In this document: positions 1 through 32,000 of the stretch, piece after piece
Position numbering within the stretch: the first letter of the stretch is position 1
Layout: every line of letters starts with the position of its first letter
Assembly: GCA_016699145.1 (NCBI GenBank)
Contig: CP064962.1
Coordinates: 810,001 to 842,000, forward strand
Direction: 5' to 3'
Length of the DNA: 32,000 nucleotides
DNA from: Candidatus Saccharimonadota bacterium
GTDB lineage: Bacteria; Patescibacteriota; Gracilibacteria; UBA1369; 2-02-FULL-48-14
Notes under the pieces: generated by a model
What the model saw: the letters and a program-made list of their open reading frames with translations, nothing else
The model's database searches: none
What the model was told of the DNA's origin: nothing
Translations under genes and position numbers: made by a program

Positions 1-665
1 GAAACCGTGTTTGCAAAAATTCCAAATTGGACCGATGAACTCATCCTTGAACCGGCCGCAGCGCTGCAGATTGAATTCATTCCCAGTGAAGGGATAGACC
101 CCAAAAACAACACGCTCGCGAAGGCCATTCAGGTTTTAGAAGCGCACACCGGGCGTACGTTTCATTACAAAATCACCGTTCACAAAAACATTCCCCCGTG
201 CTCGGGTTTGGGAGGAGCCGCCAGCGATGCCGCGACCTTGCTCCTTGCCCTCAACGATGCCGAAAATCTACAAATTTCTCAGAAAAAACTGTTGGAATTG
301 GGTGCTCAAGTGGGCATGGATGTTCCCTTCTTTCTTTCGGGCTTTGACGTGGCTTTAGGCACCCATTACGGGAAATTTTAAGCCCTCTCCCCGCACTCCC
401 CGCGAGCATCCACATTCGAATAGAACCCGGCCCACCGGCCCCCACTAAGGAGGCTTTTCAAAAGTGGGATGAAGGATGCGTGAGTTCCAACAAAACGGCC
501 AATGGATTGATAGAAGCGCTCCAAGCCGGCGATTCGCAAAAAATCCTCGCTGCCTTGCACAACGACTTCCAAGTTTTCTACACCTCCCCAAAGTTAAAAC
601 CCGGCGAACACGCCATACTCACCGGCAGCGGCAGCGCGTTTGCAGTCGTCACTTCTCGCTTCTAG
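1..665 (+). pseudogene. ispE: IspE-like GHMP kinase (4-diphosphocytidyl-2-C-methyl-D-erythritol kinase). The 5' end is outside the window and there is an apparent 1-nt frameshift near 370-381.
   Basis: The frame open from nt 1 to TAA 379..381 carries the GHMP motif PPCSGLGGAASDAATLLLALN. Reading then continues without stops in the frame starting at 381 (SPLPALPASIHIRIEPGPPAPTKEAFQKWDE) into ORF 480..665 (LTGSGSAFAVV). One extra G in GGG 370..372 would give a continuous ...GTHYGEILSPLPALP... Confidence 0.8.
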
Positions 666-3081
666 CTTCGCTCATTCTCAATCGGTTCAAGTGGTGCTGA
701 CTTTGTTTAACATGTCGACGGTAAGCAAAAAGAAGGAAAATTAAAATCAACAAAGAAAGCCCACTGGTCAAAAAAAGATTCAGTTGCAAATGATAGAGCG
801 CGTTGTCCGCAAAAACCACCCCAATAGCAAAAAAAGTTACACCAAAACTAAGACCCCAATAACGACGAGTTTCCTCGAAATGAGGGAAGGTTTTATTGCC
901 CATGGACCGTAGCCAAACCAGCAACCCAAAAAGGAAGAAAAGTCCTGAATAAACCAGCACGTGAGTCCACAAGCGATTCTGTTCAAAAGTCATTTCCTTC
1001 AAGTGTTGAATGGCAAATGGATGCACCAAGAAATAACAAGTAGTCACGAGTAAAAGCGTAATAAATCCTGCTGTTTTTTGGCGGAAAGCTCTTTGCACCC
1101 TTAGGACTCCAGGGATGCGTTCCAAACGGTCAAAAAGGGCGATCAATTGCTCATAATCTTCCAATAAAATTTCAATTTGATCTCGACTGATGCATTCAGG
1201 ATTCGCCGGCGATCCATCCGACAAAAAAGGATTATCGCGCTTCACGTCATAACCGCTGCCTTTAATAAAAAGAATGGGCAATTTCAATTCATAAAAAGGT
1301 TCCAAAATTTCACGCAGCAGCCCGATGCGGTCGTAAGCCTCCACAATAATTTTAATGCGATATTTATAATCTTCTTCACCAAAATTAAAACGTCTTTTTA
1401 AACTGTGCCATACTCTTAAAAGCTTCACTCCCGGTCCCACCACCAGTTCCGGGAAAAGCACTTTATACACTTCCGAAGAAGACAAAGTGCCCTCGCCGAT
1501 GGCTGCCAAAAGTTCATCAAAACTGTCGAATTCAAATTGAATCAGCGCGCGAGATTGCAGCGCAAAATCCAAATGATGGACCAAACCCTGATTCTGATGG
1601 TCCAATTCCTGCTGCAAAAGTCGAGTGCCCAGTTGGATGCGCGTGCCCATGGTTTGCTCTTTAAAATAAGCACGAATTTGCGTCTTGGCTTTAGAAGTTT
1701 TCACATGATCCAACCAGCCGCGCTCGGGACCTTTTTGACGTCGCGTATCGAATAAAATTTGCACATGATCTCCACTTTGCAAAGTGCCCAATAGTGAATA
1801 ATTCTTATTGTTCACCATGGGTTTGAGCACATATTCATTCACGGCTATGCCCCTGGCATAAACAAAATCGAGCACACAAGCCCCTTCCGGCAAATCCACC
1901 ACCTCCCCATCCGATGAAAAAACAAAAATCCGATTCCGCAGCACGTCTTCCTGCAAAGTGCGAATGAAACCTTCTGGATTTTTATAATGTTTCAAAAACG
2001 AAAGCTTTTTAGAGCTCAAACTGGATGAAAAATCTTTGTACAAAAAATGAGCCGCTGCCCCGAGTTCACATTCATGATGCATGGCCTCCGAACGGATTTG
2101 CACTTCCGTCAATTTTCCTTCCAAGCCCACCACCGTGGTGTGCAAGGATTGATAACCATTGGCCTTCGGGAAAGCAATATAGTCCTTAAAACGCCCGGGC
2201 TTGGGCTTAAAAAGGCCGTGCACCACAGCCAAAGAACGGTAACAATCTTCCAAGCCATGAGTCACCACACGAATGGCAAAATAATCATAAATGTCGCCGA
2301 GCGGTTTATGATGAAGAACAGTTTTTAAATAAATGGAATAAAAATGTTTGGGCCTCCCTTCCACTTGCACCGGAATTTTCCAGCGCTTGAATTCTTTTTT
2401 CAAAACGGCAATGGTGTCACGTATAAAAATCTGCCGCTTCTTTTCATGCTCCATCACAAAGCTTTCAATGCGTCCATACTCTTCCGGCTGCAGCACTTTA
2501 AAACACAAATCTTCCAACTCACGTCGCACTTGAAAAATGCCGTACAAATTGGCAAGCGGAGCAAAAACTTCCAAAGTTTCTTTGGCGATGCGCTGCTGTT
2601 TATCGGGTCGCAAATAACGCAAAGTGCGCATGTTGTGCAAACGATCCGCCAGTTTAATCAGAGCCACACGTACATCCTTTGCGGTTTCCAAAAAAACACG
2701 TCGCAAACTGTCCACTTGCCGCGCATCCATGGAATGATGATAATGCACCTTCGAAAGTTTAGTGACCGCCTGAACCAAATTCCTCACGCTGCGCCCAAAA
2801 CGAGTTTCAATGTCCTTAAATGTATAATCAGTGTCTTCAGGCACATCGTGCAAAAGAGCTGCAATCAGGCTTTCTTCATCGGCTCGCAGCTTGGCAAGAA
2901 TAATTGCTACATTCAAAGGATGACAAACATACGCATCACCCGAAGCCCGAAATTGCCCTTCATGGGCTTGTTTTGCAAAACGATAAGCGCGGTCCAATCG
3001 CTCCGAACGCACTTTTACAGGTGATTTTTTAAGCGCCTTTAAAAGCTCAGCATAAAGAGCATCTTCAGTGGAATGGAGCAT
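649..3081 (-). CDS. rel: Bifunctional (p)ppGpp synthetase/hydrolase of the RelA/SpoT (RSH) family with a C-terminal four-helix membrane domain
   Basis: 810 aa. Contains an HD hydrolase motif (HPLNVAIILAKL...LLHDVPEDT) and a synthetase core (RPKHFYSIYLK, YQSLHTTV, EVQIRSEAMH). Also has a TGS-like segment (IFVFSSDGEVVDLPEG) and an ACT-like segment (YRIKIIVEAYDRIGLL). The last ~146 aa (nt 649..1089) contain four long hydrophobic stretches. Confidence 0.93.
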   Translation of the reverse strand: MLHSTEDALYAELLKALKKSPVKVRSERLDRAYRFAKQAHEGQFRASGDAYVCHPLNVAIILAKLRADEESLIAALLHDVPEDTDYTFKDIETRFGRSVRNLVQAVTKLSKVHYHHSMDARQVDSLRRVFLETAKDVRVALIKLADRLHNMRTLRYLRPDKQQRIAKETLEVFAPLANLYGIFQVRRELEDLCFKVLQPEEYGRIESFVMEHEKKRQIFIRDTIAVLKKEFKRWKIPVQVEGRPKHFYSIYLKTVLHHKPLGDIYDYFAIRVVTHGLEDCYRSLAVVHGLFKPKPGRFKDYIAFPKANGYQSLHTTVVGLEGKLTEVQIRSEAMHHECELGAAAHFLYKDFSSSLSSKKLSFLKHYKNPEGFIRTLQEDVLRNRIFVFSSDGEVVDLPEGACVLDFVYARGIAVNEYVLKPMVNNKNYSLLGTLQSGDHVQILFDTRRQKGPERGWLDHVKTSKAKTQIRAYFKEQTMGTRIQLGTRLLQQELDHQNQGLVHHLDFALQSRALIQFEFDSFDELLAAIGEGTLSSSEVYKVLFPELVVGPGVKLLRVWHSLKRRFNFGEEDYKYRIKIIVEAYDRIGLLREILEPFYELKLPILFIKGSGYDVKRDNPFLSDGSPANPECISRDQIEILLEDYEQLIALFDRLERIPGVLRVQRAFRQKTAGFITLLLVTTCYFLVHPFAIQHLKEMTFEQNRLWTHVLVYSGLFFLFGLLVWLRSMGNKTFPHFEETRRYWGLSFGVTFFAIGVVFADNALYHLQLNLFLTSGLSLLILIFLLFAYRRHVKQSQHHLNRLRMSEARSEK

Positions 3082-3108
3082 AATGGACGCATTCTAACAC
3101 ACTTCTTT

Positions 3109-3726
3109 TTAGATCAAACGCTGTCGCCCCTCTAAGGCGCGAATTAGGGTTGCATCATCTGTGTATTCCAAGTGTCCCCCAGAAGGAATGCCTCGCGCAA
3201 TGCGGCTCACATGCAAGGCACTGAAGCTTGCAACTTGCTTTTGGATGTAGAGCGCTGTGGTGTCTCCTTCCAAGTCCGGATTCAAAGCTAAAATGAGTTC
3301 GCGAGTCTCGCATCCACTTTCACTCAATCGCACAAAAAGCTCGGTGATGCGCAGTTGTTCCAGGCCCACTCCATCCAACGGTGAAAGTCGCCCTTGTAGC
3401 ACGTGATAAAGCCCTTTGTATTCGCCCGTTTTTTCAATCGCGATGAGGTCTAAAGTGCTTTCAATCACACATAGAAGGCTGCGGTCTCGTCCTGGCCCGG
3501 AGCAAATCTTGCACGGATTGGAAGTGGTCAAAGAAAAACAGTGTCCACATTCTTGCACGCCATTTTTAACGTTCAAAATCGCCTCGCCAAGTCCATGCAC
3601 TTTAAAATCCGCACTTTTGAGCAAATGGAAAGCCAGTCGCTGAGCACTTTTGGGCCCGATTCCCGGCAAACGGCCCAATTCCTCAATCAATTTTGTAAGC
3701 GAATCCGGTAAAAAATCCATGAACAA
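3109..3726 (-). CDS. recR: Recombination protein RecR
   Basis: N-terminal HhH motif LPGIGPKSAQRLAFHLL, a Cys4 zinc finger (CGHC...CKIC), and Toprim-like VIESTLDLIAIE plus LALNPDLEGDTTALY. The start may be ATG 3726 or 3720. Confidence 0.95.
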   Translation of the reverse strand: MFMDFLPDSLTKLIEELGRLPGIGPKSAQRLAFHLLKSADFKVHGLGEAILNVKNGVQECGHCFSLTTSNPCKICSGPGRDRSLLCVIESTLDLIAIEKTGEYKGLYHVLQGRLSPLDGVGLEQLRITELFVRLSESGCETRELILALNPDLEGDTTALYIQKQVASFSALHVSRIARGIPSGGHLEYTDDATLIRALEGRQRLI

Positions 3727-3793
3727 TAAGGAAAATCAGCGCCATTCTAGAGGCCAAGTCAAAAAAAGGAAAGGACAGCGTAAAGGGCCAATC

Positions 3794-4324
3794 TTAAGCC
3801 CGAATCAAGCGCAAGAACTCCTCGCGTGTGGCCGGGCGCTCTTTAAAAAGCCCCTTGAGCGCCGAAGTGCTCACCGTGCTCGATTGTTTTTCCACCCCCC
3901 GCGCCATCATGCAAAGATGCTGGGCCTCCACTACCACAGCCACCCCTTTGGGCGCGAGCAATTCCTCCAAAGCCTCTGCAATCTGCGTCGTGAGCCGCTC
4001 CTGATTTTGCAAGCGCCGCGAAAAAATCTCCACCAGCCGAGGAATTTTTGAAAGCCCAATGATTTTATCTCGTGGGATATACGCAATATGCGCTTTGCCA
4101 AAAAATGAAAGCAAATGATGTTCGCAAGTGGAATAAAACTCAATTTCCTTCACAAGAATCATCTCGTCATAACCCTCATTTTCAAACACCGTCAAAAGGT
4201 CTTTCGGTTTTTTTTCATACCCACTAAAAAGATGCTCCCAGGCCTCATCCGCTCGCCGCGGCGTATCTTTCAGTCCTTCCCGCTCAGCATCTTCGGGCAG
4301 GGTTTTCAGCAGTTCCAAAAACAT
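3794..4324 (-). CDS. folE: GTP cyclohydrolase I (FolE type 1)
   Basis: Matches FolE motifs throughout ([55 protein letters not shown]). The 284-aa track ORF has an unsupported N-terminal extension. The start was set at ATG 4324 ([12 protein letters not shown]...), giving 176 aa. Confidence 0.93.
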
Positions 4325-4403
4325 TTTTTCGATCCATAATGAATAAAGTCTAGCCCAAACCTGAAAAGGGGCAAGAATACTAAAGCTCACTCGCAAAATT
4401 TGT

Positions 4404-4432
4404 TTGACAATTTTGTCTGACAAAATTAAACT
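4404..4432 (+). promoter_or_regulatory. Sigma70-type promoter of the vapBC operon with an embedded palindromic operator
   Basis: TTGACA (4404..4409), a 17-nt spacer, then TAAACT (4427..4432). The whole spacer, ATTTTGTC-T-GACAAAAT (4410..4426), is a perfect 8-1-8 inverted repeat. It lies 21 nt upstream of ATG 4454. Confidence 0.7.
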
Positions 4433-4453
4433 CAAAATGAGCCCAAAATCCCA

Positions 4454-4687
4454 ATGCCTCTCACCGTCAACAATCGAGAACTGCTCCGAAATTATAAGAC
4501 CCTCAAAGGAAAACTTCTTCGAGGAGAGGTGTCTGAAATTGCCGTGAAACAAGGCAAGGGCAAAATCATCACGCTCAAGGTGAAAAAGACAACGCAATCG
4601 GCTTTTGAGCACACGCTTGAACTCATCGAAAAGCACTCTTTCTCTCACCTCAAGCGTCCCGAAGCAGATCTTTTTGATTATTTATGA
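4454..4687 (+). CDS. Putative antitoxin of the VapBC pair (small Phd/YefM-like or VapB-like protein)
   Basis: 77-aa ORF immediately upstream of a PIN toxin gene, with a 4-nt ATGA overlap (4684..4687). There is no strong family motif, so the call rests on gene context. Confidence 0.6.
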
Positions 4688-5058
4688 AACAAGAATATCT
4701 GTTGGACAGCAACGTCTTGATTTACCTTGGGCACGGGAATAAAAAAATTGCCCGTCAGCTCCTACGCTTGAAAAGGCCGTATTTTTTTTCGAGTGTTATC
4801 ACTTACTTCGAAATTTTGTACGGCTGCAAAACTTTAGAAGAGAAAAAATTAGTCAAACAATACGCCAATGACTTGGCCATTTTGGACTTACGCAAAGAAA
4901 TAATTGAAGCGGCCTTAGAATTGAAGGAAAAGAAAAAACTCAAATTCAAAGACCTCCTTATTGCCGCAACCGCCCAAATGGAGGGACTCACGCTGGTCAC
5001 TGCCGACAAAGATTTCAAAAAAATCAAAGGACTTAAAGTAAAACTTTTAAACCTTTAG
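4684..5058 (+). CDS. vapC: PIN-domain ribonuclease toxin VapC
   Basis: 124 aa. The N-terminal YLLDSNVLIY has the conserved Asp, and the C-terminal LLIAATAQMEGLTLVTADKDFKKI is typical of PIN/VapC. Confidence 0.85.
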   Translation: MKQEYLLDSNVLIYLGHGNKKIARQLLRLKRPYFFSSVITYFEILYGCKTLEEKKLVKQYANDLAILDLRKEIIEAALELKEKKKLKFKDLLIAATAQMEGLTLVTADKDFKKIKGLKVKLLNL

Positions 5059-5098
5059 CCTTCCTCCGGCATTCCCCACTACGAAGAGGGCAAGAAAC

Positions 5099-5127
5099 AA
5101 AAAACTCGCGTTTCCGCGAGGTTTTTT
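5099..5127 (+). terminator. Rho-independent terminator after vapC
   Basis: The CTCGCG-TTTC-CGCGAG hairpin (5105..5120) is preceded by an A-run and followed by GTTTTTT (5121..5127). Confidence 0.8.
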
Positions 5128-5189
5128 AAAACAATCTTAAATAAATTATACACCCCCATCCTACTAAAAGGCAAATAAAAAGATAAATC

Positions 5190-5217
5190 TTGTATAAAAA
5201 TGTCAATCATCTATACT
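5190..5217 (+). promoter_or_regulatory. Sigma70-like promoter for the AbiEi-like gene
   Basis: TTGTAT (5190..5195), a 16-nt spacer, then TATACT (5212..5217), 24 nt upstream of ATG 5242. Confidence 0.5.
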
Positions 5218-5241
5218 TGAGACCTCAGACAATCCGAACTC

Positions 5242-5844
5242 ATGCACTTCCTCACCCTCGCTGAAGCACTTCCCATTTTCTTCACAGCCAAGGACATCCG
5301 AAGAATCCTAAAGATTCAATTGAATTCGGCTCGTGTACTGGCCACTCGCTACACTCAAAAAGGCATTTTCCTCCGCATCAAACGCGATCTTTATATTTTC
5401 CAAAAGAAATTCCTTCACCTCACTCGTGATGAAATCTACGAACTGAACCAAGCTCTACAGGCCAAGTCCTACATTTCTTTTTCTACTGCTTTAGCTCATC
5501 ACCACACGCTCGCTCCATCCGTTGCTAAAAACCCTTGGGTTGAGGCGGTGAGTCCGTTGCGTTCTTGGGAGAAAACCGTAGGTCACCTAACGTGGCATTA
5601 TTACAAATTGCCTTACAAATTCTTTTTTGGTTTTGTGGAACATGGCAATGCTCTGCTTGCCACGCCTGAAAAAGCCTTACTGGATGCACTCTACCTCCAT
5701 TCTTTGGGGCGCTATTATCTGGATCTAAAAAAGCTCAACCTCGAAAGGCTGGACCAAGAAAAGCTCTTCAATTGGGCCCGTTTTTACACTCCAAAAACCC
5801 AAGTTTTTTTGGAGCGACTCTACAGCCGTTCACGGGGCAAATGA
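5242..5844 (+). CDS. AbiEi-like (type IV TA antitoxin family) wHTH protein; no adjacent AbiEii nucleotidyltransferase
   Basis: 200 aa. The N-terminal pattern FFTAKDIRRIL...ARVLATRYTQKGIFLRIKRDLYIF and the C-terminal ATPEKALLDALYLH resemble AbiEi-family antitoxins. This assignment is from memory of the family pattern. Confidence 0.5.
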   Translation: MHFLTLAEALPIFFTAKDIRRILKIQLNSARVLATRYTQKGIFLRIKRDLYIFQKKFLHLTRDEIYELNQALQAKSYISFSTALAHHHTLAPSVAKNPWVEAVSPLRSWEKTVGHLTWHYYKLPYKFFFGFVEHGNALLATPEKALLDALYLHSLGRYYLDLKKLNLERLDQEKLFNWARFYTPKTQVFLERLYSRSRGK

Positions 5845-5928
5845 AGAGGAAAATAGGAGTGCGAACAAATGCTTGTTTTTAAAAGCAAAAAAAGTTAAAG
5901 TGGAACTACTTTTGGGGATTTCCCACGA

Positions 5929-5948
5929 CCCTGCCAGAAATGGCAGGG
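5929..5948 (+). terminator. Hairpin between convergent genes (possible terminator)
   Basis: CCCTGCCA-GAAA-TGGCAGGG is a perfect 8-bp stem followed by AAAATTTTTA. It lies between the stop at 5844 (+) and the stop at 5956 (-). Confidence 0.55.
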
Positions 5949-5955
5949 AAAATTT

Positions 5956-6342
5956 TTATAAATAAAGTTTTTGAAAACCAAGTCTTATGATTTTGAAGTC
6001 CGATTCATCAACAATGCCCACTTTAGAATAAAGCCGTCGATAATCGATAGTTCTGACTTGATGAAGGCAGGCGGTCACATTTCTCCCCCTCTGTTGGTAG
6101 TTCACGTACCAGCTGCCGACGTGCTTTTTTGTGGTGAGCGGAATTGCAAGATAAAACTCTTTCGACAGCTTTTTGAAGATCAAAACAGGACGAGTAAAGA
6201 GGTCACTTTTACCGTTGATCTCATACCCTATATTTTCACCCAAACTCGCCCACCAGACTTCTCCGGTATTCACATAAGGAATTTTTGGCCTGCGTAAATC
6301 CAGCTTTCGTTTAAGACCAATCCATTCTAAAAAACGTTTCAT
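5956..6342 (-). CDS. PemK/MazF-family toxin-like protein, no adjacent antitoxin ORF
   Basis: MKRFLEWIGLK...GEVWWASLGENIGYEINGKSDLFTRPVLIFKKLS...AIPLTTKK...LHQVRTIDYRRL matches the PemK/MazF SH3-like fold pattern. The start was set at ATG 6342 rather than the track start 6372. Confidence 0.7.
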   Translation of the reverse strand: MKRFLEWIGLKRKLDLRRPKIPYVNTGEVWWASLGENIGYEINGKSDLFTRPVLIFKKLSKEFYLAIPLTTKKHVGSWYVNYQQRGRNVTACLHQVRTIDYRRLYSKVGIVDESDFKIIRLGFQKLYL

Positions 6343-6455
6343 ATTAAAAATTAGATTCTGAGATATTAACAAAATACACTCAAAAAAGTCCTGACAAATT
6401 CCTGAATCGCAGATTCATGCAAAGGGGCGCCATCGAAGATGGTCCTGCTGATTCA

Positions 6456-9400
6456 TCACTCCAAATAATGACTCCACGGTTCAATCGCTAAATCATCTAT
6501 GCTGTAGCGCTCAATGGAATCCACCATGAGTTTTGCAACTTTCAAATCAATGGTGAGCGAAATGTTGTTGTCGATGGTGAGGCGGCGAATTTGGTAGCCG
6601 AGCGTCGCATCTTCGTGGGAGTAACCACGTGGAATATTGATCACCCAACTGATTTTATCTTTTTTAATCAGCTCTTCACAGTTCGGGCTGAGGCCGCTGT
6701 CGATTTTATGCACTACGGTCACGGGCACCTCATTTTCTTCAAACACTTTCGCGGTTCCTGGCGTGGCATAAAGCGGATGTCCCCGCGCAACGAGCTTGCG
6801 AGCCGCGCTCAAAAAGTCTGCTTTGCCCTCAATACTTCCAATGGAGATGAGCACCGCACTTTCGGGTTTTGGGATTTCAAATCCGGTGGAAAGCATGGCT
6901 TTCAAAAATGCCTCATTCAGGTCGTCACCAAAACACGCCACCTCCCCTGTCGAGGCCATTTCCACCCCGAGCACAGGGTCTGCGCCCTTGAGACGAGAGA
7001 ACGAGAATTGAGGCGCCTTCACCCCAACGTAGTCCAAATCGAGCGTTTTATAATCGCGCTTTTTTGCCTTGCCCAGCATGGCTTCGGTCGCCACCTCAAT
7101 AAAGTTGTAACCCGTGACTTTCGAGCTGAACGGGAAACTGCGACTGGAACGCAAATTGCACTCAATCACTTTGATGTCATTGTTCACCGCCAGAAATTGA
7201 ATATTGAAAGGCCCCGAAATCTTCAGCGCCTCCGCGATTTTTTTTGCAATCAGGCGCACACGTTTGATCGTTTCTAAATACAATTTCTGCGGAGGCAAAA
7301 CAATGGTCGCATCCCCGCTGTGCACCCCGGCGTTTTCCACATGTTCCCCAATCGCATAAATCAAAAGTTCCCCATTTTGTGCCACTGCATCGATTTCAAT
7401 TTCCTTCGCACCGAGCTCAAATTTCGTGATCACCACGGGCGCTTCCTTCGAAATGCGAGCCGCCTTATCCAAATACGCACAAAGCCCCTCTTCATTTTGC
7501 GCAACAGCCATCGCCGCACCCGACAAAACGTAAGAAGGACGAACGAGCACGGGGTAGCCCACTGCATCCGCGAACTTGAATGCATCTTCGGTTTTTGCAA
7601 ACTCCTTCCACTTGGGTTGATCCACGTCCAGACGGTCCAAAAGTTGAGAGAATTTATGTCTATTTTCCGCCTGGTCGATGCTCCTCCCAGACGTTCCAAA
7701 AATGTTCACACCGGCACTGTCGAGTTTGTTCACCAAGTTATTCGGAATTTGTCCTCCCGTAGAAACCACCACGCCTTCAGGGTCTTCCAATTCATAAATG
7801 TCGAGCACGCGTTCCAAAGACAGCTCATCAAAATAAAGGCGGTCACACATGTCATAATCGGTGGACACGGTCTCGGGATTATAATTGATCATCATTGTCT
7901 CATAGCCGTTCGCTTGCAAGGTCTTCACCGCATTGATGGAACACCAATCGAACTCCACCGAAGACCCGATGCAGTACGCTCCGCTTCCTAGAACAATCGC
8001 CTTCTTTTTTGGCTCTTTTTTTGAAGTTTTACTGGGCGCAAAACCCACATCGTGTTTATCGCCATGATACGTGAGGTACAAATAATTCGTCTTCGCCGGA
8101 TATTCCGCCGCCATTGTGTCGATCTGCTTCACGGCAGGCAGCACTTTGAACTTTTTACGCAATTTGCGCACTTCCATTTCTTCGCAATTTCGGGTCAGTC
8201 CAATTTGCTTGTCGCTGAAGCCGAGCTTTTTTGCCGAACGCAGCAAGTCCTCATCCAGCTCTTCTTTTTCGAGCTGTGCATCCATATCTACAATGCGCTT
8301 CAACTTTCCAAGGAACCATGGATCCACTCCTGAAAGTTTATAAATTTCCATCACGTCCCAACCCTGGCGAAGGGCTTCTGCAATCGCAAGGATGCGTTTG
8401 GGCGTGGGCTTCGAAATTGCCGCTCTCAAATTTTCAGTGTCGATGTTCAGACGTTCATTGCCCGTGAGTCCAATCATTCCAATTTGCAGCATGCGCAGTC
8501 CCTTTTGAATCACTTCTTCAAAGCTGCGCCCCAGCGCCATGATTTCTCCAACGGACTTCATTTCGCTGGAAATGTGATGAGACACTTTGCGGAATTTATC
8601 CAAGTCCCAGCGAGGAATTTTCAAAGCCACATAGTCGAGCGCAGGTTCAAAACACGCGGTGGTCACACCGGTGATCGCATTGCGCAATTCGGGCAGGCTG
8701 TACCCAAGCGCCAATTTCGCCGCCACATAGGCGAGCGGATAGCCCGTAGCTTTGGACGCGAGTGCCGAGGAACGAGACAAACGCGCATTCACCTCAATCA
8801 CACGGTACTCTTCAGACTGGGGATCGAGCGCATATTGAATATTGCATTCCCCCACAATGCCGAGATGGCGTATCACTTTGAGTGCGAGTTCGCGCAGCAT
8901 GTGATATTCGCTGTTGCTCAAAGTTTGCGACGGTGCAATCACAATGCTTTCCCCCGTATGAATTCCAAGGGGATCAAAATTCTCCATATTACAAACCGTG
9001 ATGCAGTTGTCGTTCGAGTCGCGCACCACTTCGTATTCAATTTCTTTCCAACCCTTCAAACTTTCTTCCACCAAAACTTGGGGCGAAAAGGCAAAGGCGG
9101 TGTCCACGAGTTCCTTGAGTTCTTTTTCGTTGTTCGCAAAACCGCTTCCCTTCCCTCCGAGCGCAAAAGCCGCGCGCACCAAAAGTGGGAACCCAATTTT
9201 TTCGCCTGCTTTCATTGCCGCGCTGGCGCTGGTGCAGGCAATGGAGCGCGGCACCTTCACATCGATTTTTTGCAATTCTTTGTTGAAAAGTTCACGATCT
9301 TCCGTCTTTTCAATGGAGCTCACGGGCGTTCCATAAACACGCACATCGTACTTGTCTAAAATGCCCAAATTTTTCAAAGCCACTCCACAATTGAGAGCCG

Positions 9401-9692
9401 TTTGTCCCCCGAAGCTCAAAAGCAGTCCATCCGGTTTTTCTTTTGCAATCACTTTTTCAACAAACACCGGTGTGATCGGCAAAAAATACACCTGATCAGC
9501 GAGCCCCTTGCTGGTTTGGTTTGTCGCAATGTTCGGATTGATCAAAACCACCTCCACCCCTTCCTCTTTCAAAGCTTTAATCGCCTGAGAACCGGAGTAG
9601 TCAAACTCGCCCGCCTCCCCAATCTTGAGAGCCCCCGATCCGAGGATCAGAACTTTTTTAGGAAGACGCAGCTTGGAAGCAGTTGGGGCCAA
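6456..9692 (-). CDS. carB: Carbamoyl-phosphate synthase large subunit
   Basis: 1078 aa with two ATP-grasp halves (ILGSGALKIGEAGEFDYSG; VLGSGAYCIGSSVEFDW) and an MGS-like C-terminus. The only available start in the ORF is TTG 9692. No carA gene is adjacent. Confidence 0.97.
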   Translation of the reverse strand: MAPTASKLRLPKKVLILGSGALKIGEAGEFDYSGSQAIKALKEEGVEVVLINPNIATNQTSKGLADQVYFLPITPVFVEKVIAKEKPDGLLLSFGGQTALNCGVALKNLGILDKYDVRVYGTPVSSIEKTEDRELFNKELQKIDVKVPRSIACTSASAAMKAGEKIGFPLLVRAAFALGGKGSGFANNEKELKELVDTAFAFSPQVLVEESLKGWKEIEYEVVRDSNDNCITVCNMENFDPLGIHTGESIVIAPSQTLSNSEYHMLRELALKVIRHLGIVGECNIQYALDPQSEEYRVIEVNARLSRSSALASKATGYPLAYVAAKLALGYSLPELRNAITGVTTACFEPALDYVALKIPRWDLDKFRKVSHHISSEMKSVGEIMALGRSFEEVIQKGLRMLQIGMIGLTGNERLNIDTENLRAAISKPTPKRILAIAEALRQGWDVMEIYKLSGVDPWFLGKLKRIVDMDAQLEKEELDEDLLRSAKKLGFSDKQIGLTRNCEEMEVRKLRKKFKVLPAVKQIDTMAAEYPAKTNYLYLTYHGDKHDVGFAPSKTSKKEPKKKAIVLGSGAYCIGSSVEFDWCSINAVKTLQANGYETMMINYNPETVSTDYDMCDRLYFDELSLERVLDIYELEDPEGVVVSTGGQIPNNLVNKLDSAGVNIFGTSGRSIDQAENRHKFSQLLDRLDVDQPKWKEFAKTEDAFKFADAVGYPVLVRPSYVLSGAAMAVAQNEEGLCAYLDKAARISKEAPVVITKFELGAKEIEIDAVAQNGELLIYAIGEHVENAGVHSGDATIVLPPQKLYLETIKRVRLIAKKIAEALKISGPFNIQFLAVNNDIKVIECNLRSSRSFPFSSKVTGYNFIEVATEAMLGKAKKRDYKTLDLDYVGVKAPQFSFSRLKGADPVLGVEMASTGEVACFGDDLNEAFLKAMLSTGFEIPKPESAVLISIGSIEGKADFLSAARKLVARGHPLYATPGTAKVFEENEVPVTVVHKIDSGLSPNCEELIKKDKISWVINIPRGYSHEDATLGYQIRRLTIDNNISLTIDLKVAKLMVDSIERYSIDDLAIEPWSHYLE

Positions 9693-9790
9693 GTCTCGAA
9701 AGTGTAAGGGAAATCTATCTCAAAGAATGTAGCGTCCGCTCAGCCCCGATGCAAGAGAATTGAAAGCCCGCAAAGGCCCTAATTGTAGCG

Positions 9791-10123
9791 TCATTCCATC
9801 AACTTGGCCAAATTTTTTCGCACGCGATTCAAGACCGAAGTGCTAGCCTTTTCAATGAACTCCAAGCGTCTAGATTGCCAATCCACTGCTCGAATTTGAT
9901 CAGATAGCACAGCCCCCTCTAGCTGCAACTCCTTCAAGGGAACCTCAAAAGGATACCCTTTCACCTGAGAAGTAACAGGACAAATCAAGGCCATTCCGAT
10001 GCGATTGTAAGTGGAACTAGAAACAACCATGACAGGGCGACGCCCTTTTTGTTCATGCCCCAAAGTAGGGTCCAGCGTAAGCCATGCCAAATCACCTTGC
10101 TTGGGAATATAAACAGTCACCAT
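9791..10123 (-). CDS. mazF: MazF/PemK endoribonuclease toxin
   Basis: 110 aa. PKQGDLAWLTLDPTLGHEQKGRRPVMVVS...ICPVTSQVKGYPFEVPL...VLSDQIRAVDW is a classic MazF pattern. It overlaps mazE by 7 nt. Confidence 0.9.
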   Translation of the reverse strand: MVTVYIPKQGDLAWLTLDPTLGHEQKGRRPVMVVSSSTYNRIGMALICPVTSQVKGYPFEVPLKELQLEGAVLSDQIRAVDWQSRRLEFIEKASTSVLNRVRKNLAKLME

Positions 10124-10350
10124 ATTTCTTTTCCTACAGTGTCAAATTCTAAAAGTAAATCATGTCGATTTTCAGGAGTGATTTGAGCCACCATCTCTTT
10201 TAAGGTTTCTTCAGGAGGGGAAAGGATGATTTTTTTGCCCACCAATTGCATCTGAATCACGGTGCCCGCTTTAACGGGAATCGCTGCAGCAAAAACTTTA
10301 GGGATGCGCAGTCCCAAACTATTCCCCCATTTTGATACCTTGGTCTTCAT
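10117..10350 (-). CDS. mazE: MazE antitoxin (AbrB/SpoVT fold)
   Basis: MKTKVSKWGNSLGLRIPKVFA is the AbrB-type looped-hinge-helix motif. The start was set at ATG 10350. The 120-aa track ORF extension would overlap the comM 3' end. Confidence 0.88.
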   Translation of the reverse strand: MKTKVSKWGNSLGLRIPKVFAAAIPVKAGTVIQMQLVGKKIILSPPEETLKEMVAQITPENRHDLLLEFDTVGKEIW

Positions 10351-10408
10351 GAATGTATAGTATGATGTATATACAAAGGATATACGTCTTTCATAAAAAA
10401 GTCCACCC

Positions 10409-11890
10409 TCACATCCGATACTGCAAAGCCTCCACCATGTGCACGTATTCAATCCGTTCGCTGGCCTCAAAATCAGCAATGCTGCGTGCCACTTTGAGCA
10501 ACTTGTGCAAAGCCCGCCCCGACAATTTATAATGATGCGTGGATTGTCGTAAAAAATCTTCCGTTTTCAGATCCAAGTTTTCGCGAGCCAGCCACAAGGG
10601 TGGCAAATGTTGATTCACATGGAATCCTTCATTTTTATAACGCCAAGCCTGCCGTTCGCGGGCCGCCAGCACCCGCTCTCGGTACGAAACACCACTCAAA
10701 GGGGAGGCTTTAAAATCGTCATAGGCCATGCGAGGCACCTCCACACTCAAATCGAGACGATCCAAAATAGGGCCTGAGATTTTCTTTTGATAACGTGCCT
10801 TTTCCGCCGCTGTGCAACGGCAAGGTTTTTCAGGATCACTCGCATAGCCACAAGGACATGGATTGCGAGTGGCAACAAGCTGAAAATCGCAAGAGTAATG
10901 GCAACTGGATTTCCCATAGCGCAGGCGCAATTCCTGGCCTTCCAAGGGGCCGCGTAGGCCCTCTAAAATTTCACGAGAAAATTCAGGAAATTCATCCATC
11001 ATCAAAACGCCGCGATGCGCCAAACTGAGCTCCCCGGGGCAAAGGCTGGCTCCGCCGCCGAACACGGTGAAAGGAGTGGAGCGAGGATGAATACTGCGAA
11101 AAGGCCGAGTGTTGGCCATGGAAACCGCTTCCCGCCCCGCAACCGAATGAATGGCTAAAACCTCTAGTTTTTCTTCAGAACTCAACGGAGGCAAAAGTTG
11201 CACAAAACATTGTGCAAGCAAAGTTTTCCCGCTGCCGGGTGGCCCGGACATCAGCACATGATGCCCGCCGCTGGCCGCAATGGCCAGCGCGCGCTTGGCC
11301 CCCGCCTGTCCCGCAATCGACTCAAAATCCAAAATCGCCTCGGCTTCCATAAACGATTTTTCATCGTCCTCTACAAACGCGGGGCGCTCGCCGCTTTTTA
11401 AATATTCAATCACTTCTTGAAGATGCGAAAATCCAAAAATTTCCAAACCCTCCACCAGGCTCGCTTCGGCCAAATTCCCGCGCGGCAATAAAACACGTTT
11501 CACTCCATTTTTGCGTGCGTACAAAAGGGCCGGTAAAAGGCCTTTTACCGGACGTAAATCCCCGTTCAAACTCAGTTCCCCCAGCGCCCAAGTATCCGCA
11601 GAAAAACCGGCAATTTCCTTGGTCAACATCAAAAAACCAAGCGCAATGGGCAGATCGAAATGGCTCCCGCTTTTATGCAGTTCCGCAGGTGCCAAATTCA
11701 CAATTTTACGCGTGAGCGGAAAACGAAAACCACTGCTGGTCAGCGCACTCCGCACGCGATCTTTGGCCTCCTGCACACTGGTCCCCGCCATCCCGATGAT
11801 CGAAAACACGGGCATGCCTGGACTCACCTCCACTTCAATGTGAACGGGAAGCACCGTGATGCCCTGCAGGGTGTACGAAGAAAGCAGCAT
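10409..11890 (-). CDS. comM: YifB/ComM family Mg-chelatase-like AAA+ ATPase
   Basis: 493 aa. Has a Lon-protease-like N-domain (GMPVFSIIGMAGTSVQEAKDRV), Walker A (MSGPPGSGKT), GVLMMDEFPEF and a CPCG zinc motif. Confidence 0.95.
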   Translation of the reverse strand: MLLSSYTLQGITVLPVHIEVEVSPGMPVFSIIGMAGTSVQEAKDRVRSALTSSGFRFPLTRKIVNLAPAELHKSGSHFDLPIALGFLMLTKEIAGFSADTWALGELSLNGDLRPVKGLLPALLYARKNGVKRVLLPRGNLAEASLVEGLEIFGFSHLQEVIEYLKSGERPAFVEDDEKSFMEAEAILDFESIAGQAGAKRALAIAASGGHHVLMSGPPGSGKTLLAQCFVQLLPPLSSEEKLEVLAIHSVAGREAVSMANTRPFRSIHPRSTPFTVFGGGASLCPGELSLAHRGVLMMDEFPEFSREILEGLRGPLEGQELRLRYGKSSCHYSCDFQLVATRNPCPCGYASDPEKPCRCTAAEKARYQKKISGPILDRLDLSVEVPRMAYDDFKASPLSGVSYRERVLAARERQAWRYKNEGFHVNQHLPPLWLARENLDLKTEDFLRQSTHHYKLSGRALHKLLKVARSIADFEASERIEYVHMVEALQYRM

Positions 11891-11982
11891 AGACTTTCAG
11901 TTTCGCCAAAATCTTCATTTTTGTGAAATCTTGTACAAAACCCCCTCCTTAAAATGACGTTGTTGGAGCGCCGACAACAGCC

Positions 11983-12330
11983 CTAAAATTCATAACAATC
12001 GAGCAGAGGAATCCCTTCCTGAAGTTCCACGCTATAAAACAAAAAACGCGCCTCTCGCCATTCTTTTTTCCGCCTTTTCCATTCCCAGGCCGTTCGATAA
12101 AAACGGCTTTGCTTGGTCTCAGTCATGGCTTCGAGGGGACTGCCAAACCGCTCATTGCGCCGCCCCTTCACCTCCACAAAAAACAGCTCCTGCGCTGGGG
12201 ACTCGGCAATCAAATCCACCTCCCCTCCCTTAAAACGCACCCGCCTTTCCAAAATCCGCCACCCCCGCACACACTCCAAATACTGCGCCACCTGTTCTTC
12301 ACACCACAGACCAAAGGCGTGAGGGTTCAT
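11983..12330 (-). CDS. yraN: YraN-family (UPF0102) endonuclease-like protein
   Basis: GLWCEEQVAQYLE...GGEVDLIAES...FFVEVKGRRNERFGSPLEAMT is the typical YraN pattern. The start at ATG 12330 forms an ATGA overlap with the upstream gene's stop. Confidence 0.85.
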   Translation of the reverse strand: MNPHAFGLWCEEQVAQYLECVRGWRILERRVRFKGGEVDLIAESPAQELFFVEVKGRRNERFGSPLEAMTETKQSRFYRTAWEWKRRKKEWREARFLFYSVELQEGIPLLDCYEF

Positions 12331-12686
12331 AGAGAGATGGATACACCCAGTTTTTGTGCTCGCTGCTGCAGCTCTGCCAGTGTTTTCTCCCAATCGCCTA
12401 CAGAGCTCGAATATTGCCCGGATGCTCTAAAATAACAAACACGCTCACTCGCGGGTAAGTCTTCTAAAAGACTACCCAAGCTTGCTTTGCGTCCGCCACT
12501 AATCATCTCAAAGCCATTTGGAAGTATGACACGGTTAACCCACCAGCCATGCATTCTTGTTAGATCATTGGTGCTGGGGATAAGCGTTTGAAAATCCACC
12601 ACCGCCCTTTTAAGTTGAGCGATTAACTCAGCTCTCGCCTCCGTATCTACCGCCACAGGATCTTCACCGGGACCTCCTAAACCCAT
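12327..12686 (-). CDS. Hypothetical protein, translationally coupled to yraN
   Basis: 119-aa ORF whose TGA overlaps the yraN ATG (ATGA at 12327..12330). No family was recognised. Confidence 0.5.
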   Translation of the reverse strand: MGLGGPGEDPVAVDTEARAELIAQLKRAVVDFQTLIPSTNDLTRMHGWWVNRVILPNGFEMISGGRKASLGSLLEDLPASERVCYFRASGQYSSSVGDWEKTLAELQQRAQKLGVSISL

Positions 12687-12931
12687 AAAAATTCTTTATT
12701 AAACAAGAAACAATTGTTAACTCAAACCCGGCAACTTCGCAAGGCGCGCAAGTTGACAAGCCGTCAAGAAAAGTATCAAAGAAGCAAGAATCGCCAAAAA
12801 AGCCTCATTTGGATTCAACCAGACTTTTTTGGGAGCTTAGCCCCACTCCCCTTGCCCCCCAAACGGCTTTGTGCAAAACTAAAAACCCGCCTCGCGCCTT
12901 CGCAAATCATGCAAGGCCAGGCCTCCTTTTT

Positions 12932-13324
12932 ATGGCCGATCTCAAAGTCCCTCCTCACAGTGTCGAAGCCGAAAAATCCGTGCTCGGATCGGTGATGGTG
13001 GAAAAAAACGCATTGCTTAAAATCGCAGACCTCCTTCAACCCGAGGACTTTTACTACGAGACCCACGCCAGCATTTACACTGGCATCCAGGAGCTTTTTG
13101 CAAAACGCAGTCCCATCGACATCCTCACGGTTAAAACCTGGCTCAAAGACAACGGCAAGCTCGACGAAGTCGGCGGCCAAACTTATTTGGAAGAAATGTG
13201 CAACGAAGTGCTCACGGCCTCACACGTCTTTCAATACGCGCTCATTGTCAAACAAAAATCCACGCTCCGTAAACTCATCACTTCCGGCGGCAACATCACC
13301 GCTTTAGCCTACAAAGAGGAGTAA
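12932..13324 (+). CDS. dnaB: Replicative DNA helicase DnaB, N-terminal domain segment, ending at an in-frame TAA
   Basis: MADLKVPPHSVEAEKSVLGSVM...PEDFYYETHASIY is the DnaB N-terminal domain signature. The start was set at ATG 12932. The segment ends at TAA 13322..13324, in the same frame as the next segment. Confidence 0.9.
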   Translation: MADLKVPPHSVEAEKSVLGSVMVEKNALLKIADLLQPEDFYYETHASIYTGIQELFAKRSPIDILTVKTWLKDNGKLDEVGGQTYLEEMCNEVLTASHVFQYALIVKQKSTLRKLITSGGNITALAYKEE

Positions 13325-13327
13325 GAA

Positions 13328-14287
13328 GTGGATGAGCTGGTGGACAAGGCGGAGCAAGAACTCTTCAAAGTCTCGCAAACCTTCATGCGCAATCGCTTCG
13401 TGCCCATCAAAGACATCCTCGCCAGCACCTATGAAAAAATTTCAGATCTCCATGATCCAGAAGCAGCCGCCAAATACAAAGGACTCGCCACGGGTTTTGG
13501 TTCCCTGGACCACTTGCTCACCGGTTTACAACCTTCCGACCTCATCATTCTCGCCGCCCGTCCCTCCATGGGGAAAACCGCCTTTGCTCTCAACCTGGGA
13601 CTCAATGCGGCACTGCGCGGCAAAAGTATAGGAATCATTTCACTCGAAATGTCCAAAGAACAACTTGTGGAACGCCTCTTCATTTCCATGCTCGGAGTGG
13701 ACAGTTGGAAGCTGAAGAACGGCCAACTCACCCAAGACGACTTCATGCGCATGGGCCAAGTTATGGATCAACTCAACAGCTGCAAAATCTTTATAGACGA
13801 TTCCGCCGGCGTCGCCACCTCCGAACTGCGTGCCAAGGCCCGCCGCCTGCAAATGGAGCACGGCCTCGACTTGCTCATTGTGGATTACCTTCAACTCATG
13901 TCCATGGGCAAGGGCATGCTCTCTATTACGAACCGCGTCCAAGAAATTTCCGAAATTTCTCGTTCCCTCAAACAGCTCGCTCGTGAACTGCACATCCCCA
14001 TCATGGCCCTCTCCCAACTCTCTCGTGCCGTCGAAGCACGTCCCGTTAAAATCCCGCAACTCTCCGACCTTCGCGAATCAGGAGCCATTGAGCAGGATGC
14101 AGACGTCGTAATGATGATGTACCGCGAAGATTACTACGAAGAAGACACCGAACGCCAAGGCATCACCGACATTTACGTGCGCAAACACCGCCACGGCATG
14201 GTGGGCCGCGCCGAACTCATGTTCCGCAAGGAGCAAATGAAATTCTACGACATCGACCGTCAACGAAGTGGAACTTTTGAGGATTAG
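13328..14287 (+). CDS. dnaB: Replicative DNA helicase DnaB, linker plus RecA-like C-terminal domain segment
   Basis: Contains TGFGSLDHLLTGLQPSDLIILAARPSMGKTAFALN (Walker A), LLIVDYLQLM (Walker B), ALSQLSRAVE and SDLRESGAIEQDADVV. It is in the same frame as 12932..13324, and the two pieces together span 452 codons. Confidence 0.92.
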   Translation: MDELVDKAEQELFKVSQTFMRNRFVPIKDILASTYEKISDLHDPEAAAKYKGLATGFGSLDHLLTGLQPSDLIILAARPSMGKTAFALNLGLNAALRGKSIGIISLEMSKEQLVERLFISMLGVDSWKLKNGQLTQDDFMRMGQVMDQLNSCKIFIDDSAGVATSELRAKARRLQMEHGLDLLIVDYLQLMSMGKGMLSITNRVQEISEISRSLKQLARELHIPIMALSQLSRAVEARPVKIPQLSDLRESGAIEQDADVVMMMYREDYYEEDTERQGITDIYVRKHRHGMVGRAELMFRKEQMKFYDIDRQRSGTFED

Positions 14288-14419
14288 AACCTATCTCAAA
14301 AAGACAGGAGCTCATCTAACTGACATATATAATTTAGATCGACATAGAATCTATTGATTTTCACTAAAAATAAGATCAATCTAACATATAGAACTTTAAA
14401 GATCTCTCTATATATATAG

Positions 14420-15775
14420 ATGAACTTAATCAATTGGCAACAATTTGGTTTAAAAAAAGACCCCTACGACACCCTTCCTTTAATTGAAGGTGGAGACGTC
14501 CCAATTGAGCAGGCTTTTGTAGGACGCACAAAAGAAATTCAAGCATTGGACAACCTTTTTAAATCTGAAAGTCGTTTTGCCTTAGCCATTTGTGGAGATG
14601 TAGGAGTAGGAAAAACAAGTCTAGCGAATTTCCGAAAATACATGTGGAAAACCGCTAAACAAAATTCAATCTTTTCTTTTAGACGTGAAATTGAAGCGAA
14701 TGACTACTTGCTGAATAAGCGCAACTTCATGATAGAAATCATAGGGTCTATTTTAAGAGAAATTAGGCTTCTTCAGCCTAAACTTTTAGAACAGAAGCTA
14801 CTCAAACGACTCAGCCAAATTGTAGACATCACTCAAACACTGAGTATCACAGGTGGCGCCAACATCTTAGGTTTCGGAGCAGATTTAGGGGTTGATAAAG
14901 CAAATTTTCCTCCAATCCAATTGGCGAATGCAAGTTTAGAGCAGTACTACTTAGAGCTCATTGATTTCATTAAAAAGACAGAAATCTTAAAGAAAAGATA
15001 CAAAGGCATTATTATCCACGTGAATAATTTTGATGTAGTCTTGAAGAACAAAGAAGGCCACCGAAAAGTGATCGATTTTTTTAACGAAATAAGAGACATA
15101 TTACAAACCCCCGATGTCTATTTCCTTTTCTTAGGCCCAAGGAATTTCTTTAAGGATATCATCAGCACACAAAAGAGAGTTGAAAGCATTTTCATTCGCA
15201 CACCTTTGTTCATCAATCCTTTAAGTAAAACCGAAATTGTAGAAGCTTTTAACGAAAGAATGAGTCTTTTAAAATCAGAAGGCGTCATTTCTTACATCAA
15301 GCCCGTAGAAGATGAAGTGATTTTTCAACTTTATGACCTGTATGGAGGAGATATAAGATCGATCATGTCAGCGGTGAGAGATATTTTAGGGCAGTACTCC
15401 GGCACCACTGCCCGGCCACTTCCCTATAAAGAAGCCCTTTATCTTCTGGGTAAAGAAAGGTGGGAGCGCATTGAAAATGAAGTGATAAGATTAACTCCAG
15501 AACAAAAGCAAGTTTTAGTTTACCTTGCCCGATCAGATAAATACATCAGCCAAAAAGAAATAGCTCAATTGTTCAAAAAAGCACAATCAAACGTGTCAGG
15601 CTACTACTTCAAGCCATTGAGAGAGTTGGACATCATTGAAGAAAAAGAAAAGATTGGAAGAGTCCCTTACTATGGTTTGACAATCAAGTATCAACCCATC
15701 AAATTCCTTGTAAACTCTAGGGAGGAACTTGTAAAATCTGCCAGGAAGAAAGGCAATCAACTCAACTTATTTTAA
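14420..15775 (+). CDS. P-loop NTPase (ExeA/AAA_22- or Orc1/Cdc6-like) with a C-terminal winged-helix domain; AT-rich, probably horizontally acquired
   Basis: 451 aa. The N-terminal FGLKKDPY...FVGRTKEIQAL is followed by Walker A GDVGVGKTS (14594..14620) and a Walker B-like IIIHVNNFD. The C-terminal LTPEQKQVLVYLARSDKYISQKEIAQLF...YFKPLRELDII is wHTH-like. The gene is markedly AT-richer than the flanking dnaB and lysS. Confidence 0.75.
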   Translation: MNLINWQQFGLKKDPYDTLPLIEGGDVPIEQAFVGRTKEIQALDNLFKSESRFALAICGDVGVGKTSLANFRKYMWKTAKQNSIFSFRREIEANDYLLNKRNFMIEIIGSILREIRLLQPKLLEQKLLKRLSQIVDITQTLSITGGANILGFGADLGVDKANFPPIQLANASLEQYYLELIDFIKKTEILKKRYKGIIIHVNNFDVVLKNKEGHRKVIDFFNEIRDILQTPDVYFLFLGPRNFFKDIISTQKRVESIFIRTPLFINPLSKTEIVEAFNERMSLLKSEGVISYIKPVEDEVIFQLYDLYGGDIRSIMSAVRDILGQYSGTTARPLPYKEALYLLGKERWERIENEVIRLTPEQKQVLVYLARSDKYISQKEIAQLFKKAQSNVSGYYFKPLRELDIIEEKEKIGRVPYYGLTIKYQPIKFLVNSREELVKSARKKGNQLNLF

Positions 15776-15776
15776 T

Positions 15777-17399
15777 ATGCCCTCTCAAGAATACAACGAT
15801 CGTCTTCGCAAAGCGGATGAACTCCGCAAGCTCGGAATCAACCCTTATCCCGCTCGCTACGAAGGGTCTCATTCGATTGCCGAAGTCCTCGCTTCCAAAA
15901 AAGCGCAAAAAACACGCAGCATCGAAGACATTTTGGCAGATAAAATTTCCACCGATTTCACGATCCGCGGTCGTCTCATGACCCTGCGTGAACACGGACG
16001 CTTAGCTTTCGCAAACCTAAAAGACGCAACCGGCACGATTCAAATCTGTTTTATGGAACAAGTGCTCGGTAAAGAAAATTACAAACTGCTCCGTAAAGTG
16101 GACATGGGCGACTTCATTGGCGCGTCTGGAGAACTGTTCATGACCAAGCACGGCCAGCTCACGCTTCTCATCAAAGACTGGACTTTTCTCGGCAAAACCC
16201 TACGTCCACTGCCTGAAAAATGGCATGGACTTCAAGATCAAGAAGCCAAATACCGCCAACGCTACCTCGACCTGGTGATGAGTGAAGAGACCACGTCCCG
16301 CTTTGTGTTTCGCAGTCGTTTCATCGAAGAAATCCGCCAATTCCTTAATTTGCACAGCTTCCTCGAAGTAGAAACCCCGGTGCTCGCGGCGATCGCCTCC
16401 GGCGCCACCGCTCGCCCCTTCCTCACGCATCACAACGCGCTCGACCTCGATGTACACCTACGCATCGCACCCGAACTCTATTTAAAACGCCTCATCGCCG
16501 GCGGCATGGAGCGCGTCTACGAATTCGCCAAATGCTTCCGCAACGAAGGCATGGATCCCTCCCACCTCCAAGAATTCACCATGCTCGAATATTACGGCGC
16601 TTATTGGAATTATGAGGACAACATGAACTTCACCGAAAAAATGCTCACCACGGTTATTAAAAAGCTTTTCGGCACGACAAAAATCAAAGTTCGCTCTCGC
16701 GACGGTAGCGATGTAGAAGTGGACTTCAAAGCGCCTTGGCCGCGTATTTCTTTTGGTGAACTCATCGAAAAAGACAGCGGCATCAAGATTTACGATTTTC
16801 TCACTCCCGAACATCCCGAAGGCGACGTCGTCGCCCTCCGCGCGGCCATTAAAAAAGCACGAGATCCACAGGGGCAAAAAATTATCCTCGAAGACGCTGA
16901 AAAAATGGGTTACGGAAACCTCTGTGATGCTCTCTACAAAAAAGTCAGCCGACCCAAACTCATCAATCCGTGCTTTGTGATCGACCACCCTGCCAGCACC
17001 ATGCCTTTAGCGCGTCGCAGCGATGAAAATCCAAAAGTGTGCGAAACTTTTCAACTCCTCGTGAACACTTGGGAAGTGGTCAAAGCCTACTCAGAGCTCG
17101 TGGATCCTGTGGACCAACGCGAGCGCTTCATTGAACAAGCCAAAGCCGCCGCCGGCGGAGACGAAGAGGCCATGGATATGGACCTCGACTACCTCACCGC
17201 GATGGAACACGGCATGCCCCCCATCTCTGGATTCGGCATGGGCATCGACCGCATCGTTACCCTTTTGACCGGCCAAGACAACCTCCGCGACGCCGTGCTC
17301 TTCCCCATCATGCGCCCTCTCGAGGAAGATCTCAAAGCCGCCAAAAAAATTGCAGAAAAAGCAAGAGAATCAGCGAAGAAAGGACACCGGAAGTCCTGA
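15777..17399 (+). CDS. lysS: Lysine--tRNA ligase, class II
   Basis: 540 aa. Has an OB-fold anticodon-binding N-domain and class II motifs (FLEVETPVL, YLRIAPELYLKRL, FRNEGMDPSHLQEFTMLE, GFGMGIDRIV). Its ATG is 1 nt after the upstream gene's stop. Confidence 0.97.
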   Translation: MPSQEYNDRLRKADELRKLGINPYPARYEGSHSIAEVLASKKAQKTRSIEDILADKISTDFTIRGRLMTLREHGRLAFANLKDATGTIQICFMEQVLGKENYKLLRKVDMGDFIGASGELFMTKHGQLTLLIKDWTFLGKTLRPLPEKWHGLQDQEAKYRQRYLDLVMSEETTSRFVFRSRFIEEIRQFLNLHSFLEVETPVLAAIASGATARPFLTHHNALDLDVHLRIAPELYLKRLIAGGMERVYEFAKCFRNEGMDPSHLQEFTMLEYYGAYWNYEDNMNFTEKMLTTVIKKLFGTTKIKVRSRDGSDVEVDFKAPWPRISFGELIEKDSGIKIYDFLTPEHPEGDVVALRAAIKKARDPQGQKIILEDAEKMGYGNLCDALYKKVSRPKLINPCFVIDHPASTMPLARRSDENPKVCETFQLLVNTWEVVKAYSELVDPVDQRERFIEQAKAAAGGDEEAMDMDLDYLTAMEHGMPPISGFGMGIDRIVTLLTGQDNLRDAVLFPIMRPLEEDLKAAKKIAEKARESAKKGHRKS

Positions 17400-17430
17400 C
17401 AAAAAACTGAAATGTACTTATAGTGAAGCC
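17396..17430 (+). promoter_or_regulatory. Putative promoter containing the shared motif CTTATAGTGAAGCC
   Basis: CTGACA (17396..17401), a 17-nt spacer, then TATAGT (17419..17424). The 14-mer at 17417..17430 is repeated exactly at 18347..18360, upstream of the next gene. Confidence 0.5.
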
Positions 17431-17458
17431 ACAAAAAAGAAATAACACTTCATCATCT

Positions 17459-18301
17459 ATGAAAAAACTCATTGCGCTCTTATCCATCTTGCTGATCGCT
17501 TCCCTCACTTTAAATGGAATTCAATACTTCGACAGAAGTACTACAGACGAGGAACTGCCCCTGGACGACTCACAAATTGAAGATTCCTCTGTGACAGACT
17601 CCGATGAAGACAAAGAACCCGAAACTTCTTTAGCTAACGCAATTAATCTGCTCCCCTCCCCCGAATTGGCAATTGGGGGCTACCCTTTTGGAGCTGATAA
17701 ATACTGGGTGTGGACCGCAGAAGCCAACGACGATGGGTCTTACTACTCAAGCAGTGGAGTAAGACAGGCTTCCTGGGTGGTGGATCTCGCTTCTGGCAAA
17801 GCCACAAAATTAGCAGATCGTGCTTTAGGCGCAGGGACCACCGTCCCCAATGTCCTATGGAGTGATGAGTATTTGGAGATCATCTGGAAGAGCGGATGGG
17901 AAACATTCTGGATTGAAATGACCGATTATGTTGATCTTGATACTGGTGTGTTGTCCTACTCTCTTTCAAACCATACAGGGCAAAAACTCACCATCGAGTC
18001 AGGAGAAACGACCTTGGAAATCACCTACGCACCCAGCAGCATCTGCGATGGAGCGACTTTTGAAAACCCCTCCACAACGGACATGGCTGAAGGTCTTTTG
18101 ATCAATGGAAAATCTTATCCATTCCCTTCACCGATGGAAGTGGAATGCCGCTTCAATGATATGGGTGGAGAGAAAATGATTGAAAACTTCCCTTATATCA
18201 ATCTAAGTGAAACGAGCGGAGTCATTCGTTTTGGGCTTGCAAAAGGAGCTGCTGAAATCCCTTTAAGCACCCTCAGTGTGCCTGTAGTGGACTACCGCTA
18301 G
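17459..18301 (+). CDS. Secreted or membrane-anchored hypothetical protein
   Basis: Has the signal-peptide-like N-terminus MKKLIALLSILLIASLTLNG followed by an acidic linker. The start was set at ATG 17459 rather than the track GTG 17423. No family was recognised. Confidence 0.65.
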   Translation: MKKLIALLSILLIASLTLNGIQYFDRSTTDEELPLDDSQIEDSSVTDSDEDKEPETSLANAINLLPSPELAIGGYPFGADKYWVWTAEANDDGSYYSSSGVRQASWVVDLASGKATKLADRALGAGTTVPNVLWSDEYLEIIWKSGWETFWIEMTDYVDLDTGVLSYSLSNHTGQKLTIESGETTLEITYAPSSICDGATFENPSTTDMAEGLLINGKSYPFPSPMEVECRFNDMGGEKMIENFPYINLSETSGVIRFGLAKGAAEIPLSTLSVPVVDYR

Positions 18302-18325
18302 GAGGCAGTAATCTTTAATTTTGAG

Positions 18326-18360
18326 TAGGCAAAAAAATTGACTCCCCTTATAGTGAAGCC
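18326..18360 (+). promoter_or_regulatory. Putative promoter, second copy of CTTATAGTGAAGCC
   Basis: TATAGT at 18349..18354 has a weak -35 (TAGGCA, 18326..18331) at 17-nt spacing, 22 nt upstream of ATG 18377. Confidence 0.45.
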
Positions 18361-18376
18361 GCCTTCACGATTTTTC

Positions 18377-19222
18377 ATGCACGATCGTTCCTACGGCATC
18401 AGCGGCTATCAACCCACTCGGCATACGCCGCACGTGCCCGAGGGCGGCGACCCAGGGCAAGAGCCCAGCACGACCCAGCGAGCCAAAGATCTCTTTGACC
18501 GCGCCAAAAAAACCGTGAACAAAACCCGCTCCAGCGCTCCTCGCAATCCCGGCCCCAAATGGCCGCTCCATAAAAAAATCCTCCTCGTCCTCACCGCCAT
18601 CTTCGTCACAGGACTCTTCATCATCTGGTTCTTCTTGGGCGAATTCCGCTTCCTATTCTGGCGCGCCCCCTCCCTCACCGGCTTCCCCTTCGGAAACCGC
18701 ACCTATATCGTGCTCTTCCAAAACAATTACGAACTCCGGCCCACCGGAGGCTTCATCTCCAACTATGCCGAACTCACCTTCAGCCATGGCCTCTACAAGG
18801 GCATCACCTTCCACGACGTCTACGCCGAAATCGACGAGCACAAAACCATGGAGCCACCCCTCGTCCTTTCCACACTGCTCGACAACGAAAACTATGCGGG
18901 ACATACTTTCCGGGACGCCAACTTCGATCCCGATTTCCGTCTGAGTAAAGATGAACTCATCCACTTTTATCAACTCACGAACCCCGAAGCACGCATCGAT
19001 GGAGTCGTTGCCGTGGACTTCCACTTCCTTGAAAACTGGGTCGGGATCTATGACGAAGTCAGCATAGACGGCACGACCTTCACCCAGCAAAACCTCTTTG
19101 AATCCCTCTCCTCCCTCGTCTCAGACATTGACCGCCATGATGAAGAAGCCCTCGCCACTCGCAAAGACATCGCCGCGCCTCTCATCAAAAAGCTCATCCT
19201 AAAAACCTTCATCTTTCCCTGA
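18377..19222 (+). CDS. DUF4012-family membrane protein, N-terminal segment ending at an in-frame TGA
   Basis: The TM helix ILLVLTAIFVTGLFIIWFFL is followed by TYIVLFQNNYELRPTGGFISNYAEL, the hallmark DUF4012 motif. The segment stops at TGA 19220..19222, in the same frame as the next segment. Confidence 0.8.
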   Translation: MHDRSYGISGYQPTRHTPHVPEGGDPGQEPSTTQRAKDLFDRAKKTVNKTRSSAPRNPGPKWPLHKKILLVLTAIFVTGLFIIWFFLGEFRFLFWRAPSLTGFPFGNRTYIVLFQNNYELRPTGGFISNYAELTFSHGLYKGITFHDVYAEIDEHKTMEPPLVLSTLLDNENYAGHTFRDANFDPDFRLSKDELIHFYQLTNPEARIDGVVAVDFHFLENWVGIYDEVSIDGTTFTQQNLFESLSSLVSDIDRHDEEALATRKDIAAPLIKKLILKTFIFP

Positions 19223-19273
19223 CGCCTCCTCGAATTCCGCGACCTGCTCGCCGAAGGCTTTCGTGAAAAACAC

Positions 19274-20272
19274 GTGCTCGCTGCCTTCAACCGCGATGGC
19301 CTCGTCAGCTCCTTCCGTGCTCGCAATTGGGACGGCGCCCTGCCCCAATCCGACATGGGCGACTTCCTGGTCGTGAACGAAGGCAACTACGGCGGTATGA
19401 AATCCGATCGCTACCTCACTCGCGACGTGAGGTACACCCTCGAAATCACAGACCAAAAGGATGTACTCGGCAACCCCATCGTGGAGGCCACAGTGGAAAT
19501 CACCCTCACCCATAATGGTGGGAACAACCCTCCGCTCAGCGGCACTTACACCGGTTACCTCCGCACCTTGGTTCCGCTCGGCGCCAAAATCCTCACCGGC
19601 TCCACCATCAGTGAAGAACGCAACGACAGCGCTGTGCTCGGCGAACTGGTCACTCTTGCCCCCGGACAGTCCCAAACATTCACTTATGTCTACGAATTGC
19701 CCGAATATGTTTGGAACGATGATGTCTACTTCCTCCATCTGCACAAACAGCCCGGCACGGACCAGGACCACTACCGCGTGATCGTCAAAGCTCCCGTAGG
19801 CATGGGCCTCAATGCACCGCACTTTGAAGTCCACGAAAACGTCGCCTTCCTCGATCTCAAGCTGCTCACCGACACGAACCTCAGTTTCAGCTTGCTGCCC
19901 GACCAAGAGCCACCCCGCATCGTCTCCCACGAAATCACAGCACTCAATCAGATCACCCTCGTCTTCAACGAAACCCTAGACACTTTCTACGCCGACGACC
20001 CCGAAAACTACAAAGTGACCGACCTCAACCAAAGCTCCGAAACCACCGACACGCTCACCGTGTTGAGCGCCACTCTTCAAGAAAACGTCGTTATTCTGAC
20101 CACCACCGGCATGACCACCCAAGAGGAGGAATTTTATGAAGTCGTTTTTGAAAGCCTCAGTGATACGCGCGGTAACGTGCAAAACCCCAGCCCCCGCAGC
20201 GTGACCGTCGTGCAACGCAATTTGCCAGAAGAAGCTTTGGAAGAAATCCCAACCGAGCTTCCTCAAGAGTGA
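19274..20272 (+). CDS. DUF4012-family protein, C-terminal segment with an Ig-like tail
   Basis: The frame is open directly from 19223 (RLLEFRDLLAEGFREKHVLAAFNRDG...). FLVVNEGNYGGMKSDRYLTRDVRY continues the DUF4012 pattern, and the C-terminal ~100 aa look like a beta-sandwich (Ig-like) domain. Confidence 0.8.
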   Translation: MLAAFNRDGLVSSFRARNWDGALPQSDMGDFLVVNEGNYGGMKSDRYLTRDVRYTLEITDQKDVLGNPIVEATVEITLTHNGGNNPPLSGTYTGYLRTLVPLGAKILTGSTISEERNDSAVLGELVTLAPGQSQTFTYVYELPEYVWNDDVYFLHLHKQPGTDQDHYRVIVKAPVGMGLNAPHFEVHENVAFLDLKLLTDTNLSFSLLPDQEPPRIVSHEITALNQITLVFNETLDTFYADDPENYKVTDLNQSSETTDTLTVLSATLQENVVILTTTGMTTQEEEFYEVVFESLSDTRGNVQNPSPRSVTVVQRNLPEEALEEIPTELPQE

Positions 20273-20289
20273 TTTTTCGTTATTCCTCC

Positions 20290-20310
20290 AATTGTTACAT
20301 TGTAACAATT
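20290..20310. repeat. Perfect 10-1-10 palindrome AATTGTTACA-T-TGTAACAATT
   Basis: Read directly from the sequence, 18 nt after the DUF4012 stop and 95 nt before the guaA ATG. It is followed by a T-rich tract (AGCGATTTTTGCTTTTT), so it may be a terminator hairpin or an operator. Confidence 0.6.
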
Positions 20311-20404
20311 AGCGATTTTTGCTTTTTAGCATCCCCTAGACCCTCGAAACACTTGCCAAAAAACGCCTCCTCCGACATTCTAGAAACATCAGGTCTCACC
20401 TAAA

Positions 20405-22240
20405 ATGAACAAAATCGCTATCCTCGACTTCGGCAGCCAGTACACACACCTGCTCGCCACGCGTGTTCGACGCCTCGGCGTTTACAGCGAAATTCTCCAC
20501 CCTGCAGACGTCACCGCGGAGGGTCTCAAAGATTACGTCGGCATCATCCTTTCCGGGGGCCCCGCTTCTGTTTATGAAGCCGGCTCCCCAACCGTAGACC
20601 CCGCCATTTTCACCCTCGGCAAACCCATACTCGGTGTCTGTTATGGCCATCAACTCATCACAAGCCTCCTAGGAGGAACTGTGGAGCCCGGCAAAGGGGT
20701 CGGAGCCGAATTCGGGAAAGCCGCCATCACCATCCAAAAAAATGAAGGTCTTTTCGCCGGTTTTGCACCTCAAGAAGAAACCCAAGTCTGGATGAGCCAC
20801 GGCGATCGAGTGACTCAACTTCCCGATGGTTTCGAAGTTTTCGCCACCAGCAAAGACGACGGCTACTCTGCCGTCGGCGACTCCAAACGGAACATTTATG
20901 GCGTGCAATTCCATGGCGAAGTCGTGCACACGGTCAAAGGCAACGAGATGCTCCTCAACTTCATCAAACTCACCGGGGTTGCCCGTGACTGGGACCTCGG
21001 CAGCTTCGTGGAACAATCCCTGCAGCAAATCCGCACGCAAGTCGGCGACCGAAGTGTCTTCATGCTCATCAGTGGCGGAGTGGACAGCACGGTCGCCTAC
21101 GTGCTGCTGGCCAAAGCCCTGGGCACAGACCGTGTCTATGGCCTCTTTGTAGACACCGGTTTCATGCGCGCCGGCGAGCGCGACCAAGTAGAAAGCGCCC
21201 TGCGCCGTGAAGGCATCAACAAACTCCACGTCGTGGACGCGAGTGAAGAATTCTACGCCGCGCTCGCCGGCGCAACCGAACCTGAAAAAAAACGTGAAAT
21301 CATCGGCCGCGTCTTCCTCGAAGTGCAGGCCCGCATCGCTCAAGAGCTTGCTCTGGACCCCGCTCACTGGATGCTGGGCCAAGGGACCATCTATCCAGAC
21401 ACCATCGAATCGGGTGGCACCAAAAATTCCGCCAAAATCAAAACCCACCACAACCGTGTGCCCGAAATCGAAGCCCTCATCAAAGAAGGACGCGTCATCG
21501 AACCCCTCAAAGACCTCTATAAAGATGAAGTTCGTGAAGTCGGAGAAAAACTGGGTCTCCCCACCGCCCTCGTCTGGCGCCATCCCTTCCCAGGACCCGG
21601 CCTTGCCGTGCGCCTGCTCTGCGCCGAAGCTCCCGACTGGGCCCCCAATCACGAAACCCTCGAAGCTCAAATCAACCTCTTCCTCGCTCAGCAAAAGGCG
21701 GAAGGCAAACTCACCAACCTTCTCACTGCAAAGACCCTGCCCATCAAATCTGTGGGCGTTCAAGGGGATTTCCGAACCTATCGCCATCCCGTCGTCCTCA
21801 CTGGCGAGGCCACTTGGCAAGAACTTGCCCAACTTGCTCCTGCCCTCACCAACCGCTTCCACGAACTGAACCGCGTGCTCTACAATTTCGGCCCAGCACC
21901 TGAGTCCATCACCCTCACCCCCGGCACGCTCACCAAAGACCGCACCCTTCGCCTTCAAGAAGCGGACAAACTCGCCATGCTCTGGCTCAAAGACATTGGT
22001 CAGGATCGTGCTGTTTGGCAAATGCCCACGGTGCTTCTTCCTGTTTCTGTGAATGCCGAAAACAAAGAATCCCTCGTCCTCCGTCCCATCGTCTCCGAAG
22101 AAGCCATGACCGCCCATTTTTCCGAACTCCCCATGGACAAGATCCGTGAACTCACCACCGAGCTCCTCAAAGACGATCAAATCTCCGCTGTGTTCTACGA
22201 CATTACCAATAAACCCCCCGCCACCATTGAGTGGGAGTGA
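20405..22240 (+). CDS. guaA: GMP synthase (glutamine-hydrolysing), long form with an expanded C-terminal domain
   Basis: 611 aa. Has a GATase domain (GVCYGHQL...QFHGEV), an ATP-PPase P-loop (SGGVDSTV) and the C-terminal KPPATIEWE. There are ~215 aa after RHPFPGPG, against ~125 in typical bacterial GuaA. Confidence 0.96.
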   Translation: MNKIAILDFGSQYTHLLATRVRRLGVYSEILHPADVTAEGLKDYVGIILSGGPASVYEAGSPTVDPAIFTLGKPILGVCYGHQLITSLLGGTVEPGKGVGAEFGKAAITIQKNEGLFAGFAPQEETQVWMSHGDRVTQLPDGFEVFATSKDDGYSAVGDSKRNIYGVQFHGEVVHTVKGNEMLLNFIKLTGVARDWDLGSFVEQSLQQIRTQVGDRSVFMLISGGVDSTVAYVLLAKALGTDRVYGLFVDTGFMRAGERDQVESALRREGINKLHVVDASEEFYAALAGATEPEKKREIIGRVFLEVQARIAQELALDPAHWMLGQGTIYPDTIESGGTKNSAKIKTHHNRVPEIEALIKEGRVIEPLKDLYKDEVREVGEKLGLPTALVWRHPFPGPGLAVRLLCAEAPDWAPNHETLEAQINLFLAQQKAEGKLTNLLTAKTLPIKSVGVQGDFRTYRHPVVLTGEATWQELAQLAPALTNRFHELNRVLYNFGPAPESITLTPGTLTKDRTLRLQEADKLAMLWLKDIGQDRAVWQMPTVLLPVSVNAENKESLVLRPIVSEEAMTAHFSELPMDKIRELTTELLKDDQISAVFYDITNKPPATIEWE

Positions 22241-22250
22241 TAAGGCTAAC

Positions 22251-23180
22251 TCAGTGATTGGCCCAAAACTCACAAGCCACAAAGGCAAAATAAAGTCCTA
22301 GGAGCAAAAACCCTTCCCATCGACTGAGCTCTCGATCCGTTTTCATGAGCACAAAAAGCAGCAAAGCGGCAAAAAACATAAATCCTCCCGTCACCCAAAT
22401 CAAGCTGGGGGCAAAGTCAAAAGGACTCACCAAAATCGTAAGCCCCAAAACCATCGTGGCATCGCTGATCACCGTGCCTAAAATGTCTCCAATGGCCAGG
22501 CCGTTGTAGTGTTTGCGCACCGCTTGAACCGAAAAGAAAAGTTCCGGCAAAGTGGTTCCCAGCCCCACAAACAAAAGTCCCACCAAAATAGGATGCACGC
22601 CCCATTGTTCTGCCGTCAAAGTTCCAAATTTCACGGTCAAGGAAGCGCTGAGCAAAAGCACACCCATGCTCACCAAAAGCAGCAGCAAAGTGCCCCAATG
22701 AAAGGAGCTGGCAATGCGCGCCTGGTCTTTGGGTAAATCGTGATGCAGTGCCCACACATAATAAGCGACCCCGGCTCCCAACAAAGCAAAGCCGTCCAGG
22801 CGTGAGTATTCAAAATCAAAACCCAAGACAATGGGCAAGGCAAAAAGGGGTAGACAATAAATGTTTTTTCTAAAAACCACATCGCTGACTTTAAGGCCTT
22901 TTTTCGACGCCAAAATCACGAAAAAAAAGACCACCGTAAGGTCCGCCACATTGGAGCCGAGCAAAGTCCCCATCCCAAATTCCGGCGTGCCTTTGGCCGC
23001 AGAAATAAGGGAAATCAAAGTCTCTGGCAAAATCGATATGAAGGCGATCACAAAGAACCCCATCACAAAGCGCGAAAAATTGAAGCTCTTAGCGATCGTA
23101 TTCGAGTAGCAGATCGCACGCTCTGCGCTCTTGACCAGAAGTCCCAGTGAAAGGATGAAAAGCAAAAAATACATCCCCAT
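22251..23180 (-). CDS. CaCA-family cation/Ca2+ exchanger (YrbG-like membrane protein)
   Basis: 309 aa and polytopic. It has two alpha-repeat-like motifs (LPETLISLISAAKG...GTLLGSNVADL and LPELFFSVQAV...GDILGTVISDAT). Confidence 0.8.
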   Translation of the reverse strand: MGMYFLLFILSLGLLVKSAERAICYSNTIAKSFNFSRFVMGFFVIAFISILPETLISLISAAKGTPEFGMGTLLGSNVADLTVVFFFVILASKKGLKVSDVVFRKNIYCLPLFALPIVLGFDFEYSRLDGFALLGAGVAYYVWALHHDLPKDQARIASSFHWGTLLLLLVSMGVLLLSASLTVKFGTLTAEQWGVHPILVGLLFVGLGTTLPELFFSVQAVRKHYNGLAIGDILGTVISDATMVLGLTILVSPFDFAPSLIWVTGGFMFFAALLLFVLMKTDRELSRWEGFLLLGLYFAFVACEFWANH

Positions 23181-23344
23181 ATTATACCTGATTTCCAGGA
23201 AAATTTAAACCCCTAAAGTTGATGGCCGTTTCATTTAAAACAAAGTGAGGATTTTGGACGAACAACAATAGTTAGGAAAAGAGAGCGCACGAGAGGCGAA
23301 GTGCCCTGTGGGTAAAAACCGTTAGGTTTTGCTTTCGTGAATTT

Positions 23345-23379
23345 AAAAAAAGGAGAGACCACTCCTTCTCCCCTTTTTC
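23345..23379 (-). terminator. Possible bidirectional terminator downstream of the HTH membrane protein gene
   Basis: AAAAAAAGGAGAGACCACTCCTTCTCCCCTTTTT has a short GGAGA/TCTCC stem flanked by an A-run and a T-run. The stem is weak. Confidence 0.4.
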
Positions 23380-23404
23380 ATACCCGTTGAACCGTGGTTA
23401 TGTC

Positions 23405-24103
23405 TCAGCCTTGGATCATGAGCCAGAGCAAAGGCATCAAAGCCAAAAGTCCAAACAGCAAACCCATGTATATGTTTTTGTTTAAACGTTCAGAGCGCAA
23501 TTCATGTTCAATAACAGACAAAGTTTCTTCCTGGCGTTTCACTTTTCCTTGAATGATTTCATCCTGCTGTTTCAAAACTTCTTCCTTGGCATGGTAATCC
23601 AAAAGAGGCACGGAATGCTTGAGTTGCATTTCCATTTGTCCCAGGCGATAATTGGCCGCCTCCAATTTGTTGTGATATTCACGCACTTCACGGCGAGAAA
23701 GATCGTACAATTCCTCGAAAACTTTTTCCCGCTCCCCTTTGGCAACTCCACTTTTTGCAGGAGCCGCAACGGCCACTGGATTTTCTTCAACGGTTCCAGT
23801 TTCCGCATCAAAAATCGTAGCATTTTGACGAGCTGCCACGCTGTCGATGTGACGATGTGCACGCCCCTCCACCTCGGGTGAAGCCCCGTGCATATTCTGA
23901 AATTGACTGACCTTGAGATTGTTCACTTCCTCCTCCGAAAGCAAAATGCTGCCCCCTTTCTTGCGTGAAGAAAGTCTTTTGGATCGAATGTAACGATCGA
24001 GCGTACGAGTGGACACCGCCAAAAGGTCCGCAGCATCCTGACGTGAAAGAGTAAACTTAGGAGAAATGAGAGTCATAGGCGTGGTGGAAATTTGTCTAGC
24101 CAC
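23405..24103 (-). CDS. Tail-anchored DNA-binding protein: N-terminal excisionase/MerR-type HTH, coiled coil and C-terminal TM helix
   Basis: LSRQDAADLLAVSTRTLDRYIRSKRL is HTH-like. The central EVREYHNKLEAANYRLGQMEMQLK looks like a coiled coil. The C-terminal IYMGLLFGLLALMPLLWLMI is hydrophobic. The start is GTG 24103 or ATG 24076. Confidence 0.6.
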   Translation of the reverse strand: MARQISTTPMTLISPKFTLSRQDAADLLAVSTRTLDRYIRSKRLSSRKKGGSILLSEEEVNNLKVSQFQNMHGASPEVEGRAHRHIDSVAARQNATIFDAETGTVEENPVAVAAPAKSGVAKGEREKVFEELYDLSRREVREYHNKLEAANYRLGQMEMQLKHSVPLLDYHAKEEVLKQQDEIIQGKVKRQEETLSVIEHELRSERLNKNIYMGLLFGLLALMPLLWLMIQG

Positions 24104-24168
24104 AATCTATCATCGGCTGTCTACTTTGACTACATTAAACGTGATTAAACACTTGCGAGGATAAAAAA

Positions 24169-24197
24169 TTGATGACGTAACTCCGCTCCTTTATACT
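24169..24197 (+). promoter_or_regulatory. Sigma70-like promoter directly abutting the GTG start at 24204
   Basis: TTGATG (24169..24174), a 17-nt spacer, then TATACT (24192..24197). Only 6 nt separate the -10 from GTG 24204. Confidence 0.5.
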
Positions 24198-24203
24198 GAC
24201 TTC

Positions 24204-25178
24204 GTGTTTAAGACTACGCAAAAAACCCTACGCCTGCTCATCTTATTGTTTGTGCTGTTTTTCAGCATTTTTTCTTTCATGGTGATTTGGTTTTGGTTTG
24301 GAATTCATGTGGAAAAAGATCATGAACCGGCCCTTGCTTTTTGGCTTCCGCACGAATTCAGCACAGGCCAGCAAAACTCTCAAACCTTGCTCGAAAAGTT
24401 CCAGGGCCTCCCGGTCACAGACCTATATTTTCATGTGGGCCCCATTGAGCCCGATGGGACGCTGGCCAAAGACCTCTCTTTGAGCGCCGAAGACCTCGCC
24501 GCATTGCCCTCCACAAACTACGCCTGGATCGGACAAATCCGCAGCAAAGTGCCTTTGGAAAATGCCGCCGTTCGTCAAAAAATCATAGACAGTTGCCAGT
24601 GGCTGCTCATGCAAGGCTTCGATGGAATTCACTTGGACATTGAGCCTGTTCGTGAAGACGACTCAGATTTCCTTCTCCTCCTCCAAGAAATGCGCAGCGC
24701 CCTTCCCACAGCTTCCATTTCCATTGCCATGGACGAATGGCAACCCCACGGTTTCACTCAACTCCTCGCCAAACATTTTGAAGTGCCCATGGAAAGTTAT
24801 TGGTCCACCGAGCAGGTCGAAAGCGTACTGCCTTACGTGGATCAACTGGTGGTCATGACCTACGACACCGGCTTTCGTGATCCCGATCTTTACAGTTGGT
24901 GGGTGGAGCAGCAAACGCTGGCTCTTTCAAAACGAGTCGGTTCAGATACGGAACTGTTCATTGGCATTCCATGTTACAATCGAGGCACGCGCTTCGATCC
25001 CCTTGCAGAGAACGTGCAATCTTCCTTAAAAGGTTACTTGCGTGGAGTGCAAAACCTCCGCACTCAAACCGAGCACGTCACGGGTCTGGCCGTCTATCCT
25101 TATTGGGAAATGGACGAGACAGAGTGGACAAGCCTTCATCAATTTTTTTCTCCTCATGAAACTGATCTACCTGAATAA
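24204..25178 (+). CDS. Membrane-anchored TIM-barrel glycoside-hydrolase-like protein (GH18-like motif)
   Basis: Has the N-terminal TM helix LRLLILLFVLFFSIFSFMVIWFWF. FDGIHLDIE (24618..24644) resembles the GH18 DGxDxDxE catalytic motif, with His replacing the middle Asp. Confidence 0.45.
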   Translation: MFKTTQKTLRLLILLFVLFFSIFSFMVIWFWFGIHVEKDHEPALAFWLPHEFSTGQQNSQTLLEKFQGLPVTDLYFHVGPIEPDGTLAKDLSLSAEDLAALPSTNYAWIGQIRSKVPLENAAVRQKIIDSCQWLLMQGFDGIHLDIEPVREDDSDFLLLLQEMRSALPTASISIAMDEWQPHGFTQLLAKHFEVPMESYWSTEQVESVLPYVDQLVVMTYDTGFRDPDLYSWWVEQQTLALSKRVGSDTELFIGIPCYNRGTRFDPLAENVQSSLKGYLRGVQNLRTQTEHVTGLAVYPYWEMDETEWTSLHQFFSPHETDLPE

Positions 25179-25563
25179 AACGTCTGAAAAAGTCTCAAAA
25201 ACCTTGTTTACAAAAATCTTAAAATGCCTTCCCAAAGTGGAGCCCCAGCTGACTCAAACAGAACTGGAACTTTTGCTCACCAACGACACCGAAATCCAAA
25301 ACCTGAATCGCAACTACCGCGGCAAAGATCGCCCCACCGACGTGCTGTCCTTTTCTTTGGAGGATGAACACACTTTGGGCCAAATCGTTATTTCGGTGGA
25401 ACGCGCTCGCGCCCAAGCCGAAACCCTGGACCAACCCCTTGAGGAAGAACTCCGCTTTCTTTTTGCGCATGGACTCATGCATCTTTGCGGTTACGACCAC
25501 GAAACCCCCGAAGAGGAAGCTGTTATGCTTCCTAAAACCTACCAAGTCTTGGGACGAATATAG
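25156..25563 (+). CDS. ybeY: rRNA maturation endoribonuclease YbeY
   Basis: Contains NYRGKDRPTDVLSF and the zinc motif HGLMHLCGYDH. The start was set at ATG 25156, which overlaps the upstream gene by 23 nt. The track ORF start at 25042 is an unsupported extension. Confidence 0.9.
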   Translation: MKLIYLNKTSEKVSKTLFTKILKCLPKVEPQLTQTELELLLTNDTEIQNLNRNYRGKDRPTDVLSFSLEDEHTLGQIVISVERARAQAETLDQPLEEELRFLFAHGLMHLCGYDHETPEEEAVMLPKTYQVLGRI

Positions 25564-25566
25564 AGC

Positions 25567-26073
25567 TCAATCCTTAAGCCGTTTGACGCCCACCACAATC
25601 AGGATCAGCAAAGCCACCCCACTCACAATGAAACGCAAATAGTCTTCCATAAGAGTCCAGTAACGCATTGTTCCAATCAGAACCGACACAATGCCTCCAT
25701 ACAAAAACCCATTCATAACCGCCATCGGTATTTTAGGGATGAAAAGTCCCAAAAATAAAGTGAGCACTCCTAAACTTGTCAAAACAATGAAAGCATTTCG
25801 ATTGTAAACCTGCGAAACTTTTTCATATTCGTCATAACAACTTTTATAAAAATCGCACATGGCTCCACCAGAATTGGCAGCGTACCAATCGCCACCCGCT
25901 TCCGTGCAGGCAGCCTCTGTTTCATAAGTGACTTGGAAGAGTGAAGCTGGGCAATAAGTGTCGTACTTTGGGGCAGGATAAAAGGTTTCCAGGCCCACGT
26001 TGAAAAACACATTGATGAGCAGCACCAGGGCCAAAGAAAGAGCCAGTTTTTTCCATCGATTGAGAGCGTGCAT
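25567..26073 (-). CDS. Hypothetical integral membrane protein with a Cys-rich external loop
   Basis: 168 aa. It has an N-terminal TM helix, a loop with 5 Cys residues (CPASLF...CTEAGG...CDFYKSC) and three further hydrophobic helices. Confidence 0.6.
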   Translation of the reverse strand: MHALNRWKKLALSLALVLLINVFFNVGLETFYPAPKYDTYCPASLFQVTYETEAACTEAGGDWYAANSGGAMCDFYKSCYDEYEKVSQVYNRNAFIVLTSLGVLTLFLGLFIPKIPMAVMNGFLYGGIVSVLIGTMRYWTLMEDYLRFIVSGVALLILIVVGVKRLKD

Positions 26074-26138
26074 ACCTCAATGGTACTGTGCTTGCAAAAG
26101 GCGGTCAAAGCATTTGCAAATCTTTGCATTGACGGGTT

Positions 26139-26224
26139 TGGTGCACTCGAGAGGACTTGAACCTCCACCCGCGTGAGCGGACATGCTCCTGAAGCATGCG
26201 CGTCTGCCATTTCGCCACGAGTGC
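26139..26224 (-). tRNA. tRNA-Leu (anticodon CAG), class II with a long variable arm and encoded CCA
   Basis: Reverse complement: GCACTCG-TG-GCG-AAATGGCAGA-CGC-G-CATGC-TTCAGGA-GCATG-TCCGCTCACGCGGGT-GGAGG-TTCAAGT-CCTCT-CGAGTGC-ACCA. The acceptor stem has 7 bp, the anticodon loop reads TT-CAG-GA, and the T-loop is TTCAAGT. Confidence 0.92.
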
Positions 26225-26251
26225 ATGGCCTAGGACTTCCCAGGTACGCGG

Positions 26252-26280
26252 ATTTTAGAGGCTATCTCGAAAAAAGACAA
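26252..26280 (-). promoter_or_regulatory. Sigma70-like promoter for tRNA-Leu
   Basis: On the minus strand: TTGTCT (26280..26275), a 17-nt spacer, then TAAAAT (26257..26252), 27 nt upstream of the tRNA 5' end. The spacer contains the recurrent motif GAGATAGCCTC. Confidence 0.6.
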
Positions 26281-26329
26281 CCCTGGACTTTTCTATTAAA
26301 AAGTTGGATAATCCAGGCTTTCAAACAGC

Positions 26330-26899
26330 ATGGATCACAAACTCAGCGACCATATCCGAACCGTCAATGATAGAGGGCACAAAAGTGACTTATTGAAATT
26401 GTGTCGTGAAGTGAAGGAAGAAACAGGGGCTGAAATTCAAAACGCTCGCCTACTAACCAATGCGGAGTTGCAGGGAACTTTAGGCCGCCACTGCAAAAAT
26501 AGGATCGACTTAAACAAAGATCGCCTCTTCAAAAGCAAGGACCAACTGGCCGAAGCCGCCATTACTGCTATCCATGAAGCCTATCATGCAAAAGGCCGAA
26601 GGAAGAGTGGAATACGTGGAAAGGGCATTCGCCACGAAGGAATAACGGAGCTTGGTGCCCAAAAGAAAGCCACCGCTCTAGGCTACCGCGGTTTTTCATG
26701 TGCCTATCGAAAAGCCGTAGAAGGGGCGGATCAAATCGCCAACTTAATCACTTTTGATCGTATGATGGAATTGGCCGATCAAAAGGAAGCTCCTGTCCGG
26801 CTTCAGCGTGAAATCACTCGCGCTTTGGTTGAAAAACACTCTATGCCTTTTGAAAAAGCAGCCGCTCGAGCAGTAGCAATGGAAAAGGCGGCGGCTTAG
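26330..26899 (+). CDS. Hypothetical protein with a HEXXH zinc-metallopeptidase-like motif
   Basis: 189 aa. HEAYH lies at 26573..26587, followed ~19 aa later by HEGITE, a possible third ligand. No family was recognised beyond the motif. Confidence 0.5.
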   Translation: MDHKLSDHIRTVNDRGHKSDLLKLCREVKEETGAEIQNARLLTNAELQGTLGRHCKNRIDLNKDRLFKSKDQLAEAAITAIHEAYHAKGRRKSGIRGKGIRHEGITELGAQKKATALGYRGFSCAYRKAVEGADQIANLITFDRMMELADQKEAPVRLQREITRALVEKHSMPFEKAAARAVAMEKAAA

Positions 26900-26975
26900 A
26901 GGCTATCTCAATGCTGCTACAGGAAGATTTCTAGACGGTAAGAAATCCTAAAAGGGATTTCACTTCAACGTGCGC

Positions 26976-27629
26976 CTATTTTTTAGCCTCTACGCCATAA
27001 ACGCTAGTGGCAATCGAAGTCGGCAAGAAGGCATGTCCCACGAGCCAACTGGCCAAATGTTCAGCACTCATGTGAGAAGACTCACTTCGCAGAGGGTCTG
27101 CAACCGAAAAACCACGAGGTCCTTTTCCAGCAACAGCTCTCCAATGAAAGGAACTGGCACCGTGAGTGCTGAGAGGAGCATTTACGAGGGCAAACTTTCC
27201 CGAATGCATCAGTCCGGCAAAACCCTCAGCAGTTTCTACAGGAGTTCCTCCATAACTCGAAAGATCTAAACCGAGATGAGTGCTCATAAATGAACAAGTC
27301 TCCTCAAAATGTCCAGCTGTTTTAAAGCCTAGGGAGGTCATTAAATCTCGTCTTTCAGCTAAACCAACCAAAGCTGCCTCATCAAAGCCCGATCGGTTAG
27401 TGCCTAAGGCCCGAGCCACCGCAAGGCAAGAGGCAATAAAACAAGCTCGCCTATCTTTTTGCAAAACAGGTTGGATCACACGGGCTTCTTGTTGCACGGG
27501 AATTCTTTCAAGAATCCGAAGAACTTCGGCTCTCACCTCTGCCTCGCTTGGCCTATGCAGATCATTCACAGCAGTAATGGGCCCGAAACCGGCCGGAGCT
27601 GGATGTGGAGTCCCAACAGGGCCAAACAA
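26976..27629 (-). CDS. Stand-alone C39-like papain-fold cysteine peptidase with a Pro/Gly-rich N-terminus
   Basis: Q57-x5-C63 (LQKDRRACFIASCLAV) and H162-x15-D178 (FHWRAVAGKGPRGFSVADP) reproduce the Gln/Cys/His/Asp spacing of C39 double-glycine peptidases. The start is uncertain: it may be TTG 27629, and the frame stays open up to 27686. Confidence 0.5.
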   Translation of the reverse strand: MFGPVGTPHPAPAGFGPITAVNDLHRPSEAEVRAEVLRILERIPVQQEARVIQPVLQKDRRACFIASCLAVARALGTNRSGFDEAALVGLAERRDLMTSLGFKTAGHFEETCSFMSTHLGLDLSSYGGTPVETAEGFAGLMHSGKFALVNAPLSTHGASSFHWRAVAGKGPRGFSVADPLRSESSHMSAEHLASWLVGHAFLPTSIATSVYGVEAKK

Positions 27630-27691
27630 AGGTGTTGGAGGTCCAAATAGGCTATCTCTTCCCAGAATTGGTTTTCCCCTAGATTCTCATT

Positions 27692-28729
27692 TGAATCCGA
27701 ACACTTGGTAAGATGAGTTCATGAAAAAAACGCTAAGAAGTTCTCACAGCTTTCCAAAAGTGAGAGGGATGAAATATTCATACTGAAGGGGAAAGGATAT
27801 TCGCTCAGAGCTATCGCTAAAAGTCTGAAGAGAAGTGTTTCAACTGTTTCAGATGAACTCAAACGTAATGAAGTGAATGGCAGCTATAACCCGAAGAAAG
27901 CACAGCAGAAAAGCTATGTACGAAGGCGCTCCGCTCGCTTTCAAGGGAAGAAAGTTGCAATGAACAAGAAATTGAGAGATTTCGTAGAAGAAAAACTAAG
28001 AGATGATATTTCTCCAGCCGCTATTTCTGGGAGACTCAAATGCCAAGAGGGAGCTCTTCCTTTTGCCTCCAAAGACAGTATTTATCGCTTCCTAAAAAGC
28101 CCCTATGGAAGAGCTTTGGAGTATGAACGTGAGCAGAAAACAAAACATCGAAGAAAGAGGCCCAAAGTACTTTCAAAACTTTCGGACAGAACGTTCATAA
28201 ATGAGCGTCCTAACAGAATAGAAATGAGAGAAGATGTGGGAGACATTGAAGGAGATTTCATAGTTTCAGGGAAAACGGGAAAGGGTTCACTTTTGGTTGC
28301 TGTGGACAGGAAACTAAGAGTTTCATTTCTTGAAAAGATCTTCCCAGTGACGATTGAAGAAGTTCATGAGGCTTTTTGCGAATCCAAAAACGTTTTCCAG
28401 AGCTTCAAAGCATGACTACGGACAATGATATTCTCTTCCAGAAACACAAGGAATTGGAGAAGCTGCTGGGCATTAAAATCTACTTTTGCCACCCTTATCA
28501 TTCATGGGAAAAGGGCACAGTGGAAAACACGAATAAAATCATTCGGAAAGATATTCCTAAAGGCAGTGATATTTCAAAATACAGTAAAGCTTTCATTCAA
28601 AGGCTTGAAGAAAAACTCAATCGTAGACCGCTCAAGTGTTTGAATTATCTCACCCCAAAAGAAGCTCTTTTGGTGCACCGCGAAATCACAAAACTCAAAA
28701 AATCCTAATCCATTAAGTGTTCGGATTCA
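27692..28729 (+). mobile_element. IS30-family insertion sequence (1038 bp) with 15-bp perfect terminal inverted repeats
   Basis: The left repeat TGAATCCGAACACTT (27692..27706) and the right repeat AAGTGTTCGGATTCA (28715..28729) are exact reverse complements. They bracket an IS30-type DDE transposase gene. No clear target-site duplication is visible. Confidence 0.88.
27721..28708 (+). pseudogene. IS30-family transposase interrupted by two 1-nt frameshifts in homopolymers
   Basis: The HTH region reads LSKSERDEIFILKGKGYSLRAIAKSLKRSVSTVSDELKRN, and the DDE region reads GDIEGDFIV, TTDNDILF and HPYHSWEKGTVENTNKIIRKDIPKG. ATG 27721 is out of frame with the body, and A7 (27724..27730) read as A8 would join them. 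The frame changes again at T5 (28373..28377), where T6 would join ORFs 27873..28415 and 28376..28708. Confidence 0.85.
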
Positions 28730-28890
28730 GCCCGTCCAGTGCCTCCAAGACTCATGCGAATAAGATAACATTTTCACACAAAATGTCAATAGTAGGGGTA
28801 GCGAACACAGGATTGGTTACTTTCTCATTACCATTCATGCAACGCTAAAAAGGCCGAGTGAATTCCAAGGCTACAGCAGCTTTGAAGTAC

Positions 28891-29151
28891 TCAGTAAACC
28901 TGATTGTGGCTCCCGACAGCAAGCATCTCCACAAGTACATAATCTCCATCAACTTTAAAAACGATTCGCAAATCAAAGCCAACTGAAAGAGCTCGCTTTC
29001 CAGTCAACTTCCCCTTCAATGCGTGGTTTTTAAGTTCAGGTGTTTTGGGGTCACGGGCAAAGACACGAATGGTTCCATCCACCGACAACCTTTTGCTCTG
29101 ATTCAGTTTTGCGTACTGTTTGGTGAACGATTTTTTGAAAACAATCTTCAT
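28891..29151 (-). CDS. relE: RelE/ParE-superfamily (YafQ-like) mRNA interferase toxin
   Basis: 86 aa. FKKSFTKQYAKL...HALKGKLTGKRALSVGFDLRIVF...VLVEMLAVGSHNQVY is the typical RelE/YafQ pattern. It overlaps the antitoxin gene in a TAATG arrangement. Confidence 0.85.
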   Translation of the reverse strand: MKIVFKKSFTKQYAKLNQSKRLSVDGTIRVFARDPKTPELKNHALKGKLTGKRALSVGFDLRIVFKVDGDYVLVEMLAVGSHNQVY

Positions 29152-29438
29152 TATGCCGCTCGCTTAGATTCTTTGTGTAAGAAAGCGATGGCATCGTTAG
29201 CGCCCTCAAACGCTTCAGAACATTCTTCATTTTCTGCAGCTAGAACAGCCTCCTCAAAAGCAGGAGTAAACCCATTCTCAGTGATGGCCATTTGTGAGCC
29301 AACCGTTATTTTCCCATCGGCGTAGTCATTTAGGAGAAGGCGGGTGATGAAGGAGATATTCATCCGATCCTTCTTAGCTCGTTTAGCAGCTCTATTCTTG
29401 GTTGCAGTATCGATCGAAATGGTAGAATAAGTAGACAT
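29151..29438 (-). CDS. relB: RelB/DinJ-like ribbon-helix-helix antitoxin
   Basis: MSTYSTISIDTATKNRAAKRAKKDRMNISFITRLLL is RHH-like, and the gene lies immediately upstream of relE. The start was set at ATG 29438, because the track ORF start at 29534 would run through the promoter. Confidence 0.75.
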   Translation of the reverse strand: MSTYSTISIDTATKNRAAKRAKKDRMNISFITRLLLNDYADGKITVGSQMAITENGFTPAFEEAVLAAENEECSEAFEGANDAIAFLHKESKRAA

Positions 29439-29446
29439 ATGAATAT

Positions 29447-29494
29447 TTGTAGAAATTCTACAAGAATTATAGCTTTTGACCTGTTTAGTGTCAA
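29447..29494 (-). promoter_or_regulatory. Consensus sigma70 promoter plus palindromic operator of relBE
   Basis: On the minus strand: TTGACA (29494..29489), a 17-nt spacer, then TATAAT (29471..29466). Two nt later comes the perfect 8-1-8 palindrome TTGTAGAA-A-TTCTACAA (29447..29463), just upstream of ATG 29438. Confidence 0.8.
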
Positions 29495-29621
29495 GAATAA
29501 CCACCCTTTTGGTGATCATTATTGCAGGGCGCATTGATTTATGGTTGAATAGCCTTCCCTATTAGAAAATATAGAAGATTTTAAACCACAACTTGATTCA
29601 GAAGAACATAAGAGACGTCGA

Positions 29622-30461
29622 GTGCCTCAGCTGAGCCGAAGAGGTCTTGTGTGGGGTCTCGCCGCACTAGCGGCCGCAGGGTTAGTGGAAGGCTGTAAAG
29701 CAAAGGAAGTGGATAAAAAGGAAGTAGGTAAAAAAGTGGGTGAGGCGGAAATCAAAGGTCAAAAAGTAGAAGTCCACGAAACCACTTTGCCTGGAATGGA
29801 CAAACCCATTTTCTACCTTGTAAAAAACGGTTACTCCAAAGATTTATCGAAAGAAGATCATGAAGGTATACAAGCCCTGATGCAGAGCTGGAAAAAAAAC
29901 TTTGGTTCTGAGGTCGGTACGCCCAATCCAGCGGAGGATTACAAAGACAATTGTCACTTTGTTACCTTTAAAAAGTCAGGGGTGCAGGGCTTGCCCAGTC
30001 ATGCCTGGCTTGCGCGGCTTTCACCAAAAGAGAATGTACAAAAATACAATGAACATTACGGAGATCCAGTGTTGTTGATATTGAATCAGTTCTTTGAAGA
30101 GCAGAAAGGTGACATTATCATACCTGCTAATCAAGGTATGCCCCCTAAAGTATTCAGTACGGCGATTCAAACAGAATTAAAAAAACAACTCACTGAGGAG
30201 CCGGACCTTCTTGAGGCTGGAGATGTAGCGGTTTTTTGGATTAAAAGCCCAGATACAGGCTTAGATGACGCCTTCCATTCTGGTGTGATTGAAAAAGTCA
30301 ATGGAGAACTGCATCTCATCTCAAAACTAGGTGAGCTCCCTACGGCCCCCCTCCCTCTATGGTACGTACTCTGGTTTTATCTAGAGAGTGGTAAGCTACC
30401 TGATATGAAAATCAAGATGTACAAAAAGAAGCCAGCTCAAGGTGCATCGGAGTTGAAGTAA
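29622..30461 (+). CDS. Putative lipoprotein with a Tat-like signal; function unknown
   Basis: The protein starts at GTG. LSRRGLVWGLAALAAAGLVEGC has a twin-arginine-like motif followed by a lipobox Cys. The C-terminal GDVAVFWIKSPDTGLDDAFHSGVIEKV is faintly NlpC/P60-like. Confidence 0.6.
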   Translation: MPQLSRRGLVWGLAALAAAGLVEGCKAKEVDKKEVGKKVGEAEIKGQKVEVHETTLPGMDKPIFYLVKNGYSKDLSKEDHEGIQALMQSWKKNFGSEVGTPNPAEDYKDNCHFVTFKKSGVQGLPSHAWLARLSPKENVQKYNEHYGDPVLLILNQFFEEQKGDIIIPANQGMPPKVFSTAIQTELKKQLTEEPDLLEAGDVAVFWIKSPDTGLDDAFHSGVIEKVNGELHLISKLGELPTAPLPLWYVLWFYLESGKLPDMKIKMYKKKPAQGASELK

Positions 30462-30489
30462 ATATTAATTTAGCCTCACACGTTAAAGT

Positions 30490-31161
30490 ATGAAACAAAT
30501 TCTATTGCCTGTACTCTTTATTTTCTTACTTGGGTGTTCATCCGGTGAAGAGAGGGTGATTTCAGTAACTCCTGAAAGTAAGCAAGAGGAGGTAGCAGAA
30601 ACCACTCAAAACCCAGCCTCACTCAAAATCCGTGAAGATTATCTTGAATGTTTTTCAGGAAAAATGTGCGAGAACTTGGACGAAGCCAAACTTAGCCCGG
30701 AAATGAAAGTGGTTTTAAAACCAGAAGTTCAGGGTTCTATCAATCAAGTATACCTGGAATTCTCTCAGAATAATGGGAAGTCAACCGTTGCCCCACTATT
30801 GATAAACGGAGGTATTTTAACCAGCAATCATGCAATAATTTACTACACAGATGCTACGTACATCATTGTGGACTCTGGAGAGTATCTGACTTTTCAAACC
30901 ACTCCATTCTATTTTTATAATGGAATCGAATGGAACAGACTTCCCATTGAGGGGAAAATTGAAGAGGTGCTTTATAAGGAAGAGCCCACATTCAATGAGG
31001 CTTGGTGGGTTGGTCCAGAAGATGTATCAGGTGAAAACCCAGATAGCATAGACCTCTCAGTAAGTTGGAACCCCACTCCAGAAACTGCTCCGGTCTCAAT
31101 AAATGTGAGTTTTAATGTAAAGACCTACGAAGTAAAAATCACGGATAGGCACACGTATTAA
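30490..31161 (+). CDS. Putative lipoprotein, function unknown
   Basis: MKQILLPVLFIFLLGCSSGEE is a signal peptide with the lipobox LLGC. No family was recognised. Confidence 0.65.
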   Translation: MKQILLPVLFIFLLGCSSGEERVISVTPESKQEEVAETTQNPASLKIREDYLECFSGKMCENLDEAKLSPEMKVVLKPEVQGSINQVYLEFSQNNGKSTVAPLLINGGILTSNHAIIYYTDATYIIVDSGEYLTFQTTPFYFYNGIEWNRLPIEGKIEEVLYKEEPTFNEAWWVGPEDVSGENPDSIDLSVSWNPTPETAPVSINVSFNVKTYEVKITDRHTY

Positions 31162-31217
31162 ACCTTCCCAATAGTAAACTAAAATGCAGGCAACATTGAA
31201 AAGGCCGGGTGCGAAGC

Positions 31218-32000
31218 CTAAGACAGTTCCTGTAAGCGGACGCCCAGTGTTTTGATGTCATACCCTGGTGGGATAAAGTTTGTTTTGCAGCGTACTGAAC
31301 CCTGTGAAACCTGAGTTCTTTGAAAGGGCACTTGTATAACAGTAATCCCGAACTTATCAGATAGTTCTTCAAAGACGGGTTGATGCGTTCTGCCCTGCCC
31401 CGTTAAAACGAAGATCTCTCCATGTGCATTTGTCAAAACGATTGAGTTTGTTGGAAGTTCAGAGCTGCCAGTTCTCGCCGTTTCAAAAACCTCAAGATGC
31501 TCCATTTTTGCTATTTGAGCCACCGCCTTACTATTCATAGACCTATATAGAGGGTCAACTACCCAAACGTCTTTTTCCGGGATGAGTAACATATCAAGGT
31601 CTAGGTGGTCTCTCTGAAAAGGTCTAGGTACAAAGTGTACCCTAGACACGTCGTATAGTTCTTTCAGCCGTGATGTCGTGTCATCTGCATCCAAACCTAC
31701 TATTCTAGGAAATGTATCTGGTGCTAGGACATAGTCACCACCAAAGATGAGGCTACCCCCCCTCTGCCAGATAACCTTGTTGTTGATGAGTTTGAACAAG
31801 GCCATTATGGAAGACCCATTGATCTCTTGGCCAAAGTGTTTCTGGAGCATAGAGTACTGCGAGGCCAAGGCTTTTTAACACCTCTATCAAACCCTTAACC
31901 TCTGCCTCTCTCGCATCTGCTAAGTAACGGAAATCAGCTCCAGCCCTATCCTCGTAGTGTTGACTCACAGTTTGTCCTACAACCGCAATTGCGTTCTCAA
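31218..32000 (-). pseudogene. Guanidino-group-modifying enzyme superfamily protein (amidinotransferase/DDAH/arginine-deiminase-like). The 5' end is outside the window and there is a frameshift in a C7/G7 run.
   Basis: The upstream frame is open to the window edge (...LYAPETLWPRDQWVF...GYLAEGG*). The downstream frame reads ...SLIFGGDYVLAPD...RDHLDLDMLLIP...SQGSVRCKT, ending in a C-terminal catalytic-Cys-like motif. Removing one base from the C7 run at 31756..31762 gives a continuous YLAEGGSLIFGGD. Confidence 0.6.

Follow-up and report, generated by a model that had tools for sequence, protein, structure and literature searches.

What is the gene that lies between dnaB and lysS in the 32,000-nucleotide stretch of DNA analyzed here (referred to as the window), how did it come to be there, and what might its product do? 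The open reading frame (ORF) encodes 451 amino acids (positions 14420 to 15775; all features lie on the plus strand unless noted). The first-pass annotation had suggested that it was an AT-rich, horizontally acquired gene inserted between its two neighbors, and this proved correct when the dnaB-lysS junction was compared with that of related genomes, as that annotation had advised. The insertion in this Peregrinibacteria genome is lineage specific, since in close relatives dnaB either adjoins lysS or is separated from it by other cargo. The junction is empty at loci L052 and L048 and is occupied by other, unrelated cargo in L046, L047, and L053. In relatives with a LysS that is 84 to 90% identical, the gap between the two genes measures 38 to 55 bp, and a TATAAT box directly precedes lysS. 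The ORF has a GC content of ~37.5%, compared to 52.1% for dnaB and 51.8% for lysS, and its third-position GC (GC3) is 38%, against 59 to 63% in these flanking genes. The gene is AT-richer than its own flanks in 35 of 37 loci.

The inserted cassette spans positions 14295 to 15776 (~1.48 kb) and consists of a 125-nt leader and the single gene. In L007, leader copies are found on both sides of the gene, 1,486 to 1,487 bp apart, which indicates the length of the unit. The cassette landed in the lysS promoter. Between the end of dnaB (12932 to 14287) and the cassette, only the sequence AACCTAT remains (14288 to 14294), and similarity to the relatives ends immediately after it. In the relatives, the sequence (C)AACCTATAAT or TATACT lies 20 to 24 nt before the lysS ATG (L048, L053, and L046), or TATAAT lies 6 to 8 nt before it (L052 and L047). 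From this alignment, the left insertion junction appears to fall within the lysS −10 box. At the other end, the stop codon of the ORF (TAA, 15773 to 15775) is 1 nt from the lysS ATG at 15777 (TAAtATG), as originally reported, and lysS itself (15777 to 17399) has neither a promoter nor a Shine-Dalgarno sequence of its own. The predicted dependence of lysS on the insert thus agrees with the broken −10 box: an essential gene without its own promoter is now expressed via a foreign gene. A weak internal promoter-like site is present upstream of lysS at 15708 to 15737.

Homologues of the same length and 55 to 66% identity form 256 clusters among 5.8 billion, and we located 40 loci among 185,579 species genomes. 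The family is rare, patchy, and uniform in length in CPR bacteria, and DPANN archaea contain distant relatives. Identity to the window protein is uneven within Falkowbacteria (63% and 53%) and within Moranbacteria (59% and 47%), so it does not track the named host lineage. Neighboring genes differ from locus to locus, and most copies stand alone amid housekeeping genes. No conserved partner emerged when 360 flanking ORFs were clustered all-against-all and 132 neighbors were scanned with Pfam and PADLOC; the commonest neighbor, a ResIII-nuclease gene, occurs at five loci. Searches of IMG/VR, INPHARED, and PLSDB returned no phage or plasmid copies, so a free replicon carrying the module is undocumented; sampling of plasmids from CPR and DPANN organisms is poor. 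Literature searches retrieved no description of the family. We conclude that the protein is horizontally mobile and not a housekeeping component. Judged by sequence, the ORF, its leader, and their recurrence among homologues exceed what would be expected by chance.

To describe the protein, we relied on an alignment of 43 family members (mean column identity, 68%) and an AlphaFold model of the 451-residue chain (pLDDT, 84.7; pTM, 0.78). The N terminus carries the signature W-QQ-FGL-x2-(D/N)PY-DT-x-PL-x-EGG (14435 to 14494; residues 6 to 25), whose columns are invariant or nearly so and whose core, W-x2-[YF]G[LF]-x2-NP[FY], is common to distant relatives. The Walker A motif noted previously, GDVGVGKTS, is at residues 59 to 67 (14594 to 14620); G62 to S67 are invariant, and the motif is also kept in distant relatives. 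At the Walker B position, HVNNFD (15017 to 15034; residues 200 to 205) has Asn-Asn in place of the AAA+ Asp-Glu. The catalytic hhhhDE form of Walker B was not found in the family: HVNNFD stands at this position across the 43 sequences, with H200, N202, N203, F204, and D205 invariant. In the model, the strand formed by residues 196 to 202 ends at N202, and the superfamily-wide pattern is h-h-h-H-x-[ND]-N-h-[DE]. Further downstream, RVESIF (15176 to 15193; residues 253 to 258), a box VII-like motif that may correspond to box VII of DnaA and Orc1, has invariant R253 and F258 and is kept as RVxSIF in distant relatives. The lid domain contains a sensor-2-like GDIRSIM (15347 to 15367; residues 310 to 316) with invariant G310 and R313; G[DNK]IR is conserved superfamily-wide.

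The C-terminal MarR-like winged helix-turn-helix (wHTH) that had been claimed for this protein is also present, at residues ~356 to 422 (15485 to 15685). In the model it comprises helices at 360 to 371, 378 to 384, and 389 to 402 and a hairpin at 406 to 420. N391, S393, and Y396 in its recognition helix, SNVSGYYFKPL, are invariant, and its profile matches are sub-threshold (residues 358 to 407; MarR_2, E = 0.0012; HTH_5, E = 0.017; also PDB 2d1h). As for the whole protein, a structure search had been recommended, and Foldseek returned archaeal Orc1/Cdc6 2qby_A as the best match to the model (E = 3.5e-9; 436 columns), followed by 2v1u_A, 2qby_B, 1fnn_A, and 1w5t. Among full-length alignments, archaeal Orc1/Cdc6 proteins on origin DNA came first, and eukaryotic Orc, Cdc6, and Orc4 followed. 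TM-scores to the Orc1/Cdc6 matches were 0.40 to 0.55, with sequence identity of only 13 to 15%. The modeled fold is of the Orc1/Cdc6 class, with an AAA+ base, a lid, and a C-terminal winged helix. Helices at residues 95 to 97, 100 to 118, 120 to 146, and 170 to 186 lie between the strands at 84 to 92 and 196 to 202, forming an insert at the place expected for the Orc1/Cdc6 HEH/ISM.

Sequence profiles do not yield the same assignment. Neither phmmer and hmmsearch comparisons with PDB sequences nor the Pfam Orc1/Cdc6 profiles gave a match to Orc1/Cdc6, and searches of Pfam, NCBIfam, PHROGs, PADLOC, and PDB sequences produced sub-threshold matches only. The Pfam matches, all below cutoff, were AAA_16 (22.5 bits versus 32.6), ATPase_2, nSTAND1 (18 bits versus 27.1, for residues 30 to 69 alone), and AAA_22, the ExeA/GspA-TniB family (13.6 bits versus 27; E = 0.085). 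Weak similarity to such profiles recurs across the 43 members, with AAA_16 matched by 18, nSTAND1 by 12, and ATPase_2 by 5. The N-terminal FGL..P[FY] may resemble that of ExeA/AAA_22-type proteins. Of the affiliations first put forward, an Orc1/Cdc6-type ATPase with a wHTH therefore stands by fold and not by sequence profile, and membership in ExeA, AAA_22, or STAND families is not supported by scores that all fall under curated thresholds. No STAND sensor repeats (TPR, WD40, or LRR) or effector domain were detected by profile, and the chain ends after the wHTH and one further helix.

The leader (14295 to 14419; ~125 nt, 26% GC, or 26.5% for the full 132 nt between dnaB and the ORF) contains ATATAG repeats and an AT-rich spacer, an architecture that at least 24 of the 33 homologous loci retain. 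In the window copy, ATATAG is present three times, twice in direct and once in inverted orientation. The two ATCTAAC sequences recorded earlier at 14314 and 14379 are real, and both fall within a 22-nt direct repeat: the distal copy (D1), ATCTAACTGACATATATAATTT (14314 to 14335), is 77% identical to the proximal copy (14375 to 14396) at a spacing of 61 nt, and other loci have (T)TGATATATAGAAAAA-like motifs at the equivalent distal position. The proximal copy holds the left half-site AACATATAG (14383 to 14391). Sixteen nucleotides from it, adjoining the ATG, is a 12-bp perfect palindrome, CTATATATATAG (14408 to 14419; unstranded), which supplies the right half-site or half-sites. The half-site spacing is 15 to 16 nt in nearly all loci. 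Across 458 kb (the loci and the window), the pattern [AT]TATAG-N13-18-CTATA[AT] was encountered 26 times: 24 occurrences lie in leaders of this gene and the other 2 in the duplicated L007 leader. No second operator copy was found in these 458 kb of flanking DNA, leaving the gene itself as the sole visible target. A general promoter motif was rejected, as within this DNA the pattern occurs at this gene alone. A structured leader RNA was likewise rejected (hairpin, −6.4 kcal/mol, z = −1.18; alifold consensus, −1.16 kcal/mol with a 16-nt "loop"). We prefer to read the repeat as a putative protein-binding inverted repeat with fixed spacing.

The density of DnaA boxes with up to one mismatch is 2.1 per kb in the leaders, compared with 0.39 per kb overall. 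Such boxes are present in 16 of 33 leaders, and a perfect box, always in the same orientation, is present in 8. The leader of the window copy contains none. The window as a whole has 9 DnaA boxes versus 5.7 expected, without a cluster, and GC skew does not turn at 14.3 kb; the window was accordingly rejected as the host oriC. Given these three observations, the cassette is not a long-standing active origin here.

The protein terminates in QLNLF-COOH (15758 to 15772; residues 447 to 451), which fits the canonical β-sliding-clamp-binding motif Q-phi-x-[LM]-[FL]. By definition, that motif takes this form or the form Q-phi-x-[LM]-x-[FL] and is located in a flexible part of the protein, often at the C terminus; the Pol V (UmuC) version, QLNLF, is identical to the tail described here (PMC11139829). 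In the model, pLDDT falls from 63 to 42 over the tail, consistent with flexibility. The strict motif is found in the last 14 residues of 69 of 135 members, compared with 4 of 4,181 internal windows and 4 of 326 neighbor proteins. A looser pattern is present in 111 of the 135 CPR members (82%) against a 3% background, and ~18% of members lack even this. Among distant archaeal-type relatives, a PIP-like Qxx[LIMV]xx[FYW] occurs in the tails of 33 of 109, compared to 0.3% of internal windows; the named archaeal relatives P0401, P0412, and P0436 have no clean PIP box. The type of docking peptide thus appears to switch between bacterial and archaeal members, which offers sequence-level evidence that clamp tethering is a conserved function. 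Short C-terminal motifs of this kind may also arise by convergence. The first-pass annotation did not mention this tail, the Asn-Asn Walker B, or the family-wide leader.

Known systems share parts of this anatomy. Archaeal Orc1/Cdc6 proteins (2qby, 2v1u, and 1fnn) have the same three-part architecture, a similar size, and a GDxR sensor-2-like motif that is also found in the window protein; the helical insertion between strands 2 and 3 of the window model may correspond to theirs. Genes for orc1 lie beside ORB-containing origins, and the window gene similarly adjoins short direct and inverted repeats flanking an AT-rich stretch. Apart from the low identity and missing profile match already described, the window protein differs from Orc1/Cdc6 in having NN and not DE at Walker B and in its β-clamp motif, which is not an Orc1/Cdc6 feature. 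Its bacterial host relies on DnaB and not MCM, and the gene is accessory and mobile and is not the host's initiator. Hda is a DnaA-related, clamp-dependent regulator of initiation. Like the window protein as we picture it, Hda is small, belongs to the initiator clade of AAA+ proteins, attaches to the DNA-loaded clamp through QL-x-L-x-L/F at one terminus, and serves as a nucleotide switch, not a motor (PMC11139829). However, its motif is N-terminal, it lacks both a wHTH and a dedicated DNA site, it is a vertically inherited proteobacterial core gene, and no sequence similarity to the window protein was detected.

The initiators of iteron plasmids, such as TrfA of RK2, provide a third comparison. 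These Rep proteins are likewise winged-helix initiators encoded after repeated binding sites. Their promoters carry an inverted repeat, and an AT-rich stretch is accompanied by a DnaA box, which many members of our family also possess. TrfA also binds the β clamp through a similar motif, QLSLF (PMC8034659). In contrast to the window protein, Rep proteins have tandem winged-helix domains and no AAA+ module, and the TrfA motif is N-terminal. The absence of plasmid or phage copies and a leader far shorter than a typical origin further separate the window family from Rep. Compared with plasmid and phage ori-rep modules in general, the window cassette has the repeats and the AT-rich leader but not the DnaA box.

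We propose that the protein is a sequence-specific DNA-binding AAA+ switch of Orc1/Cdc6 architecture. Its winged helix would most likely recognize the ATATAG half-sites of the leader that precedes its gene, leading to autoregulation and possibly to the formation of an origin-like nucleoprotein site. The intact P-loop would bind nucleotide, while hydrolysis is probably poor or absent given the replacement of the Walker B Asp-Glu by Asn-Asn. The flexible QLNLF tail would dock the protein on the β clamp, that is, on DNA in or just after replication. The reading that we tentatively favor, at somewhat below an even chance, is that a mobile origin-initiator module gave rise to this protein, which would be self-regulated and clamp-tethered and would serve as an initiator or regulator coupled to replication. 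Its closest analogues in this reading are plasmid Rep proteins such as TrfA and clamp-dependent regulators of the Hda type. The anatomy of the locus (the insertion, fold class, motifs, and leader) is much more secure than this replication-coupled role.

Some loci lie beside restriction or toxin genes, a setting that counts against a replication role and would equally fit defense. A minimal, possibly single-gene antiphage or antiplasmid system, in which the ORC/Cdc6-type ATPase and wHTH sense or capture invading replicating DNA via the clamp, alone or with a separate nuclease, would also accord with the patchy distribution, AT-rich composition, and horizontal transfer. At the five loci mentioned above, a gene for an ~892-residue ResIII helicase with a PD-(D/E)xK nuclease (PADLOC mad2-like) begins 65 to 99 bp downstream; DpnI, DpnII, and patatin genes adjoin in other loci, and archaeal relatives adjoin type I restriction-modification and AbiEii genes. 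Modules that combine an ORC/Cdc6 AAA+ domain with a wHTH lie at the heart of BREX BrxC and of related "capture" systems (PMC12839542). The same ATPase-wHTH order is seen in BrxC/BrxD, DUF499, nSTAND1, and archaeal ATPase_2/COG1672-like proteins, some loci of the window family have island-like contexts, and the BrxC_BrxD profile weakly matches one distant relative (E = 0.0011). In the window protein, however, all matches to such families are sub-cutoff, and neither sensor repeats nor an effector is present; it is also far below BrxC in size and is encoded outside any multigene operon. PADLOC-DB v2 gave no significant match (best, PDC-S27, which covers 38 P-loop residues at 16 bits; E = 0.00096). 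The ResIII identity does not track that of the Orc-like protein (91% versus 54% between L006 and L030), and the solitary housekeeping setting of most copies speaks against defense as well. Conservation is unusually high, and the invariant recognition helix is paired with a conserved self-site, unlike fast-evolving defense sensors. We consider a defense role, the main rival to the replication reading, rather unlikely.

Distinctly unlikely, in our view, is an ordinary autoregulated, ATP-sensing transcription factor with a small accessory regulon, a mini AAA_16/LuxR- or MalT-type protein whose clamp motif may couple transcription to replication as in MuC of phage Mu. Its best weak Pfam matches are indeed AAA_16 and wHTH families, and the palindrome overlaps a likely promoter directly 5′ of the ATG. 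Clamp-dependent transcription activation also has a precedent (PMC12867686). Nevertheless, its own operator is the single target visible in 458 kb, the gene travels alone without regulated cargo, and the DnaA boxes and initiator-type fold favor replication.

It is highly improbable that the cassette is a nonfunctional leftover of an integrated element in decay. The gene is solitary and has no accompanying recombinase, and the copies in L016 and L043 are frameshifted or split, but the ORF is intact and uniform in length in ~35 of 38 loci. Together with the column identity reported above, the conserved noncoding leader motifs and the conserved terminal motif, this points to purifying selection.

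The window gene is directly 3′ of a dnaB with an in-frame stop, and a loader or initiator partner for a "split" DnaB had been suggested. The bacterial helicase loaders DnaC and DnaI do belong to the initiator clade of AAA+ proteins. The split amounts to a lone TAA (13322 to 13324) where three relatives with an intact DnaB of 450 to 454 residues have GAA or GAT (Glu or Asp). It is a single G-to-T change in a gene that is otherwise ~90% conserved, and it could be an assembly error. The loader reading is scarcely credible and, as far as synteny can indicate, largely refuted: dnaB adjacency is seen in 1 of 38 loci (the window copy), the 37 others have no common neighbor, the closest relatives have an intact DnaB and no such gene, and known loaders have a conserved dnaB association, which the window protein lacks, and no DNA-binding wHTH, self-operator, or clamp motif, all of which it appears to have.

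The family to which this protein belongs is an undescribed one of ultra-small CPR and DPANN organisms and lies outside all curated libraries. It unites an initiator-type AAA+ fold, a site that is probably impaired in hydrolysis, a cotraveling DNA site, and a putative clamp-docking peptide. More speculatively, and improbably on present evidence, the leader and gene may constitute a portable 1.5-kb origin-initiator module common to CPR and DPANN, in which an archaeal-type initiator crossed domains, exchanged the PCNA-binding PIP box of its tail for a β-clamp motif, and is able to start or modulate replication in bacterial chromosomes at the ATATAG/DnaA-box site that it carries. If the link to replication is true, it would mean that minimal origin-initiator or replication-control units move between the genomes of tiny symbionts, possibly across domains.

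The 451-aa ORF lies at 14420..15775 on the plus strand, 132 nt beyond the dnaB stop codon (14285-14287), and one nucleotide separates its TAA from the lysS ATG at 15777. In Pfam, the gene on one side matches DnaB (both the N- and the C-terminal domain) and that on the other a class II LysRS. As the first-pass annotation had reported from base composition, the ORF is AT rich, with a GC content of 37.5% (26.5% in the leader) compared with ~52% in dnaB and lysS, and a GC3 of 38% compared with 59 to 63%. Close relatives were found via a LysS search, and their contigs were then read at the dnaB-lysS junction. In contigs L052 and L048 (LysS 90% and 84% identical, respectively), the junction is empty: dnaB is intact, lysS follows after 38 and 55 bp, and a TATAAT box lies shortly 5' of the lysS ATG. 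Elsewhere, the junction carries a 167-aa gene on the opposite strand (L047), a 1130-aa gene and a 166-aa gene (L046), or a 131-aa gene (L053). The gene order carB, comM, UPF0102, dnaB, lysS is common to L047 and the window, and guaA lies 3' of lysS in L047, L048, and L053. With no insert in two relatives and three other, unrelated cargos in a further three, the region between dnaB and lysS is a hotspot, and the 451-aa gene, previously proposed to be inserted there, is one lineage-specific occupant.

Similarity between the window and the relatives' lysS promoter ends after AACCTAT (14288-14294), within the -10 box, which would place the insert at approximately 14295-15776 (1,482 bp). With its own promoter gone and no Shine-Dalgarno sequence, the window lysS must be transcribed through the insert, in which a weak promoter-like site is present at 15708-15737; this agrees with the earlier view that lysS depends on readthrough or an internal promoter. 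The relatives have their lysS -10 box 6 to 24 nt before the ATG, and the distance of 6 to 8 nt in L052 and L047 suggests a leaderless or near-leaderless mRNA. The neighboring dnaB (12932-14287), first described as split, is indeed interrupted, the cause being a single in-frame TAA at 13322-13324 in a gene otherwise ~90% conserved; three close relatives with an intact DnaB of 450 to 454 aa have GAA or GAT (Glu/Asp) at this codon. The TAA could reflect a recent nonsense mutation, a DnaB made in two pieces, or an error in the assembly, and AAAGAGGAG lies directly 5' of a GTG at 13328, so translation re-initiation is conceivable. Between carB and comM, the window encodes a MazF/PemK toxin (110 aa) and MazE antitoxin pair (9791-10341, minus strand); at this position, syntenic L047 carries a 255-aa gene unrelated to the pair, which makes it a second variable spot. 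The LysS proteins of several close relatives (P0126, P0128, P0129, P0137, P0144, and P0171; L047:5001-7334) are 760 to 780 aa long, with an extra C-terminal region matching tRNA-synt_2c (AlaRS-type family, PF01411) that is missing from the 540-aa window LysS.

The 451-aa protein contains the Walker A motif GDVGVGKTS and the C-terminal winged helix read at first pass, but its assignment to AAA_22 or any other Pfam profile is not supported, as every match falls below the curated threshold: AAA_16 scores 22.5 bits (threshold, 32.6), MarR_2 scores 19.4 bits (threshold, 27), and nSTAND1, ATPase_2, and AAA_22 are weaker. Searches of PADLOC, NCBIfam, PHROGs, and PDB sequences returned no significant match. 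When an AlphaFold model (43 sequences; pLDDT 84.7, pTM 0.78) was compared with the PDB using Foldseek, archaeal Orc1/Cdc6 ranked first (2qby_A, E = 3.5e-9), followed by 2v1u, 2qby_B, 1fnn, and 1w5t, then by eukaryotic Orc4, Cdc6, and Orc1, with NLR/STAND proteins and RuvB later still; viral structures gave only weak AAA+ and RFC matches. The alignments span ~430 to 490 columns and so cover all three domains, supporting the suggested Orc1/Cdc6-type fold over the full length. Across the family, Walker A is intact, the N-terminal signature W-x2-[YF]GL-x2-NP[FY], the box VII-like RVxSIF, and the sensor-2-like GDIR are conserved, and the recognition helix SNVSGYYFKPL is invariant. Strand 3 ends in HVNNFD, where AAA+ proteins carry hhhhDE; at the Walker B position, NN is invariant in the family and [ND]-N is found across the superfamily. 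Because NN replaces Walker B residues with established roles, the protein is predicted to bind nucleotide and to hydrolyze it poorly or not at all.

Among 5.8 billion clusters, 256 match the protein at E ≤ 1e-3, all ~450 aa and 55 to 66% identical to it, and 40 loci turned up when 185,579 species-representative genomes were scanned. Named hosts are Peregrinibacteria/Peribacteria, Gracilibacteria, and Staskawicz-, Moran-, Yonath-, Falkow-, Kerfeld-, Uhr-, Davies-, and Roizmanbacteria; a few automatically labeled bins (Gammaproteobacteria, Saccharibacteria, Bdellovibrionales, Nanoarchaeota, and Margulisiibacteriota) are putative hosts. Identity to the window protein does not track the named host lineage (63% and 53% in Falkowbacteria, 59% and 47% in Moranbacteria), and at 35 of 37 loci the flanks are less AT rich than the gene. 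Clustering of 360 flanking ORFs and scanning of 132 neighbors revealed no conserved neighbor gene; flanks vary by locus, and the 154 Pfam families detected in the scanned neighbors each occur in at most 4. No relatives were found in IMG/VR, GenBank phages, or PLSDB plasmids. Together with a uniform length and a mean column identity of 68% in the family alignment, this rarity, the lack of fit between identity and host lineage, the AT richness, and the variation in flanks describe a gene that stands alone, moves horizontally, and is under strong purifying selection. At two loci (L016:82-1269 and L043:4793-6174), a frameshift or stop breaks the gene into two ORFs, possibly as decaying copies or assembly errors.

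For 33 homologues, alignment of the 150-nt upstream regions revealed a proximal inverted repeat, (A/T)(C/T)ATATAG-N15/16-CTATAT(A/G)TATAG, ending 0 to 20 nt before the ATG at at least 24 loci, with an extra ATATAG-type copy ~60 to 100 nt upstream. In the window leader, the left ATATAG element is at 14383-14391, a perfect 12-bp palindrome at 14408-14419, and the distal copy at 14314-14335; the ATCTAAC direct repeats noticed initially are real and lie within a 22-nt direct repeat. In 458 kb (loci plus window), the pattern [AT]TATAG-N13-18-CTATA[AT] is present 26 times, 24 times in leaders of the 451-aa-type gene and twice in a second leader copy 3' of the gene in locus L007. There, the leader stands on both sides of the gene (5872-6007 and 7358-7494) with a period of 1486 to 1487 bp, which matches the window insert in unit length. 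This arrangement may point to tandem cassettes or to integration via recombination inside the leader. A structured leader RNA is disfavored by the weak folding of the element (z = -1.18 in the window; consensus energy, -1.16 kcal/mol). A protein-binding site is the better reading, because the spacing is fixed at about two helical turns, the pattern is gene specific, and the recognition helix is invariant; its predicted binder is most probably the encoded wHTH. Perfect DnaA boxes (TGTGGATAA) occur in 8 of the 33 leaders (L003, L006, L020, L021, L022, L023, L028, and L041), 33 to 135 nt before the gene start, in one constant orientation and at two or more positions relative to the repeats, and boxes with at most one mismatch number 2.1 per kb in leaders versus 0.39 per kb overall. 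The L023 box belongs to a TTATCC..GGATAA palindrome, and a similar TGTGAATAAGT is also present 5' of a ResIII gene in L006 and L022.

An exhaustive profile search returned 584 representatives at E ≤ 1e-3, ~20 of them the core family and the rest a long tail of 400- to 545-aa proteins, aligned over their full length, whose named members are DPANN archaea (Micrarchaeota and Woesearchaeota). These archaeal relatives are likewise solo genes; of three loci read, one adjoins a type I R-M system, one adjoins AbiEii toxin genes, and one lies among housekeeping genes. Since their leaders also carry TATAG/CTATA palindromes (L049:4820-5000, for example, TATAGTTATATAACTATA; L050:400-574; L051:4910-5000), the self-site seems to be older than the split of the CPR and archaeal branches.

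The strongest functional clue is the C terminus of the window protein, QLNLF-COOH. Beta-clamp-binding motifs, which frequently form the very C terminus of a protein, are defined as Q-phi-x-[LM]-[FL] or Q-phi-x-[LM]-x-[FL], and Pol V carries QLNLF as its motif (PMC11139829). Of 135 family members, 69 have the strict motif within their last 14 residues, compared with 4 of 4181 internal windows and the tails of 4 of 326 neighboring proteins, and a looser pattern (QPTLF, QSTLF, QLSLGI, QLSLPI, etc.) is found in 111 of the 135 tails versus 3%. Distant archaeal-type relatives have a PIP-like Qxx[LIMV]xx[FYW] tail in 33 of 109 cases versus 0.3% of internal windows. Model confidence is low in the tail, as expected of a flexible docking peptide. 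The conserved activity appears to need a predicted tethering to the sliding clamp of the host, by a peptide whose type fits the domain to which the host belongs.

An initiator-type AAA+-wHTH protein, short repeated putative binding sites around an AT-rich stretch beside the gene, an inverted repeat at the gene start, DnaA boxes at many of the loci, and a clamp-binding motif are, by analogy, the grammar of origin-initiator modules. The best explanation, we infer, is a mobile DNA-binding ATP switch, self-regulated and tethered to the clamp, which would initiate or modulate replication locally. Archaeal orc1 genes adjoin ORB-containing origins, and iteron plasmids share the layout of repeats, AT-rich stretch, and initiator gene. 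Hda, to which the protein may be likened, is a small initiator-clade AAA+ protein able to act as a clamp-dependent regulator. The C-terminal motif likewise resembles the QLSLF that RK2 TrfA uses for clamp binding (PMC8034659). Counting against a replication role, no free replicon with the module was found in the virus, phage, and plasmid collections, and the window has no skew inflection, no DnaA-box cluster, and no DnaA box in its leader.

The main rival is a defense role, which is favored by the anchoring of BREX-like systems by ORC/Cdc6-wHTH modules (PMC12839542), by the R-M, toxin, or Abi genes that surround some of the loci and of the archaeal relatives, and by a highly conserved ResIII-nuclease gene 65 to 99 bp 3' of the Orc1-like gene at five loci (L006:1790-4465, L022:6825-9509, L026:7443-10118, L030:1571-4120, and L037:1052-2656). 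This ~892-aa helicase, with a C-terminal TnsA-like/PD-(D/E)xK endonuclease domain, is the likely source of the PADLOC mad2 matches in 5 of the 132 scanned neighbors. The ResIII proteins are 67 to 91% identical to one another, more than the adjoining Orc1-like proteins (51 to 71%), and identities in one set do not track those in the other. Upstream of the Orc1-like gene, L028 has a 31-aa fragment of the ResIII-protein N terminus. However, the 451-aa protein has neither an effector nor a PADLOC match of its own, is encoded by a solo gene at most loci, and pairs an invariant DNA-reading helix with a conserved self-site. A role as helicase loader for the neighboring DnaB, also suggested at first pass, does not stand up to the synteny, as the flanking genes vary by locus.

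We found no curated family, publication, or solved structure covering the 451-aa protein. The protein is a new variant inside the ORC/Cdc6-STAND-type AAA+-wHTH proteins, unusual in its NN Walker B, its co-traveling site, its clamp tail, which apparently switches type between host domains, and its CPR/DPANN distribution.
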